The translations under genes and the position numbers were made by a program. Of a stretch of 64,000 nucleotides of DNA, positions 1-64,000 are shown piece by piece. The notes beneath the pieces are model-generated. The model saw nothing but the letters and a program-made list of their open reading frames with translations, ran no database searches and was not told the DNA's origin. Position 1 is the first letter of the stretch; each line of letters opens with the position of its first letter. Source of the stretch: Gemmatimonadales bacterium (GTDB lineage Bacteria > Gemmatimonadota > Gemmatimonadetes > Gemmatimonadales > GWC2-71-9); assembly GCA_965249575.1 (NCBI GenBank), contig OZ252244.1:3160702-3224701 (forward strand). Reading direction: 5' to 3'.

Positions 1-135
1 TCGGGTGTGTGGGGGGCGGCCGTAGACCTGGAGCAAGACACGGCCGACATCGATTTCGACGACCGGCGAGCCAAAGCGGAACAATTCGTCGAAGCGGTGC
101 GGCACGCGGGGTACGAGGTCCAGGTCCAGGGATGA
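1..135 (+). CDS. Heavy-metal-associated (HMA/CopZ-like) domain protein, 3' part only
   Basis: Frame 1 reads SGVWGAAVDLEQDTADIDFDDRRAKAEQFVEAVRHAGYEVQVQG*, matching the HMA C-terminal pattern (GV..a.Vdl...AGY). TGA at 133-135 overlaps the next ATG. Confidence 0.6.
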   Translation, partial: SGVWGAAVDLEQDTADIDFDDRRAKAEQFVEAVRHAGYEVQVQG

Positions 136-1169
136 GCACGCCGACCTGGACGGCGGCGTCCTCGATTCCCTCGGATCTTTCGCGCGAACAGCTTCTCGAG
201 ATCTACTACTACTTGCGTCTCACCCGATCGCTCGAAGAGCGGCTCGTGAGGCTCCAGCGTCAGGGGAAGGTGATCGGGGGACTGTACCGCTCGCTCGGTC
301 AGGAGGGCGAGAGCGTGGGCAGTGCCTTTGCGTTGGGCCCCGGCGACATCCTCTCACCCCTCATACGCAACCTCGGGTCCATGCTCCTCCGCGGGGCGCA
401 GCCCGTCGATGTGTTCCGCCAGTATATGGCGAAGCGGCAGAGTCCCACCGGGGGCCGGGAACTGAACATCCATTTCGACGATCTGGAGCTCGGCTACCTG
501 GGGCCGGTCTCGCCCCTCGGCGACATGGTGGCGGTCATGGCCGGCATAGCCCTCTCGTTCAAGATCCGGAGGGAGCGTCGCGTGGGCATGGTCTATGTCG
601 GGGACGGGTGCACGAGCACCGGTACCTTCCACGAGGCAGTCAACCTGGCGGCCGTTCAGCGGTTGCCGCTCGTCGTCGTGCTGGAGAGTAACGGGTACGC
701 GTACTCCACGCCCACGGTCAGGCAGACCGCGGTGACACATTTGGCAGACAAGGGGAAAGCGTACGGCATTCCATCGGTGACGGTCGATGGGAATGACGTT
801 TTTGCGGTTTACGAGGCTGCAAGAACCGCCGTGCGTCGCGCGCGAGCCGGGGAGGGCGTCACGTTTCTCGAGGTCGAAACGTATCGGCGCAAAGGGCACG
901 CGGAGCACGACGACCAGCGCTATCAGCCGCGAGACGAAATCGCACAATGGGAACGTAAGGACCCTATCGTCCGGTACGTTGCCCGCGTGACTGGTGACGG
1001 TTGGGTGGAATCGGCGGAGTTGGCGGAAGTGGATACTCGCGTCGACCGCGAGTTGAACGCCGCCGTTGGAGCCTGTGAGGGGGAACCCCTGCCCGAAGGT
1101 GGCTCGGCGCTTTCGGCAGTCTATCGCGACCCGCCGAGTGCCGACTCTCTGTGGTTCAGGGGGCTGTAG
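132..1169 (+). CDS. 2-oxoacid dehydrogenase E1 alpha subunit (TPP-dependent)
   Basis: TPP motif GDG...N (VGDGCTSTG...ESNGYAYST) and TYRRKGHAEHD loop. ATG 132 chosen from the ATGA overlap. Substrate (pyruvate vs branched-chain) not resolved. Confidence 0.9.
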   Translation: MSTPTWTAASSIPSDLSREQLLEIYYYLRLTRSLEERLVRLQRQGKVIGGLYRSLGQEGESVGSAFALGPGDILSPLIRNLGSMLLRGAQPVDVFRQYMAKRQSPTGGRELNIHFDDLELGYLGPVSPLGDMVAVMAGIALSFKIRRERRVGMVYVGDGCTSTGTFHEAVNLAAVQRLPLVVVLESNGYAYSTPTVRQTAVTHLADKGKAYGIPSVTVDGNDVFAVYEAARTAVRRARAGEGVTFLEVETYRRKGHAEHDDQRYQPRDEIAQWERKDPIVRYVARVTGDGWVESAELAEVDTRVDRELNAAVGACEGEPLPEGGSALSAVYRDPPSADSLWFRGL

Positions 1170-1241
1170 TCGTGAAGGGATCTTGGTCGAGGGGGCTCAC
1201 GTGCGCCGTGTGATCGGTTCGGGCCGGTGGAGGGTGTGGAC

Positions 1242-2222
1242 ATGGCAGAAGTGACGTACCTGGAGGCGCTCCGACAGGGGTTGTGGGAAGAAATGGAACG
1301 GGATGAGCGCGTGTTCATTCTGGGGGAGGATGTTGGTGTCTACGGGGGTGCGTTCAAAGTCACTGACGGGTTTCAGAGTCGATTCGGTGAGGCTCGGGTA
1401 ATCGACACGCCTATCAGCGAGGCCGCAATCGTTGGAGCCGCGGCAGGAGCCGCGCACATGGGCCTCCGGCCGGTCGCGGAGATGCAGTTCATCGATTTCA
1501 TTGCCTGCGCGTATGACATGCTCACGAATTACGTGGCAACGGCCCGGTATCGCTCGGGCTTATCCACACCGATCGTCGTGCGCGGGCCGAGTGGCGGCTA
1601 CGTTCGTGGCGGACCGTTTCACTCCCAGTCACCCGAAGCGGCCTTCCTTCACACGCCCGGCCTGAAGCTCGTCTGTCCCGCGACGGCACGCGACGCCAAG
1701 GGCCTGATCAAGGCGGCCATCCGGGACGAAGACCCGACCATCTACTTCGAGCACAAGTACCTCTACCGCCGCATCAAGGAGGACCTGCCGGAGGGCGAGG
1801 ACATCGTCACCCCGATCGGAAAGGCGCGCGTTGCCCGCGAGGGTCGGGACCTGTCGATCATCACTTGGTCGGCGATGGTGTGGAAGTCGCTCGAAGCAGC
1901 GGAGCAGATTGCGTCTGAGGATGGGGCGTCCATCGAGGTCGTCGACCTGCGGTCGCTGCTGCCGATGGATTCCGATGCAATCACGGCCACCGTAAAGAAG
2001 ACTAACAAGGTACTGATCGTACACGAGGACACTCGGACGGGCGGCGTTGCCGGCGAGATAACCGCACGCATCAATGAATCGGCGTTCGAGTGGCTGGACG
2101 GCCCAATCATGAGGGTGACCGGACAGGACACTCCGCTCCCGTACGCGCCTACGCTCGAAGACTTCGTCCTGCCGCAGACGGATGATATCGTCAAGGCAGC
2201 ACGGTGGTTGCTTGCCTACTGA
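1242..2222 (+). CDS. 2-oxoacid dehydrogenase E1 beta subunit
   Basis: GEDVGVYGGAF, DTPISE, AEMQFIDF and GGPFHSQS motifs. Confidence 0.92.
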   Translation: MAEVTYLEALRQGLWEEMERDERVFILGEDVGVYGGAFKVTDGFQSRFGEARVIDTPISEAAIVGAAAGAAHMGLRPVAEMQFIDFIACAYDMLTNYVATARYRSGLSTPIVVRGPSGGYVRGGPFHSQSPEAAFLHTPGLKLVCPATARDAKGLIKAAIRDEDPTIYFEHKYLYRRIKEDLPEGEDIVTPIGKARVAREGRDLSIITWSAMVWKSLEAAEQIASEDGASIEVVDLRSLLPMDSDAITATVKKTNKVLIVHEDTRTGGVAGEITARINESAFEWLDGPIMRVTGQDTPLPYAPTLEDFVLPQTDDIVKAARWLLAY

Positions 2223-2244
2223 TGCGGGCGGCTAGCTCGGCGGG

Positions 2245-2649
2245 TCAGCTGGCTGTGCCCTCCCAGTGGGCGCGCAGGTTGATGTGGCAACGGACCGCTT
2301 CGACGGCGGCCGCGTTTGTGAGTACGGAGCACCATCCCCCACCGCCCCAGAACGCGCTCCCGTCAATCGCCGCCGCGCCGTAGCCCGAGCGGCTCAGCGA
2401 TCGGGCTGCCGCACGACGGAGGAGCCTGAGCAGCTTCCGGCGTTCGAAGTCGGCGGGGACCAACGCGAGGACCTGCAGCCCATCTGGCCGGACCGTGATG
2501 GAATCGACGGTCCACCCGAGGTGACCGCACGCCTCACGCAGCGCCCGTTCGCAGAATTGCCGTGGCTCGGCTATCTTGAGACGCCTGCAGTGCCTGCGCG
2601 GCGTGCAAACGAAGTAGCACCAGTTGGTTCCGGTTGGCGTGAATCGCAC
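2245..2649 (-). CDS. IS200/Y1 (TnpA/RAYT-like) HUH-fold protein with catalytic residues substituted
   Basis: 134 aa from GTG 2649. YFVCTPRRH, ITVRPDGLQVLALVP (normally DHVH), FWGGGGW and VRCHINL (normally YI.NQ) follow the TnpA layout. The longer ORF call to 3033 is shadow overlap with E2. Confidence 0.55.
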   Translation of the reverse strand: MRFTPTGTNWCYFVCTPRRHCRRLKIAEPRQFCERALREACGHLGWTVDSITVRPDGLQVLALVPADFERRKLLRLLRRAAARSLSRSGYGAAAIDGSAFWGGGGWCSVLTNAAAVEAVRCHINLRAHWEGTAS

Positions 2650-2749
2650 GCGGTAATGTTGTCTCGCGGCGGCCCGCAGGCAGCGCCAAAAAACCGCGAG
2701 GACGGATGAAATCTGCCAGGGTTTGCCGAGGAAACGTAGGAGATTTCGT

Positions 2750-4102
2750 ATGGCGCCAGTAGATGTGATCATGCCGCAAATGGGCGAGTCCATCGCCGAG
2801 GGCACCGTGTCACGGTGGCTCAAGCAGGTCGGCGATGATGTCGATCGAGACGAGCCGCTCCTCGAGATCTCCACGGACAAGGTCGACGCGGAGATCCCAT
2901 CGCCGGCAAGGGGAGTGCTCACGGAGATCAAAGTTGGAGAGGGTGAAACGGTCGAGGTCCAGGCCGTCGTGGCCGTGATCGAGACAGAGAAGGCCGCGGC
3001 CGCCGCCTCGGCGCCCGCCGCCCCCCCGGACAAGACCCCAGAGCCGGCCGCTCAGCAACCGCCACCGGCGAGCGCTACTTCTGGTGCCGCTCCCCAACAG
3101 GCGGCCCCTGCCGCCCCCGCCCCGTCGGCGCTGCCCGCGCCCCGGCCAAGCGGCGATGGTGCGGAAACGACGGAGGAGCGACTCCGCCGGCGATCGACGC
3201 CCCTCGTGCGACGGATCGCGGCGGACCACAAGGTCGATATCGCGCCGGTGAGTGGAACGGGTTACGCCGGGCGGGTGACGAAGAGAGACATCTTGCAGTT
3301 CATCGAGGGCGGGGTTCCCGCGGTTGCCCCCGCGGCCGCGCCCTCCGTGGGCCGGCCGATGCCGGGTGCCATTGTCCACCCACCGGTCGAACCGTGGCCT
3401 GGCGATCGTGTCGAGCCGATGAGCAAGATCCGCAAGCTCACCGCCGATCACATGGTGATGTCGCGAAGGACTTCCGCCCACGTGACCAGCTTTTTCGAGG
3501 TCGATTTTACACGGGTGGCACAGCTCAGGCGGGCAAGGAAAACGGAATACGAGGAGCGAGGCGTCCGGCTCACGTATATGGGCTTCATCATCAAGGTGGT
3601 CGCAGACAATCTCCGGCGTCACCCCATCATCAACGCGTCGGTGAGCGGCGATTCGGTCATCTATCGCAAGCCCATCAACGTGGGGATCGCCGTTGCGCTG
3701 GATTGGGGTCTGATCGTGCCCGTCATCCGGAATGCCGATGAGCTCTCCCTCATCGGCCTAGCCAAGGCCATGGCCGACCTCGCCGACCGTGCCCGCTCGA
3801 AACGGCTCAATCCGGACGAGGTCCAACAGGGGACCTTCACGATCACCAATCCCGGTGGCTTCGGGTCCTACATCGGGACGCCCATCATTTCGCAGCCCCA
3901 GGTCGCCATCCTCGGTGTCGGTGCCATCGAGAAGCGGCCCAAGGTGCTGACGCTCGACGACGGACAGGATGTGCTCGCTATTCGGACCATGTCGATGCTC
4001 AGCCTGTCGTACGACCACCGGGTGGTCGACGGGGCCGACGGTGATCGGTTCATGGCCGACGTGAAGCGCGACCTGGAGGATTTCAGCGAAGGAGCCCTGT
4101 AG
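2750..4102 (+). CDS. Dihydrolipoamide acyltransferase (E2), single lipoyl domain
   Basis: Lipoyl motif EISTDKV, E3-binding GTG..GRVTK.D, catalytic DHRVVDG. RBS AGGAG precedes ATG 2750. Confidence 0.92.
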   Translation: MAPVDVIMPQMGESIAEGTVSRWLKQVGDDVDRDEPLLEISTDKVDAEIPSPARGVLTEIKVGEGETVEVQAVVAVIETEKAAAAASAPAAPPDKTPEPAAQQPPPASATSGAAPQQAAPAAPAPSALPAPRPSGDGAETTEERLRRRSTPLVRRIAADHKVDIAPVSGTGYAGRVTKRDILQFIEGGVPAVAPAAAPSVGRPMPGAIVHPPVEPWPGDRVEPMSKIRKLTADHMVMSRRTSAHVTSFFEVDFTRVAQLRRARKTEYEERGVRLTYMGFIIKVVADNLRRHPIINASVSGDSVIYRKPINVGIAVALDWGLIVPVIRNADELSLIGLAKAMADLADRARSKRLNPDEVQQGTFTITNPGGFGSYIGTPIISQPQVAILGVGAIEKRPKVLTLDDGQDVLAIRTMSMLSLSYDHRVVDGADGDRFMADVKRDLEDFSEGAL

Positions 4103-4378
4103 GTGGCTCGGAGGGCGATCGAAGTTGAGGGCGAGCGCTGGTTGATTTATCCGTCGGGCCGGGTCACGGCTTACTCACGAGATGAGTTCGGTCTTGTGTT
4201 CGAGAAGGGCACGGGCGCGTCGCGGATTCGGCGCGTGACCCGGTACTCGCCGTTGGGCGCGCGACGCTGGGATGCGGCTCTAGCCGAGCTGTCAGACGCG
4301 CGCCTCCACGAGTTTTTTCGGCAATCGCAGCCCGCGTGGACCAGCCCGGAGACGCGCTACACCCGCCCATCGCGGTGA
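4103..4378 (+). CDS. Hypothetical protein (91 aa)
   Basis: Abuts E2 stop and overlaps the PHP start (GTGA); protein-like composition. Confidence 0.65.
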   Translation: MARRAIEVEGERWLIYPSGRVTAYSRDEFGLVFEKGTGASRIRRVTRYSPLGARRWDAALAELSDARLHEFFRQSQPAWTSPETRYTRPSR

Positions 4379-5220
4379 CGGCCGCGCGGGCCGACCTCCA
4401 TCTCCACACGAGCGCCTCCGATGGCGACGCGTCGCCCACCGAGTTGGTGGAGCACGCGGTCGCCGCGCGCGTGGACGTCATCGCGGTCACGGACCACGAC
4501 ACGCTTGCCGGTACGAGCGAGGCGTTCGAGGTCGGGGCCAGTCTCGGCGTACGCGTCATTCCGGGGTGTGAGTTCAGCGTGGCAGGACCTGGAGGCGAGC
4601 TGCACCTACTCGGGTACTTCCTCTCAGCGGAGGCCGCCGAGCTCGAAGCCTTTCTGGATCGTCAGCGATCGGACCGCCACCGCCGCGCCTCCGAGATCGT
4701 CAGCCGCTTGCGGGGTCTAGGGGTGGGGATCACGTACGACGACGTGCTGGCAGTAGGGGTCGGCGACGCGATCGGGCGACCACACGTCGCGCGAGCGCTC
4801 GTGGCACGCGGGGCGGTCTCGGGCATTCAGGAGGCGTTCGACCGCTACCTCGCCCATGGACGCGCGGCGTTCGTGCCCAAGCGTCTGCCGAGCCTCGAAT
4901 CGGTCACCGCATTGGTCCGGGACCGTGGTGGAGTCACGTCGGCCGCACATCTCGGCAACCCCGGGCCGCCGATGCTCGATCGGCTCAAGCGCGCGGGGGT
5001 CGATGGGGTGGAGGTCGTTCACCCCTCGCACGACGCCGCGACGACGGGACGGCTTGCGAAGCGCGCTGATGCGCTCGGGTTGCTCAAGACGGGGGGGTCA
5101 GACTGGCATGGGGTCGGGGGGCGTTCCGAGCTGGGATCGCACACGGTGCCCTACGGCTGGGTCGACCAAATGGAGCGCAGGCGGCAGGAGCGCGTACGGG
5201 ATCTCGGTGTCACGGGCTGA
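4375..5220 (+). CDS. PHP-domain phosphoesterase (TrpH/YciV-like)
   Basis: DLHLHTSASDG, VTDHDT, GRPHVA and GGSDWHG motifs. Confidence 0.88.
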   Translation: MTAARADLHLHTSASDGDASPTELVEHAVAARVDVIAVTDHDTLAGTSEAFEVGASLGVRVIPGCEFSVAGPGGELHLLGYFLSAEAAELEAFLDRQRSDRHRRASEIVSRLRGLGVGITYDDVLAVGVGDAIGRPHVARALVARGAVSGIQEAFDRYLAHGRAAFVPKRLPSLESVTALVRDRGGVTSAAHLGNPGPPMLDRLKRAGVDGVEVVHPSHDAATTGRLAKRADALGLLKTGGSDWHGVGGRSELGSHTVPYGWVDQMERRRQERVRDLGVTG

Positions 5221-5314
5221 ACGTTGCTTGGCCGGGTCCGCCAGGCCGCCAGCGATGAGGTGGGCAGCCGAGAGACTCTGAGTCCAGGGGCGGCTTATCG
5301 ACATTACGGAGCGG

Positions 5315-6028
5315 GTGATTCTCGTTACGGGCGGTGCGCGTCGCATTGGCCGCGCCCTCGCGGAAGGGCTGAGCCTGGATGGCGCCCGCATGGCCATCCA
5401 TTACCACGAGTCGGAACGTGGCGCGCGGGAGCTCGCCGACCGCCTGCTGGAACAGGGACCCGAGCGCGCCCAGACGTTCCGAGCCGACCTGCGTGACCCA
5501 GAAGAGGCGGGCCGCCTTCCGAAGCGGGTCGTCGAGGCGATGGGTCGGCTGGATGTCCTGATCAATTCCGCCGCGGTCATGCACGCACAGCCCTTCGGCC
5601 GGGTTACCCCTGATGCCTGGGATGCCGTGCTCGACCTCAACCTCCGCGCGAGTTTCTTTACTGCACAAGGAGCCTCGAGCGCGCTGCGCGCCGCCCGAGG
5701 CCGCATCGTGAATATCTCCGATGTCGCGGCCTTCGAACCCTGGCCGAACTACCTCCCGCATTGCGTTAGCAAGGCGGGGCTGGAGATGCTGACCAAGGGA
5801 CTCGCGCGTGTCCTGGCGCCAGAGGTGATGGTGAACGCCGTCGCTCCGGGGCCGGTGCTTCTCCCCGAGACGTGGGACCAGCAGGCCCGCGAACAGGCTG
5901 AGCGGTCGACTCCCCTCAAGCGGATCGGCCGGCCCGAGGATGTCCTCGCCGCAGTGCGTTTTCTGCTCGAGGCGGACTACACGACCGGGGCTACGATCGT
6001 GGTGGACGGCGGGAGGCTGGTACGGTGA
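5315..6028 (+). CDS. SDR oxidoreductase, pteridine-reductase (FolM/PTR1)-like
   Basis: TGGARRIG, IHYHES, VNISD and NAVAPG motifs. The YxxxK position reads HCVSK. Confidence 0.8.
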   Translation: MILVTGGARRIGRALAEGLSLDGARMAIHYHESERGARELADRLLEQGPERAQTFRADLRDPEEAGRLPKRVVEAMGRLDVLINSAAVMHAQPFGRVTPDAWDAVLDLNLRASFFTAQGASSALRAARGRIVNISDVAAFEPWPNYLPHCVSKAGLEMLTKGLARVLAPEVMVNAVAPGPVLLPETWDQQAREQAERSTPLKRIGRPEDVLAAVRFLLEADYTTGATIVVDGGRLVR

Positions 6029-6408
6029 GCCCCAGGCGCGGCCGGACCTCGCCGGCGCAGGTTATCGATGCGGGGGCGCGGGGCATGGAGGCGCGTCGCG
6101 CCGTCGCGTTGTTCAACGGCGGCAGCTTCTGGGAGGCTCACGAGGCCATCGAAACGATTTGGAGGTCCGTGGCTGATGAGGGCGAGGCATTGGTACTCCA
6201 GGGTCTCATTCAAGCGGCCGCCGCGCTGCTCCACCGGGGGCGAGGGAACTCACATGGCGTTACGGTCGTTGGGAAGGCGGCGCTTGTGAAGTTGTCCGGC
6301 CGGCAGCATCCGGCCGTAGAGTTCGAAACCGAGGAGTTTTACCGCGGGTTAGAGCGGGCGCTCCGCGACGGTGGGCCACCTCCCACATTGAAACTGAGGG
6401 CGAAGTGA
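6025..6408 (+). CDS. DUF309-family protein
   Basis: FN.G.FWEAHE..E..W and LQGLIQAAAALLH signature. Confidence 0.8.
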   Translation: MSPRRGRTSPAQVIDAGARGMEARRAVALFNGGSFWEAHEAIETIWRSVADEGEALVLQGLIQAAAALLHRGRGNSHGVTVVGKAALVKLSGRQHPAVEFETEEFYRGLERALRDGGPPPTLKLRAK

Positions 6409-7376
6409 CGAGTCACGGCACGGGTGAACTCCGGTACGACCTGATCATCGTTGGCGGTGGTCCGGCGGGCCTCTGCGCAGCTATGTATGGTGGAAGGGGC
6501 ATGCTCAAGACCCTGTTGATCGAGCGGGGGGCCCCCGGCGGCGAGCTGCTGAACACAGAGCTGATCGAAGATTACCCGGGTTTCGAAAGCATTCTCGGGC
6601 GGGATTTGGCCCAGAAGATGGCCGATCACGCCAAGAAGTTCGGCGCCGAGTTCGTGATGGATACCGTTGACGCCGTTACGAAACGAGCGGACGGTGACTT
6701 CGACGTCACAACGCAGCTGAGCAAGACATACACTGCTCCGGCCGTGATCGTGACGGCGGGGGGAACGCCCGACAAGCTCGGGGTGCCGGGTGAACTGGAG
6801 TTCGCCGGGAAGGGCGTTTCCTACTGCGCGGTGTGCGACGGCGCGTTTTTCAAGGGCGAGGTCCTCGCCGTTATCGGTGGCGGCGATGCCGCGGTCGAAG
6901 AGGCTGACTACCTCACGCGATATGCGGAAAAGGTCTATATCGTGCACCGAAGGGATCAGTTCCGGGCCTCGGCTCTTATCCAGGAACGGGCTTTCAAGAA
7001 CCCCAAGATCGAAGTGATCTGGAACAAGACGGTGGACGAGATCGCCGGTGAGCCATCCGGCGTGACGGGCTTGAAGCTCAAGGACACGGTGGGTGGGGAG
7101 CAGTCCGAGCTGGCGGTGGGAGGTGTGTTCATCTTCATAGGCTTCACGCCGAACACGGGAGTGATCCGCGGACACTTCGAGCACGACGACGCCGGGTACG
7201 TCGTCACCGATTCCGAAATGATGACATCGATTCCCGGGCTATTCGCAGCCGGTGACCTTCGCGTCCAGTTGACGCGGCAGATCACGACCGCGGTCGGGGA
7301 CGCCACGACGGCGGTCATTGCGGTGGAAAAGTACCTGGCGGCGCGAAGGGAGACAGCTGACGTTGGCGGGTCCTGA
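6405..7376 (+). CDS. trxB: Thioredoxin-disulfide reductase
   Basis: GGGPAG, GVSYCAVCDG, GGGDAAVEEA, HRRDQFRA and GLFAAGD motifs. Confidence 0.95.
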   Translation: MTSHGTGELRYDLIIVGGGPAGLCAAMYGGRGMLKTLLIERGAPGGELLNTELIEDYPGFESILGRDLAQKMADHAKKFGAEFVMDTVDAVTKRADGDFDVTTQLSKTYTAPAVIVTAGGTPDKLGVPGELEFAGKGVSYCAVCDGAFFKGEVLAVIGGGDAAVEEADYLTRYAEKVYIVHRRDQFRASALIQERAFKNPKIEVIWNKTVDEIAGEPSGVTGLKLKDTVGGEQSELAVGGVFIFIGFTPNTGVIRGHFEHDDAGYVVTDSEMMTSIPGLFAAGDLRVQLTRQITTAVGDATTAVIAVEKYLAARRETADVGGS

Positions 7377-8010
7377 GGTCATCTGCATTACGAACGGCGC
7401 ATTCGCGGAGAATTGCTACGTCGTCGGCGATCGGGAAAGCGGCGAGGCGGTGCTCGTCGATCCCGGTGAGGAGTCCGACCTGTTTCTCCGCCGCCTTGAC
7501 TCGGAAGGTTTCACGCTGCAGGCCGTGTGGCTCACGCACGCGCATCTCGACCACATCCTGGGTGTCTCCACGGTCGTACGCGAGCGTAGCGTGGACGTCT
7601 GCTTGCACCCGGCCGACCGCTCGCTCTACGAAGGGATTGCGGAGCAGGGCCAGTGGTTCGGGTTGCTCATCGATGATGTTCCCCCAGCCACCAAGCCGCT
7701 GGCAGGCGGCGACCGGATGTCCGTCGGCGGGCTGACCTTTGACGTGCTGGAAGTCCCCGGCCACAGTCCCGGCAGCGTGGCTTTCGTCGGGCACGGCGTG
7801 GCGCTGGTGGGCGACGCGCTCTTCGCCGGGTCGATCGGCCGGGTCGACCTGCCCGGCGGGGATGCCGATCAGCTGCTGACCTCCATCAGAACCAAGCTGC
7901 TCACGCTTCCAGACAGCACGGTGGTCCACTCGGGGCACGGTCCGGAGACGACCATCGGTCAGGAGCGCGCGTCGAACCCGTTCCTGACGGGAGCGATGCG
8001 GGTTGTCTAG
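7363..8010 (+). CDS. MBL-fold metallohydrolase (glyoxalase II/YcbL-like)
   Basis: THAHLDH, PGHSPGS, GDALFAGSIGRVD and GHGPETT motifs. TTG start is uncertain. Confidence 0.85.
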   Translation: MAGPEVICITNGAFAENCYVVGDRESGEAVLVDPGEESDLFLRRLDSEGFTLQAVWLTHAHLDHILGVSTVVRERSVDVCLHPADRSLYEGIAEQGQWFGLLIDDVPPATKPLAGGDRMSVGGLTFDVLEVPGHSPGSVAFVGHGVALVGDALFAGSIGRVDLPGGDADQLLTSIRTKLLTLPDSTVVHSGHGPETTIGQERASNPFLTGAMRVV

Positions 8011-8209
8011 CGGCAACGCCAGTGAATGGGAACGCGGTTTGGTGCCCGATCACGCACCACAGGACCTGCGGTCGCCCGGGGTCACGGCGCCCGCGCCCGG
8101 GCCCACGTGTCTCCGGTGCGGGTTCGTCGTTTCCTCCCGCCCCTGGGGCTGCAAGAACCCCTGCGCCAACTGCGGGTTCATGTATCCGCTGGGGGACTGC
8201 TCGGACTGA
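8003..8209 (+). CDS. Small Cys-rich zinc-finger-like protein
   Basis: CLRCG...GCKNPCANCGFMYPLGDCSD*. Alternative start GTG 8042. A decayed copy lies at ~12262-12390. Confidence 0.65.
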   Translation: MSSGNASEWERGLVPDHAPQDLRSPGVTAPAPGPTCLRCGFVVSSRPWGCKNPCANCGFMYPLGDCSD

Positions 8210-8235
8210 GCCGCGCTAGGCCTCGCGTGGGGGAT
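8084..8235 (+). repeat. Outer direct repeat, left copy (A)
   Basis: Aligns with 12262-12412. Core 8147-8235 matches 12324-12412 (offset 4177), e.g. ttcatgtatccgct-g/a-ggggactgctcggac. Confidence 0.85.
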
Positions 8236-8300
8236 TCTCGGCCACGCGATCGCATGGATGCTCACCGACGGTTGCGCGTTACGGCCAGTGTGACCGCCCC

Positions 8301-8720
8301 TCAACGTCCGCCGGCGACGCCCTCCACCTTACGTCCAATTCACCCGCCGTGTCGGTCACCCGCTGCGCATGCACGTTGAGGATGGCCAGCGCCGCAAACA
8401 CGCCAGCCCTTTCTTTGTCGGGCGGCGGCTTAATCTTCCGGCGGATCCGGCGCCGAGAATGCATCGGCTAGGTCGGGGCCGATGAACGCATCGATCACCA
8501 GATGTTCCGAGCCCACGTTCTGAATCTCGAGATCCAGCGTGGCGCGCTCGCCCAGCGCGACCTCGCCGAACGCGAGCCGCTCGGCGGACAGCTCGATGTC
8601 CGGTCCGTCGGATACGTGATTGGCTGTGACGCGAGATTGGGGTCCGGAGGCCGTCGGTAGGCCGCGTTCGGCACAGGCGGTGGCGAAGGTGATCAGGGCG
8701 AGCACCAGTCCGACGGCCTT
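8301..8720 (-). pseudogene. Decayed lipoprotein with Ig-like (ASH/choice-of-anchor-like) domain, copy 1
   Basis: Lipobox FATA-C, then IELSAERLAFGEV...LEIQNVGS. No start codon where copy 2 has ATG. Stop at 8430; apparent continuation in shifted frames to ~8301. Confidence 0.55.
8476..8713 (+). repeat. Inner direct repeat, left copy (B)
   Basis: Aligns with 11915-12154. 45 nt are identical (8637-8681 = 12078-12122) and another 21 nt are identical (8613-8633 = 12054-12074). Confidence 0.9.
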
Positions 8721-8787
8721 GGGGGTAGCTGGGCGAATTATTTGTCCCTCCGCGGCTGCGCAGGATCGGTGCAATATCCGTACCCTC

Positions 8788-10284
8788 TCATGATTCACGT
8801 CGGCGCCGCACACCGCGGAGGGACAGGATCCCGAATCGATCTCTCATCTCGACCGCCCTTCCGTCGATGTCGGTCAATGATTGCGGCGCATCGAGCTTCC
8901 ATGTCGCGGCGGACACGATCAACAGCACAATCAAACCGGTGGCTGCTGCCAGCAGCTCCGAAGGCAGTGCATTCTCAGCAAACGCGTGATTCCAGTATTC
9001 GAATGCAATCCAACTCACGAGACCGCCCACCATACTCGCGACGGCACCGGCCTCATTTGCTTTCCTCCAGTAGATGGCCGCGGTCATGGGCACGAACAAC
9101 CCCACCATCAGTATCGAAAAGGATTTCACCATCAGCTGATAAACATTCTGAAAATACAGTGCGGTAAACAGGCCTAGCACACCGACAATCACAACGGCCC
9201 TGCGAGTTGCCCGCAACACGGCGGATTCGTCCAGGCCTGCGATTAGTACCCGCAACACGTTTTGCGCGAATATGCTGGCAGGCGCCAGCATTCCACCGTC
9301 TGCGGAGCTCATCAATGCCGAGAACATTGCGCCGGCAAACAAGGCCATACCCAGCGGCGGTAAATACACTTTGCCCATTTCCGGCAGGACAAAGGCGGGA
9401 TCGGCAATGTCAGGCAACACCACAGTGCCCGCGATTCCGATGAGAACAGGAATCATAGCAATGGTTAGATACAGAACAGAGCTGATGTACATACTCCATT
9501 GTGCGACGCGTTCGTCGCGCGAACTGAACACTCGCTGCAACAGGTCCTGCGAGGCGATGTTGCCGAGGCCGATCACGAGCAAGCCCTGCATGAACATGAT
9601 CCAGCCGTAGAATGACTGCTCGGGAGCCAATTGAAAGTGTTCCGCTGGCGCTTGCTGGGCCAATCCCTGCCATCCGCCGACATCGTCAAGGACCAGCGGG
9701 AATAGCACAAGCAGACCGGCGATGATGACGATGGCCTGGAAGAAGTCAGTCAACGACACCGCCCACATGCCACCTGAAAACGTGTAGCCAATCGTGAGCA
9801 CGGCACCGGCGACGATCGCAGTCTGAAAACCGAAACCCACGACCACGTTGAGGACCATGCCGAAGGCAACGAAGATCGAACCAACCCAGCCGATGTAGGC
9901 CGGAATGATGCTCAGTGCTGAAACGATCTCGGCAGTTCGGCCAAATCTCAAACGAAACAGATCTGGCAACGTCAGTAGTCTCAGCCGCCGCAGCACCCGA
10001 GCGTAGAAGATGCCGGCCAACAACAGACACAGCGCGGAGCCAAAGGGATTGGCGAGGACGCCGCGCAATCCACCAGTGTAGGCGGCGCCGGCGGCGCCAA
10101 TCAACGTGCCAGAGCCAAACCAGGTGGCGAAGACGGTAAAGACGCACAGGCCAAGCGGCAATTGCCTGCCCGCGACGATGAAATCGGCGCTATTCCGGAC
10201 ACGGCGACTGGCCACAATGCTGACGTACAGCAAAACGATTACGTACCCGATCGCACCGATAGCGACCAGTGACGACGTCTGCAC
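8788..10284 (-). CDS. Sodium:solute symporter (SSS/SLC5) family transporter
   Basis: DFIVAGR, ATWFGSGTLIG, YTFSGGMWAVSLTDFFQ and SALMSSAD motifs; many hydrophobic segments; RBS GAGGAG before the GTG. Confidence 0.9.
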   Translation of the reverse strand: MQTSSLVAIGAIGYVIVLLYVSIVASRRVRNSADFIVAGRQLPLGLCVFTVFATWFGSGTLIGAAGAAYTGGLRGVLANPFGSALCLLLAGIFYARVLRRLRLLTLPDLFRLRFGRTAEIVSALSIIPAYIGWVGSIFVAFGMVLNVVVGFGFQTAIVAGAVLTIGYTFSGGMWAVSLTDFFQAIVIIAGLLVLFPLVLDDVGGWQGLAQQAPAEHFQLAPEQSFYGWIMFMQGLLVIGLGNIASQDLLQRVFSSRDERVAQWSMYISSVLYLTIAMIPVLIGIAGTVVLPDIADPAFVLPEMGKVYLPPLGMALFAGAMFSALMSSADGGMLAPASIFAQNVLRVLIAGLDESAVLRATRRAVVIVGVLGLFTALYFQNVYQLMVKSFSILMVGLFVPMTAAIYWRKANEAGAVASMVGGLVSWIAFEYWNHAFAENALPSELLAAATGLIVLLIVSAATWKLDAPQSLTDIDGRAVEMRDRFGILSLRGVRRRRES

Positions 10285-10346
10285 TGTTTAGTTTCTCCTC
10301 ACCCGTAGACCGGTATCGCCCATTTCACCCACCTCCTTGGCTCGCC

Positions 10347-10590
10347 TCACCGAAGGGACATGACGGCACTTCGAGCGTGGAGCCAGTTTCCGAGCGCCCT
10401 GAGGCCCGACGCTCGTGTCGCGCGTGCCGGCGATCTCGACGCTGAAGGCGCAATCGCGAGTCTCCCATTGTTGGGCAGATCGTCTAAACCAATGTTTATG
10501 TAGGGCCAGATCAAGCGACCACGATCCGGGTGTTCCACGAGACCGTCTTTGTGTGCCGGTCCATCCGGAAACGCAGATGCTCTTCGGTCC
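10347..10590 (-). pseudogene. Possible phytanoyl-CoA dioxygenase (PhyH)-like gene relic
   Basis: PAHKDG ... IGLDDLPNNGRLAIAP ... NWLHARS resembles HxD...LDD...NG.L...PGSH...H. Short and without a convincing start. Confidence 0.25.
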
Positions 10591-10686
10591 GGTTTGTGGA
10601 GCCGGCAAGGGGCGGTGGTAGCGGTTGATCCACAGACCATGTCAAGTTGGCTGATATGACTCTTCGTCTTTGTAAGGAGATGGGAC

Positions 10687-11433
10687 GTGAGCGAAGAAAG
10701 GGTTGTCCTGATAACCGGATCGGCCACTGGGCTCGGTGCCGAGTTGATTCGGAGTTTCGCAGCCAAGGACTTTTGCGTAGTAATCAACTACCTCATGGAC
10801 GGCGAGGCGGATTCTCTTTGTCACGAGATCCAAGCCAAATACGGTCAGGCAGTGGTGTTGAAGTACCAGGCCGACGTGGCTAATCGAGCAGAAGTCAGAG
10901 CAATGTACGGCAAGATCATCGCAACGTTTGGCCGGGTAGACGTACTGGTCAACTGTGCCGGAATCAACCGCGATGCTCCGTTTGCCGCGATTACGGACGA
11001 CACGTGGGATTCCGTTATAGCTGCTCATCTAAAAGGGCACTTCGTATGTGGACAGGAATACGTATTCCACAATCCGGATCGTGAAGGTGTGATAATCAAT
11101 GTTGGGGCGGCTGCAGGATCAACCGGTCGGCCAAACGGGGCGAACTTCTGCGCGGCGAAGGCCGGTGTGATCGTCCTCACCAAGTGTATGGCACTCGAGC
11201 TAGCACCGAGAATACGAGTGAATTGTCTCATACCGGGATCTGTTAGAACGCGTGAGGTTACAGAGCGCTATGCCCTTGAAACTGAAGAGGGTCTGGCGAA
11301 AGAGCTGGCAACGCTACCAATGGATAGATTGGGAGAAGTCGAAGACGTTGCGCATATGGTCCATTGCATGGTCGATGCCAGGTTTACAACCGGCGCTAAC
11401 TTTTTCGTAAATGGCGGTCAGTACATGCAGTAG
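10687..11433 (+). CDS. SDR oxidoreductase, FabG-like, atypical active site
   Basis: TGSATGLG, VNCAGI and FVNGG motifs; YxxxK reads FCAAK; RBS AAGGAG. Confidence 0.85.
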   Translation: MSEERVVLITGSATGLGAELIRSFAAKDFCVVINYLMDGEADSLCHEIQAKYGQAVVLKYQADVANRAEVRAMYGKIIATFGRVDVLVNCAGINRDAPFAAITDDTWDSVIAAHLKGHFVCGQEYVFHNPDREGVIINVGAAAGSTGRPNGANFCAAKAGVIVLTKCMALELAPRIRVNCLIPGSVRTREVTERYALETEEGLAKELATLPMDRLGEVEDVAHMVHCMVDARFTTGANFFVNGGQYMQ

Positions 11434-11551
11434 GCACAAACGAGTGTCGACGTACTCGTCCTGTCCGCAAGCACAGTCGTGTCATATGACTTTCGCGTGT
11501 GCCGTCGAATAGGCCGGATGCCATCCGAACATTGGAGATCAAGGACGGTTA

Positions 11552-11848
11552 ATGAGCACAACCCATGAAAAAACGACGGGCTCGAAGGAAAGCGTCACGG
11601 GCGTTTCAGTCTTTACCTCGATAGTTACGGCGACAGTGGTAGGTGTTGGTGTCGTTTCTTTCTGGCGAGGTGTTTGGTATCTGTGGGATGTATTTACGCT
11701 TGTTCGTCCTGAAGACAAACTGCTCAGCGCTTTGGCATCGACGGTCGTCGGGATCATAATATCGACTGTGATGAGGACGTTTCATTCGGTGCTCGCTCCG
11801 CCAATGGGTCGTGCCGATATCCGTTCGCGCCAGTACAAAAACCAATAG
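11552..11848 (+). CDS. Small membrane protein with Fuseless-like WRGxWxLxD motif
   Basis: 98 aa with two hydrophobic segments, VVSFWRGVWYLWD and SVLAPP. RBS-like AAGGA upstream. Confidence 0.55.
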   Translation: MSTTHEKTTGSKESVTGVSVFTSIVTATVVGVGVVSFWRGVWYLWDVFTLVRPEDKLLSALASTVVGIIISTVMRTFHSVLAPPMGRADIRSRQYKNQ

Positions 11849-11899
11849 TCACGTCTGTGACGGTTCGTTGTGAGGGTCGGTACCGATGTTGAAGTTCCA

Positions 11900-12164
11900 G
11901 TCTCGCGCCCATCAGGGCCAATGAATGGGTCCATCGTCCCAGATCTTCCGAGCCCACGTTTTGGATCGCGACATCCTGGGTCGCGCTCTCGCCCGGTGCG
12001 ACCTCGCCGAACACGAGCCGCTCGTCAGACAACTCGATGTCCGATCCTTCGGTTACGTGATTGGCTGTGACGCGGGGTTGGGGTCCGGAGGCCGTCGGTA
12101 GGCCGCGTTCGGCACAGGCGGTCGCGATCGTGCTCAGGACGAGGGCAAGACCGATGCGTTTCAT
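11900..12164 (-). pseudogene. Decayed lipoprotein with Ig-like domain, copy 2
   Basis: MKRIGLALVLSTIATA-C signal and lipobox from ATG 12164. Frameshift after GSEDL: FIGPD continues in another frame. Truncated. Confidence 0.6.
11915..12154 (+). repeat. Inner direct repeat, right copy (B')
   Basis: Homologous to 8476-8713, offset ~3441. Confidence 0.9.
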
Positions 12165-12261
12165 TTGTTCCGGCACTGCTCGAGGTCGTCGCAAGTTCTT
12201 GGCCAGCACAGTGGCGGCGGACCTAACGGATTGGCGGTCTCGGAACAGGGCGGTTTCTCGG

Positions 12262-12412
12262 ACGGCGCTGCCGCCCGGCCTATTTGTCTCGGAGCGGCTT
12301 TGTCGCTTCTCCCCAAGCACCACGGCTGTGAGAATCCCTGCACGAACTTTGGATTCATGTATCCGCTAGGGGACTGCTCGGACCGAACCCGCGCTATGCC
12401 CCGCGTGGGGAT
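12262..12412 (+). repeat. Outer direct repeat, right copy (A'): decayed zinc-finger gene end plus live cupin 3' end
   Basis: Translates GCENPCTNFGFMYPLGDCSD with a Cys lost, frameshifts upstream and the TGA stop changed to CGA. Confidence 0.85.
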
Positions 12413-12735
12413 GGAGGTGGGGCCATCCCCACGAGCAGAACTGCGTCTTCCACGGCTTCGGCGATGCCATGAGGCACCCCCGCGTCGGCCCAGGCGAGAC
12501 CGCCAGGACCGAGCTCCCGCGTTTCGGTTCCAACCGTGATCCTCGCCTTTCCGCTCAGGACCAGGTAGAATTTGTCAGCGGCCTCGTGCTCGTGAATGCG
12601 CTGGGACTGCCCCCGGGAAAGGCAGTTGATCCCCACGAACAGGCGGTCGGACCGATAGCAGTCCGTTTTCTGCATCTTCTCCCGGCTGAACGTCGCCAGC
12701 GCGAGTAGATCCTTGAAATGACCATGCTCCTCCAT
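12394..12735 (-). CDS. Cupin domain protein
   Basis: HEH...K.Y.VLSG and G......AGVPHGI cupin motifs; RBS AGGAGG. Confidence 0.85.
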   Translation of the reverse strand: MEEHGHFKDLLALATFSREKMQKTDCYRSDRLFVGINCLSRGQSQRIHEHEAADKFYLVLSGKARITVGTETRELGPGGLAWADAGVPHGIAEAVEDAVLLVGMAPPPSPRGA

Positions 12736-12787
12736 GGATGCCTCCTAGTTGCAGACCGATGGACCCATCAGTGAACGGATCAGTCAC

Positions 12788-14200
12788 ATGAGTGAAACTC
12801 GTCTCGAGCGCGATCCCCTCGGGGAGTTGCCCGTACCGTCCTCGGCCCTCTACGGGGTCCAAACGGAGCGAGCCTGCCAGAACTTCCCGATCTCGGGCCT
12901 CAAGCCGACTCCCGCGTTCGTGGACGCGATGGTCCGGATCAAGAGGGCCGCTGCGCTCACCCACAAGACGACCGGCCGCCTCGACGGCTCCTTGGCAGAC
13001 GCCATCGTTCAGGCGGCCGACGAGATCCTCGCAGGGCAACACCGCGATCAGTTCGTGGTCGATCCGTACCAGGCGGGTGCCGGCACGAGTCACAACATGA
13101 ACACCAACGAGGTCCTGGCCAATCGAGCCAACGAGATCCTCGGGGGCAAGCGGGGCGAGTACCGCCCGGTCCACCCGAACGACCACGTGAACATGGCTCA
13201 GAGCACGAATGACACCATACCGACGGCGATCCGATTGGCGGCGCTCTCCATGCTGCCAAGAGTCGCAGGGGCGCTGACGGCACTGGCGGCCGAGTTTCTG
13301 GCGAAAGGCCGCGCCTTCGACGCTATCGTCAAATCGGGGCGGACCCATCTGCAGGACGCGACGCCGATCCGGTTGGGGCAGGAGTTCACGGCTTTCGGGC
13401 GGACGGTCGAGCGCAATCGTGACCGTATTCATGCGGCCGCGGACTCGCTCAGGGAGCTTGGCATTGGCGGGACGGCGGTCGGCACCGGGCTGAATGCCGA
13501 GCCGGAGTATCCGGGCCTGATGGTGAAATTCCTGAGCGACGCGACAGGCGAACTCCTGCGCGTCGGAGCCGATCGGGTTCAGCTCATGCAGTCGATGGGC
13601 GACGTAGCCGCCTTCAGCGGCGCGCTCCGTGCCTACACGCTCGATCTGAACAAGATCGCGAGCGATCTGCGCTTGCTCTCCTCCGGTCCCCGCACCGGCC
13701 TCGCCGAGATTCTGCTCCCGGCGGTGCAACCCGGCTCGAGCATAATGCCCGGCAAGATCAATCCGAGCATCGCCGAAATGGTCAATCAGGTGTGCTTCCA
13801 GGCTCTGGGGAACGACACGACCGTCGCTATGGCCGCCGAGGCCGGGCAGCTGGAACTGAATGTCATGATGCCGGTGATCGCCCACAATCTGGTGTTCTCG
13901 ATGGAGATACTCGCCAACGCGAGTCGGGTGTTAGCCGAGCGGTGTGTGGCGGGAATCGAGGCAGACGAGGCTCAATGCGCCCACTGGCTCGAGCGAAGCC
14001 CGGCGTTGGTAACGGCCCTGGCCCCCAAGATCGGGTATGCCGAGGCTGCCAAATTGGCAAAAGAGGCGGTCGAAAGGAACGTGACAGTGCGCCAACTCGT
14101 TGTAGATAAGGGGTTGCTGTCGGGGAGCGAGCTGGAGGAAACCCTTGATCTCCGTGCGATGACGGAGATCGGCGTGCCCGGGGAGCGGGGGAAAACTTGA
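12788..14200 (+). CDS. Aspartate ammonia-lyase / class II fumarate hydratase family
   Basis: GSSIMPGKINP signature, HPNDHVNMAQSTND and GRTHLQDATP. aspA vs fumC not resolved. Confidence 0.9.
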   Translation: MSETRLERDPLGELPVPSSALYGVQTERACQNFPISGLKPTPAFVDAMVRIKRAAALTHKTTGRLDGSLADAIVQAADEILAGQHRDQFVVDPYQAGAGTSHNMNTNEVLANRANEILGGKRGEYRPVHPNDHVNMAQSTNDTIPTAIRLAALSMLPRVAGALTALAAEFLAKGRAFDAIVKSGRTHLQDATPIRLGQEFTAFGRTVERNRDRIHAAADSLRELGIGGTAVGTGLNAEPEYPGLMVKFLSDATGELLRVGADRVQLMQSMGDVAAFSGALRAYTLDLNKIASDLRLLSSGPRTGLAEILLPAVQPGSSIMPGKINPSIAEMVNQVCFQALGNDTTVAMAAEAGQLELNVMMPVIAHNLVFSMEILANASRVLAERCVAGIEADEAQCAHWLERSPALVTALAPKIGYAEAAKLAKEAVERNVTVRQLVVDKGLLSGSELEETLDLRAMTEIGVPGERGKT

Positions 14201-14242
14201 TTTCCGACCCTGTTGTTCGGATATTCCGGGTGCGGAGGTGGC

Positions 14243-14692
14243 TTGCGGCTAACGACATGGGCTGAATACGGGCTGATCGTGACGCTTCATCTCGCGAAAC
14301 GGTCTGGTGGCCCATTCCCCGCACACGACATCGCGGAGGGGGAGGGTCTGCCCCCTGACTACGTGGAGCAGATTCTGCTCAAGCTTCGCCGCGCGGGCCT
14401 GGTGAGGAGCGTCCGCGGAGCAAAAGGCGAGTACCTGCTCGCGCGGGAGCCCGCGGACATTACCGTTCGCGACGTGGTCGCGGCGGCCGAAAACCACACC
14501 TTCGAGGTCAACTGCGACGTGCATCCCGTGGCGCCTGACCGATGTAGTCCTTCCTCCGCGTGCAGCATCCGGCCGCTATGGCGGGCGCTTCAGCAGCGCA
14601 TTGATGAGCTGCTCGACAGTGTTTCGCTGGCTGATCTGCAGCGGGAGGAATCCGCGGTCGTCGAGTTGGTCTCCGTTTCTGCACGACAGTAG
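14243..14692 (+). CDS. Rrf2-family transcriptional regulator (IscR/CymR-like, three Cys)
   Basis: YVEQILLKLRRAGLVRSVRGAKG wHTH and C-x9-C-x5-C. TTG start after GGAGG. Confidence 0.88.
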   Translation: MRLTTWAEYGLIVTLHLAKRSGGPFPAHDIAEGEGLPPDYVEQILLKLRRAGLVRSVRGAKGEYLLAREPADITVRDVVAAAENHTFEVNCDVHPVAPDRCSPSSACSIRPLWRALQQRIDELLDSVSLADLQREESAVVELVSVSARQ

Positions 14693-14776
14693 TAGGGCCC
14701 TCCGCGACGCCGGACTCCTCTTTCGATCCCCAACACAACTCGAGTAGGGCATTGAGACGAGAGTAGGAGGACTGGG

Positions 14777-15766
14777 TTGTCCCATTCGCAGGTCATACGG
14801 CCGATTGACCAGAGTCCCGAGGGCCGCGGGACCGGGGAGGCAGGCTGGCTCGAGCCACCGCTGTGGTCACTGGTTGGCAACACGCCGCTCGTGCCGCTGG
14901 CGCCGTCGCAGCCTTTCGAGCCGGCGGCCACCCTGCTGCTCAAAGCCGAGTGGCTCAACCCGGGTGGGTCGGTCAAAGATCGAGCTGCACGGGAGATACT
15001 GAGCGCCGGGTTGACCGAGGGGGCGCTTCCGGGGCGCAGGCTACTGGACGCCTCGAGTGGGAATACCGCGGTCGCCTACGCGATGCTCGGGGCCGCGGCG
15101 GGGGTTGGTGTGACGGTATGCGTGCCGGCCAACGCGTCGATCGAGCGGCGGAGTCTGTTGAAGGCGTACGGCGCCGAGGTCATTGAAACGGACCCGCTTG
15201 AAGGCAGTGACGGCGCGATTCAGCGGGCTCGAGCCCTCGCGGCGGAAGTGGGCGAGCAATACTGGTATGCCGATCAGTACGGCCACCCCGCCAACCCGGG
15301 AGCCCATTTGCGAACTACCGGACCCGAAATCTGGCGTGGCACCAGCGGTGCGGTCACGCACCTGGTGGCCGGCGTGGGTACGAGCGGTACGTTGATGGGT
15401 GCCGGGGCATACCTCAAGGAACGCCGTCGGGACATTCAACTCGTTGCTGTTGAGCCCGATGCCTCGCTGCATGGGCTCGAAGGTCTGAAGCGTATGGACA
15501 GCGCCCTGGTGCCCTCGATCTACGACCCGAGCCGAATCGACCGAACGTGCTTCGTAGCAACCGACGAGGCCGAGGATCGGGTTCGCAGCTTGGCGCGGGA
15601 GCGAGGCATCTTCGTGGGGTGGTCAACTGGCGCTGCCGTCGTAGCGGCAGAGTCGATTGTACGGGAGTACGTGACCGAGGGGGGTGAGCCCCCAGTGATC
15701 GTGATCATCGCGCCTGACGGGGGGCAGAGGTACTTGTCGGAGATCCGTCGCCTACTGAGCTCGTGA
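14777..15766 (+). CDS. PLP-dependent cysteine synthase family protein (CysM-like)
   Basis: NPGGSVKDR (PLP lysine), ASSGNT and GVGTSGT motifs. Confidence 0.9.
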   Translation: MSHSQVIRPIDQSPEGRGTGEAGWLEPPLWSLVGNTPLVPLAPSQPFEPAATLLLKAEWLNPGGSVKDRAAREILSAGLTEGALPGRRLLDASSGNTAVAYAMLGAAAGVGVTVCVPANASIERRSLLKAYGAEVIETDPLEGSDGAIQRARALAAEVGEQYWYADQYGHPANPGAHLRTTGPEIWRGTSGAVTHLVAGVGTSGTLMGAGAYLKERRRDIQLVAVEPDASLHGLEGLKRMDSALVPSIYDPSRIDRTCFVATDEAEDRVRSLARERGIFVGWSTGAAVVAAESIVREYVTEGGEPPVIVIIAPDGGQRYLSEIRRLLSS

Positions 15767-15809
15767 CGCCTCTCGTCGTGACGTATACGTTGTGAAGGAG
15801 CGAGACATT

Positions 15810-16988
15810 ATGGGTGTAAGTACCAGAACTCCACCGACCGAGGCGGTGCTTCCGGAGCTGACGCACGAGGAACTGCTTCGATATTCCCGCCACCTCATTT
15901 TGCCCGAGGTTGGCCCGGAAGGGCAACGGAAGCTCAAGGCTGCCCGCATCCTCCTGGTGGGTGCGGGTGGATTGGGCTCACCCGCGTCCCTGTACCTAGC
16001 TGCCGCGGGAGTCGGAACGATAGGGTTGGTCGATTTCGACGTCGTTGATGCGACGAATCTCCAACGTCAGATCGTCCATGGGACGGGCACGGTAGGCACT
16101 CCAAAACTCCAGTCGGCGACGGACAGGCTTCGCGATCTCAATCCGAACGTCCACGTCGAAGGGTTCGAGACGAGGCTCACGTCCGAGAACGCGCTAGAGA
16201 TTTGCCGTGATTTCGACATGGTGCTGGATGGGACGGACAACTTCCCGACTCGCTATCTGGTCAACGATACGTGCGTCTTGCTCGGGAAGCCAAACGTCTA
16301 CGGCTCGATTTTCCGCTTCGAGGGGCAGGCGTCGGTGTTTTACGCCGAGGCGGGACCCTGCTACCGCTGCCTCTACCGGGAGCCGCCCCCGCCGGGACTC
16401 GTGCCGTCCTGCGCCGAGGGGGGGGTATTGGGAGTCTTGCCGGGGATCATCGGAAGCATCCAGGCGATGGAGGCCATTAAAGTCGCGCTTGGCCGTGGGG
16501 AGACCCTGATTGGGCGACTGCTGCTGTTCGACGCGCTGAAGCTGCGCTTCAGGGAGCTGAAACTGAAAAAGGATCCCGACTGCCCGATCTGCGGTACCAA
16601 TCCGAGCGTGACCGAGCTCATCGACTACGAGGCGTTCTGCGGCATCGGGTCGGAGCCCCCTCCCCAGTCGGGAGACGAGGTCGATCCCGAGACGCTGGCT
16701 GACGAGATCGGCGGCAAGGAAGACCTGGTGGTAGTCGACGTTCGGGAATCCTACGAGTCGGAGATTTGCAGCATCGAGGGCTCGGTGCTCATACCGCTTG
16801 GCTCGCTTCCCGGCCGCCTCGCCGAGCTGGACGGGCACGCAGAGATCGTGACGTACTGCCACCACGGGATGCGCTCGATGCAGGCGCTACAAATACTGCG
16901 CGCAGCTGGATTCCCAAACGTCCGGAGCCTGAGAGGCGGGATCGACGCCTGGGCTGACGATGTCGACACGGATATGGCGAAGTACTGA
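15810..16988 (+). CDS. moeB: MoeB/ThiF adenylyltransferase with C-terminal rhodanese (MoeZ-like)
   Basis: RYSRH, GAGGLGS, NLQRQ, CYRC, SCAEGG, CPIC and rhodanese CHHGMRS. RBS AAGGAG. Confidence 0.9.
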   Translation: MGVSTRTPPTEAVLPELTHEELLRYSRHLILPEVGPEGQRKLKAARILLVGAGGLGSPASLYLAAAGVGTIGLVDFDVVDATNLQRQIVHGTGTVGTPKLQSATDRLRDLNPNVHVEGFETRLTSENALEICRDFDMVLDGTDNFPTRYLVNDTCVLLGKPNVYGSIFRFEGQASVFYAEAGPCYRCLYREPPPPGLVPSCAEGGVLGVLPGIIGSIQAMEAIKVALGRGETLIGRLLLFDALKLRFRELKLKKDPDCPICGTNPSVTELIDYEAFCGIGSEPPPQSGDEVDPETLADEIGGKEDLVVVDVRESYESEICSIEGSVLIPLGSLPGRLAELDGHAEIVTYCHHGMRSMQALQILRAAGFPNVRSLRGGIDAWADDVDTDMAKY

Positions 16989-17009
16989 TCTGGATCTCCC
17001 AGCTGCTGA

Positions 17010-17040
17010 CGGGCGGCCGGTGCCCAGCACCGGCCGCCCG
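17010..17040. terminator. Strong hairpin between convergent moeZ and tRNA-Leu, probable terminator
   Basis: cgggcggccggtgc-cca-gcaccggccgcccg, a perfect 14 bp stem; weak U tract. Confidence 0.6.
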
Positions 17041-17076
17041 CGTGCTTTCCGTATGTGAGGACTACTCTCCCGCGCG

Positions 17077-17161
<85 letters not shown>

Positions 17162-17184
17162 GGGAACCTTCCAAAGAGGAGCCG

Positions 17185-17214
17185 AATATAGACAGCAGTT
17201 TCACGGAGAGTCAA
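17185..17214 (-). promoter_or_regulatory. Sigma70-type promoter for tRNA-Leu
   Basis: TTGACT-18 nt-TATATT on the minus strand. Confidence 0.65.
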
Positions 17215-17222
17215 CCCTCCGC

Positions 17223-17251
17223 TTGACCACACGGAAGCGCTTCTCTATCTT
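17223..17251 (+). promoter_or_regulatory. Sigma70-type promoter for the smpB operon
   Basis: TTGACC-17 nt-TATCTT, back-to-back with the tRNA promoter. Confidence 0.65.
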
Positions 17252-17262
17252 GGAGTTAGCCC

Positions 17263-17742
17263 GTGTCACCGCGCCCCGTTTCGGCCCCTGAGGCCGGCGT
17301 GATTGTGGCCCGAAACCCCAAGGCCCGCCACGACTACCACATTCTCGACAAGTGGGAGGCGGGCCTTGCGCTCACCGGGTCCGAGATCAAATCGGTCCGG
17401 GCGGGTAAGGTCAGCCTGAAACAGGCGTTCGGCGTGGTTCGGGGTGGGGAGGTTTGGATAGAAGCAATGCACGTGTCGCCGTACGAGTCCGGGGGATATG
17501 CCAATCACGATCCGATCCGTCGTCGAAAGCTCCTGCTTCACCGACGCGAGATCCGCCGTCTGATCGGCGCGGTCCAACAGAAGGGGCTGACGCTGGTCCC
17601 ATTGGATCTGCATTTCACCCGGGGTCGGGCGAAGCTCACCATCGCTCTCGGGCGAGGCAAAAAGACCCACGACAAACGGCAGGACCTGAAGCAACGGGAT
17701 GCCGAACGGGAGCTGGCTCGCACCGTGGGCCGAAGGCGATGA
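17263..17742 (+). CDS. smpB: SsrA-binding protein
   Basis: N.KARHDY, EAGLALTGSEIKS, RKLLLHRREI and GKKTHDKR motifs. Confidence 0.96.
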   Translation: MSPRPVSAPEAGVIVARNPKARHDYHILDKWEAGLALTGSEIKSVRAGKVSLKQAFGVVRGGEVWIEAMHVSPYESGGYANHDPIRRRKLLLHRREIRRLIGAVQQKGLTLVPLDLHFTRGRAKLTIALGRGKKTHDKRQDLKQRDAERELARTVGRRR

Positions 17743-18968
17743 TATCGCTGTTGCTCGCCGCGATGACGTGTCCCGTGCTGCCCTGCTCGAGCACGGGTGC
17801 GCCGGCGCACATCACCGTAGCGACGGCTCGAGGAGAATTCGTCATCCCCGTCTCGGTCGAGCGCGGCCATCCGGTGCTGCCGGCCAGCCGGTTGCAGACC
17901 AGCCTCCCGATGGTGTCCGACGTCTCAGAGGGGTGGGCAGCCGTACTCCTCGCCGAGCAGCCGTTTCGCTTCCTGCTTGGCGCGCCGGCGTTCACGTACC
18001 GGGGTCGGCTGATTCCTTTGGCCGGCGGTGCCTACGTCCTGCGGGACACGTTGTTTCTCCCCCTGCAGTGGCTCACTGGGCACGTGCCGCGGATCTTTCA
18101 AGAGGCATATCGCTACGATCCCTACGCCGCACGATTCGAGGAGGCGTCGTTCGCGCCGGTCGTGACCCGAGTCTCGTCACGAGCGATTCGCACAGCGCCA
18201 CCGGCGCCCGCCGCATCCGTTTTGCCGCCAAGCGGCGCGTTGCGTCGCGCGCACACGGTCGTAGTTGATCCGGGTCACGGGGGGGCGGACCCGGGGAACC
18301 CCGGACTGCACTTTCCCCGTGGTGTGAAAGAAAAGCACGTGACGCTAGCGCTGGCCAAACTCCTCCGCACGGAGCTCCGACGACGCGGTGTCGAGGTCAT
18401 CATGACGCGGACGACCGACTCATTGGTCGATCTGCACGACCGGGGGAGCCTGTGCCGCGAGAGCTGCGATCTCTTCGCGAGCATTCACGTGAACAGTTTG
18501 GGCCGACATGTGAGGCGCTACCAGCAGGTCGGTGGTTTTGAGACCTATTTCCTCTCGGAAGCACGTACGGCCGAAGCACGCCGGGTAGCGGCGATGGAGA
18601 ACGAGGCCCTGCGGTACGAGACGACATTTGGGCCGGCTGTCGACGATCCGCTCGGCTTCATCCTCAAGGATCTTCAGACGAACGAATACCTGCGCGAATC
18701 CGCATTGCTGGCCGACCTCATTCAGCGTCACGGAGCCCGGGCACATCCCGGAAAAGACCGGGGTGTTTCCCAAGCCGGGTTCATGGTCTTGACCACGGCC
18801 CGGCGACCGGCCGTGCTCGTAGAAACCGGATTCAGCACGAACAGGCGGGATGCGCGATTCCTCGCCGGGCGGATGGGGCAATCCAAGCTGGCGTCCGCCA
18901 TCGCCGACGGCATTGTCGCTTACCTGCGCGAGTACGAGAGCAAGGTGGCCGCGGGCATCTCCCCGTGA
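17739..18968 (+). CDS. N-acetylmuramoyl-L-alanine amidase (Amidase_3)
   Basis: VVDPGHGG.DPG, EK, SIHVNS and PAVLVETGF motifs; N-terminal signal-like segment. Confidence 0.9.
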   Translation: MISLLLAAMTCPVLPCSSTGAPAHITVATARGEFVIPVSVERGHPVLPASRLQTSLPMVSDVSEGWAAVLLAEQPFRFLLGAPAFTYRGRLIPLAGGAYVLRDTLFLPLQWLTGHVPRIFQEAYRYDPYAARFEEASFAPVVTRVSSRAIRTAPPAPAASVLPPSGALRRAHTVVVDPGHGGADPGNPGLHFPRGVKEKHVTLALAKLLRTELRRRGVEVIMTRTTDSLVDLHDRGSLCRESCDLFASIHVNSLGRHVRRYQQVGGFETYFLSEARTAEARRVAAMENEALRYETTFGPAVDDPLGFILKDLQTNEYLRESALLADLIQRHGARAHPGKDRGVSQAGFMVLTTARRPAVLVETGFSTNRRDARFLAGRMGQSKLASAIADGIVAYLREYESKVAAGISP

Positions 18969-20383
18969 CGCATACCATGTGGGGTCGATTCGGCCTCATG
19001 CTCGCTTGCAGCTCCCCGTCTTGCGCGTATTACAATGCACTTTACAACGCTAACCAGCTTGCTGAGCGGGCGCGGGCGGCGCAGGAGCAGGGCAGTCCTG
19101 CCGAGGCTCGATCACTCTGGGAGCAGGTGGCCATCAAGGCCGAGTCGGTCACGATTCGCCACCCGGGCAGCAAGTATTTCGACGATGCGCTCTTGCTCCA
19201 GGGGATCGCACTCAGTCAGCTCGAGCGGTGTCGCGAAGCCATCGCGCCGCTCTCCGGTGCCGAGTCGTCATCTCCCGATCCACTCCTCGTGAATCGCGCC
19301 CGATACCTTCTCGGACGGTGCTATGTGGCCACGGATGAGCCGGCCATGGCCATGGAGGTCTTGGACTCGTTGCTCGAGAACGTGGGCAGCGGCGAGGGCA
19401 GTCGGCCTGCGTTGCTCTGGCGCGGGCGTGCCGCCCTTGCCATGAGTCGGTACGGCGAGGCGACCGAAGATCTGGCACGGTCCGGTGATCCCCAGGCGCG
19501 ACTTGGACTCGCGTTCGGACTGGCTCATCTGCGTCGGTGGGACGAGCTCGACAGCCTGTTGGGAGCGGTCCTGCGGCGGGGGTACGACGAGCCGGCGTGG
19601 CTCGGGGCCCTCGACGGACTTGGTAGCGGGAACTCCGAGGCGGCGCGCGCATTGGTGAACCGATTGGACGTGCGGTCAGAGCTCACCGAGCTCGAACGAG
19701 CGAGGCTCCTCATCGCCGACGGCAACCGCCTGGAGGCGGCGGGCCGGTCCAGCGAGGGGGCGGAGCGTTTCCGTTCCGTCGCAAGCCGTTTGCCGGACGC
19801 GACTCTTGGACGGCTGGCTAGGGTGCGCCTGATTCTCAACCGACTTCGCTTTGATGGTGCCCCCGCATCAGTGCCCGCGGTCCTCCGCGAGCTGGAAGCA
19901 TCCTCCCGGGGCGGTCCCGCGGCTGAACTGGCAGCGCCCGCGATCTCCATACTGCGCCGGATAGTCACCCATGTGCGTGGCAGACCCGGGTCTGACGCGG
20001 AGCTGTTTCTCCTTGGCGAACTGGCCCGCGACTCGCTCTTGGCGCCACTGCTCGCCGGGTCGCTCTTCCGGAGAGTGCAGTTCGAGCATCCGGAATCCGC
20101 GATTGCGCCGAAGGCGTTGCTGGCCGCGGCCTGGGCGGAGCCGGGTGCGAGGGCCGATCTCATCGAGCGGCTGCGCTCTGACTATCCGAAGTCCCCCTAT
20201 GCGCGGGCACTGAGCGGGGAAGACCCCGCCGGGTTCTCGGCCGCCGAGGCGTCCCTGCATCGCGAGGCGGCCCAGCCCATTGGCGCCGAGCGCACGACGC
20301 GCCTGGGGCCCGACCCGGCCCGTCCGCCACCGGGGTTGCGCCCGTCGCGCACCCGGCCCCGGGTCCCTGGTCCTGAGCCATGA
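18965..20383 (+). CDS. TPR-like helical repeat protein, probably exported
   Basis: CAYYNALYNA N-terminus and Ala/Leu-rich helical repeats. Confidence 0.7.
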   Translation: MTHTMWGRFGLMLACSSPSCAYYNALYNANQLAERARAAQEQGSPAEARSLWEQVAIKAESVTIRHPGSKYFDDALLLQGIALSQLERCREAIAPLSGAESSSPDPLLVNRARYLLGRCYVATDEPAMAMEVLDSLLENVGSGEGSRPALLWRGRAALAMSRYGEATEDLARSGDPQARLGLAFGLAHLRRWDELDSLLGAVLRRGYDEPAWLGALDGLGSGNSEAARALVNRLDVRSELTELERARLLIADGNRLEAAGRSSEGAERFRSVASRLPDATLGRLARVRLILNRLRFDGAPASVPAVLRELEASSRGGPAAELAAPAISILRRIVTHVRGRPGSDAELFLLGELARDSLLAPLLAGSLFRRVQFEHPESAIAPKALLAAAWAEPGARADLIERLRSDYPKSPYARALSGEDPAGFSAAEASLHREAAQPIGAERTTRLGPDPARPPPGLRPSRTRPRVPGPEP

Positions 20384-21270
20384 GCCGGAACGGCGGTGTG
20401 ATCGACGCGTTCGGTGTGGCGTTTCACAATCCGATCTTACTGGCCGCTGGTACCGCTGGATTCGGACATGAAGTAGCCGGCGTTATGCAGCTCGGCCAAC
20501 TTGGCGGGCTCATCACCAAGTCGGTCAGTCCGGAGCCCAGGCCTGGCCACCCGTCACCGCGCGTTGCGGAGTTCGATGGCGGGATGCTGAACGCGGTGGG
20601 ACTCGCCAACCCCGGTGTCGACCGGGTCGCCACGACGGATCTCCCGTGGCTAGAGCGCCACTTCCCCCGCCTGCCGGTCATCGTAAATGTCGTCGGATCG
20701 GTTCCAGAGGACTACGTCGCGGTCATTCGCCGCCTCGAGGGTGTCGCTGGCGTCACCGCATTCGAGCTCAACGTGTCCTGCCCCAACACCGCCCGCGGCG
20801 GGGAGGAATTCGGTGCAAACCCAGAGGTGCTGGCCGGGTTGGTATCGCTGTGCCGCTCGAGTACGTCGAGGCCCCTAATCGTGAAGCTCGCCCCGACCTT
20901 GCCGGACATCGCTGGCACGGCGGGGGCCGCGATCGAGGCGGGGGCAGATGGCCTCTCGCTCATCAACACCATTCCCGGCACGCTCTATCGGTCGCTGGTG
21001 GACAACGGCCCCGAGGCAGCAGTCCCCCGACTCGGTTACGGCCATGGTGGAGTGTCCGGCCCCGGGCTCCTACCGATCGGCGTGCTGGCGACGCGCCGGG
21101 TTCGAGCGCGCACCGACCTGCCGATCATCGGTGTCGGGGGCGTCCGCCGCATCGAGGACGTGCTGCAGTATCGGAACGCGGGGGCAACGTTGGTGGCTGT
21201 GGGCACTGCGGCGTTGGCGGATCCACGCTTGCCCGAGCGGTTAGCGGCTGAATGGGGTACGAATGGCTGA
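20380..21270 (+). CDS. pyrD: Dihydroorotate dehydrogenase, family 1
   Basis: NPILLAAGT, MLNAVGLANPG, ELNVSCPN, SLINT and GGVSG motifs. Confidence 0.92.
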   Translation: MSRNGGVIDAFGVAFHNPILLAAGTAGFGHEVAGVMQLGQLGGLITKSVSPEPRPGHPSPRVAEFDGGMLNAVGLANPGVDRVATTDLPWLERHFPRLPVIVNVVGSVPEDYVAVIRRLEGVAGVTAFELNVSCPNTARGGEEFGANPEVLAGLVSLCRSSTSRPLIVKLAPTLPDIAGTAGAAIEAGADGLSLINTIPGTLYRSLVDNGPEAAVPRLGYGHGGVSGPGLLPIGVLATRRVRARTDLPIIGVGGVRRIEDVLQYRNAGATLVAVGTAALADPRLPERLAAEWGTNG

Positions 21271-21943
21271 GATCGTCGTCGCTCTCGACGTGGCGCCAGT
21301 CGAGAAGGCGCTACGACTCGTGGAGTCCTTGCCATCGCTCTCATGGGTCAAGATCGGGCCCATGCTGTTCGTGCGGGACGGGCCGCGCGTGATGGCCGAA
21401 CTCAAGGCGCGGGGGGTCAAGATTTTTCTCGACCTCAAATGGCACGACATTCCCCACGCCGTCGCGGGAGCAGCGGAGGCGGCAGCAGCGGCGGGCGTGG
21501 ATCTCGCCACGGTGCATGCGCTCGGGGGCTCCGAGATGATGCGCGCGGCCGTCGACGTCGCCGGCGCCATGCGGCTCGTAGCAGTCACGGTGTTGACGTC
21601 GCATACGGACGAGACCTATCGAAGCACGGTTGGCCGCTCCGACGGGGTTGGCGTGCGTGACGAGGTCATTCGACTGACACAGCTCGCGCTCTCGAGCGGC
21701 GTCGGGGGGGTCGTCGCGTCTCCGCTAGAGATCGAGAGCATTCGGGGTCTGGTGAGTCCGAAAGAGTGGATCGTGGTGCCCGGAATCCGGTCCCTGGGAG
21801 CGGATCCAGGAGATCAGCGCCGGACCGCGAGCGCCCGAGATGCCGCTCGCGCGGGCGCTACTCACCTAGTGGTCGGTCGCCCCATTACCAGGGCTCCCGA
21901 TCCCGCGGCCGCATACGCGGCCATGCTGGAGGCGGCGTGCTGA
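21263..21943 (+). CDS. pyrF: Orotidine-5'-phosphate decarboxylase
   Basis: VALD, FLDLKWHDIP, VPGIR, DQRR and VVGRPI motifs. Confidence 0.95.
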   Translation: MAEIVVALDVAPVEKALRLVESLPSLSWVKIGPMLFVRDGPRVMAELKARGVKIFLDLKWHDIPHAVAGAAEAAAAAGVDLATVHALGGSEMMRAAVDVAGAMRLVAVTVLTSHTDETYRSTVGRSDGVGVRDEVIRLTQLALSSGVGGVVASPLEIESIRGLVSPKEWIVVPGIRSLGADPGDQRRTASARDAARAGATHLVVGRPITRAPDPAAAYAAMLEAAC

Positions 21944-22380
21944 TTTGGCGCGCCGGCCTCCCCAGCCCCCTCGTTTTCTTGGTTGCGACCGCCGTCATGC
22001 CTCCCCAGCTGGCTGCCCAGGCGAGCCTAGATGACGCCGCCGGGTCGATACGGGCGGCGTGGGTGGGGGGGGACATGCGTGGGGTTGCGGTGGGGAGCCG
22101 CGCCGTGCGTCTCGAGATCCCCCTGGAGGGCGCGGGAGGTGGGGGCACGCTCACCTCGATCCAAGCGGCCAAGCTCCTCGCCGAATATGTGGCGCCGGCC
22201 AGCGAGGTCGCGTTCGAGCTTCGTCAGGTTCGGAGCGTCGGGGAAGACCGTGGATACGTCGAAGGGGTTCGCGTCTTTGTCGTTCGTGGGACAGACCAAG
22301 AGCTCCGGGAAGTGGTCTTTTTCGGCCTCGAATTGTACGAGGGAACATGGCGGGTGGTGGAGGTGCGTATCGCCTCGTAG
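21937..22380 (+). CDS. Hypothetical exported protein (possibly DUF4783/NTF2-like)
   Basis: Signal-like N-terminus ending LAA-Q; fills the gap after pyrF. Confidence 0.55.
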   Translation: MLIWRAGLPSPLVFLVATAVMPPQLAAQASLDDAAGSIRAAWVGGDMRGVAVGSRAVRLEIPLEGAGGGGTLTSIQAAKLLAEYVAPASEVAFELRQVRSVGEDRGYVEGVRVFVVRGTDQELREVVFFGLELYEGTWRVVEVRIAS

Positions 22381-22389
22381 CACAGTCAG

Positions 22390-22418
22390 TTGCGTCACCT
22401 CATACCGACGTCTATATT
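22390..22418 (+). promoter_or_regulatory. Sigma70-type promoter of the rpmJ-rplQ operon
   Basis: TTGCGT-17 nt-TATATT followed by an AT-rich leader. Confidence 0.6.
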
Positions 22419-22461
22419 TTAAGTCTGTGTCAAAAAACCAACTTTCTAGGGTGGTTGTCTC

Positions 22462-22578
22462 TTGAAGGTCCGTTCAAGTGTGAAGCCCATTTGCGAGCAT
22501 TGCAAGGTCATTCGACGGGGTGGCGTGACGCGCATTATCTGCAAGCGCAATCCCAAGCACAAGCAAAGGCAGGGTTAG
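22462..22578 (+). CDS. rpmJ: 50S ribosomal protein L36 (absent from ORF track)
   Basis: TTG start; [38 protein letters not shown]. Confidence 0.96.
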
Positions 22579-22959
22579 GTGGCGCGCATCGCAGGGGTGG
22601 ATCTTCCGAGGGAAAAGCGCGTTCAAGTCGCACTGACATACATCTTTGGCGTTGGGAACTCTACGGCCAAGCGGATTCTCGATCAGACCGCCGTGGCGCC
22701 CGACACCCGCGTGCGCGAGCTTTCGGACGCGGAGGTCGCGCGACTTCGACAGGTGATCGAGCGCGAGGTAAAAGTCGAGGGGGCGTTGCGAACCGAAGTC
22801 GCGATGAACATCAAGCGGCTCATGGACATCGGATCGTACCGTGGGACTCGCCACCGGCGCGGGCTGCCGGTTCGGGGGCAGCGCACCCACACCAACGCGC
22901 GGACCAAAAAGGGGCCGCGCCGGGCCATCGCGGGCAAGAAAAAGGTGGCGAAGAAATAG
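22579..22959 (+). CDS. rpsM: 30S ribosomal protein S13
   Basis: [10 protein letters not shown]...[18 protein letters not shown]. Confidence 0.97.
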
Positions 22960-22960
22960 C

Positions 22961-23350
22961 ATGGCGCAAACATCATCAGGCGGTAAGCGGACGAAGAAAG
23001 CCGTGGAGGCTGAGGGGATAGCCCACATTACGGCGACCTTCAACAACACGCTGATCACGATCACGGATACGCAGGGCAACACGGTCGCGTGGGGCTCGGC
23101 GGGCAAGTCGGGGTTCAAGGGATCGAAGAAGTCCACGTCCTTCGCTGCGACGGTTGCCGCCGAGAACTGCGGGCGGGAAGCTTTCAATCTCGGTGTTCGG
23201 CGTATTCACGTGCGTGTGCAGGGTCCCGGGTCCGGTCGTGAATCGGCAATCCAGGCGTTGGCCAGCGCGGGACTGAACGTCGCATCGATACGTGACGTGA
23301 CCCCAATCCCGCACAACGGCTGCCGCCCCCCAAAGAAACGCCGGGTCTGA
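22961..23350 (+). CDS. rpsK: 30S ribosomal protein S11
   Basis: [15 protein letters not shown] and [18 protein letters not shown]; ATG 22961. Confidence 0.97.
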
Positions 23351-23353
23351 TTC

Positions 23354-23989
23354 ATGGCGCGTTATACCGGACCCGTCTGTAGGCTGTGCCGTCGCGAGGG
23401 GACCAAGCTGTTCCTCAAGGGGTCCCGGTGCCTGACCGAGAAGTGCGCGGTCGACAGACGGGCCTACGCCCCGGGCCAGCACGGGCAGTCGACCGGTCGC
23501 CGCCGTAAGACCTCAGAATACGCGAAGCAGCTGCGCGAGAAGCAGAAGGTCAAGCGGACCTACGGTCTGTCCGAGCGCCAGTTCCGCAATACCTTCGACA
23601 GGGTCCGCCAACTGCCGGGCGTCACGGGCGAGAACCTGCTGGTGGCGTTGGAGACCCGGCTCGACAATATCGTCTATCGGATGGGATTCTCGGCCAGTCG
23701 CCGGGGGGCACGGCAACTCGTTCGACATCGGCACGTGCAGGTGAACGGCGCCACCGTCGACGTTCCGTCATTCAGGGTCCGGCCAAAAGACGAGATCGGG
23801 CTGCGTCCCGCGAGCAAGGACTTGACCGCGGTACGCGCGTCTCTCGAGGCGCTGTCACGCGCCGCGCCGGTGTCATGGCTGACGGTTGATTCGGACAAGG
23901 CGGTTGGGAAGGTCATGGAACGACCGACCCGCGAAACCATCCCGGTAGCCGCCCAAGAACAACTCATCGTCGAGCTCTACTCGAAGTGA
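23354..23989 (+). CDS. rpsD: 30S ribosomal protein S4 (Zn-binding type)
   Basis: MARYTGPVCRLCRREG, LETRLDN and LIVELYSK. Confidence 0.97.
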   Translation: MARYTGPVCRLCRREGTKLFLKGSRCLTEKCAVDRRAYAPGQHGQSTGRRRKTSEYAKQLREKQKVKRTYGLSERQFRNTFDRVRQLPGVTGENLLVALETRLDNIVYRMGFSASRRGARQLVRHRHVQVNGATVDVPSFRVRPKDEIGLRPASKDLTAVRASLEALSRAAPVSWLTVDSDKAVGKVMERPTRETIPVAAQEQLIVELYSK

Positions 23990-25053
23990 CCATGAAAGTC
24001 GACCTGTCCGGCCTGGTTTCGCCCCATCTCGTCGAAATGACGAAGCGGGAAGACAACGTCTTCTCCGCGGAGTTCCGGCTGCAGCCACTCGAACGGGGAT
24101 ACGGGTACACGCTGGGAAACTCACTCCGGCGCATGCTGCTGTCGTCGCTGCCGGGGGCCGCGGTCTGGGGGTTCCGACTCGACGGCGTGGTGCACGAGCA
24201 CCAGACGATTCCCGGGGTTGTCGAAGACGTGCACCAGATCATCCAAAACTTGAAGTCGCTGACGCTCGTGTTGGCCGAGGAGGTCCCCGAGGTCGTTCTC
24301 CACATCAAATCGTCGGAGGCGGGAGCCGTCCAGGCACACCATATCGAGCAGCATGGGGCCGTGCAGGTAATCAATCCGGAACACGTTCTGTTCACGCTCG
24401 AGGAGGACCGGGAGGTCTCGGGTGAACTGTACGTGAACCGTGGTCGCGGCTACGTGGAGGCATCTCAGCATCCGGTCGATCGGTCCCTGCCGGTCGACAT
24501 GGTGCGCATCGATGCGGTTTACAATCCCGTGCGCCGGGCCAATTTCACCGTGGCCGAGACGCGCGTCGGGCAGCGAACCGATTTCGACCGGCTTACGGTC
24601 ACGGTAGAGACCAACGGGACGCTCACTCCCGAGGACGCCGTTGCCTATGCGGCCGCCCTGTTACAGGAGCACTTCAGGTTCTTCCTCGACTTCGGCAGCG
24701 TATCGACGGTGTTCGGTCAGGCGAACGGCGCTTCGGAGCAGGAGGCTGGACGGCTGCGCGCGCTGTTGGCCCGTCCGATCGACGACTGTGGACTCTCGGC
24801 TCGGTCCATCAATTCGCTGAAAAATTCCAACATCGGTGTGCTCGGCGATCTGGTTCGATATACCGAAGAAGAAATGCTCCGAGTGAAAAACGTCGGTGAG
24901 AAGGCCTTGGGAGAGATCGCCGACCTGCTTCAGCGTGAGGGATTGAACTTCGGCATGGAGCTCGACGAGGTAGACGGCGACCTGGTGATTCGGAACGAAG
25001 GGACGCCGCCGTCCAATATCGGCGGCATCGGCGAGCCAGTCGGGGAGCCGTAG
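23986..25053 (+). CDS. rpoA: RNA polymerase alpha subunit
   Basis: PLERGYGYTLGNSLRR and alpha-CTD LSARSINSL...KNVGEK. Confidence 0.96.
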   Translation: MTMKVDLSGLVSPHLVEMTKREDNVFSAEFRLQPLERGYGYTLGNSLRRMLLSSLPGAAVWGFRLDGVVHEHQTIPGVVEDVHQIIQNLKSLTLVLAEEVPEVVLHIKSSEAGAVQAHHIEQHGAVQVINPEHVLFTLEEDREVSGELYVNRGRGYVEASQHPVDRSLPVDMVRIDAVYNPVRRANFTVAETRVGQRTDFDRLTVTVETNGTLTPEDAVAYAAALLQEHFRFFLDFGSVSTVFGQANGASEQEAGRLRALLARPIDDCGLSARSINSLKNSNIGVLGDLVRYTEEEMLRVKNVGEKALGEIADLLQREGLNFGMELDEVDGDLVIRNEGTPPSNIGGIGEPVGEP

Positions 25054-25409
25054 TGCGCCATCGGGCGAGGGGTCGCCAGCTCAGCCGGACGGCGAGCCAT
25101 CGCCGCGCGATGCTGAACAACCTCATGACGTCCTTGTTCACTCACGATCGCCTCGTGACTACCGAGGCCAAGGCCAAGGAAGTGCGCCCGCTGGCCGAAA
25201 AGCTGATCACGTTCGCGCGGCGGGGCGATCTGCACGCGAGACGCCAGGTGGAGCGGCGCATCCGCGACCGGGCCGCGGCGGGGCGGCTCTTCGGCGAGAT
25301 CGGGCCGCGGTTTGCGGGACGACCGGGCGGCTACACCCGGATTATCAAGTTGGGGCATCGCCGGGGTGATGGTGCGGAGATGGCGAGGATCGAACTCCTT
25401 GCGGAGTGA
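25053..25409 (+). CDS. rplQ: 50S ribosomal protein L17
   Basis: MRHR...TTEAKAKE...GGYTRIIK...RRGDGA. Confidence 0.97.
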   Translation: MRHRARGRQLSRTASHRRAMLNNLMTSLFTHDRLVTTEAKAKEVRPLAEKLITFARRGDLHARRQVERRIRDRAAAGRLFGEIGPRFAGRPGGYTRIIKLGHRRGDGAEMARIELLAE

Positions 25410-25435
25410 CCGGGCCGTCGGAGTTGGGATTTGTG

Positions 25436-25461
25436 ATGGGGACCGCTTGGTCCCCGTTTTT

Positions 25462-25463
<2 letters not shown>
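25436..25463 (+). terminator. Rho-independent terminator after rplQ
   Basis: ggggacc-gctt-ggtcccc followed by g and a T7 run. Confidence 0.8.
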
Positions 25464-27707
<2,244 letters not shown>

Positions 27708-27724
<17 letters not shown>

Positions 27725-30700
27725 TATCGAGAGCATCTTGCTCATCGGATCCGGCCCCATCGTGATTGGGCAGGCGGCGGAGTTCGACTACTCGGGGACG
27801 CAGGCGGTCAAAGCGCTGCGGGAGGAGGGGTACAGGGTCGTTCTGGTCAATTCGAATCCAGCGACGATCATGACTGATCCCGAAGTCGCGGACCGTACGT
27901 ACGTCGAACCGGTGACGCCCGAATGGGTCGCGAAGGTGATCGAGCGGGAGCAACCGGATGCCCTGCTGCCGACCATGGGCGGGCAGACGGCGCTCAACGT
28001 GGCCATGGCGCTCGCGGAGGACGGCACCCTCGAACGCCACGGTGTCACCCTGATCGGCGCGGACGAGTGCGCTATTCGCATGGCGGAGGATCGCTCGGAA
28101 TTTGCCAAGGCCATGGAGCGCATCGGGCTGCAAGTCCCGCAGGGCCGGGTCATCAGTTCGCGGGACGAGGCCGTCGAGGCGGTGGCCGCTACCGGATACC
28201 CGGCCATCATCCGACCGTCGTTTACGCTCGGAGGGACCGGGGGTGGGGTCGCCTACAATCGCTCCGAATACGAGACGCTGATCGAGCGGGCCCTCGCGCT
28301 CTCGCCGGTCCATACGGCGTTGGTGGAGCGCTCCGTGTTGGGCTGGAAGGAGTTCGAGCTCGAGGTCATGCGGGATTCGTACGACAACGTCGTCATCGTC
28401 TGCTCCATTGAGAATTTCGACGCGATGGGTGTGCATACCGGCGACTCCATTACCGTCGCGCCGGCCATGACGTTGACCGACCGGGAGTACCAGACGATGC
28501 GCGACGCGGCCATCGCCATCATCCGAGAGATCGGCGTGGCCGCAGGCGGCTGCAACATCCAATTCGCGGTGAATCCGGCCGATGGCGAGATGCTGGTGAT
28601 CGAGATGAACCCCCGGGTATCGCGATCGTCGGCGTTAGCGTCAAAGGCGACTGGATTCCCGATCGCGCGCATCGGGGCGAAGCTAGCGGTGGGCTTCGCG
28701 CTGCACGAGCTGCCGAACGACATCACCAAGACGACCCCGGCATCCTTCGAGCCGGTACTCGACTACGTCGTGGTGAAATGCCCGCGGTTCGCTTTCGAAA
28801 AATTTCCCACCGCCGACGCGACCCTCACGACCCAAATGAAATCGGTCGGTGAGGCCATGGCGATCGGCCGCACATTTAAGGAAGCATTTCAAAAGGGCAT
28901 CCGAGCGCTCGAGATCGACCGTCCGGGTTGGGTCACCGGGCACGTCCCTGAGGATGACCGGCTCAGGGCTGCTGACGCGGAAAGCATCAAACTTGCCCTG
29001 AGGACCCCGACGCCGGACCGGATTTTCCAGATCAAGTGGGCGTTTCGGGCGGGGGCAACCGTATCGGAGCTTGCCGAGCTAACGGCGATCGATCCGTGGT
29101 TTCTGGCGCAGCTCGAAGAGCTGATTGAGGCCGAGGACCAGTTTCAGGCCGCCACCGATTTGGACGCCGGTGGGGTTCGCACCATGAAGCGACTCGGGTT
29201 CTCCGACGCGCAGCTGGCCGAACTGCGGGGCCTGTCAGAGGACGAGATTCGCCGATATCGGTGGGACAACGAGATTCATGCTGCCTACAAGGTGGTGGAT
29301 ACCTGCGCGGGTGAGTTTCCATCCCAGACCCCGTATCTCTACTCGTCGTACGACGATGAGAACGAGTCGGAGCCGATCGGTGATGACGGGGTGGTGATTC
29401 TCGGGAGCGGGCCGAATCGCATCGGGCAGGGAGTGGAGTTCGACTACTGCTGTGTCCGCGCGGGGCTGGCGTTCCGGGAGCTCGGCTATCGCACCATCAT
29501 GATCAATTCGAATCCCGAGACGGTCTCCACCGACTTCGATACCTCCGACAAGCTCTACTTTGAGCCGCTGACGCTCGAGGACGTGCTCGAGATCGTTCGG
29601 CTCGAGAAGCCCAAGGGGGTCGTGGTGCAGCTCGGAGGGCAGACCCCGCTCAAGTTGGCAAAGGGGCTCGAGGCCGCAGGCGTGTCGATCCTCGGCACCA
29701 GTCCCGAGGCCATCGATATCGCCGAAGACCGCCGCCGGTTCGAGGAGTTGAGCCGGAGGCTCGGCGCCACGCAACCCGCCAACGGGACCTGCACGAGCGT
29801 AGACGAGGCTGTTGCCGTTGCCGATCGTATCGGATATCCCGTTCTCGTCCGGCCCTCCTATGTATTGGGCGGTCGCGCGATGGAGATCGTGTATGACGAG
29901 CCGTCACTCCGGGACTACTTTGGCCGCGCGGCTCGCGTCTCGCCGGCACACCCCGTCCTGATCGACAGCTTCCTGGAAGACGCCTTCGAGGCGGACGTCG
30001 ACGCGCTGTCCGATGGAGAGCGGTGCATCATTGGCGGGGTCATGCAGCATATCGAGGAGGCCGGCGTGCACTCCGGTGACTCGGCGTGCGTCATGCCTCC
30101 CTATCTCGTCGACGAGGCCGCGGTCGATGAGATGAGGGTTCGGACCCGTGCCTTCGCAAAGGAACTGGGCGTCGTCGGACTGATCAACGTCCAGTATGCG
30201 GTGCGAGACGGGGTCGTCTACGTGCTGGAGGTGAATCCCCGAGGGTCGCGGACCGTTCCCTTCGTGAGTAAAGCCACCGGCGTCCCGCTGGCGAAGCTCG
30301 CGGCGGCCGTAATGGTCGGCCGCACCCTCGACCAGCTCGGGATGTCCAAAGAGGTATCGATTCCGTATGTGGCGGTCAAAGAGGCGGTATTCCCGTTCAC
30401 GAAACTGCCGAACGTCGATACGCTGCTCGGCCCGGAGATGCGGTCGACGGGTGAGGTGATGGGGATCGCCGACAGTTTCGGGATGGCGTTCGCCAAAGCG
30501 CAAATTGGGGCGGATGCGGCGCTGCCGCTCGAGGGAACGGTGTTCGTGACCGTCAACGACCGCGACAAGGCCACGGTCGTCCCAATTGCGAGGCGCTTTC
30601 ATGAGATGGGGTTCTCGGTCCTCGCGACCGACGGCACGGCTCGGTATCTCAGCCAGCGCGGCATTCCCGCGGAGAAAGTCCTCAAGGTCTACGAGGGGCG

Positions 30701-31013
30701 CCCGAACGCGAGCGACCTCATTCTCTCGGGCGCGGTGCAGCTCCTCATCAATACGCCGATGGGGAAGCTGACGCTGCAAGACGACTCACATATCCGTCGC
30801 ACCGCCCTGCAGCACGGCATTCCCTACACTACGACGATGTCGGCAGCGAGCGCCGCCGGTGATGCGATTCTTGCCCTGCGAAGCCGGCGCGGCTCAGTGC
30901 GATGCCTCCAGGAATGGTATGAGATCCGCGGAGAGGTGAAGGGGATGACTCGCATGCTAGGCGCGAACAGCGGTGACGTGGCCCAGGCGGTCGGGGTCGA
31001 TCGTCCGCGATGA
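27708..31013 (+). CDS. carB: Carbamoyl-phosphate synthase large subunit
   Basis: [28 protein letters not shown], duplicated ATP-grasp halves and MGS domain. Confidence 0.97.
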
Positions 31014-31930
31014 CCTCCGCTCTGCTCCATGAGTTGCAGCAGAGGGTCGGATGCGACGTGACTCCGGGGGCGCCCCTCGCCACGCACACGACGTACCGGA
31101 TCGGAGGCCCCGCGGCGGTGTTGGTGACTCCACGCGGGATGGACGAAATTGCGGAGGTTCTCCAGTTCGCCGTGGAGACGGGGACCTCTTGGCTCGTTCT
31201 CGGGCTGGGGTCGAACATCCTGGTTCCGGATAGCGGCTTCGATGGGATCGTGCTCCGTCTGGGCAAGCCGATGGGATCGATCGTTCGGACGGGAGGCGAT
31301 CGTTGGACGGTCGGGGCGGGCCTCCCGACACCGTTGCTGGCTCGAAGAAGCGCGGCGGCCGGCCTGGGCGGCGTCCAGCGACTCGTTGGCGTCCCCGGGA
31401 CCGTTGGTGGCGGGGTATTCATGAATGCTGGAGCCCACGGCCAGGACTACAGCCAGGTGGTGCGCTGGGTTGACATCATCGATCCGGGCGGGCACGCGCG
31501 GCGCCTGCGCGGGGACGACATCGTCTGGCGGTATCGGGGCAGCGGGCTCGAGGGAAGCGTGGTCGCGGCCGCCTCGCTTGCCTTCGAGGCTGGGGACCCG
31601 GCGCTCCTTCTCCGAGAGCTGGGCCACAACCTCCGGCGGCGTCGGCGTGGGACGCCTTTTGACCAGCCGTGCTGCGGCTCAGTGTTTCGAAATCCCGGGG
31701 CCACGGGCGATCCGGATGTTCCGGCCACTGCTGGGAAACTGATCGAGGCGGCGGGGCTCAAGGGATACTCGGTTGGGGGTGCGGGGGTTTCCGGCATGCA
31801 CGCCAACTACATCGTGAACACCGGAGGCGGCACGGCCGCGGACGTCTTGGCAGTGATCGCCCACGTGCGCGAAGACGTCCACCGGAGGTTCGATGTCGAG
31901 CTCGAGCTCGAAGTGAAGGTGATCACGTAG
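31010..31930 (+). CDS. murB: UDP-N-acetylenolpyruvoylglucosamine reductase
   Basis: TTYRIGG, G.GSN.L, PGTVGG.V.MNAGA, GSVFRNP and HANYIVN motifs. Confidence 0.95.
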
Positions 31931-31937
31931 TCCGGCC

Positions 31938-32531
31938 ATGTCTAAGGACTACTTCGCGCATGAAAGCGCCTGCATCGACGAAGGCGCCGAGATCGGCAAG
32001 GGCACCAAGATCTGGCACTTCTGCCATGTCATGGGAGGCGCCAAGATCGGGCGAGGGTGCACGCTCGGTCAGAACGTCGTGGCGATGCCCGGATCCCGCA
32101 TCGGAGACCGCGTGAAGATTCAAAACAACGTGTCCGTGTACGAGGGGGTGGTGCTCGAGGACGATGTGTTCTGCGGCCCGTCGTGCGTCTTTACGAATGT
32201 GTCGAATCCGCGGAGTGAAGTGTCACGGAAGGAGGAGTTCCAGCCAACCGTCATCCGGCGTGGTGCGACCCTTGGGGCGAATGCAACTATCGTCTGCGGT
32301 GTGACGCTGGGTGAATACGCCTTCGTCGGAGCAGGCGCGGTTGTGACAGCGGACGTCGCGTCCTACGCGCTGGTAATAGGGGTTCCGGCTCGGCGCGTTG
32401 GGTGGGTGTGCCGGTGTGGGGAGCGCCTCCCCGAGCATCGAGTGGCGCCCCAGTGCGGGCGATGCGGGCGCCGATATCGGGGCGGAGGTGGTGAAACCGA
32501 GCAGATTGATTTTGACCCCGCGGTAAGCTAA
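31938..32531 (+). CDS. Hexapeptide-repeat N-acetyltransferase, WbpD/WlbB-like
   Basis: KIWHFCHV, KIQNNVSVYEGV, GPSCVFTNV and a C-terminal CRCG...CGRCG ribbon. Confidence 0.85.
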   Translation: MSKDYFAHESACIDEGAEIGKGTKIWHFCHVMGGAKIGRGCTLGQNVVAMPGSRIGDRVKIQNNVSVYEGVVLEDDVFCGPSCVFTNVSNPRSEVSRKEEFQPTVIRRGATLGANATIVCGVTLGEYAFVGAGAVVTADVASYALVIGVPARRVGWVCRCGERLPEHRVAPQCGRCGRRYRGGGGETEQIDFDPAVS

Positions 32532-32562
32532 GTTTTTATCCCTTCTGCACTTGAATAGCGTC

Positions 32563-33678
32563 GTGAACATACCGCTGCTGGACCTCAGAGCCCAGTTTCA
32601 ATCCATTCGGGGCGAAGTTCTGCCGGCGCTCCTTGAGATCGTCGAGCGGCAGCAGTTCATCCTGGGGCCGCCGGTCAGCGCGCTCGAGGCCGCGATCGCC
32701 GAGCGCTGTCACTCGGGCTTTGGGATTGGGTGCGCCAGCGGAACCGACGCGTTGTTGCTCTCGCTCCGGGCACTGGATGTCGGTCCAGGCGCCGAGGTGA
32801 TCACCTCCCCGTTCACGTTCTTCGCGTCGGCGGGCTCGATCCACAACGTGGGGGCCCGGCCGGTGTTCGTGGACATCGACCCGGCCACCTTCCTTCTCGA
32901 CCTCGGTGAGGTCGAGACGCTGATCTCGGATCGGACCCGCGCGATTATTCCGGTGCACCTGTTCGGTCAAATGGCACAGATGGAGCGCGTCACCGCGCTT
33001 GCCGAGCGCCACCACCTCGCGGTCGTCGAAGACGCTGCACAAGCCATCGGCGCGCGCCAGCGGGTGCAGGCGAAGTGGCGGATGGCGGGGGAGCTCGGCA
33101 GCAGTGGAGCGTTCTCTTTTTTCCCCAGCAAGAACCTCGGTGGGTGGGGGGACGGCGGGATGATCGTCACGCGGGACGCGGCGCTGGCCGGTCGGCTGAA
33201 GAGGCTGAGGACACACGGTGGCGCCAAGACGTACCACCATGATGAGGTGGGGTTCAACAGCAGGCTCGATGGCTTGCAAGCGGCTGTTCTGTTGGCGAAG
33301 CTTCCGCACCTCGATGCTTGGGCAGAGGCGCGAAGGGCGAGGGCCGCAATCTACGACGACGCGCTCAGCGATGTGGCGGAGGTAGTCGTGCCGACGACGG
33401 AGCCGTCAAATGAACACGTGTACCACCAATACACGATTCGTGCGGAGCGGCGCGATGACCTTCGGGCGCATCTCGACGGCGCCGCAATAGGTTGTAACGT
33501 GTACTATCCGGTGCCTCTGCATCTACAACCCTGTTTTGCCGGTCTCGGTTACACCGTGGGACGGTTTCCGGAGGCCGAACGCGCGAGCCGCGAAGTCCTA
33601 TCCCTTCCGATCTATCCTGAGCTTGGCGAGGACGATTGTCTGCGTGTCGCCGAGACGATCCGCGGATTCTACCAGTGA
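32563..33678 (+). CDS. DegT/DnrJ/EryC1/StrS aminotransferase, WbpE-like
   Basis: SGTDAL, EDAAQAIG, SFFPSKNLG and GFNSRLD motifs. Start is 32551 or 32563. Confidence 0.9.
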   Translation: MNIPLLDLRAQFQSIRGEVLPALLEIVERQQFILGPPVSALEAAIAERCHSGFGIGCASGTDALLLSLRALDVGPGAEVITSPFTFFASAGSIHNVGARPVFVDIDPATFLLDLGEVETLISDRTRAIIPVHLFGQMAQMERVTALAERHHLAVVEDAAQAIGARQRVQAKWRMAGELGSSGAFSFFPSKNLGGWGDGGMIVTRDAALAGRLKRLRTHGGAKTYHHDEVGFNSRLDGLQAAVLLAKLPHLDAWAEARRARAAIYDDALSDVAEVVVPTTEPSNEHVYHQYTIRAERRDDLRAHLDGAAIGCNVYYPVPLHLQPCFAGLGYTVGRFPEAERASREVLSLPIYPELGEDDCLRVAETIRGFYQ

Positions 33679-34700
33679 GCGACCGTCTCGAGATTGCGGT
33701 CATCGGCGCCGGGAACTGGGGTCGCAACCACATCCGTACGCTGAGTGCCATGCCGGACGTGAACCTCGCGGCGGTGTGTGACCGATCGGGTGAGCGACGT
33801 GAGCTCGTGCGCCAGCTGCATCCCGACGTGGACGTCACCGCGAGTGCCGACGAGGCCATGGACAAGGCGCAGGCAGTGGTCGTCGCGACGCATGCGATGA
33901 CGCACGCGGAGCTGGCGCGCAAGGCGATCGGCCGCGGCCTGCCGGTCCTCGTGGAGAAGCCGTTCACGCTCTCCGTCACTGATGCTGAAGCCGTCGCGCA
34001 GCTGGCCGAGCAGGCGGGTATCCAGGTCGTGGTGGGGCATCTGCTTCTGTTTCATCCGGCCATCGAGCGCCTCAAAGTCATGGTCGACGGCGGTGATCTC
34101 GGGTCCATGTATTATCTGTACGCACAGCGAGTGAATCTGGGCCAGGTGCGTCCCGACGAGAACGCACTGTGGAGTTTTGGCCCGCACGATGTCTCCATTG
34201 CCATTCACTTGTTGGGTCAGACCCCCGGTCGGGTCACCGCGCAGGGCCGAAGCTACCTCCAGGCAGGTATCGAGGATGTCGTGTTTTTGACGATGGAGTT
34301 CGAGTCGGGAGCGATGGCTCACGTGCAGATGTCGTGGCTGGATCCCCATAAGGAGCGACGCCTCACGGTGGTCGGGTCGCGAAAGATGGTGGTCTTCGAT
34401 GACATGCAGGCGCGGGAGAAACTCAAGATCTACGACAAAGGTGTGGATCGGCCGCCCGAGTACTCGTCGTACGGCGAGAGCCTGGCCATCCGCGAAGGCG
34501 ACATTACGATCCCGCGGGTCCCCAATGTCGAGCCGCTCAGCGCCGAGCTGCGCCACTTCGTCGATGTCGCGCGGGGCGTCACGAGCTCGAGGGTCGGACC
34601 GAGGAGTGGTGCGGAGGTCGTGCGGGTGTTGGCCGCGGCGTCGGCGTCGCTGCTCGACGGCGGCCGCAGCGTCGAGCTTGAATCGATGGGGGTCTCGTGA
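33675..34700 (+). CDS. Gfo/Idh/MocA oxidoreductase, WbpB/GnnA-like
   Basis: GAGNWG, VLVEKP, VGHLL.FHP and PHD motifs. Confidence 0.85.
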   Translation: MSDRLEIAVIGAGNWGRNHIRTLSAMPDVNLAAVCDRSGERRELVRQLHPDVDVTASADEAMDKAQAVVVATHAMTHAELARKAIGRGLPVLVEKPFTLSVTDAEAVAQLAEQAGIQVVVGHLLLFHPAIERLKVMVDGGDLGSMYYLYAQRVNLGQVRPDENALWSFGPHDVSIAIHLLGQTPGRVTAQGRSYLQAGIEDVVFLTMEFESGAMAHVQMSWLDPHKERRLTVVGSRKMVVFDDMQAREKLKIYDKGVDRPPEYSSYGESLAIREGDITIPRVPNVEPLSAELRHFVDVARGVTSSRVGPRSGAEVVRVLAAASASLLDGGRSVELESMGVS

Positions 34701-35989
34701 CGGCCGTCGCTGATCTGATTGCCAAGAGCGAGGATCGATCGGCGGTCTTCGGCATCATCGGTCTGGGCTACGTCGGCCTACCGCTGGCCAAGGAGGTCGC
34801 GTCTTCCGGCTATCAGGTCGTCGGGTTCGACGTCAGCCAGCGCGTCGTTGACGGGATCAACGCCGGGGAGTCCCACATCGCGGACGTGTCCAGCGAGGAA
34901 CTCACGAGGTACGTGGGAGACGGCCGCGTGTCGGCGACCTCGGACATGGAACGATTGTCGGACGTAGATGTGGTGTCGATCTGCGTGCCGACACCGCTAT
35001 CAAAGACGAAGGATCCCGATGTTTCCTTCGTAATGGCCGCGGCTGAAGCGGTAACGGCCACGGTGCGGGCCGGCCAGGCCGTGGTGCTCGAGAGCACGAC
35101 ATATCCGGGAACCACGCGCGAGCTATTGCTCCCGCGCATCGAATCGCGAGGGCTCAAGGTTGGCCGCGATGTTTTCCTGGCCTTTAGTCCTGAGCGAGTC
35201 GATCCCGGCAATCCCACGTGGCACACGAGGAACACGCCGAAAGTCGTCGGCGGGATTACCGAGGCGTGCGGCCGGGTCGTGCTCGCGCTCTATAAACCCG
35301 TCTTCGACTGTCTCGTCCCGGTCTCGTCTCCAGAGGCGGCCGAGCTCGTCAAGCTTCTGGAAAACACGTTCCGCAGCGTGAACATCGGTCTCGCCAACGA
35401 GATGGCGATCGTCTGCGACAAGCTGGGCGGGGATGTCTGGGAGGTGATCGATGCCGCGGCCACGAAGCCGTTCGGTTTCATGAAGTTCTCCCCGGGTCCC
35501 GGACTCGGTGGCCATTGTATCCCGATCGATCCACACTATCTCGCGTGGAAGATGCGCGGGCTCAACTACAAGACCCGGTTCATCGATGTGGCGGGTGAAG
35601 TCAACTCGGAGATGCCCGCGTTTTGGGTACGGAAGGTGGCGGAGGCGCTCAACGAAGGCGCCAAGGCCGTGAGGGGATCGCGGGTGCTCCTCCTGGGCGT
35701 CTCGTACAAGAAGGACGTCGACGACGTGCGTGAGAGTCCGGCACTCGACATCATCCGGCTCCTCCAACAGCAGGGTGCTCAGGTTCGGTATCACGACCCC
35801 TACGTCACGACGGTGAGCGAGGATGGAACGGTCCTCGACAGTGTGGCTCTCACCTCAGACGAAGTGCGTAGTGCGGATTGCATCCTCATCGCGACGGATC
35901 ATTCGAATGTGGACTATCGCATGATATCGAAGGAGGCCTCGCGGGTGGTGGATACGCGGAACGTGCTGAATCGGAAGGAGCCGTCGTGA
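34697..35989 (+). CDS. UDP-N-acetylglucosamine 6-dehydrogenase-like (WbpA/WbpO family)
   Basis: GLGYVGLP, ICVPTP, LESTTYPGT, FSPER.DPG and GGHCIP.DP motifs. Confidence 0.85.
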   Translation: MTAVADLIAKSEDRSAVFGIIGLGYVGLPLAKEVASSGYQVVGFDVSQRVVDGINAGESHIADVSSEELTRYVGDGRVSATSDMERLSDVDVVSICVPTPLSKTKDPDVSFVMAAAEAVTATVRAGQAVVLESTTYPGTTRELLLPRIESRGLKVGRDVFLAFSPERVDPGNPTWHTRNTPKVVGGITEACGRVVLALYKPVFDCLVPVSSPEAAELVKLLENTFRSVNIGLANEMAIVCDKLGGDVWEVIDAAATKPFGFMKFSPGPGLGGHCIPIDPHYLAWKMRGLNYKTRFIDVAGEVNSEMPAFWVRKVAEALNEGAKAVRGSRVLLLGVSYKKDVDDVRESPALDIIRLLQQQGAQVRYHDPYVTTVSEDGTVLDSVALTSDEVRSADCILIATDHSNVDYRMISKEASRVVDTRNVLNRKEPS

Positions 35990-37287
35990 AGGTCGCAGTC
36001 GTTGGAACCGGCTATGTGGGTCTGGTGGTCGGGGCTTGCCTAGCGGAGACCGGGAACGAGGTGGTCTGCGCCGATCTCAGCGACCAAAAGATCAACCAGC
36101 TCAAGACCAACCGGATCCCCATCTACGAGCCCGGCCTGGAACCGTTAGTGCTTCGTAACCAGCAAGAGGGCCGACTGCGGTTCACCACCGACGTCGGAAC
36201 CGCGGTCAAAATGGCGGACGTGGTGTTCATCGCCGTCGGCACGCCGGCCGGTGAGGACGGCTCCGCCGATCTCCAGCACGTGCTCGCGGTGGCGGAAACG
36301 ATCGGCGAGAACATGGACCGACCGAAGGTGGTGATTACCAAGAGCACCGTTCCCGTGGGCACAGCCTCCAAAGTGCGTGACGTCATCGCATCTCGGACCA
36401 GCGAGCGGTTTCATGTCTGTTCGAATCCGGAGTTCCTGAAGGAGGGGGCTGCCGTCGAGGACTTCATGAAGCCCGATCGTGTCGTCGTGGGCGTCGACTC
36501 CGACGAGGCGGCCCAACTGCTACAGGAACTCTACAGTCCATTCGTGCGCACCGGGAACCCGCTGATCTTCATGGACGTCCCGTCGGCCGAGCTCACCAAG
36601 TACGCGGCAAACGCCATGCTGGCGACTCGGATCACGTTCATGAACCAGATCGCGGAAGTCTGCGAACACATCGGGGCTGACATCACGTTGGTTCGCAAGG
36701 GAGTGGGGAGCGACTCGCGCATTGGCCCGGCGTTCCTCTTCCCCGGCCCCGGATATGGGGGATCGTGCTTCCCAAAGGACGTCCGGGCGCTGATCCGCAC
36801 GTCCGAGGATTGCGGGGTTTCGCTCGAAGTGCTGAAAGCGGTCGAGGCCGTCAACGAGCGGCAAAAAACGCGACTCCTGGAAAAGTTGACCCAGGTTCTC
36901 GACGGAGGGCTCGCGAACGCCACTATTGCGGTTTGGGGACTCGCGTTCAAGGCACGCACGGATGACATGCGCGAGAGTCCGGCTATCGAGCTGATCGAGG
37001 GCTTGCTCGCGCAGGGGGCGACCGTGCAGGCGCATGATCCTGCCGCGATCGAAACGGCCCGCGGCGTCTTCGGGGATCGGATCACCTATTCCGATCGCGC
37101 CTATGACGCCCTCGATGGAGCCGAGGCGCTGGTCATCGTGACCGAATGGCTGGAGTTCCGTAACCCTGATTTCGCGCGAATGAAAGATTTACTACGGCGC
37201 CCGGTGATCGTTGACGGCCGCAACCTCTACAACCCGACCAAGATGCGCGGCCTGGGGTTCACCTATGTCGGGATCGGACGGGGGTGA
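35986..37287 (+). CDS. ugd: UDP-glucose 6-dehydrogenase
   Basis: [33 protein letters not shown] and DDMRESP motifs. Confidence 0.9.
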
Positions 37288-37291
37288 ATTC

Positions 37292-38227
37292 GTGAGAATA
37301 CTCGTCACGGGTGCCGGGGGGTTCCTCGGGTCTCACCTTTCCGACCGGTTGGTGCGCGAGGGCCACGAAGTCGTCGGCATGGACAACTTCATTACCGGTT
37401 GCGAGGCCAACATCGCCCACCTCGGTACGGAGCCGCGCTTCACCTTCGTCAAGCATGACGTAACGCAGTTCGTTGATGTGAGCGGTCCGGTCGATGCTGT
37501 CTTCCACCTGGCATCGCCGGCGAGCCCGATCGACTATCTGCGCCTGCCAATCCAGACCTTGAAGGTGGGTGCCCTTGGCACCCACAACACCCTGGGTTTG
37601 GCCAAAGCGAAGGGCGCGACGTACTTCCTGGCGAGCACCTCCGAGGTGTATGGCGATCCGCACGTGCACCCCCAGCCGGAGTCGTACTGGGGACACGTGA
37701 ATCCGGTGGGTCCCCGGGGCGTATACGACGAGGCCAAGCGTTTCGCCGAAGCGATGACCATGGCGTACCACCGGTATCACGGTGTCGATACGCGAATTGC
37801 TCGAATCTTCAATACCTACGGGCCCCGCATGCGCCCGGACGACGGGCGGGTCGTGTCGAATTTCATCGTGCAGGCGATCCGGGGTGAGCCCTTGACGGTA
37901 TACGGCGACGGATCTCAAACGCGCTCGTTCTGCTACGTCGACGACCTCATCGAGGGGTTCGTTCGTCTGCTCGTGCGGGGAAACTCGGATCCCACGAACT
38001 TGGGTAATCCGGCGGAGTTCAGCGTACGGGGCCTCGCCGAGCTGGTGCGGGAGCAGCTTGGCTCCAAGACCCCCATCGTCGAAAGGCCCCTTCCAACCGA
38101 CGACCCCAAACAGCGCCGGCCCGACATCTCCCGTGCGAACGGTCTCCTCGGCTGGGAGCCGGCGGTGCAGCTCGAGGAGGGGCTCCGGCGCACCATCGCG
38201 CACTTCCAGAGCTCGCTAGCGGCGTGA
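37292..38227 (+). CDS. UDP-glucuronate decarboxylase (UDP-xylose synthase)-like
   Basis: [24 protein letters not shown] and [10 protein letters not shown] motifs. Confidence 0.85.
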
Positions 38228-39195
38228 GCGAGCGCGTGATCGTCACCGGCGCCGCGGGATTCATCGGTGGACACGCGTGCCGGGCGCTCCTCGGGGCAGG
38301 GTACGGCGTAATCGGGTTGGACAATTTCGACCCGTTTTACGATCGCAAAGTCAAGGAAAGCGCTGTCGCCGATCTGTCGGCTTCCGCGACCTTCTCGTTC
38401 GTCGAGGGCGACGTTCGAGACTCCGAGGCTCTGGACCACGTGTGCCGTGGCGCGAGCGTCATCGTCCACTTGGCGGCCCGCGCAGGAGTTCGGCCGAGCA
38501 TCCAGGATCCCGTGTTCTATGCCTCCACCAACGTGGAGGGGACCGTATCAGTCTTGGAGGCGAGCCGCCGAGCGGGAATCCGACGGATCGTGTTCGGGTC
38601 CTCGTCGTCGGTGTACGGCAACAGCTCCGCGGTTCCGTTTTGCGAGACCGCGCCGGCAGTGGATCCCATCTCGCCGTACGCGGCCACGAAACGTGCCGGC
38701 GAACTCATTGCGTCCGTCTACACCGGCCTGCATGGGTTCCGAGTCGCAGCATTGCGATTCTTCACTGCCTATGGTCCCCGGCAGCGACCAGATCTGGCCA
38801 TTCACCGGTTTACCAAGCTCCTGCTCGATGGTCGTACGGTTCCCCAGTACGGCGACGGCTCCAGCGAACGGGACTACACGCACGTCGACGACGTGGTACG
38901 CGGCGTCGTCGGGGCGATCGAGTGGACGCAGGCTCCGGATGCCGCGTTTGAGATCTTCAACCTTGGCGAATCGAGGATGGTCAGACTCGACTACCTAATA
39001 GATCTCATCGCGACAGCCGCCGGGGTGCCCGCCGCTGTCGAGACACTTCCCGAGCAGCCCGGTGACGTCCGGCGCACGTGCGCGGATATCCAGAAAGCTC
39101 GGCGCGTCCTGGGTTACGATCCGCAGGTGGTGATTGAAGACGGGATTCCCAAGTTTGTCCAATGGTATCGGGAGGCTTATGGACGTCAGTCCTAA
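38224..39195 (+). CDS. NAD-dependent epimerase (UDP-glucuronate 4-epimerase-like)
   Basis: [30 protein letters not shown] and GP.QRPDLA motifs. Confidence 0.85.
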
Positions 39196-39889
39196 CCAAC
39201 TCATGGAGCAGGCCAAGGAGCGATTCGCGCTCCAAGACTACTACGGGTGTATCCATCTCCTCGAAGATGTCGTGGAGTCGGGCCGTGCCTTCGCGGATGC
39301 GTACCACCTGCTGGGGCTGGCGTTCCATCTCGTCGATCAGCCCGAGCGCGCACTCGAGCTACTCGATCACGCGCTGTCGCTGAACCCGAACTACGTCGAG
39401 GCGTGCTTGCATCGCGGACTGGTGCTCAACACGCTCGGCCGCTCCGACGACGCAGAGGCTGCCTTTGCGCGCGCCCGGGGAATCAAGGGGCAGGACCAGC
39501 AAGGAATCTCGGCGTTTCAGGCTGCCAAGCTGGCCAATCAGCATGCCGCCTTGGGCGAAGCGTATAGCGAAGCCGGCGCGTTACCCCCCGCCATCGAGCA
39601 GTACCGAGCCGCCCTGCGGCTGGGGCCGGGTTTTCACGACCTCCGCTACAGGCTGGCGAGGCTCCTCCTCGAGGCCGGCCGCTCACTCGATGCCCGCGAG
39701 GAGCTTCAGCAGGTCGTGGATGCCCGTCCCGGGTTCGTCGATGCGCGGGCTGCGCTCGGAATGGCCTATTACGTCTCCGGCGACATGTCATCGGCCCAGG
39801 ACATCTGGACGAAGCTCGAGCACGATCATCCCGGCGACGGGCGGGCCAAGGCCTATCTGGCCCTGTTGGAGCGCTCGCAGTCCAAGTGA
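39179..39889 (+). CDS. Tetratricopeptide repeat protein
   Basis: Repeated TPR units such as ALSLNPNYVEACLHRG; RBS GGAGG. Confidence 0.8.
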   Translation: MDVSPNQLMEQAKERFALQDYYGCIHLLEDVVESGRAFADAYHLLGLAFHLVDQPERALELLDHALSLNPNYVEACLHRGLVLNTLGRSDDAEAAFARARGIKGQDQQGISAFQAAKLANQHAALGEAYSEAGALPPAIEQYRAALRLGPGFHDLRYRLARLLLEAGRSLDAREELQQVVDARPGFVDARAALGMAYYVSGDMSSAQDIWTKLEHDHPGDGRAKAYLALLERSQSK

Positions 39890-40809
39890 CGAAGCGCGTC
39901 TGTCCGGCGCGACGGTGCGCCGTCTTCGTTTCCGTGCTGATGCTGGGGTGTGGGGGGGGCGCCGCGGATCACGAGACGCTGGGCGACCGGGCCTATACCG
40001 AGCGGCAATTCGGCGATGCAGTCGTCGAGTACCGTCTGGCGCTCCTGCAGCATGCGCCGGACCCGGACGTCAGGGCAAAGGCTGGCGGGGCTGCCCTCCA
40101 CGCCGGTGAGCTGGTGGTGGCCGCCGAGGAATACGCCGCGCTCGCTGTCGAAGCGCCGGAGCGGCAGTCGGAGGCAGCCGACGGGCTCGAGCGGGTGGCG
40201 CGCGCTGCGCTTGACCGGGGGGATGGGGTGGCCGTCGCAGCGGCCATCGCGAATCTTCGGCGGGTCGCCCCGGTGCGGGCGCTGGGTGGGTTCGCGGCTC
40301 AGCTGGCGAGGGGGCTCGGGGCGATCCCGAATGCGGAAGAGGCGGTCGCCATTCTCCCCTACGCGGCCGCCGCCGCTCCCGACGTGCGGATCCAGGACTC
40401 ACTTCTCTACGCCTACGCGACCGCCCTGACTCGACGGAGGCGTTGCGCGGATGCCTCGACGGTTTTCGAGGGGTTGATTCGCCGGCAGCGGGACTCCGCG
40501 CTCGTTGCGGCCGCCGGAACCAGCCTGTCACGATGCGCGCTCAGCCTCGGTCGCGGGGCGCTCGACGCCGGGCAGCCGCTGGTAGCGGAGGAGTGGTTTC
40601 GGAAAGCCGTCTTCGACGGGAGTCGCGGTGACTACTCCCGCGCGGCGTACATTGGTTTAGGGGACGTCATGTTCGCGCGTGGGAACTACACCGACGCGGC
40701 GGACGCCTACTACGAAGCCGCCGTTGGCGCACCACCGGGTGACTCGCTCGCCTCCACCGCATGGGAGCGGCTGAACGCGCTCGCGGATGCCGGAACGGTT
40801 GTTCCCTGA
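39886..40809 (+). CDS. TPR-like lipoprotein
   Basis: Lipobox MLG-C and helical repeats. Confidence 0.7.
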   Translation: MTKRVCPARRCAVFVSVLMLGCGGGAADHETLGDRAYTERQFGDAVVEYRLALLQHAPDPDVRAKAGGAALHAGELVVAAEEYAALAVEAPERQSEAADGLERVARAALDRGDGVAVAAAIANLRRVAPVRALGGFAAQLARGLGAIPNAEEAVAILPYAAAAAPDVRIQDSLLYAYATALTRRRRCADASTVFEGLIRRQRDSALVAAAGTSLSRCALSLGRGALDAGQPLVAEEWFRKAVFDGSRGDYSRAAYIGLGDVMFARGNYTDAADAYYEAAVGAPPGDSLASTAWERLNALADAGTVVP

Positions 40810-40826
40810 ACGGTGTTCAAGATTTC

Positions 40827-41561
40827 ATGAGACCGATCGTGATTGGCGCCGTGGCCGTGCTCCTCGGGTGCGGGGGATTCAACCCCCGGAAACACGTGAC
40901 ACCCGAGACGCTGTTCGAAGCCTCGAAGCGTGAGTTTCGTCGCGGCAACTTTGGTGGCGCGCTCGAGGGATTCGAGAGCGTGACCGCTCAGCTCCCACGC
41001 AACGACCCCCTGCTGCCGCAGGCGCGGTACTACCTGGCCGAATCCAACTTCGCCCGGACGGAACTGCTGGAGGCCTCTCGGCAATTCCGCCGCGTGTCCG
41101 ATGAGCATCCTGCCCACGAGCTGGCGCCGAGGGCCCTGCTTCGAGCGGGCGACGCGTCCGCGGCGCTGTGGTCGCGGCCGGAGCTCGACCCGACATACGG
41201 GCAGGCAGCAATATCGACCTATCGGGAGCTGCTCGGCCGCTTTCCCAACAGCCCGGAAGCAGTGCGTGCCCGGAAGAAGATCGCTGCTTTGGGGGAGCGC
41301 TTTGCAGCGAAGGATTTTCGAAACGGCAACTTCTACTTGCGGCTCGGGGGCTACGACTCGGCCATCATCTATTTCCGCAGCGTCGTGGCGAACTATCCCG
41401 AGAGCCGGACGGCGCCCGCGGCCCTCATCAAGCTCGTCGAGGCCTACCGGAAGATCGGCTATGCCGATGAGCGCCGGGAGACTTGCGCCCATCTCCGGCG
41501 GTACTACGCCGATGCCGAGGGTCTCGACGACGCCTGCCCCGTGGAAGCGGCCGCCCGCTAG
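40827..41561 (+). CDS. bamD: Outer membrane protein assembly factor BamD
   Basis: Lipobox LLG-C, TPR-like helices, PELD.T and FPNS...FY....YDSAIIYF. Confidence 0.85.
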   Translation: MRPIVIGAVAVLLGCGGFNPRKHVTPETLFEASKREFRRGNFGGALEGFESVTAQLPRNDPLLPQARYYLAESNFARTELLEASRQFRRVSDEHPAHELAPRALLRAGDASAALWSRPELDPTYGQAAISTYRELLGRFPNSPEAVRARKKIAALGERFAAKDFRNGNFYLRLGGYDSAIIYFRSVVANYPESRTAPAALIKLVEAYRKIGYADERRETCAHLRRYYADAEGLDDACPVEAAAR

Positions 41562-41568
41562 GCCCGCG

Positions 41569-42144
41569 GTGCGCGTTGGGGTGTTCGGCGGGTCGTTCGA
41601 CCCGGTTCACAACGGGCACTTGCGGGCGGCGCGGCTGGTGGCCGATCGGCTCAACCTCGACCAAGTTCGCTGGATCCCGGCTCGCGATCAGCCGTTCAAG
41701 TCGGGCCGTCACATTGCGTCCCCCACCGACCGGGTCGCGATGCTCCGCATTGCGCTGGGCGATGCTCCCGACTCAGTCCTGGATCATCGGGAGCTCCACC
41801 GATCCGGCCCGTCCTATACCGTCGATACGCTGCGGGAGCTGGCGACGGAGTTTCCGGACGACCGGTTATTCTTATTGCTTGGGGCGGATGCCGCTCGTGA
41901 GTTCCCGGCGTGGCGCGAGGCGAACGACGTGGCGCGGCTAGCCCACGTCGTCGCGTTCACGCGAGCGGGCGCCCTGTTGCCGGACCATCCCCTGATCGGG
42001 ACGCGACTGGACGTGCCGGCCCTGGAGATCTCGGCGACCGCGATTCGCGATGCCGCTGCCAGGGGAGAATCCGTTGGCGGAGCGGTCCCCGTGGGGGTCG
42101 CCCGGTACATCTGGGATCACCACCTGTACGGAAGCGAGGGTTAA
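41569..42144 (+). CDS. nadD: Nicotinate-nucleotide adenylyltransferase
   Basis: GGSFDPVHNGH, SYTVDTL, LGAD and ISATAIR motifs. Confidence 0.93.
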   Translation: MRVGVFGGSFDPVHNGHLRAARLVADRLNLDQVRWIPARDQPFKSGRHIASPTDRVAMLRIALGDAPDSVLDHRELHRSGPSYTVDTLRELATEFPDDRLFLLLGADAAREFPAWREANDVARLAHVVAFTRAGALLPDHPLIGTRLDVPALEISATAIRDAAARGESVGGAVPVGVARYIWDHHLYGSEG

Positions 42145-45100
42145 TGCTCAAGGGGCTGGTCGCCAAGGTCGTCGGGACTCGGTTCGATCGCGAGCTCAAG
42201 CGCTTGCAGCCGATCATCGATCGAATCCACGAGCACGAAGCGCGCCTCGGCGGCTTGAGCGATCAGGAAATCCAGGGACAAACCGCAAAATTCCGCGAGG
42301 TGCTCCACGGGCGGCTGGGCGAGACGGAACAGGCGCTCGTGGGGAAGCGTGAAGCGAAACATGCCTGCGCCGATGGAGGGGAACGCGACGCGCTCGACCG
42401 GGAGATACACGATCTTGAGGCAACGCTGCGGCGGGATACGCAGCGTGCCCTCGACGACCTGCTGCCCGAGGCCTTTGCCACCGTCCGAGAAGCCTGCCGG
42501 CGCCTCCTCGGGACCGAAGTCGTCGTCACCGGTCACGAGCTCACCTGGGACATGGTGCCGTACGACGTTCAACTGATTGGCGGCATCGTGCTGCACCGCG
42601 GGAAGATTGCCGAGATGGCGACCGGCGAGGGAAAGACCCTCGTCGCGACGCTGCCCCTGTATCTAAACGCGCTCCCCGGGCGAGGGACGCACCTGGTGAC
42701 CGTGAACAACTACCTCGCCCGACGGGACTCACAGTGGATGGGTCACCTGCTCACGTACCTCGGTTTGACCGTCGGGTGTCTCGATGACACCACGCCGTCC
42801 AGCCCGGAGCGCAGGGCCGCCTACGAGTCCGACATCTGTTATGGGACTAACAACGAGTTCGGATTCGACTACCTCCGTGACAACATGGTGTTCACACTCG
42901 ACCAACGTGTGCAGCGCGCGCACACCTACGCGATCATCGACGAGGTCGATAGCATCCTAGTCGATGAGGCCCGCACGCCGCTCATCATCTCCGGACCGGT
43001 CGGGAACGAGGGCGACAAGAAGTACGCGGACTTCAACGCCCAAGTGCAGCGGCTGGTGCGGAAGCAAACCGCCGTGGTCAGCCAGCTGGTCGCCGAAGCG
43101 GAGCCTCTGCTGAGCGACGAGGAGCATCGGTACGAGGCTGGCATCAAGCTGTTCAAAGCACAGAAGGGAATGCCGAAGAACAAGCGACTCATGAAACTCT
43201 TTCAGGAGCCCGCCGAAAAGCAGTTGGTGCAGCGGGCCGAGCTCGATTACATCGCCGATCGCAAGCTCCCGGTCACGAAACAAAACATGAGGGATCTCGA
43301 GGAGGATCTCTTCTTCGTGATGGACGAGCGGGGCCATGCCGTCCACCTGACCGATCGCGGCGTGGAAATGATGAGTCCCGACGACCCGGGTCTGTTCGTC
43401 ATCCCGGACATCTCCGAGGAAATTGGGGCGGTCGATCGGGAGGAGGGACTGTCCGCGGAGGAAAAACTGGAGCGCCGCCGCCAGCTCGAGGCGGACTACG
43501 CCGCCAAGAGCGAGAAGCTCCACATCATCCACAAGCTGCTGCAAGCGTACGCGCTGTACGAGAAGGACGTGGAGTACGTGGTGCAGGAGGGTCAGGTCTT
43601 CATCGTCGACGAGTTCACCGGCCGGATCATGGCGGGCCGCCGCTGGTCAGACGGCCTGCACCAGGCGATCGAGGCCAAGGAAGGCGTCACGGTTCGTGGG
43701 GAGACCCAGACACTCGCGACCATCACGATCCAGAACTATTTCCGCATGTACGAGAAGCTGGCGGGGATGACCGGGACGGCGGAGACCGAAGAAACGGAGT
43801 TCTTCCAGATATACGGGCTCGAGGTCATGGTCATCCCCACCAACCGGCCGGCCCGCCGCATCGACAATCACGACCTCATCTACCGCACCCGCAGGGAGAA
43901 GTACAACGCGATCGCCGACGAAGTCGGTCGCCAACATGAACGGGGCCTACCGGTTCTCGTCGGCACCGTGACCGTCGAAGTGTCCGAGACGCTATCGCGC
44001 ATGCTGAAGCGCCGGGGACTCAAACATGAAGTGCTGAACGCGAAGTTACATCAGCGCGAAGCCGAGATCGTCTCGCAGGCAGGACGCCAGGGAGCGATTA
44101 CGATTGCCACCAACATGGCGGGCCGGGGCACGGACATCAAACTCGGGGCGGGTGTCAAGCAGTGCCAGGTGTGCGGCATTCTTTCCAAGATGGCACCCTT
44201 CGGGCAAGCGGTGGAGCAGCCCGACTTGACCCAGCCCGAAATCAAGCAGCGAGGCTGCTACGACGATCCACCCTGCGGGCTGGTCATCGTCGGGACGGAG
44301 CGACACGAGTCGCGACGGATTGACCGGCAGCTGCGGGGGCGGTCCGGCCGGCAGGGAGATCCCGGCGCGAGTGTATTCTTTCTCTCGCTCGAAGACGACC
44401 TGATGCGCCTGTTCGGCTCCGACCGTATCGCCCGCTGGATGGAGCGAACGGGGGCGGAGGAGGGCGAGGTCATTACGCACCCCCTCGTGACTCGGGCAAT
44501 TGGCAACGCGCAGAAGCGGGTCGAGCTCCAGAATTTTCAGGCGCGTAAGCGCCTGCTCGAATACGACGATGTCATGAACCAACAGCGCGAGGTCATTTAC
44601 GGTCTCCGCTTGTTCGCGCTCGACGGGGGTGAAGAGCTCAAAGGGGAAGCGATCAAGATGGTCGAGGCCGCGATGGAGCGCTTTGCCAATCAGGAGGCTG
44701 GCGAGGAGGACCCAGACGGGTGGGATCGGCACCTCGTGTCGACCGAGCTCGTGATGCGCTTCCTCATCTCCGTGCCCGATATCGAGCACGCGGACCGCGT
44801 TCCGGATCTCGAAGCCCTCAAGTCCCTCTTGAAGGACGCCGGACGGCAAGCGTTCCAGGCAAAGCTGGACTCGTGGGTGCAGCTTGGCCGGCGCCACGCG
44901 GTTGAGGATCTACCGGACCGGCTCCTATCGCACGTGATGCTGCAAGTACTCGATGAGAAGTGGAAAGACCACCTGTACGACCTGGATCAACTCCGTCACG
45001 CCATCCATTTCCGGGCCTGGGGTCAGAAGGACCCGTTGATCGAGTACAAGCAGGACGCCTTCGACATGTTCATGGACCTGATGAACGACGTCCGGTCGAC

Positions 45101-45398
45101 CTTGGCGGAACGGCTACTGAAGTTCCAGGTGCAGATCAGCGCTGGCCCGCCGACCCGGGGCCCATCCACCGCCCCTGTGGGGACGCCGGTCAAGGAGCCG
45201 CTGTCAGACGCTGATCTACTCGTTCCCGGGGCAGCGCGCGCGGCCGCCTCGGTACCGGCAGATGCGGCGGGCCGTGAGCCTCCCGCCACCGCTCGCTCGG
45301 CTGGGCCGGTGAGCGCCGTTCCGAAGGTTGGGCGCAACGACCCGTGTCCCTGCGGAAGCGGTCGTAAGTTTAAGAAGTGTCATGGGTTGAACACGTAG
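42144..45398 (+). CDS. secA: Preprotein translocase ATPase SecA, long form
   Basis: MATGEGKT, IIDEVDSILVDEARTPLIISG, QLRGRSGRQGDPG and C-terminal CPCGSGRKFKKCH. Confidence 0.97.
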   Translation: MLKGLVAKVVGTRFDRELKRLQPIIDRIHEHEARLGGLSDQEIQGQTAKFREVLHGRLGETEQALVGKREAKHACADGGERDALDREIHDLEATLRRDTQRALDDLLPEAFATVREACRRLLGTEVVVTGHELTWDMVPYDVQLIGGIVLHRGKIAEMATGEGKTLVATLPLYLNALPGRGTHLVTVNNYLARRDSQWMGHLLTYLGLTVGCLDDTTPSSPERRAAYESDICYGTNNEFGFDYLRDNMVFTLDQRVQRAHTYAIIDEVDSILVDEARTPLIISGPVGNEGDKKYADFNAQVQRLVRKQTAVVSQLVAEAEPLLSDEEHRYEAGIKLFKAQKGMPKNKRLMKLFQEPAEKQLVQRAELDYIADRKLPVTKQNMRDLEEDLFFVMDERGHAVHLTDRGVEMMSPDDPGLFVIPDISEEIGAVDREEGLSAEEKLERRRQLEADYAAKSEKLHIIHKLLQAYALYEKDVEYVVQEGQVFIVDEFTGRIMAGRRWSDGLHQAIEAKEGVTVRGETQTLATITIQNYFRMYEKLAGMTGTAETEETEFFQIYGLEVMVIPTNRPARRIDNHDLIYRTRREKYNAIADEVGRQHERGLPVLVGTVTVEVSETLSRMLKRRGLKHEVLNAKLHQREAEIVSQAGRQGAITIATNMAGRGTDIKLGAGVKQCQVCGILSKMAPFGQAVEQPDLTQPEIKQRGCYDDPPCGLVIVGTERHESRRIDRQLRGRSGRQGDPGASVFFLSLEDDLMRLFGSDRIARWMERTGAEEGEVITHPLVTRAIGNAQKRVELQNFQARKRLLEYDDVMNQQREVIYGLRLFALDGGEELKGEAIKMVEAAMERFANQEAGEEDPDGWDRHLVSTELVMRFLISVPDIEHADRVPDLEALKSLLKDAGRQAFQAKLDSWVQLGRRHAVEDLPDRLLSHVMLQVLDEKWKDHLYDLDQLRHAIHFRAWGQKDPLIEYKQDAFDMFMDLMNDVRSTLAERLLKFQVQISAGPPTRGPSTAPVGTPVKEPLSDADLLVPGAARAAASVPADAAGREPPATARSAGPVSAVPKVGRNDPCPCGSGRKFKKCHGLNT

Positions 45399-45480
45399 CC
45401 CGATTCGACTCGACACGCTCACGCCACCGGGTGCGTCGAAATGTACCCCTGGCGCCGCGCAGCCCCACGAGATTGCCTGG

Positions 45481-46164
45481 ATGGCCCACCGCTTAGCGGA
45501 TACCGGACCGCAGGAACGCCCACGAGAGCGTCTCTTCACCCTGGGTCCGGCCGCGTTGACGGCTGTGGAGTTGGTCGCCATCCTGATAGGGACCGGCACG
45601 CGCCGCGACGATGTGTTGGTGGTCGCGGAGAACGTGCTCTCGGAGTCCGGCGGGTCGCTCCGGCGCCTCGCGGGGCGTCCGGCCGGAGTGTTGGCACGGG
45701 TCCCGGGAGTCGGTCGCGCAAAGGCTGGGCGCGTGACGGCGGCGCTCGAATTAGCGCGACGGCTGGCAGGGGAATCGCGCGCTGCGGTCTGTCAGGTGCG
45801 CACCCCCTCCGACGTGCAGCGCTGGTGCGGTCCCGCGCTCCGAGACCTCACCGTGGAGGAGTTTCACATCTTGACCCTCGATGCGCAGAACTGCATTACC
45901 CGCGATTTGCTCATCACGCGAGGTATCTTGAACGTTTCATTGGTCCACCCCCGGGAGGTATTCCGGGCGGCCATCGCCGAGGCGGCGGCTGGGGTGATCG
46001 TGGTACACAACCATCCGAGCGGCAACCCCGCACCGTCCGCCGACGATCGGGCCGTGACGAAGCAGCTGGTGGATGCGGGACGCGTCCTCGACATCCCCGT
46101 GTACGATCACGTGGTGGTGGGTGGCGATCGATACTTCAGCTTCGCCGAAGGCGGGCTATTGTGA
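45481..46164 (+). CDS. radC: RadC-family JAB-domain protein
   Basis: ERPRERL, VHPREVF and HNHPSG.P.PS..D motifs. Confidence 0.92.
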   Translation: MAHRLADTGPQERPRERLFTLGPAALTAVELVAILIGTGTRRDDVLVVAENVLSESGGSLRRLAGRPAGVLARVPGVGRAKAGRVTAALELARRLAGESRAAVCQVRTPSDVQRWCGPALRDLTVEEFHILTLDAQNCITRDLLITRGILNVSLVHPREVFRAAIAEAAAGVIVVHNHPSGNPAPSADDRAVTKQLVDAGRVLDIPVYDHVVVGGDRYFSFAEGGLL

Positions 46165-48329
46165 CCGGGGCACTGGTCGACGTCGATTCCCGTTTTGCCG
46201 GGGCGCTAGCGGCCCGCAAGGACCGGCTCGATATCGCCCTACTCGAGCGGGCCTACCAGTTCAGCGCGTTGGCGCACCGCGGGCAAAAGCGCCTTTCGGG
46301 TGACGCCTTCGTATCCCATTCCGTCGAAGTCGCCCACATCCTCGTCGAGCAACAACTCGATACCGTGACGGTCGCGGCGGCGCTCTTGCACGACGTCGTC
46401 GAGGACGCCGAGATCACCATTTCAGAGATCGAGGCGGCGTTCGGGGAGGAAGTGGCCGGTATCGTCGACGGGTTGACGAAGATCTCCAGCCTGCGATTCC
46501 AATCGAGTGCCGAGGCCCAGGTGGAGAACTATCGAAAGCTCCTGCTGTCGGTCGCTCGGGATGCTCGCGTGATCATCGTGAAACTCGCCGACCGCTTGCA
46601 CAACATGCGGACCCTTCAACACTTGCCGGCCGACCGCCAGCAGCGCATCGCGCTCGAGACGCGCGAGATCTACGCGCCCCTGGCTCACCGGTTCGGCATG
46701 GCCGGTATGAAGGCGGAACTCGAAGATTTGGCGTTTCGGTTTCTCGAGCGGGAGGATTATCAGGCGCTCGGCACCGGCGTCCAGGCGGGACGAGACGAGC
46801 GGAAAGAGATGATCGATCGGCTGCGGGTGCCGCTAGCGGAGGCGCTCGGTCGCGCCGGCATCGCCGAATTCGAGATCACGGGCCGGCCGAAGCACTTGTG
46901 GTCAATTTACAATAAAATGAAGCGCCGCGACCGACCCCTCGACGAGATCTACGATCTCATGGCCGTCAGGGTGCTCGTCGACACCGTGCCCGACTGCTAT
47001 CACGTGCTCGGCGTCGTTCACCATCAGTGGACGCCATTGCAGGAGCGCATCAAGGACTACATCGCGTCGCCCAAGTCGAACGCTTATCAAGCCTTGCATA
47101 CAACTATTTTCGGACCGGGCGGTCAGCTGTACGAGATCCAGATCCGCACGCGGGAAATGCATCGCACCGCGGAGTACGGAATCGCGGCCCACTGGGTATA
47201 CAAGGAGGGGCGGAAGCCCGACAAGCTCGACAGCCACTTTGCGTGGTTCCGGCAACTGCTGGAGCTGCAGCAGGATGCTCACAGCCCCGAAGAGTTTCTC
47301 GAATTCTTGAAAATCGATCTCTACCAGGACGAGATCTTCGTATTCACTCCAAAGGGCGATGTCAAACGTCTCCCCACCGGATCTACACCCATCGACTTCG
47401 CCTTTGCCGTGCACACGGAGGTCGGACTCCGTTGCCAGGGCGCCAAGGTAAACGGGCGCATCGCGCCCCTCCATCGTTCGTTGCGTAACGGAGACACGGT
47501 CACGGTGCTCACGGGGCAGCAGCCACGGCCAAGTCGCGATTGGGTGGCCCACGTGCAGACGGCCCGGGCGCGGCACAAGATCCGGCAGTGGATCAAACAG
47601 GAAGAGGCTGCGGCGAGCATTGCGCTGGGTAAGGAAATCCTTGCTCGAGAGCTCCGCAGGCGCCGACTCACCCTTCCGGACGACGCGACCGTGCGGCAGC
47701 GCACTGAGGGGATCGTGGTCGATGTGGAGGGACTGTACCAGGCTCTCGGCAGCGGAGATCTCCCGATCGGCCGGGTGATCCGGGCGCTGTTCCCGGACCA
47801 GTCGGCCGACCAGCTGCAGGGGTCCAAGCCGAGCGGTTTCGGGCGGGTACTCGAGCGCATTCGGTTCGGCCGCGGGGTGCGGATCCAGGGCGTCCACGGC
47901 CTCATGCTGAGATATGCGCAGTGCTGCCAGCCGGTTCCCGGTGATCCTGTCGTCGGTTACGTCACGAGAGGCCGGGGCGTGTCGATCCATCGGGTGGACT
48001 GCCCAAACCTTCTCGCGATGTCGACAGAGCCAGAGCGGCGCGTGGAGATCGATTGGCAGTCGATGGAAGGGGAGGTCTTCGTCGTGCGACTCGGAGTGGT
48101 TGGGGAAGACCGCCGCGGGCTCTATGCCGATTTGATGGAGGGGGTGTCGCAGACGGGGACCAACACTCGGAGCGCCGAACTCTCGAGCAAGGATGGGGCC
48201 ATGTTTGGATCGGTGCTCGTCGAGGTCGAGAACCACGCTCATCTATCCAAGGTCATGAAGGCGATGCGGCGCGTGAAGGGCGTTTCGGAAGTCGAGCGTC
48301 GGGAGCCGGCTCCACGTATCGGCGAGTAG
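46161..48329 (+). CDS. Bifunctional (p)ppGpp synthetase/hydrolase (RelA/SpoT, long RSH)
   Basis: Intact HD (LLHDVVED), [26 protein letters not shown] and ACT domain. Confidence 0.93.
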
Positions 48330-48333
48330 CTCC

Positions 48334-50421
48334 GTGCCCAACGAGCCACCGTCCGCCGCCGCCGTGACCGGGTTCCGCCTCAAGCTCCCGTTCGAGCCCG
48401 CGGGTGACCAGCCACGTGCCGTTGACGAGCTGCAACGCGGTTTGGCAAACGGAACGCGATACCAAACACTTCTCGGCGTTACCGGCTCCGGCAAGACGGT
48501 CACCATGGCGCACGTGATCGCCTCGCACGGCCGTCCCACGCTCGTCCTTTCCCACAACAAGACGCTGGCTGCCCAGCTGTACGGCGAGCTCAAGTCCTTC
48601 TTCCCGCATAACGCGGTCGAGTACTTCGTTTCGTACTACGACTACTATCAACCCGAGGCGTACGTGCCGGCCACGGACACGTACATCGAAAAGGATGCGA
48701 GCATCAACGACGACATCGATTCGCTCCGATTACGAGCGACCTCGAGCCTCATGGAACGAGAGGACGTCGTCATCGTCGCGTCCGTGAGCGCGATCTACGG
48801 ACTCGGCGATCCAGTGGAGTACCGGCAGTTGATGGTCACGATCGAAATGAACGACAAACCGGGGAGGGACATGGTCCTGGCGGACCTCGTGCGCATTCAC
48901 TATCAGCGAAATGACGCCGCCTTCGAACGCGGCACCTTTCGAGTTCGAGGCGACACGGTGGAGGTGTTCCCGGCATACGAAGAACAGGCAGTTCGGATCG
49001 AGTTTTGGGGGGACAGGGTGGAGCGCGTTTCGAAGATCGATCCGCTCACCGGCGAGGTAATCGCGGAGCTACGCCGGTGCGCGATCTATCCGGCGACCCA
49101 TTTTGTGGTGCGGCGGCCGACGCTCGAGCGGGCTGTCGAGCAGATCAGAATCGAGCTCCGAGGGCGGCTCGACGAGCTGCGGCGCGATGGCAAGCTGCTC
49201 GAGGCGCAGCGCCTGGAGGCTCGCACCAACTTCGACGTCGATATGCTCCTCGAAGTCGGAACGTGCGCTGGTGTCGAGAACTACAGTCGCCACTTGGCTG
49301 CTCGGCGTGCCGGTGAGCGGCCGGCCTGCCTGCTCGATTATTTTCCGGCCGATTTTCTCACGATCATCGACGAATCTCACGTGACGCTGCCTCAGATCGG
49401 TGGGATGTACGCTGGCGACCGGTCGCGGAAAGAGACCCTGGTCGAGCACGGGTTTCGCCTCCCGTCCGCGCTCGACAATCGGCCGCTCAACATCGGCGAG
49501 TTCATGAACGTCGTCCCCTCCATCCTCTTCGTCTCGGCGACACCTGGCGATCGCGAGCTCGAGCTGTCCGAGGGGTTGGCGGTCGAACAGATCATCCGGC
49601 CGACCGGTCTGGTCGATCCCGAGGTCGAGGTGCGCCCAGTCAAGGGCCAAGTGGACGATCTGCTTGCAGAGATCCGCGAGTGCGAAGCCGCAGGCCATCG
49701 GGTGCTCGTGACCACCCTGACCAAACGCATGGCGGAAGATCTCACGGACTACCTCCAGCAGGTGGGCGTTCGCGTGCGCTATATGCACTCAGACATCGAC
49801 GCGATCGAGCGCATGGAGATCGTTCGAGGTCTCAGACTCGGCGAGTTCGACGTGCTCGTGGGCATCAATCTGCTGCGGGAGGGACTCGATCTTCCAGAGG
49901 TGGCGCTGGTGGCCATTCTGGACGCGGATCAGGAGGGGTTCTTGCGCTCCGACCGGTCACTCATCCAGACAGTCGGCCGCGCAGCCCGGAACGTTGCCGG
50001 CCGAGCCATACTGTACGCCGACCACGTTACCGGTTCCATGGAGCGGGCGCTTGCCGAAATGGACCGACGGCGCGCCACGCAGATAGCGTATAACGTGGAG
50101 CACGGAGTGACCCCGACCTCGATTCACAAGTCGACCGATCAGGTTCGGCTCGTGACGCGTGTCGCCGATGCCCGCTCAGAGCCAGCGTCAAAGACCACCG
50201 TATCGCTGCGCCCAGCCAACGCTGAAGAGCGGGAGCGCCTGGTGGCGGCACTCGAACAACAGATGCGAGAAGCGGCAGCCGAGCTCGACTTCGAGCTGGC
50301 GGCGCTGCTCAGGGATCAGATCTTCGATCTCAAATCCGGGAACACGTCGAGCGGCGCTGGCGACGCCGCCCGCGGGCGCCCCCGGCGCCGCCGCGCTGGG
50401 TCGAGGCGCAAACGTGCATGA
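48334..50421 (+). CDS. uvrB: Excinuclease ABC subunit B
   Basis: [29 protein letters not shown] and C-terminal UVR domain. Confidence 0.97.
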
Positions 50422-50845
50422 CTTGCTGGCAGGGAAGGCTCGCGTCGTCGGGTTGGAACAACTCCGCGCAGAGGCGGCTCGCGTCTGGGCGCGGCTCCCG
50501 GCCGGTTCGGTCGTCTGGCTCACGGGCGAGCTCGGGAGCGGTAAGACCACATTCGTTCGGGGCATTACCGAAGCGGCGGCGGCGCCACCCGCCACCAGTC
50601 CGACCTACGCGCTCATCCACCGATACCCCACCCCGACTGGTCCGATCATCCACGTCGACTGTTACCGTGTGCGCCCGTCAGACGACCTCCGGGACCTGGA
50701 CTTCCCCGGACTACTGGCTGAAGCCCGCCTGCTGGTGATCGAATGGCCGGAACGGGCTGGTGCCCTCGTACCACCTCCGGAACTGCACGTTCGGCTCGGA
50801 CATACCGAGCATTCTGATAGACGTGTCCTAGAGCGCGTAGCTTGA
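50414..50845 (+). CDS. tsaE: tRNA t6A biosynthesis ATPase TsaE
   Basis: [17 protein letters not shown] and IEWPE motifs. Confidence 0.9.
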
Positions 50846-51570
50846 CGCTCTTGCTCGCCATCGATACGGCGACGGCGTTCGGGAGCGTGGCGCTGGGCCG
50901 GCCTGGGGAGCCGCTAACCGGGTGCTTTCTCGGCGGGCGACGCCACGCGGCCGCCGTCACCGCCGCGGTCGACCATGCGCTCCGGATGGGTGACGCCGAG
51001 CACGCCAGCCTCTCGGGCGTCGTTGTGGCGGATGGCCCTGGGAGCTTTACTGGACTCCGCGTCGGATGGGCCACCGCCCAAGGCTTGTGTCGCGCGACTG
51101 CTGGGCTTGAGGTGTGGCGCGCGCCGTCGCTCATGGCCACCGCGTGGACCGCGAGCCGATTCCATGACGGGCTCATCGCCGCGATGTATGACGCCTACCG
51201 CGGGGAGGTGTTTGCGGCCGTGTATCGGTTCGAAGGCCGCCGGGTAACCACGGTGTTCCCGCCGAGTCTCTGCGCACCGGATGAGTTGTGCCGCCAGCCA
51301 GGTCTGGAGCCCGTGGTGGCGGTCGGTGACGGCGCGGTGTTGCATGCGCCCCAGGTCACCGCTTGGACCGGGCGGCCGCCGATAACGCCTCCCGCGGGCG
51401 CCCTTCAGGCGCTCGCGCTCATCGAGCTCGTCGCGTTCGAGGGAGCGGTTTCCGCGGTCCAGGATATAGCGGCTTACGCCCCGGATTACGGCCGCCCCGC
51501 GGAGGCTCAGGTTCGATGGGAGCAGGCTCATGGAAGAGCACTACCGCATTCGCCCGGCGACGCCGGGTGA
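50842..51570 (+). CDS. tsaB: tRNA t6A biosynthesis protein TsaB
   Basis: LAIDTAT, GPGSFTGLRVG and DA.RGEV motifs. Confidence 0.9.
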   Translation: MTLLLAIDTATAFGSVALGRPGEPLTGCFLGGRRHAAAVTAAVDHALRMGDAEHASLSGVVVADGPGSFTGLRVGWATAQGLCRATAGLEVWRAPSLMATAWTASRFHDGLIAAMYDAYRGEVFAAVYRFEGRRVTTVFPPSLCAPDELCRQPGLEPVVAVGDGAVLHAPQVTAWTGRPPITPPAGALQALALIELVAFEGAVSAVQDIAAYAPDYGRPAEAQVRWEQAHGRALPHSPGDAG

Positions 51571-51988
51571 CGCATCTGCGATCGCGGCCCTCGAACGGCA
51601 GATCTTCACCGACCCTTGGCCGGAATCGGCGCTTGTCACTCCGGCCGGCGACCTGTCGCTCGTAGCGTGTGTCGGGGGTAGTGTCGTTGCGTACGTGTTC
51701 GTTCGAGCAGCGGAGGACGAGGCCGAGGTGCTCAATGTGGCGGTGCATCCGGCTCGAAGGCGTCGTGGGATCGGCCGCGCGCTGCTGACCCGGGCGCTTG
51801 CTCGCTGTGCGGTTTCCGGGGTCCGCGCCGTCCACCTTGAGGTGCGGGCCTCAAACGACGTGGCGCAGGCGTTCTACCGCCAAATGGGGTTCCAACAAGC
51901 GGGTCGCCGGCCCCGATACTACACACAACCGGCCGAAGATGCGCTCGTATTGAGGCGGATCCTGGGCCCGCGCGAACACCCTGCGTAG
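51530..51988 (+). CDS. rimI: Ribosomal-protein-alanine N-acetyltransferase
   Basis: NVAVHP..RRRGIG, LEVRASN and R.RYY..PAEDA motifs. Confidence 0.88.
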   Translation: MEEHYRIRPATPGDASAIAALERQIFTDPWPESALVTPAGDLSLVACVGGSVVAYVFVRAAEDEAEVLNVAVHPARRRRGIGRALLTRALARCAVSGVRAVHLEVRASNDVAQAFYRQMGFQQAGRRPRYYTQPAEDALVLRRILGPREHPA

Positions 51989-52014
51989 AACGGGTCCGAA
52001 TGGCGTATCTTTGG

Positions 52015-52043
52015 TTGACAAAAGGACTTAAAGCACCTATAGT
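52015..52043 (+). promoter_or_regulatory. Near-consensus sigma70 promoter upstream of ssb
   Basis: TTGACA-17 nt-TATAGT. Confidence 0.8.
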
Positions 52044-52084
52044 TTCACGCGTCCGAGTCATGCCCCCAAGCGTTGGAGGCTGAA

Positions 52085-52579
52085 GTGAGCCGTAGTTTGA
52101 ACAAGGTGATGTTGATCGGAAACCTGGGGGCTGACCCTGAGGTTCGGAGCACATCGAACGGCTCTCGTGTCGCGACCTTATCCGTCGCCACCAGCCGGCA
52201 GTGGAACAACCAGGCCGGCGAGCGCCAGGAAAAAACGGAGTGGCATCGGGTTGTGCTGTGGAATGGAAAGGGTGCGCAGCTCGCTGATTTTGCCGAACGG
52301 TACGCCAAGAAGGGCGACCGCGTATATGTCGAAGGCCGGGTCGAATACCGGACTTGGGAGGATCGCGAAGGGAACACTCGGTACACCACGGAGGTCAATG
52401 GCCGGGAGTTCATCCTGTTGACCTCTCGAGGTGGAAGCGATGGCGATGACGGGCCCGCCCGGCGCCCAGCTGCGCAGTCCGCCGTGGCCGAGTCGGCGGC
52501 TGGAAGCGCATCGAAGAAGGAAACCTACGACAAGTTCCCGGAGGCGCTCGATGAGGAGGACGATGATCTTCCGTTCTAG
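52085..52579 (+). CDS. ssb: Single-stranded DNA-binding protein
   Basis: LNKVMLIGNLG.DPE, TEWHRV and acidic tail DDDLPF; RBS GGAGG. Confidence 0.96.
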   Translation: MSRSLNKVMLIGNLGADPEVRSTSNGSRVATLSVATSRQWNNQAGERQEKTEWHRVVLWNGKGAQLADFAERYAKKGDRVYVEGRVEYRTWEDREGNTRYTTEVNGREFILLTSRGGSDGDDGPARRPAAQSAVAESAAGSASKKETYDKFPEALDEEDDDLPF

Positions 52580-53753
52580 CTGCGCCTTGGCGGTCATGGC
52601 CCTTTCCCTGTTTGGGGTGAGGGCCGTTCATGCGCAGGACGATCCCGCACCCGCTCCCGCGCAGGGGCGCGTGCACATCGTGGAGTCCGGCGAGACCCTG
52701 TGGGACCTGGCGCAGCAGTATTTCGGCGATCCTTTTCTGTGGCCCTCGATCTATCGGCTGAACACCATCGTGGTCGAAGATCCACACTGGATCTTCCCTG
52801 GCGAGGAGCTGATGCTTGTCCCGCCGGAACCCACCGCTATGGTTGCCGCCGAGCCTGAAGCACCGGTCGAGATCCCAGCGGGCGAGCCTGTGGACCCGCA
52901 GCCTGAAGTCGCGTTGGTCACTCCCGAGGAGCCTCTCGAGCTGGGTCCCACCGGCGACCTGCCCCCGCCGCCCCCGCCGACGTCGGGGGTCTCGGGACCC
53001 ACGGTTTTCATGGATCAGCGCAGCCAGGGTTCACGGGTGGGTCGCATGGGCGAAACCGGCTACCGTTCGGTTCTTCCAGGTCAGTTCTACGCCGCCGGCT
53101 TTCTCACGGAGCGCGATCGGTTGCCTTGGTCGAGCGTCGTCGGCGCGCTGGATCGCACAATGCTTGGGACGCTCAGCGCCGTTACTACGGCGCGAATCTT
53201 TGGTTCGGTCGAGCTCCGTGCGTCCGCATCGGCGGTCTACCACGTGGGCGATACCCTACTGACCGTGCGTCGTGGGCGAGAACTCGATGGCTGGGGCAGG
53301 GTGATCGTCCCGTCGGGACTCATCCGCGTTACCGACGTAGCGGGCCGCCGTGTGACTGGCGACGTCGTGGCGCAGTTCAACCGGGTGATCAGCGGCCAAT
53401 CCGCGTTGCCAGTCGAGCCCTTCAGCGATCCCGGCACGGTCGAGCCGGTCCCGATCGAGAACGGAATGACCGGCAGTGTGATCGCTGTCCGCGACCTCCA
53501 CCCGGTCCCAGGGAAGCTGAATGTCATCTTCATCGATCTGGGGCGAGAACAAGGGGTTGCGATCGGCGATGTCTTCGAAGTGCTGCAGCCGCCCGATGCT
53601 GGGGCGTCGACAGAGGCCCCGCCCCGAGCCATAGCGATCATACAGGTCGTGCATGTGCGCCAACGGTCCGCGTCGGGTCTGCTTCTCCAGATCTTCAACC
53701 TGGGTGTTCGGCGCGGCGCGCCGGTACGGCTGAGTCGGAAGATGCCGTCCTGA
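52563..53753 (+). CDS. Exported LysM peptidoglycan-binding protein
   Basis: Signal ending VHA-Q; LysM HIVESGETLWDLAQQYFGDPFLWPSIY...PHWIFPG. Confidence 0.85.
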   Translation: MIFRSSCALAVMALSLFGVRAVHAQDDPAPAPAQGRVHIVESGETLWDLAQQYFGDPFLWPSIYRLNTIVVEDPHWIFPGEELMLVPPEPTAMVAAEPEAPVEIPAGEPVDPQPEVALVTPEEPLELGPTGDLPPPPPPTSGVSGPTVFMDQRSQGSRVGRMGETGYRSVLPGQFYAAGFLTERDRLPWSSVVGALDRTMLGTLSAVTTARIFGSVELRASASAVYHVGDTLLTVRRGRELDGWGRVIVPSGLIRVTDVAGRRVTGDVVAQFNRVISGQSALPVEPFSDPGTVEPVPIENGMTGSVIAVRDLHPVPGKLNVIFIDLGREQGVAIGDVFEVLQPPDAGASTEAPPRAIAIIQVVHVRQRSASGLLLQIFNLGVRRGAPVRLSRKMPS

Positions 53754-53763
53754 TAGGGGGCGG

Positions 53764-54597
53764 TTGGGCGGCGTGTTTACCGAGCTTCATTTCGTCGCCC
53801 TGGCTGCCTACGGCGTCACAGCTAGTCTGGTCCTGGTGGCGCTTTTCAGGCTACCCGGCGGTCGAATGGTGGGGTCGCTACCGCTCGCCACGTCGGCTGG
53901 GGCTGTCGGCATTCACTTCTTCGCGTTGGTGGCGTACGCTGTAGGATCCGGAACCCTTCCGCTCGCTGGGCTGGCCCCCTCCCTGTCATCACTTGCGTTT
54001 CTCGTCGGTCTGATAGCCGTGGGCATTCAGTGGTTGACGCGCGAGGCTGGGATCACCGTCGTGGCGGGGCCGTTAGCTGTGATCCTTCTTGCGGGGGCAT
54101 TGATGGCCGGTTTCGGGCCAGTGCCCGCGGGAGCCTCGCCGCAGGGGGGATGGTTTGTTTTGCACACAGCGACGAGCTTTCTCGGGATCGCGCTGCTCAT
54201 GGTCGCCTTCGCGGCGGCCGCTCTGTACCTCCTGCAGCATCGAGAGTTGAAGGGAAGGCGTTTCGGAGCCACTTTTTGGTTTCTCCCGCCTCTGGAGCAG
54301 GTCGACCGACTGAACCATTTGGCTCTTCTCGGGGGACTGCCCGCACTCACCGTAGGTGTACTACTCGCGCTGGTGTTCGGCGGCTCCAATCAATCGGTCA
54401 GGGATGCGGTCGGTGCCCCACACTTGGTGTGGGGCACGCTTTCCTGGCTCGTTGTTGCGGCGGTAGCGGTGGCGCGCCTCAGCGGGTGGGTGCGGGGACG
54501 TCGGGCGGCTTGGGCGTCTATTGCGGGATTTGCGACCGTGGCGCTGGCGTACATCATCTTGGTGGGGCTGCGCGCCGGCGGGACTCGATTTCTCTAG
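53764..54597 (+). CDS. Cytochrome c assembly (CcsA/HemX-like) membrane protein
   Basis: Multiple TM segments, W...H and LPPLEQ.DRL; directly upstream of hemA. Confidence 0.75.
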   Translation: MGGVFTELHFVALAAYGVTASLVLVALFRLPGGRMVGSLPLATSAGAVGIHFFALVAYAVGSGTLPLAGLAPSLSSLAFLVGLIAVGIQWLTREAGITVVAGPLAVILLAGALMAGFGPVPAGASPQGGWFVLHTATSFLGIALLMVAFAAAALYLLQHRELKGRRFGATFWFLPPLEQVDRLNHLALLGGLPALTVGVLLALVFGGSNQSVRDAVGAPHLVWGTLSWLVVAAVAVARLSGWVRGRRAAWASIAGFATVALAYIILVGLRAGGTRFL

Positions 54598-54686
54598 ATC
54601 CCTGGCGCAGCTGTGCGTTGTCGTGTGGGCGCCGGCCCGCCGGATCGCCGGGGGGAATGTGACACGATGAGGGGTACCACCACGGG

Positions 54687-55964
54687 ATGAGTCTCGTTGT
54701 TATCGGCCTCAACCATCGGACGGCGCCGATCGAAGTCCGTGAGCGCTTGACGTGGCCGCGGGCCGAAGTGCCGGGCGTGCTCACCAGCATTCTCGATCGT
54801 GGAAGCTCGGGCGCCGTGCTGGTGTCGACGTGCAACCGTACGGAGTTCTACGCGGCCGATCCCGATCAGGCCGCGCTCACCGAAATCCGGCGGTGGGCGT
54901 CCCAGCGTCTGGGACATCCGATCGACGACTATGCGTACGTGCTGCACGAAGGCGAGGTCGTTCGCCATCTGTTCCGCGTGGCCGCTGGTCTCGATTCCAT
55001 GGTTCTCGGCGAGTCGCAAGTGCAGGGTCAGGTACGAGAGGCGTGGGAGGAAGCGCAAGCGTTTGCGGGGCCACTGCTGAACCGCCTGTTCCAGTCGGCC
55101 CTCCGCGCCGGCGGGCGCGTTCGCGCTGAGACCGGCCTGGGGAGTGGAACCGCGTCGGTGCCGTCAGCCTGCGTGGACCTCGCCAAGAAGATCTTCGCTG
55201 ACCTGTCGGACCGCCGTGCGCTAGTCGTGGGTGCTGGGGACATGGCGGAACTCGCGGCGGGGTGCTTGGCGTCGGAGGGTGTTCGGTCGCTCTCCGTTGC
55301 GAATCGCGACGAGGAGCGCTCGAGCCGGATCGCCGAGCGCCTCGGGGGTCGCGCGGTCCCCTTCGGGGAACTCCATGAGGCCTTTCGGGAAGCTGACCTC
55401 GTCGTAAGCTCGACCGCCGCCTCGCAACCGATCGTGACGGCAGCACTCGTCGCGGCCGCGGTCGAGGGTCGGAACGGGCGCCCGCTCTGTATTCTCGACA
55501 TCGCCGTGCCGCGAGATGTCGATCCGGAGGTGGCCAGCCTCGAGAACGTGTTCTTGTACGACATCGACGATCTACAGAGTGTGGTGGCGGCGGCGATCGG
55601 CGATCGGCGGCAGGAGATCCCCCGGGCGGAGCGTATTGTCTCACAGGAGTATGAGTTCTTCTGGCGGTGGTATGTGGGCCTGGAGGCGGTCGGATCGATT
55701 CGCGCGCTTCGGGGGCGTATCGACGAGGTACGTCGCGCGGAAGTGGAACGGGCACTGAGACGGCTTGCTCACCTCGATGTGGGCGATCGAGAGCGCATCG
55801 AGCAGCTGACCCGCACCCTGATGAACAAGTTCCTGCACGAACCCACCGTGCGGCTGCGAGCGGCTGGTGGCACGCCCGAGGGTGGGCGGCTGGCCGAGGC
55901 CGTGCGACATCTCTTTGATCTAGAGGAGCTGAACGTGAACGACTCAGCATCGCGCGATTCATGA
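54687..55964 (+). CDS. hemA: Glutamyl-tRNA reductase
   Basis: HRTAPIEVRE, STCNRTE, GLDSMVLGE.QV.GQV and DIAVPRD motifs. Confidence 0.95.
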   Translation: MSLVVIGLNHRTAPIEVRERLTWPRAEVPGVLTSILDRGSSGAVLVSTCNRTEFYAADPDQAALTEIRRWASQRLGHPIDDYAYVLHEGEVVRHLFRVAAGLDSMVLGESQVQGQVREAWEEAQAFAGPLLNRLFQSALRAGGRVRAETGLGSGTASVPSACVDLAKKIFADLSDRRALVVGAGDMAELAAGCLASEGVRSLSVANRDEERSSRIAERLGGRAVPFGELHEAFREADLVVSSTAASQPIVTAALVAAAVEGRNGRPLCILDIAVPRDVDPEVASLENVFLYDIDDLQSVVAAAIGDRRQEIPRAERIVSQEYEFFWRWYVGLEAVGSIRALRGRIDEVRRAEVERALRRLAHLDVGDRERIEQLTRTLMNKFLHEPTVRLRAAGGTPEGGRLAEAVRHLFDLEELNVNDSASRDS

Positions 55965-56911
55965 GCCAACGTGTTGTAGTTTCTGGAGGCGCCGGATTCA
56001 TCGGATCCCATGTAGTCGATGGCTATATAGCCGCTGGGTATGAGGTAACCGTTGTGGACAACCTCTCCAGTGGCCGGCGCGAGAACGTACCTAAGGGCGC
56101 CGCGCTCGTCGTGTGTGACATCGGCTCCGAAGAGGCTCGTGATTTGGTGGCGACGGGTGGGTTCACGATCTTGAACCACCACGCTGCTCAGTTGGACGTC
56201 CGCGTATCGGTAGACGATCCAGAGCTCGACGCCCGTGAAAACATCCTCGGACTCCTCAACCTGCTGCAGGGGGGCCGCGACGGCAGTGTGGAGCGGGTCT
56301 TGTTCGCCTCCTCGGGAGGTGTGGTGTACGATGAACGGAGCCAATTGCCTCACGCCGAGACGGCGCCGAAACTCCCGGTCTCGCCGTACGGTGTGAGCAA
56401 GCTGGCGTCGGAATACTACTTGGCCGCTTATGGCCGGCTTTACGACCTAGAGGTGGTGTCGCTGCGATACGCCAACGTTTTTGGGCCTCGCCAGAGCCCG
56501 CATGGGGAGGCCGGGGTCGTCGCCATCTTCGGGAATCGAATCAAGCGGGGTCAGGAGTTGACGGTCTTCGGCGGTGGCGAGCAGACGCGAGACTATGTGT
56601 TCGTGGAGGATGTCGCGCGGGCGAACGTCTCGGCGAGCACTTGTGCCATCCCGCCAGTCTCCGACCTCGATGCGCGTGCTTTCAATGTCGGTACGGGGTC
56701 GGAAACGAGCGTCAACGGCCTCGTGGAGAGCATGCTGTCCGCGACCGGAAGCGACGTGGCGGTCCGGCACGCTCCGGCCCGCCCGGGCGAGCTGAGCCGC
56801 AGCGCCGTGAGCTTTGAAAAGGCGGAGCGCGCCTGGGGGTGGCGACCCGAAGTGTCGCTGATTCAGGGGCTCGGCGAAACCTATGCCTGGATTGAGGAAG
56901 CCTCGACATGA
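55961..56911 (+). CDS. NAD-dependent epimerase (UDP-glucose 4-epimerase-like)
   Basis: GGAGFIGSH, AAQLDVR.S, SPYGVSK and YANVFGPRQ motifs. Confidence 0.85.
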   Translation: MSQRVVVSGGAGFIGSHVVDGYIAAGYEVTVVDNLSSGRRENVPKGAALVVCDIGSEEARDLVATGGFTILNHHAAQLDVRVSVDDPELDARENILGLLNLLQGGRDGSVERVLFASSGGVVYDERSQLPHAETAPKLPVSPYGVSKLASEYYLAAYGRLYDLEVVSLRYANVFGPRQSPHGEAGVVAIFGNRIKRGQELTVFGGGEQTRDYVFVEDVARANVSASTCAIPPVSDLDARAFNVGTGSETSVNGLVESMLSATGSDVAVRHAPARPGELSRSAVSFEKAERAWGWRPEVSLIQGLGETYAWIEEAST

Positions 56912-57624
56912 TGCTGCAAGTTGGCCGGGCGGTGCCGACCACGGCCTGGGAGCTGGTGACCGTCTCGAGCACGGAGACCAAGGCCGTCCTGATCGTTCTG
57001 ATGGTGTTCTCGCTCGTCAGTTGGTTCCTGATCGTTCTCAAGTGGTGGCAGCTGCGACGGGTCAGGCGGCAGGCCGATCGGTTCTTTGCAGCGCTGGAGC
57101 GTACGTCGAGCCTCCAAGATGCCTACCACGCAGTGATGAAGCTTCCGGGCTCTCCCTATGGACGGTTGCTGCGCGAGGGAATCAACTTCTTTAGTGAGCT
57201 CCGGCCCGGTGCCCTCCATGACCGTGCCGCTGCGGAAGGAAACTCGGTGCTGAGCGTGACTCAGCTGGAGGCGCTTCGACTGGTGCTTGCGAAAGAAGTC
57301 GCCGCCGAGCGTGATGTCATGGCGCGGTTCATTCCATGGCTCGCGACGATCGGTTCGGTCAGCCCTCTACTCGGCCTGCTGGGCACGGTGCTCGGCGTCA
57401 TGGATGCGTTCATCGGCATAGCCACGGGAGGGTCGGGCAATATCGCCGCGGTGGCCCCGGGGGTGGCTGAGGCGTTGGTCACCACCGTGGTCGGCTTGGC
57501 GGTGGCGATTCCGGCGGTCATCGCATACAACCTGCTCGCCAATCGCCTCGGTGTGTACGCCGGGGAGCTCGAGGGGTTTGCCCACGAGATCATTGGCACG
57601 ATGGCGAGGGAGGGAAGGATCTAG
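56908..57624 (+). CDS. tolQ: TolQ (MotA/TolQ/ExbB family)
   Basis: PLLGLLGTVLG and APGVAEAL.TT..GL.VAIPA; tol-pal context. Confidence 0.85.
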   Translation: MMLQVGRAVPTTAWELVTVSSTETKAVLIVLMVFSLVSWFLIVLKWWQLRRVRRQADRFFAALERTSSLQDAYHAVMKLPGSPYGRLLREGINFFSELRPGALHDRAAAEGNSVLSVTQLEALRLVLAKEVAAERDVMARFIPWLATIGSVSPLLGLLGTVLGVMDAFIGIATGGSGNIAAVAPGVAEALVTTVVGLAVAIPAVIAYNLLANRLGVYAGELEGFAHEIIGTMAREGRI

Positions 57625-57626
57625 CG

Positions 57627-58049
57627 ATGGCGGAAGGGGGCCTGCGAGGACACGGGGAGCTTCCGCTCACCGCGGATATCAACGTGACGTCACTGGTCGA
57701 TGTCGCCTTCGTCCTGTTGATCATCTTCATGATCACTGCGCCGATCATGCAGGGCGGCGTCGATGTCCAGCTCCCGAGAGCGGAGGCGCGTCCCATTCAG
57801 CCCAAAGAGGGACTCGTCGTGTCCATCGACCGACAGGGGCGGATATTCATGGACGAGACGGCTCTCTCTTTTGACGATTTCCGTGCGGCGTTCGGCGCGA
57901 TCGTTTCCTCGCGCCGGCCCGAGGGCGTGTATTTGCGCGCCGACTCCCGCGTGGATTACGGGTTGGTCGTCCGTGTGCTCGCGCTCATGCGGGCCTCTGG
58001 TGTGAACGACGTGGGGCTCGTGGCTGAGTCTGAAGAGATCATCCGATGA
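57627..58049 (+). CDS. tolR: TolR (ExbD family)
   Basis: INVTSLVDVAFVLLIIFMITAP and LRAD motifs. Confidence 0.85.
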   Translation: MAEGGLRGHGELPLTADINVTSLVDVAFVLLIIFMITAPIMQGGVDVQLPRAEARPIQPKEGLVVSIDRQGRIFMDETALSFDDFRAAFGAIVSSRRPEGVYLRADSRVDYGLVVRVLALMRASGVNDVGLVAESEEIIR

Positions 58050-58750
58050 GGAGAGCCCGGCGCCACCGGTCATCCCGATCACTCGGAGAAACGAGGCTAG
58101 CATTGGCGAGTACGCTCGCTGTGCACGTGCTGGCCGTGGCCGTCATGGGTGGGAGCGCCGGGTCACGGCGGGCCGCACCCCCCGTGTACAGTGTGCAGCT
58201 CGTCGCGGCGCCCCGCCCCGAGCCGTCTGCCCGACGGGCACCAGAAGCGCTCCAGAGGCCCGCGGACCGAGCCGTGCCAGTGTCGCAGCCCCCGCCTCGG
58301 CGGCGTACCTCGGTTGCGGAGACGCCGCCCCCTCCCGTCCGGACTCCGGATCTCTCACGCGAGCCTGCACCGCGCACGACGCCCGCGGAGGAGCCAGCTC
58401 CGAATGAGGAACCCTCGACAGGCACTGACGTGGCCACGGTCAAGACGACCGGGGTCGATTTCCCGTATCCGGAATACCTGAGAAACCTGGTCGCCCAAGT
58501 GTATCGGCGCTGGCACCGGCCCGAGAGTGGCGTTCCGCTGCGCGCGGAGGTTTTCTTTCTCGTACACCGAGATGGGTCGGTGTCGAGTCTGCAATTCCTC
58601 AAGCGGTCCGGCAACTTTTCGTTCGACCTCGAGGCGCAGGGAGCCCTGGAGGCCGCGGGAAACGGCGGCGCGTTTGGGGAACTCCCTGACGGCTATGAAT
58701 CCGATGTCCTCCCGGTGAACTTCTTCTTCAATCCTGGCCCTCCGAGGTGA
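58046..58750 (+). CDS. TolA/TonB-like energy transducer
   Basis: TM with S-x4-H, Pro-rich linker and TonB_C-like SGN.SFD; lies between tolR and tolB. Confidence 0.75.
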   Translation: MRRARRHRSSRSLGETRLALASTLAVHVLAVAVMGGSAGSRRAAPPVYSVQLVAAPRPEPSARRAPEALQRPADRAVPVSQPPPRRRTSVAETPPPPVRTPDLSREPAPRTTPAEEPAPNEEPSTGTDVATVKTTGVDFPYPEYLRNLVAQVYRRWHRPESGVPLRAEVFFLVHRDGSVSSLQFLKRSGNFSFDLEAQGALEAAGNGGAFGELPDGYESDVLPVNFFFNPGPPR

Positions 58751-60147
58751 GGTGGAAGGCAGCTTGGTTTAGACGTGTGACCCTGCCTCCGTTGCTCGGT
58801 CTGGCGATCGCCACCGCGCCGGGCTGGCTCATCGCGCAGGATAGCGTGCCGCCCCTCGATCAGGAGGGCGTGCGGGTCGGCATCACGTACACGCCGGGAC
58901 TGCGGCCTGGGATGCTGGTTCTTGGCGGCACGCGGGATCAGCGCCTCGATTCCGTGCGTGCGATCATCCAGCGGGACCTCGACTACAGCGATCGGTTCGA
59001 AATCATTCGCCTCCCGGGTGGCGACAGCCTCACCGTTGGCCTGGCGGCTCCGGGCCCGGACTCGGGGATAGGTGCGGCCGGGTCGGCCACCACGGAAGCA
59101 GAGGCGACCTTCGTAAACTACCCCCTCTTTGGGGCCCTGGGTGCCGATTACGCCGTGAACGTGAGCGAGTCCCTTGACTCCGCACTTGAAGTGACGGTCT
59201 ACGACGTGCGGGGGGCCGGTATCCGTCGCGAGGTTCAGATTGGTCATATTCCCCCATCCGGTTCCGATTTCCGGATGCGGGTTCATCGAGCCAGTGACGA
59301 GGTCGTGCGAGCGGCAGCTGGCGCGGCCGGCATCGCCGCCACCCGCTTGCTCTTCATCCAGCGCGGTCGCGTGTACCGCATCGATTCGGACGGGGCTGAG
59401 CCGGCGGCATTGTCACCGGGCCGTGGCGGCGCGATGTCACCGACCTGGGCTCCCGACGGCCGGAAGGCCGTGTACATGGAGTTCTCGGAGGGCGCTGGCA
59501 GACTGTATGTCGTGGATGTGACGGCGGGAACGCGTCAGCTACTCGCGCCGACGGCGGACCAGCTCAACTTCAGTCCCGCCTTCGCCCCGGACGGGCAGAC
59601 GCTGGTCTTCGCCAGGGCCACGGGTGAGGGCACCGATCTGTATGCGTACAACCTCGCCCGGGACTGTTGCTTAGAGCGCTTGACGGTAGGCCGCTTTTCA
59701 GATAACCTAACCCCCACCCATAGTCCGGATGGACGCCGCATCGCGTTCGTATCGACCCGCGCGGGCGCGCCACAGGTTTATGTCATGGCCGCGGACGGGA
59801 CGGGGCAGGAGTTGTTTGCCCCGTTCGACTATGGTGTGACCGGAAGCTCGAACGCTCCGGAGTGGTCGCCGGACGGCCTGAACCTCGCGTTCCATCGGGA
59901 GGTGGCCGGTAGTCCGCAGGTGTTCGTAATGGACGTGGCCTCTCGGCGCGTCAAGCAGTTGACGAGTGCCGGGCGGAATGAAGACCCCACGTGGGCCCCG
60001 GACGGGCGCCACATCGCTTTCGTCTCTAGCCGGACGGGCTCGCGTCAGCTGTGGGTCATCGATCTCGATACGGGACGCGTACGGCAGCTCACGCGGCTTG
60101 GGCAGGCGCGGCTGCCCTCGTGGTCCCCCCGGATCTCGCAGCCCTAG
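58747..60147 (+). CDS. tolB: TolB-like beta-propeller protein
   Basis: DL..S.RF N-domain and repeated P.WSPDG..IAF (PD40) units. Confidence 0.85.
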   Translation: MRWKAAWFRRVTLPPLLGLAIATAPGWLIAQDSVPPLDQEGVRVGITYTPGLRPGMLVLGGTRDQRLDSVRAIIQRDLDYSDRFEIIRLPGGDSLTVGLAAPGPDSGIGAAGSATTEAEATFVNYPLFGALGADYAVNVSESLDSALEVTVYDVRGAGIRREVQIGHIPPSGSDFRMRVHRASDEVVRAAAGAAGIAATRLLFIQRGRVYRIDSDGAEPAALSPGRGGAMSPTWAPDGRKAVYMEFSEGAGRLYVVDVTAGTRQLLAPTADQLNFSPAFAPDGQTLVFARATGEGTDLYAYNLARDCCLERLTVGRFSDNLTPTHSPDGRRIAFVSTRAGAPQVYVMAADGTGQELFAPFDYGVTGSSNAPEWSPDGLNLAFHREVAGSPQVFVMDVASRRVKQLTSAGRNEDPTWAPDGRHIAFVSSRTGSRQLWVIDLDTGRVRQLTRLGQARLPSWSPRISQP

Positions 60148-60171
60148 AACCTAAGATTGGAGCGATCGACA

Positions 60172-60807
60172 ATGCGACTCAGCCTACCAATGACACTCGG
60201 TGTCGCCGTGATACTAGCGGCGGCGGCTTGCGGCGGCTCACCCCCTCCCGCACCACCACCGCAACCCAACGCTGACTCTATCGAGGCAGCGCGCCGAGCC
60301 CAGGCGAGGGCGGACTCGATTGCCCGGGAGCAGGCGCGCCGGGACAGCATTGCCCGCGCCGAGGCGGAGAGAGACCGCATCCGGCGGCAAGGAGAGGCCG
60401 ATTCGCTCGCGGCCCTTCGCAGTGAGACCGAGGCGGTCAGAGAAATGCTGGCCAGGAGAGTGAATTTCGATTTCGACCGGTCGAACATCCGGCCTGGTGA
60501 CGCGCAGGTGCTCGACCAAAAGCTCGCGATCCTGCAGGCGAATCCGGCGCTAAACATCGAGATCGCCGGACACTGTGATGAGCGCGGGTCCGACGAATAC
60601 AACCTGGCTCTCGGTAACCGGCGGGCGCTGTCTGCCAAGCAGTACCTGACGAGCCGGGGAATCGCCGACAACCGGGTCAGCACGCGGTCATTCGGCGAAG
60701 AGCGACCGATGGATCAGGGGAGTAATGAGGCGGCGTGGGAGCAGAACCGCCGAGATGAGTTCACCATTGCCGCCGGCGGGAACGTCCTGAAGCGTCCTGG
60801 GATGTGA
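60172..60807 (+). CDS. pal: Peptidoglycan-associated lipoprotein Pal
   Basis: Lipobox AAA-C, FDFDRS, GHCDERGSDEYNLALG.RRA, SFGEERP and NRR. Confidence 0.92.
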   Translation: MRLSLPMTLGVAVILAAAACGGSPPPAPPPQPNADSIEAARRAQARADSIAREQARRDSIARAEAERDRIRRQGEADSLAALRSETEAVREMLARRVNFDFDRSNIRPGDAQVLDQKLAILQANPALNIEIAGHCDERGSDEYNLALGNRRALSAKQYLTSRGIADNRVSTRSFGEERPMDQGSNEAAWEQNRRDEFTIAAGGNVLKRPGM

Positions 60808-61595
60808 CGCGGGTCTTGGTCGCCGCGAGCGTCGCGCTGAGTGCCTGTGCGCTCAAGGGCGATGTTCGGAGAGTTGAACGCGAGGTTCAGGAGTTGCGTG
60901 AGCAGACGGCCCGTGCCGATTCGGCACGGGCCGTCGAACTCGTTCGTATTCTCGCGCAGCTAGCGAGCATTCAATCCGTCGTTCTCGATTCCCTATCGTC
61001 CCACCAGCGCCGGTTCGCCTCCTTTCAAGGTGGTGTCGTCGGCGACCTGACCGAAGTACAACGGCAACTGGTACTGATCCAAGAACTCACCGGCCAGAGC
61101 CAGCAGCGTCTCTCCGAGTTTCGGAGGCAGCTCGAACGACGCGCCCAATCCAGGACGCCTCCTGCGACCCCAGTTCCCGCCGATTCGCTGTGGCCAGACG
61201 ATTCGCAGATGATCGAGGGGCCGGGACCCGAGGAGCTCTACGACGTTTCCCTCCAGCAGCTCCGGCGTGGGAGTCCGCAGACCGCGCGCCTGGGGTTCCA
61301 GACCCTCCTCCGGGAGTTCCCGTCGTACGACCGGGTGCCCGACGCGCGGTTCTTCGTCGGGGAGACGTGGGGTATCTCCAATCCAGACTCCGCCGCGGCC
61401 GCGTACGAACAGGTAGTGAGAGAGCACCCCGAATCCCCGCGGGCCCCGACGTCCCTGTACCGACTGGGGCTCCTGGCCGAGCAACTAGGTGATGGTGCCG
61501 CCGCCCGCATCTATTACCAGCGGGTACTGGCGGGCTATCCGAGATCCGACGAGGCGCCACTCGCGCGCAGCAAGCTCCAGGCATTGGGTCGCTGA
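60804..61595 (+). CDS. CpoB/YbgF-like coiled-coil plus TPR lipoprotein
   Basis: Lipobox LSA-C, N-terminal coiled coil and C-terminal TPRs; follows pal. Confidence 0.8.
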   Translation: MTRVLVAASVALSACALKGDVRRVEREVQELREQTARADSARAVELVRILAQLASIQSVVLDSLSSHQRRFASFQGGVVGDLTEVQRQLVLIQELTGQSQQRLSEFRRQLERRAQSRTPPATPVPADSLWPDDSQMIEGPGPEELYDVSLQQLRRGSPQTARLGFQTLLREFPSYDRVPDARFFVGETWGISNPDSAAAAYEQVVREHPESPRAPTSLYRLGLLAEQLGDGAAARIYYQRVLAGYPRSDEAPLARSKLQALGR

Positions 61596-61622
61596 GGGCT
61601 CGCCTCGCCCGCTAACCGTGGA

Positions 61623-64000
61623 ATGGCGAAAACGAAACCCACGGGCGAAATGCCCTTCTTGGATCACCTCGAAGAGCTCCGATGGAGAATCTTGTGGAGC
61701 CTGCTGGCGCTCATCGCGGGCTCGGCCATTGGCTTCTATCTTGTGCGGAATCACGATGTCATCGAGCTGCTGAAGCAACCGATCGTCGACTTCCTCCCTG
61801 ACGGCAAGCTCTTCGTCGTCAGACCAACAGACGCCTTCTTTCTCACCCTGAAGCTGGCCATAGCCGTGGGGGCGGTGCTCGCCTCCCCCATCATCGCCTG
61901 GCAGCTGTGGGTCTTTTTGTCGCCTGCGCTGTATGAGAAGGAGAAGCGCTACGTCGTGCCGCTCCTTGCGGGGGGCTTTGTGCTCTTCGTGGGCGGCGCG
62001 GTCATGGCGTATCTCTGGGTCCTGCCGGCCGCGCTCTGGTTTCTCTATGGATTCGGTTTCGGCGATCTCGAGTGGATTATCACCGCCGACCACTACTTTG
62101 GGTTCGCCATTCAAGTCATTCTCGGGTTCGGACTCGCCTTCCAACTGCCGCTGCTGATGATGCTCCTGGCACTGATCGGGCTGGTGACACCCGAGTTCCT
62201 GGGACGGAACCGGCGGTATGCGTTGCTCGTGGTAGCCGTTGGAGCCGCGCTGCTCACCCCGCCCGACGTCGTGTCCATGGCGATGATGATGGCGCCACTC
62301 GTCTTGTTGTACGAGATCGGGATCCTCCTGGCGAAGGGCGTGACGCGCCGGCGGAACCTTCCCTCGACCGGTGCGGTGCTCGTCCTCGTTGGAACCCTCG
62401 TGTTGGACGGAGGTGCCCTTCAGGCCCAACAGCGGGCTGGGGAGGGGCTGGCCCGGGATACCGTCCAAGGAGTGGGCGTGGGAGCCGGTGCGGACAGCCT
62501 GGAACCCCGGAGGAGCGGCGAACCCATCGACTCTGCTGCCGCCGGCCGGCTCGGCCTCCCCACGGGCCCGTCCCGGACGCTGCCCACCGCCGACTCGGTG
62601 ATGCGAGGACTCGTCGATCTACCGGGTTTCCGCGCCACGCGGTTCGCCGCCGACAGCCTCACCTTTCATGCCAAGACCCAAAGAATCGATCTTGCCGGAT
62701 CGGCCCTCGTCGAGCGAGAGGGCAGCATGCTCGAAGCGGCCACCGTGAGCTTTCTCCAGGCCGAATGCCGGATCGACGCGGCGGGAGAGCCAAGGCTCTT
62801 CGATGGGGGGACCGTGCTGATCGGTGAAGGCATGCAGTACGACACCTGTGAACGCCGCGGTATCGTGGCGAGAGCACTAACCAAGTTCGATCAGTCTGGT
62901 GTGGAGTGGTTTCTCAGGGGACACTTGGCGATCGACTCGGCCTCGAGCCGTATCTACGCGCGGCGCAGCTCGATCACGAGCAGCGATCTCCCGCTCCCCG
63001 ATTACCACTTTGCGGCCGGCCGAATCAAATGGGTGTCCAATACGGTCCTGGTCGCACGCCCCGCGGTCCTCTATGTGCGAGATGTTCCGATTCTGTGGCT
63101 GCCGTTCATTTTCCAAGATATGCGGCGCGGCCGGCGTTCGGGGATGCTCATCCCGCGCTTCGGGATCAACGACCTCGTTCGGCCGAATGCAGGCTATCAG
63201 CGGCACATTTCCAATATCGGCTACTATTTCGCGCTCAACGACTACGTCGACCTCCAGGCGTCGCTGGACTGGTTCTCCGGTGGATACGTGTCGCTTAACG
63301 GGCAACTGCGCTATCGATGGCTCGATCGCTTCATCTCAGGCGGGGTGTCGTTCTCCAGGATCTACGAGTCGGCGGTCGATGAAGCCCCGGGCAGCCGGTC
63401 TCTACGGCTTCAGCTCAGCCACCAGCAGTCATTCAACTCCCGGACCCGGATCAATGCCAGTATCGACTACGCCACCAGTGCGCGGGTCGTCGAGCGAAAC
63501 ACGGTGGATCCCTTTCTGGCGACGGCGAACCTCCGCAGCTCCGCGAACTTCAGCAAACAATTCGATTGGGGGTCCCTCTCGGTCGGCGGGAGTCGAACAC
63601 AGGATCTGACGAACGATTTGGTTACGCGGGCGTTTCCCAACGTCAATTTAACCCCGGTCCCCATCAATCTCTCTGAGGCTGTGACGTGGTCGCCCACCTT
63701 CAGCTTCGCGACGAACAAGACGTCCCACCAAGCAAGCGGCGTCATCGATCTCCCCCCGGTCGGTGGGGTACCGCAGCAGGACTCGCTGTTCTCGAGCAAC
63801 ACGAACACGACGATGCGACTGTCAACGCCGCTGCGAGTGGGACGGTGGAATTGGCCGAACGACTTCAACGTCACGCATATGGTGAACGATCGGCGGAGTA
63901 CCCTGACCGTCGAGGACCCGATGGACTCCACACTCTCGTCCGTTCGGTTCTACGGGGAAGACTTCTCGACCGCCGTCGACTGGAACACCTCGATCGGCCT
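61623..64000 (+). CDS. TatC-LptD-like fusion protein, 3' end beyond the window (absent from ORF track)
   Basis: Hand translation shows 792 codons with no stop. Residues 1-~240 are TatC (MPFLDHLEELRWR, FLSPALYEKE, FQLP, TPPD, LYEIGI). A signal-like linker follows, then an LptD-like region (ITSSDLPLPDYHF, ARPAVLYVRDVPILWLPF, RRSGMLIPRFG, NIGYYFALNDYVD). Confidence 0.85.
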   Translation, partial: MAKTKPTGEMPFLDHLEELRWRILWSLLALIAGSAIGFYLVRNHDVIELLKQPIVDFLPDGKLFVVRPTDAFFLTLKLAIAVGAVLASPIIAWQLWVFLSPALYEKEKRYVVPLLAGGFVLFVGGAVMAYLWVLPAALWFLYGFGFGDLEWIITADHYFGFAIQVILGFGLAFQLPLLMMLLALIGLVTPEFLGRNRRYALLVVAVGAALLTPPDVVSMAMMMAPLVLLYEIGILLAKGVTRRRNLPSTGAVLVLVGTLVLDGGALQAQQRAGEGLARDTVQGVGVGAGADSLEPRRSGEPIDSAAAGRLGLPTGPSRTLPTADSVMRGLVDLPGFRATRFAADSLTFHAKTQRIDLAGSALVEREGSMLEAATVSFLQAECRIDAAGEPRLFDGGTVLIGEGMQYDTCERRGIVARALTKFDQSGVEWFLRGHLAIDSASSRIYARRSSITSSDLPLPDYHFAAGRIKWVSNTVLVARPAVLYVRDVPILWLPFIFQDMRRGRRSGMLIPRFGINDLVRPNAGYQRHISNIGYYFALNDYVDLQASLDWFSGGYVSLNGQLRYRWLDRFISGGVSFSRIYESAVDEAPGSRSLRLQLSHQQSFNSRTRINASIDYATSARVVERNTVDPFLATANLRSSANFSKQFDWGSLSVGGSRTQDLTNDLVTRAFPNVNLTPVPINLSEAVTWSPTFSFATNKTSHQASGVIDLPPVGGVPQQDSLFSSNTNTTMRLSTPLRVGRWNWPNDFNVTHMVNDRRSTLTVEDPMDSTLSSVRFYGEDFSTAVDWNTSIG

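What the first reader, a model, noticed from the sequence alone, without database searches (positions are those of the whole stretch)
61623..64000. TatC fused in-frame to an LptD-like outer-membrane protein: candidate inner/outer-membrane polyprotein
Seen: one open frame runs from ATG 61623 to the window end (792 codons, read codon by codon). It begins as a complete six-TM TatC retaining HLEELR, F..PALY..E, FQLP and TPPD, and continues without a stop into an LptD-like jellyroll and beta-barrel start. The ORF track misses it because there is no stop in the window. Known: TatC is an inner-membrane Tat translocase core with a cytoplasmic C-terminus, while LptD is an outer-membrane barrel normally exported by Sec and folded by BAM. 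Inference: either the product is cleaved into TatC and LptD, fixing their stoichiometry, or it stays joined as an envelope-spanning tether. I know of no characterised example of this fusion.
Basis: partly seen in the sequence, partly recalled or inferred. Interest (0 to 1): 0.85.

Follow-up and report, generated by a model that had tools for sequence, protein, structure and literature searches.

The report
TatC–LptD fusion gene, likely self-splitting
In an uncultured family of Gemmatimonadota, the inner-membrane Tat translocase core (TatC) and the outer-membrane LPS inserter (LptD) are encoded as one 1176-residue protein that keeps LptD's signal peptide at the joint, so it is most likely cut into the two usual proteins during export.

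Summary
One frame runs from ATG 61623 past the window end and stops after 1176 codons in the genome. It encodes a complete TatC (residues 1-245) and a complete LptD_2-type LptD (jellyroll plus barrel). These are the genome's only TatC and only LptD.

It is not an assembly artefact. Contigs from three other studies bridge the joint with only substitutions and in-frame 3-nt indels. TatC sits in an open frame of at least 1000 aa in 109 of 139 genomes of the same family, at 43-61% identity where measured.

Other families of the phylum have tatC directly followed by a separate lptD, so the fusion is derived. It arose a second time in one genus of a sister family.

The joint keeps LptD's signal peptide: TatC's basic cluster, a hydrophobic core of about 14 residues, a Pro/Gly breaker, small residues at -3/-1, and an invariant Gln269. 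Split relatives start LptD with the same peptide.

Best reading: a polyprotein cut by signal peptidase I into a seven-helix TatC and mature LptD starting at Q269. Cleavage is inferred, not shown. Public databases label these proteins "TatC", and seven of my eight literature searches looked for a description of the fusion or of an analogue and found none.

The parts
61623..64000 (+). The tatC-lptD fusion ORF. The window holds codons 1-792. The ORF ends 1153 bases beyond the window, at 1176 codons (L001:1501-5031).
61623..62357 (+). TatC part, residues 1-245: six transmembrane helices, with the last helix ending in the basic cluster RRR.
   Evidence: Pfam and NCBIfam; model helices 12-245; Foldseek match to solved TatC at TM 0.76-0.83
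62337..62426 (+). Internal signal-peptide-like segment, residues 239-268: basic n-region shared with TatC's C-terminal end, an 11-residue hydrophobic core, Gly-Gly, and small residues at -3 and -1.
   Evidence: the same peptide begins the stand-alone LptD of split relatives
62340..62342 (+). In-frame GTG (Val240) just before the basic cluster, preceded by a weak AAGG. A possible but unproven internal start for LptD.
62424..62429 (+). Predicted signal peptidase I cleavage site, between Ala268 and Gln269.
   Evidence: Q269 is invariant in 40 of 40 aligned fusion proteins; position -1 is A in 34, G in 5 and S in 1
62427..62582 (+). Low-complexity linker, residues 269-320, at the N-terminus of mature LptD. 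Strain-level 3-nt insertions fall here.
   Evidence: pLDDT below 50 for 246-310; in-frame insertions after 62446 and 62450
62583..63122 (+). LptD N-terminal beta-jellyroll, roughly residues 321-500.
   Evidence: strands 339-498 in the model; Foldseek alignments to full-length LptD; weak LptA and LptD NCBIfam hits
63204..64000 (+). Start of the LptD beta-barrel. The barrel spans residues about 528-1173 and continues beyond the window.
58747..61595 (+). Upstream same-strand neighbours: a TolB-like PD40 protein (58747-60147), an OmpA/Pal-like protein (60157-60807) and a TPR protein in the position of CpoB/YbgF (60804-61595). The last one ends 27 nt before the fusion gene's ATG.

Best explanation
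This is a genuine, conserved gene fusion of tatC and lptD that works as a membrane polyprotein. SHOWN: there is one uninterrupted frame, and it holds the genome's only TatC and only LptD. The same fusion is seen across a whole family. The joint keeps LptD's signal peptide. INFERRED: TatC is inserted co-translationally with its C-terminus in the cytoplasm. The next segment is the former LptD signal peptide, and it uses TatC's own post-helix-6 arginines as its n-region. It enters the Sec translocon in the N-in/C-out orientation and starts export of the roughly 900-residue LptD part. Signal peptidase I then cuts between A268 and Q269. That releases mature LptD to the periplasmic chaperone/BAM route. 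TatC is left with a covalently attached seventh helix and a periplasmic C-terminus. TatC and LptD are therefore made 1:1 from one mRNA and one initiation event. The fusion most likely arose, and re-arose, by small changes that removed the stop or shifted the frame in an ancient, tightly packed tatC-lptD gene pair. It is tolerated because TatC's C-in topology is exactly what a following signal peptide needs. I found no sign that it is more than a tolerated, near-neutral fusion.
For: The frame and domains are established. This is the only TatC and the only LptD_2 in a 95.6%-complete single-contig genome, and there is no classical LptD. TatA, seven twin-arginine signal candidates above the curated cut-off, LptF/G, LptE and LpxC are all present, so both halves are needed. 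Two signal peptidase I genes are present. Conservation within family f1: of 141 genomes searched, 139 have TatC. It lies in an open frame of at least 1000 aa in 109, of 450-999 aa in 8 and of under 450 aa in 22. In the big protein database, 740 TatC proteins of 646-2058 aa pass E<=1e-3, and the best 120 all carry PF00902 plus PF19838. Of 32 loci where both genes were read whole, 17 are fused and 15 are split but adjacent. Joint, anchored on the alignment: position +1 is Q in 40 of 40; position -1 is A in 34, G in 5, S in 1; position -3 is L in 19, A in 17, V in 4; Pro or Gly lies within -4 to -8 in 40 of 40; the hydrophobic core has a median of 14 residues (range 10-20). Among 119 parsed database proteins, 111 have Q at +1. 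Stand-alone LptDs of split relatives begin with Met or Val followed by the same kind of peptide ending A then Q. In 5 of 34 fused genes there is no in-frame ATG, GTG or TTG between helix 6 and the hydrophobic core, so LptD there can only come from the long polypeptide. In this genome Q is the most enriched residue (4.5-fold; 66 of 474 sites) after the first small-x-small motif of signal-peptide-like N-termini, by a crude scan. Population variants keep the frame.
Against: Cleavage has not been observed. There are no proteomic or RNA data, and no RNA run was listed. No trained signal-peptide predictor was available; the site rests on rules and on homology to the split forms. My hydrophobic-core measure does not separate this segment from real TM helices: it gives 9-16 for TatC's own helices. 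The -1 and -3 counts were imposed by the search pattern, so only its +1 count is informative. An in-frame GTG at 62340 sits right before the basic cluster. In-frame start codons are present there in 29 of 34 fused genes, and SD-like cores precede such codons in 7 of 34 against 0.06 in control windows. The AlphaFold2 model gives the segment no structure (pLDDT about 30), which says nothing either way. The 22 'short' TatC frames in f1 show the fusion is dispensable.
Confidence: 0.7

Rival explanations
1. There are two products by internal initiation. LptD with its own signal peptide is translated mainly from an in-frame start inside the ORF (GTG 62340 in this genome). The long TatC-LptD read-through chain is a minor or tolerated by-product that is still cut by signal peptidase. 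This does not exclude the best explanation; both routes could operate.
For: GTG 62340 lies immediately before the basic cluster, with AAGG 5-9 nt upstream. In-frame starts occur between helix 6 and the hydrophobic core in 29 of 34 fused genes, and SD-like cores precede them in 7 of 34 against 0.06 in control windows. One sub-group (L005, L038, L049) has an ATG after the basic cluster, preceded by GAGG in two of the three. The independent g31 fusion keeps LptD's original Met codons in frame.
Against: 29 of 34 is no more than the 0.83 expected from equal-length windows elsewhere in tatC, because GTG-encoded Val is common in helices. All 7 SD-like cases include the GAGG formed by the conserved Tyr-Glu codons of helix 6. 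A start there would lie inside the helix. Five of 34 fused genes have no candidate start at all. With no stop codon, every TatC made must still carry LptD, so the polyprotein exists in any case.
Confidence: 0.15
2. The protein is an uncleaved envelope tether. It stays in one piece, with TatC in the inner membrane, a seventh TM anchor, a flexible linker of about 50 residues, and LptD in the outer membrane. This would physically link the Tat and Lpt machines across the periplasm.
For: The frame is continuous. The linker 269-320 is long, low in complexity and predicted disordered. Cleavage has not been demonstrated. My core-length measure does not exclude a TM anchor.
Against: The segment has every hallmark of a cleavable signal peptide: a helix breaker at -4 to -8 in 40 of 40, small residues at -3/-1, and an invariant +1 Gln. 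It is homologous to the N-terminal signal peptides of stand-alone LptDs in relatives. Fused and split states interchange within single genera, which is hard to reconcile with an essential tether. From general knowledge, barrel assembly by BAM of a chain still anchored in the inner membrane has no precedent.
Confidence: 0.07
3. It is an artefact or a decaying gene: a sequencing or assembly error removed tatC's stop, or the fused gene is a pseudogene.
For: Some metagenome-assembled relatives do show local frame problems. G441, for example, is out of frame beside a run of Gly codons. Many genomes of the family are fragmented assemblies.
Against: The joint is identical or in frame in contigs from three other studies. 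The same architecture is found in 109 of 139 family genomes at 43-61% identity in the 16 fused relatives compared, and in 120 of the 120 listed database proteins. Functional motifs are invariant in both halves. These are the only copies of two needed genes.
Confidence: 0.02

Closest known systems
The separate, adjacent tatC and lptD (LptD_2) genes of other Gemmatimonadota
   Same: The two proteins, their order and their strand are the same. LptD starts with the same signal peptide ending A then Q. tatA lies 5-11 kb downstream on the same strand in at least G000, G013, G020, G035 and G040.
   Different: In those genomes a stop codon ends TatC, often after an acidic tail, and LptD has its own ATG or GTG, usually in another frame or overlapping the stop. 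In this gene the stop, the tail and the start are gone, and TatC's basic cluster serves as the signal peptide's n-region.
Bradyrhizobium japonicum FbcH, the cytochrome b/c1 precursor made from one gene and split at an internal signal peptide (recalled from memory; not found in the held library)
   Same: In both, a polytopic inner-membrane protein ending in the cytoplasm is followed in one ORF by a signal-peptide-like segment and an exported partner. One gene gives two proteins by signal-peptidase-type cleavage.
   Different: FbcH's two products are subunits of one complex in the same membrane. Here the products belong to unrelated machines in different membranes. Cleavage is experimentally shown for FbcH (as recalled) and not for this protein.
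[quoted passage not shown]
   Same: These show that TatC tolerates fusion and extra helices, and that internal signal peptides after TM segments do function in bacteria.
   Different: TatC2 is a TatC-TatC fusion. The Rieske internal signal is a Tat signal that is not a point of separation into two proteins. The joint in this gene is not picked up by the twin-arginine signal model.
Proteobacterial LptD in the LptDE complex (PDB 4q35, 5iv9, 8h1r and others)
   Same: The fold is the same: an N-terminal jellyroll plus a very large barrel. An LptE homologue, LptF/G and LpxC are present.
   Different: Sequence identity is only 10-12%. The match is to Pfam LptD_2, not to LptD or LptD_N. The two near-invariant cysteines (C382, C409) both lie in the jellyroll. 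The precursor is fused to TatC.

Membership tests
TatC (PF00902 / TIGR00945) | Full-length match to the family model above the curated cut-off | tested here: met
   PF00902 positions 1-208 of 208, 213 bits against 25.1; TIGR00945 211.5 bits against 132.7
TatC (PF00902 / TIGR00945) | Six-helix fold of solved TatC | tested here: met
   Model helices 12-245; Foldseek 4b4a TM 0.81, 9dzz TM 0.83, rmsd 3.4
TatC (PF00902 / TIGR00945) | Conserved N-terminal H-L-E-E-L-R, P-A-L-Y..E and T-P-P-D motifs (their roles in signal binding are recalled, not tested) | tested here: met
   H15, L16, E17, E18, R20, P101, A102, L103, E107, T212, P213, P214 and D215 are invariant in 40 sequences
TatC (PF00902 / TIGR00945) | Works with TatA and twin-arginine substrates encoded in the same genome | tested here: met
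   One TatA-family gene about 5 kb downstream; seven TAT-signal matches above the cut-off. Transport itself is not testable here.
TatC (PF00902 / TIGR00945) | Stand-alone protein of about 250 residues ending in the cytoplasm | tested here: not met
   No stop after the TatC part; the ORF is 1176 codons
LptD (LptD_2, PF19838) | Match to the family model above the curated cut-off | tested here: met
   Residues 477-944, 139.4 bits against 22.5. Among 14 control genomes the model rings only in Bacteroides.
LptD (LptD_2, PF19838) | N-terminal beta-jellyroll joined to a very large C-terminal beta-barrel, as in solved LptD | tested here: met
   Model (mean pLDDT 68.8). The top 15 Foldseek hits are all LptD, E 6e-24 to 1e-18, TM about 0.5 on the target. 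The strand number could not be counted reliably.
LptD (classical, PF04453 + PF03968) | Match to the proteobacterial LptD and LptD_N models | tested here: not met
   0 matches in the genome for either model. Only weak NCBIfam LptD hits, far below cut-off.
LptD (LptD_2, PF19838) | Lpt partners and LPS synthesis present | tested here: met
   LptE 45 bits against 23; LptF/G; LpxC
LptD (LptD_2, PF19838) | Inserts LPS into the outer leaflet | not testable with these tools
   Needs genetics or biochemistry
Signal-peptidase-processed membrane polyprotein (FbcH-like) | One ORF encodes two proteins that are separate genes elsewhere | tested here: met
   15 of 32 relatives' loci and 13 of 14 loci from other families have separate adjacent genes
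Signal-peptidase-processed membrane polyprotein (FbcH-like) | Internal signal peptide with a type I cleavage site, in the right topology | tested here: met
   It follows the C-in end of TatC. n-, h- and c-regions are present, with small residues at -3/-1 and an invariant +1 Gln. It is homologous to the N-terminal signal peptides of split LptDs. Two signal peptidase I genes are present.
Signal-peptidase-processed membrane polyprotein (FbcH-like) | The precursor is actually cleaved into two stable products | not testable with these tools
   No proteomic or expression data. No RNA run was listed.

The most novel reading that the evidence does not exclude
The fusion is adaptive rather than neutral. 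By launching LptD export from the ribosome-translocon complex that has just inserted TatC, these bacteria would give an essential, very large outer-membrane barrel an obligatory co-translational export route and a fixed 1:1 output with TatC. The signal peptide that stays covalently on TatC as a seventh helix (or, in a fraction of molecules, the uncut chain) would modulate the Tat receptor complex or tether it to the Lpt bridge. That would be a new kind of physical or regulatory coupling between folded-protein export and LPS insertion.
Probability: 0.1. Interest if true: 0.85.

Novelty: new variant of a known kind. Interest (0 to 1): 0.6.

Why it matters
TatC and LptD are each well understood. 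A natural, family-wide fusion of an inner-membrane translocase core to an outer-membrane barrel has not, by my searches, been described. If the chain is cut as predicted, it would be a rare bacterial case of a membrane polyprotein split by signal peptidase at an internal signal peptide. It would also be the only one I know of whose products end up in different membranes. It would show that a roughly 900-residue outer-membrane barrel can be exported co-translationally behind a polytopic protein, and that TatC works with a leftover signal peptide as a seventh helix. There is a practical point too. Annotation pipelines call these 1170-residue proteins simply 'TatC', so LptD looks absent from more than a hundred Gemmatimonadota genomes. 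That would mislead any survey of LPS transport or envelope type in this phylum. The repeated switching between fused and split states also gives a natural experiment on how stop-codon loss in overlapping gene pairs creates new multi-domain membrane proteins.

Tried and rejected
TM7 as a TatB substitute. I asked whether fused lineages have fewer TatA/B-family genes. In the 32 genomes of known state the match counts were 1 in 12 and 2 in 5 of the fused genomes, and 1 in 12 and 2 or more in 3 of the split genomes. There is no correlation, so I dropped the idea. The tool warns that matches are not copy numbers.

The joint as a twin-arginine signal for cis export by Tat. The arginines belong to TatC: split TatCs have the same cluster after helix 6. 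Split LptDs have ordinary Sec-type signal peptides. The joint is not among the 7 TAT-signal matches in the genome. From general knowledge, a barrel protein must cross unfolded. Rejected.

Hydrophobic-core length as a discriminator between a signal peptide and a TM anchor. The same crude measure gives 9-16 for TatC's own helices, so it is inconclusive.

Shine-Dalgarno enrichment at an internal start. The apparent excess (7 of 34 against 0.06) comes from the GAGG made by conserved Tyr-Glu codons, so it is not evidence for a start.

Expression. No RNA holder was listed for the stretch, so nothing can be said about transcripts or start sites.

Glutaminyl cyclase. There is no PF05096 match in the genome. 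Other cyclase types were not searched.

Literature. Seven searches found no description of a TatC-LptD fusion or a bacterial analogue. The terms were: TatC+LptD+fusion (9 papers, listing only); Gemmatimonadetes+TatC; polyprotein/internal signal peptide/signal peptidase/cytochrome bc1; Bradyrhizobium/fbcH; LptD+Gemmatimonadota terms (where the 12 listed papers have 0 occurrences of LptD); and internal signal peptide/signal peptidase I/two proteins. I read passages only, in find mode, of PMC3827258, PMC13186574 and PMC5837995. Supplementary files were not opened, so supplements of Gemmatimonadota genomics papers could hold relevant tables that I did not see. The FbcH precedent is recalled, not read.

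Not done. I did not use complex prediction, the protein-atlas search, the search of protein representatives, a second structure job or a second fold library. I did not search for the fusion outside the phylum.

Limits of the counts. One search listed only 150 of 406 matches, so its distribution by family is partial. The '<450 aa' class mixes true splits with contig-cut genes: G046 is cut by its contig end, G441 is out of frame beside a Gly-codon run, and G090 has no lptD within about 5 kb. Only 8 of those 22 were looked at closely.
Full report
OBSERVATION. From ATG 61623 the + strand is open to the end of the window, 792 codons. The window lies in a single-contig genome of 3.86 Mb that is 95.6% complete. 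There the frame continues to a stop after 1176 codons. Pfam places a complete TatC at residues 14-225 (model positions 1-208 of 208, 213 bits) and LptD_2 (PF19838) at residues 477-944 (139 bits). NCBIfam agrees for tatC.

An AlphaFold2 model built on those 40 sequences has mean pLDDT 68.8 and pTM 0.47. It has helices at 12-245, an unstructured stretch of very low confidence at 246-310, then a beta-jellyroll and a very large barrel reaching residue 1173. Foldseek against the PDB puts 15 LptD chains first, among them full-length 8h1r, 4q35 and 5iv9 (E 6e-24 to 1e-18, TM about 0.5 on the target). It matches solved TatC at TM 0.76-0.83. GC3 is 0.75-0.82 in every segment of the frame, including the joint and the linker.

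NOT AN ARTEFACT. Contigs of public runs from four studies were laid on 61500-63000. One study is probably the source of the genome. Single contigs from two others span the whole stretch, and two overlapping contigs from the third cross the joint. Together they differ from the window by 20 substitutions and by two 3-nt insertions in the linker. I translated the substitutions: 12 are synonymous, 8 are non-synonymous, and none makes a stop. These are contigs, not raw reads, so rare variants cannot be excluded.

ONLY COPIES, AND BOTH ARE NEEDED. The genome has one TatC match and one LptD_2 match. It has no classical LptD and no LptD_N match. It has one TatA-family gene about 5 kb downstream and seven twin-arginine signal candidates above the curated cut-off. 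It also has LptF/G, LptE, LpxC and two signal peptidase I genes.

Upstream on the same strand lie a TolB-like protein, an OmpA/Pal-like protein and a TPR protein in the position of CpoB. That TPR protein ends 27 nt before the fusion gene's ATG. Downstream lie an unassigned 394-residue ORF, a 709-residue TPR protein, a polyprenyl synthase and tatA, with a PPIase on the other strand.

DISTRIBUTION. In 40 relatives from three families of one order, every genome has both halves. I read 32 loci in which both genes are whole. 17 are fused in one frame without a stop: 16 from family f1, including this genome, and G035 from f2. The other 15 are split but adjacent: 2 from f1, 6 from f3 and 7 from f2. 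The 16 fused relatives are 37-61% identical to the window's protein (43-61% within family f1).

At family level, 141 f1 genomes were searched and 139 have TatC. It sits in an open frame of at least 1000 aa in 109 of them, of 450-999 aa in 8 (mostly cut by contig ends) and of under 450 aa in 22. Two of the 109, G082 and G198, are unpublished genomes; without them the count is 107 of 137.

Across the phylum, 401 genomes were searched and 150 of 406 matches were listed. Among the listed rows, 45 frames of 900 aa or more were seen: 43 in f1 and 2 in genus g31 of f2. No listed row from any other family exceeded 420 aa.

In the 5.8-billion-protein collection, 740 TatC proteins of 646-2058 aa pass E<=1e-3. 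The best 120 all carry TatC plus LptD_2. Where a source names them, they are called TatC (one is named 'hypothetical protein'), and the NCBI names give the organism as Gemmatimonadota, Gemmatimonadetes or Gemmatimonadales MAGs. The 22 named genome records found are all uncultured Gemmatimonadota-type MAGs or 'Bacterium HR33'.

ORIGIN. In 13 of 14 loci taken from eight other families of the phylum, tatC is directly followed on the same strand by a separate lptD in another frame. One f4 locus had no lptD within about 5 kb. The gene pair is therefore ancient and the fusion is derived.

In G040 the TAG that ends tatC is followed at once by an in-frame GTG that starts LptD, so a single change would fuse them. 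The g31 fusion (G035, G243) has a different joint. It keeps TatC's long acidic tail and LptD's original Met codons in frame, so it arose independently. G035 also has a second, separate tatC.

Within f1, several genomes in otherwise fused genera are split and carry a normal LptD start: G132, G382, G165, G414 and G416. G441 is out of frame beside a run of Gly codons, and G046 is simply cut by its contig end. G074 has both a fused gene and a second tatC. The two states therefore interconvert.

THE JOINT. In every fused gene, helix 6 of TatC runs into a cluster of Arg/Lys. This is followed by a short uncharged hydrophobic run, a Pro/Gly-containing turn and a small-x-small motif followed by Gln.

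Anchored on the column of Q269 in the 40-sequence alignment, with no pattern imposed, the counts are as follows:
- Position +1 is Q in 40 of 40.
- Position -1 is A in 34, G in 5 and S in 1.
- Position -3 is L in 19, A in 17 and V in 4.
- Pro or Gly occurs within -4 to -8 in 40 of 40.
- The hydrophobic core has a median of 14 residues (range 10-20).

A pattern-based parse of 121 database proteins found a site in 119, with Q at +1 in 111. Positions -1 and -3 were fixed by the pattern there and carry no information.

Stand-alone LptDs of split relatives begin with Met or Val, one or two basic residues, the same kind of hydrophobic run, and A then Q. The basic cluster belongs to TatC, because split TatCs have it too, followed by an acidic tail. 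In the f1 fusion that tail and LptD's start are missing, and TatC's arginines double as the signal peptide's n-region.

The topology fits. TatC ends in the cytoplasm (established knowledge of the family), which is where a signal peptide's N-terminus must be.

In this genome, a crude scan of 520 ORFs with signal-peptide-like N-termini found Q to be the most enriched residue after the first small-x-small motif: 66 of 474 sites, 4.5 times background. The joint therefore looks like this organism's ordinary signal peptidase I context. [quoted passage not shown] In find mode it showed no occurrence of 'Gemmatimonadetes' in its text (abstract and passages).

MECHANISM. What is shown: one frame, the only copies of both genes, a conserved signal-peptide-like joint, and the presence of signal peptidase I. 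What is inferred: TatC is inserted co-translationally, the former LptD signal peptide re-enters the Sec translocon and starts export of the LptD part, and signal peptidase I cuts between A268 and Q269. This yields mature LptD and a TatC that keeps the signal peptide as a seventh helix with a periplasmic C-terminus. The two proteins are then made 1:1. I put this at about 0.7.

RIVALS.

(a) Internal initiation. GTG 62340 sits just before the basic cluster, with a weak AAGG upstream. In-frame starts occur in the equivalent place in 29 of 34 fused genes, but control windows inside tatC give 0.83, so there is no enrichment. Five of the 34 have none at all. SD-like cores are more frequent than in controls (7 of 34 against 0.06), but in all seven the motif includes the GAGG of the conserved Tyr-Glu codons of helix 6. 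One sub-group has an ATG after the basic cluster that could serve as a start. This route may add LptD in some genomes. It cannot remove the polyprotein, because tatC has no stop.

(b) Uncleaved tether. This is not excluded by any experiment, and my core-length measure is not discriminating. It is disfavoured by the cleavage-site conservation, by homology to cleaved N-terminal signal peptides, and by the free interchange of fused and split states.

(c) Artefact or pseudogene. This is effectively excluded.

COMPARISON WITH WHAT IS KNOWN. Each half is an ordinary member of its family: TatC, and the LptD_2 form of LptD. Among the 14 control genomes, the LptD_2 model rings only in Bacteroides. The architecture is what is unusual. 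The nearest mechanistic precedent I know is the Bradyrhizobium japonicum cytochrome b/c1 precursor FbcH, which is split at an internal signal peptide. This is recalled; I could not find it in the held library. A recent Tat review mentions a TatC-TatC fusion in Halobacterium and an internal, uncleaved Tat signal peptide in the Streptomyces Rieske protein (passages). The 2013 survey of TatC diversity had one Gemmatimonadetes genome and contains no occurrence of 'fusion' or 'fused' (find mode). None of my searches found a description of a TatC-LptD fusion.

NOVELTY AND SCORE. This is a new variant of known kinds. The sequences are public but labelled only as TatC. Specialists in envelope biogenesis would find an obligatory TatC-LptD precursor surprising and easy to test. 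The most economical reading, however, is a tolerated fusion of neighbouring genes that changes little once the chain is cut. Interest is 0.6.

Noticed in passing
whole genome G000 (e.g. window 58747-60147, the TolB-like protein, whose signal peptide ends L-I-A followed by Q-D): Gln is the most enriched residue (4.5-fold; 66 of 474 sites) right after the first small-x-small motif of signal-peptide-like N-termini, by a crude script. This hints at a 'Q-rule' like that of Bacteroidetes in a Gemmatimonadota genome. No PF05096 glutaminyl cyclase was found. Other cyclase types were not searched.
   Followed up: partly
window 58747-64000 and G000:C1:3225700-3232500 (L058): There is a conserved envelope cluster: tolB-like, pal-like, TPR (CpoB position), tatC-lptD, an unassigned 394-aa ORF, a 709-aa TPR protein, a polyprenyl synthase and tatA, with a PPIase on the opposite strand. 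In relatives, tatA also lies 5-11 kb downstream of tatC/lptD on the same strand (e.g. G013, G020, G035, G040).
   Followed up: partly
window 62446-62450: Strains in other studies carry 3-nt insertions (GCT after 62446, or GCC after 62450) in the low-complexity linker just after the predicted cleavage site. The linker tolerates length change, but always in frame.
   Followed up: yes
L077 (G441), L028 and L073 (G035, G243), L082 and L083 (G074): G441's gene is out of frame beside a run of Gly codons in the signal-peptide region, which may be an assembly error or decay. Genus g31 of a sister family has an independent fusion that keeps TatC's acidic tail. G035 and G074 each carry a second, stand-alone tatC as well as the fused one.
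   Followed up: partly
window 61485-62468, minus strand: A 327-aa open frame lies antisense to tatC. Its translation is rich in Glu, His, Gln, Arg and Pro. It looks like one of the many chance ORFs of a GC-rich genome rather than a gene. I did not examine it further.
   Followed up: no
public databases: Annotation pipelines name the 1150-1200-residue fusion proteins only 'twin-arginine translocase subunit TatC' or 'Tat protein translocase TatC'. As a result LptD is effectively unannotated in these genomes.
   Followed up: yes
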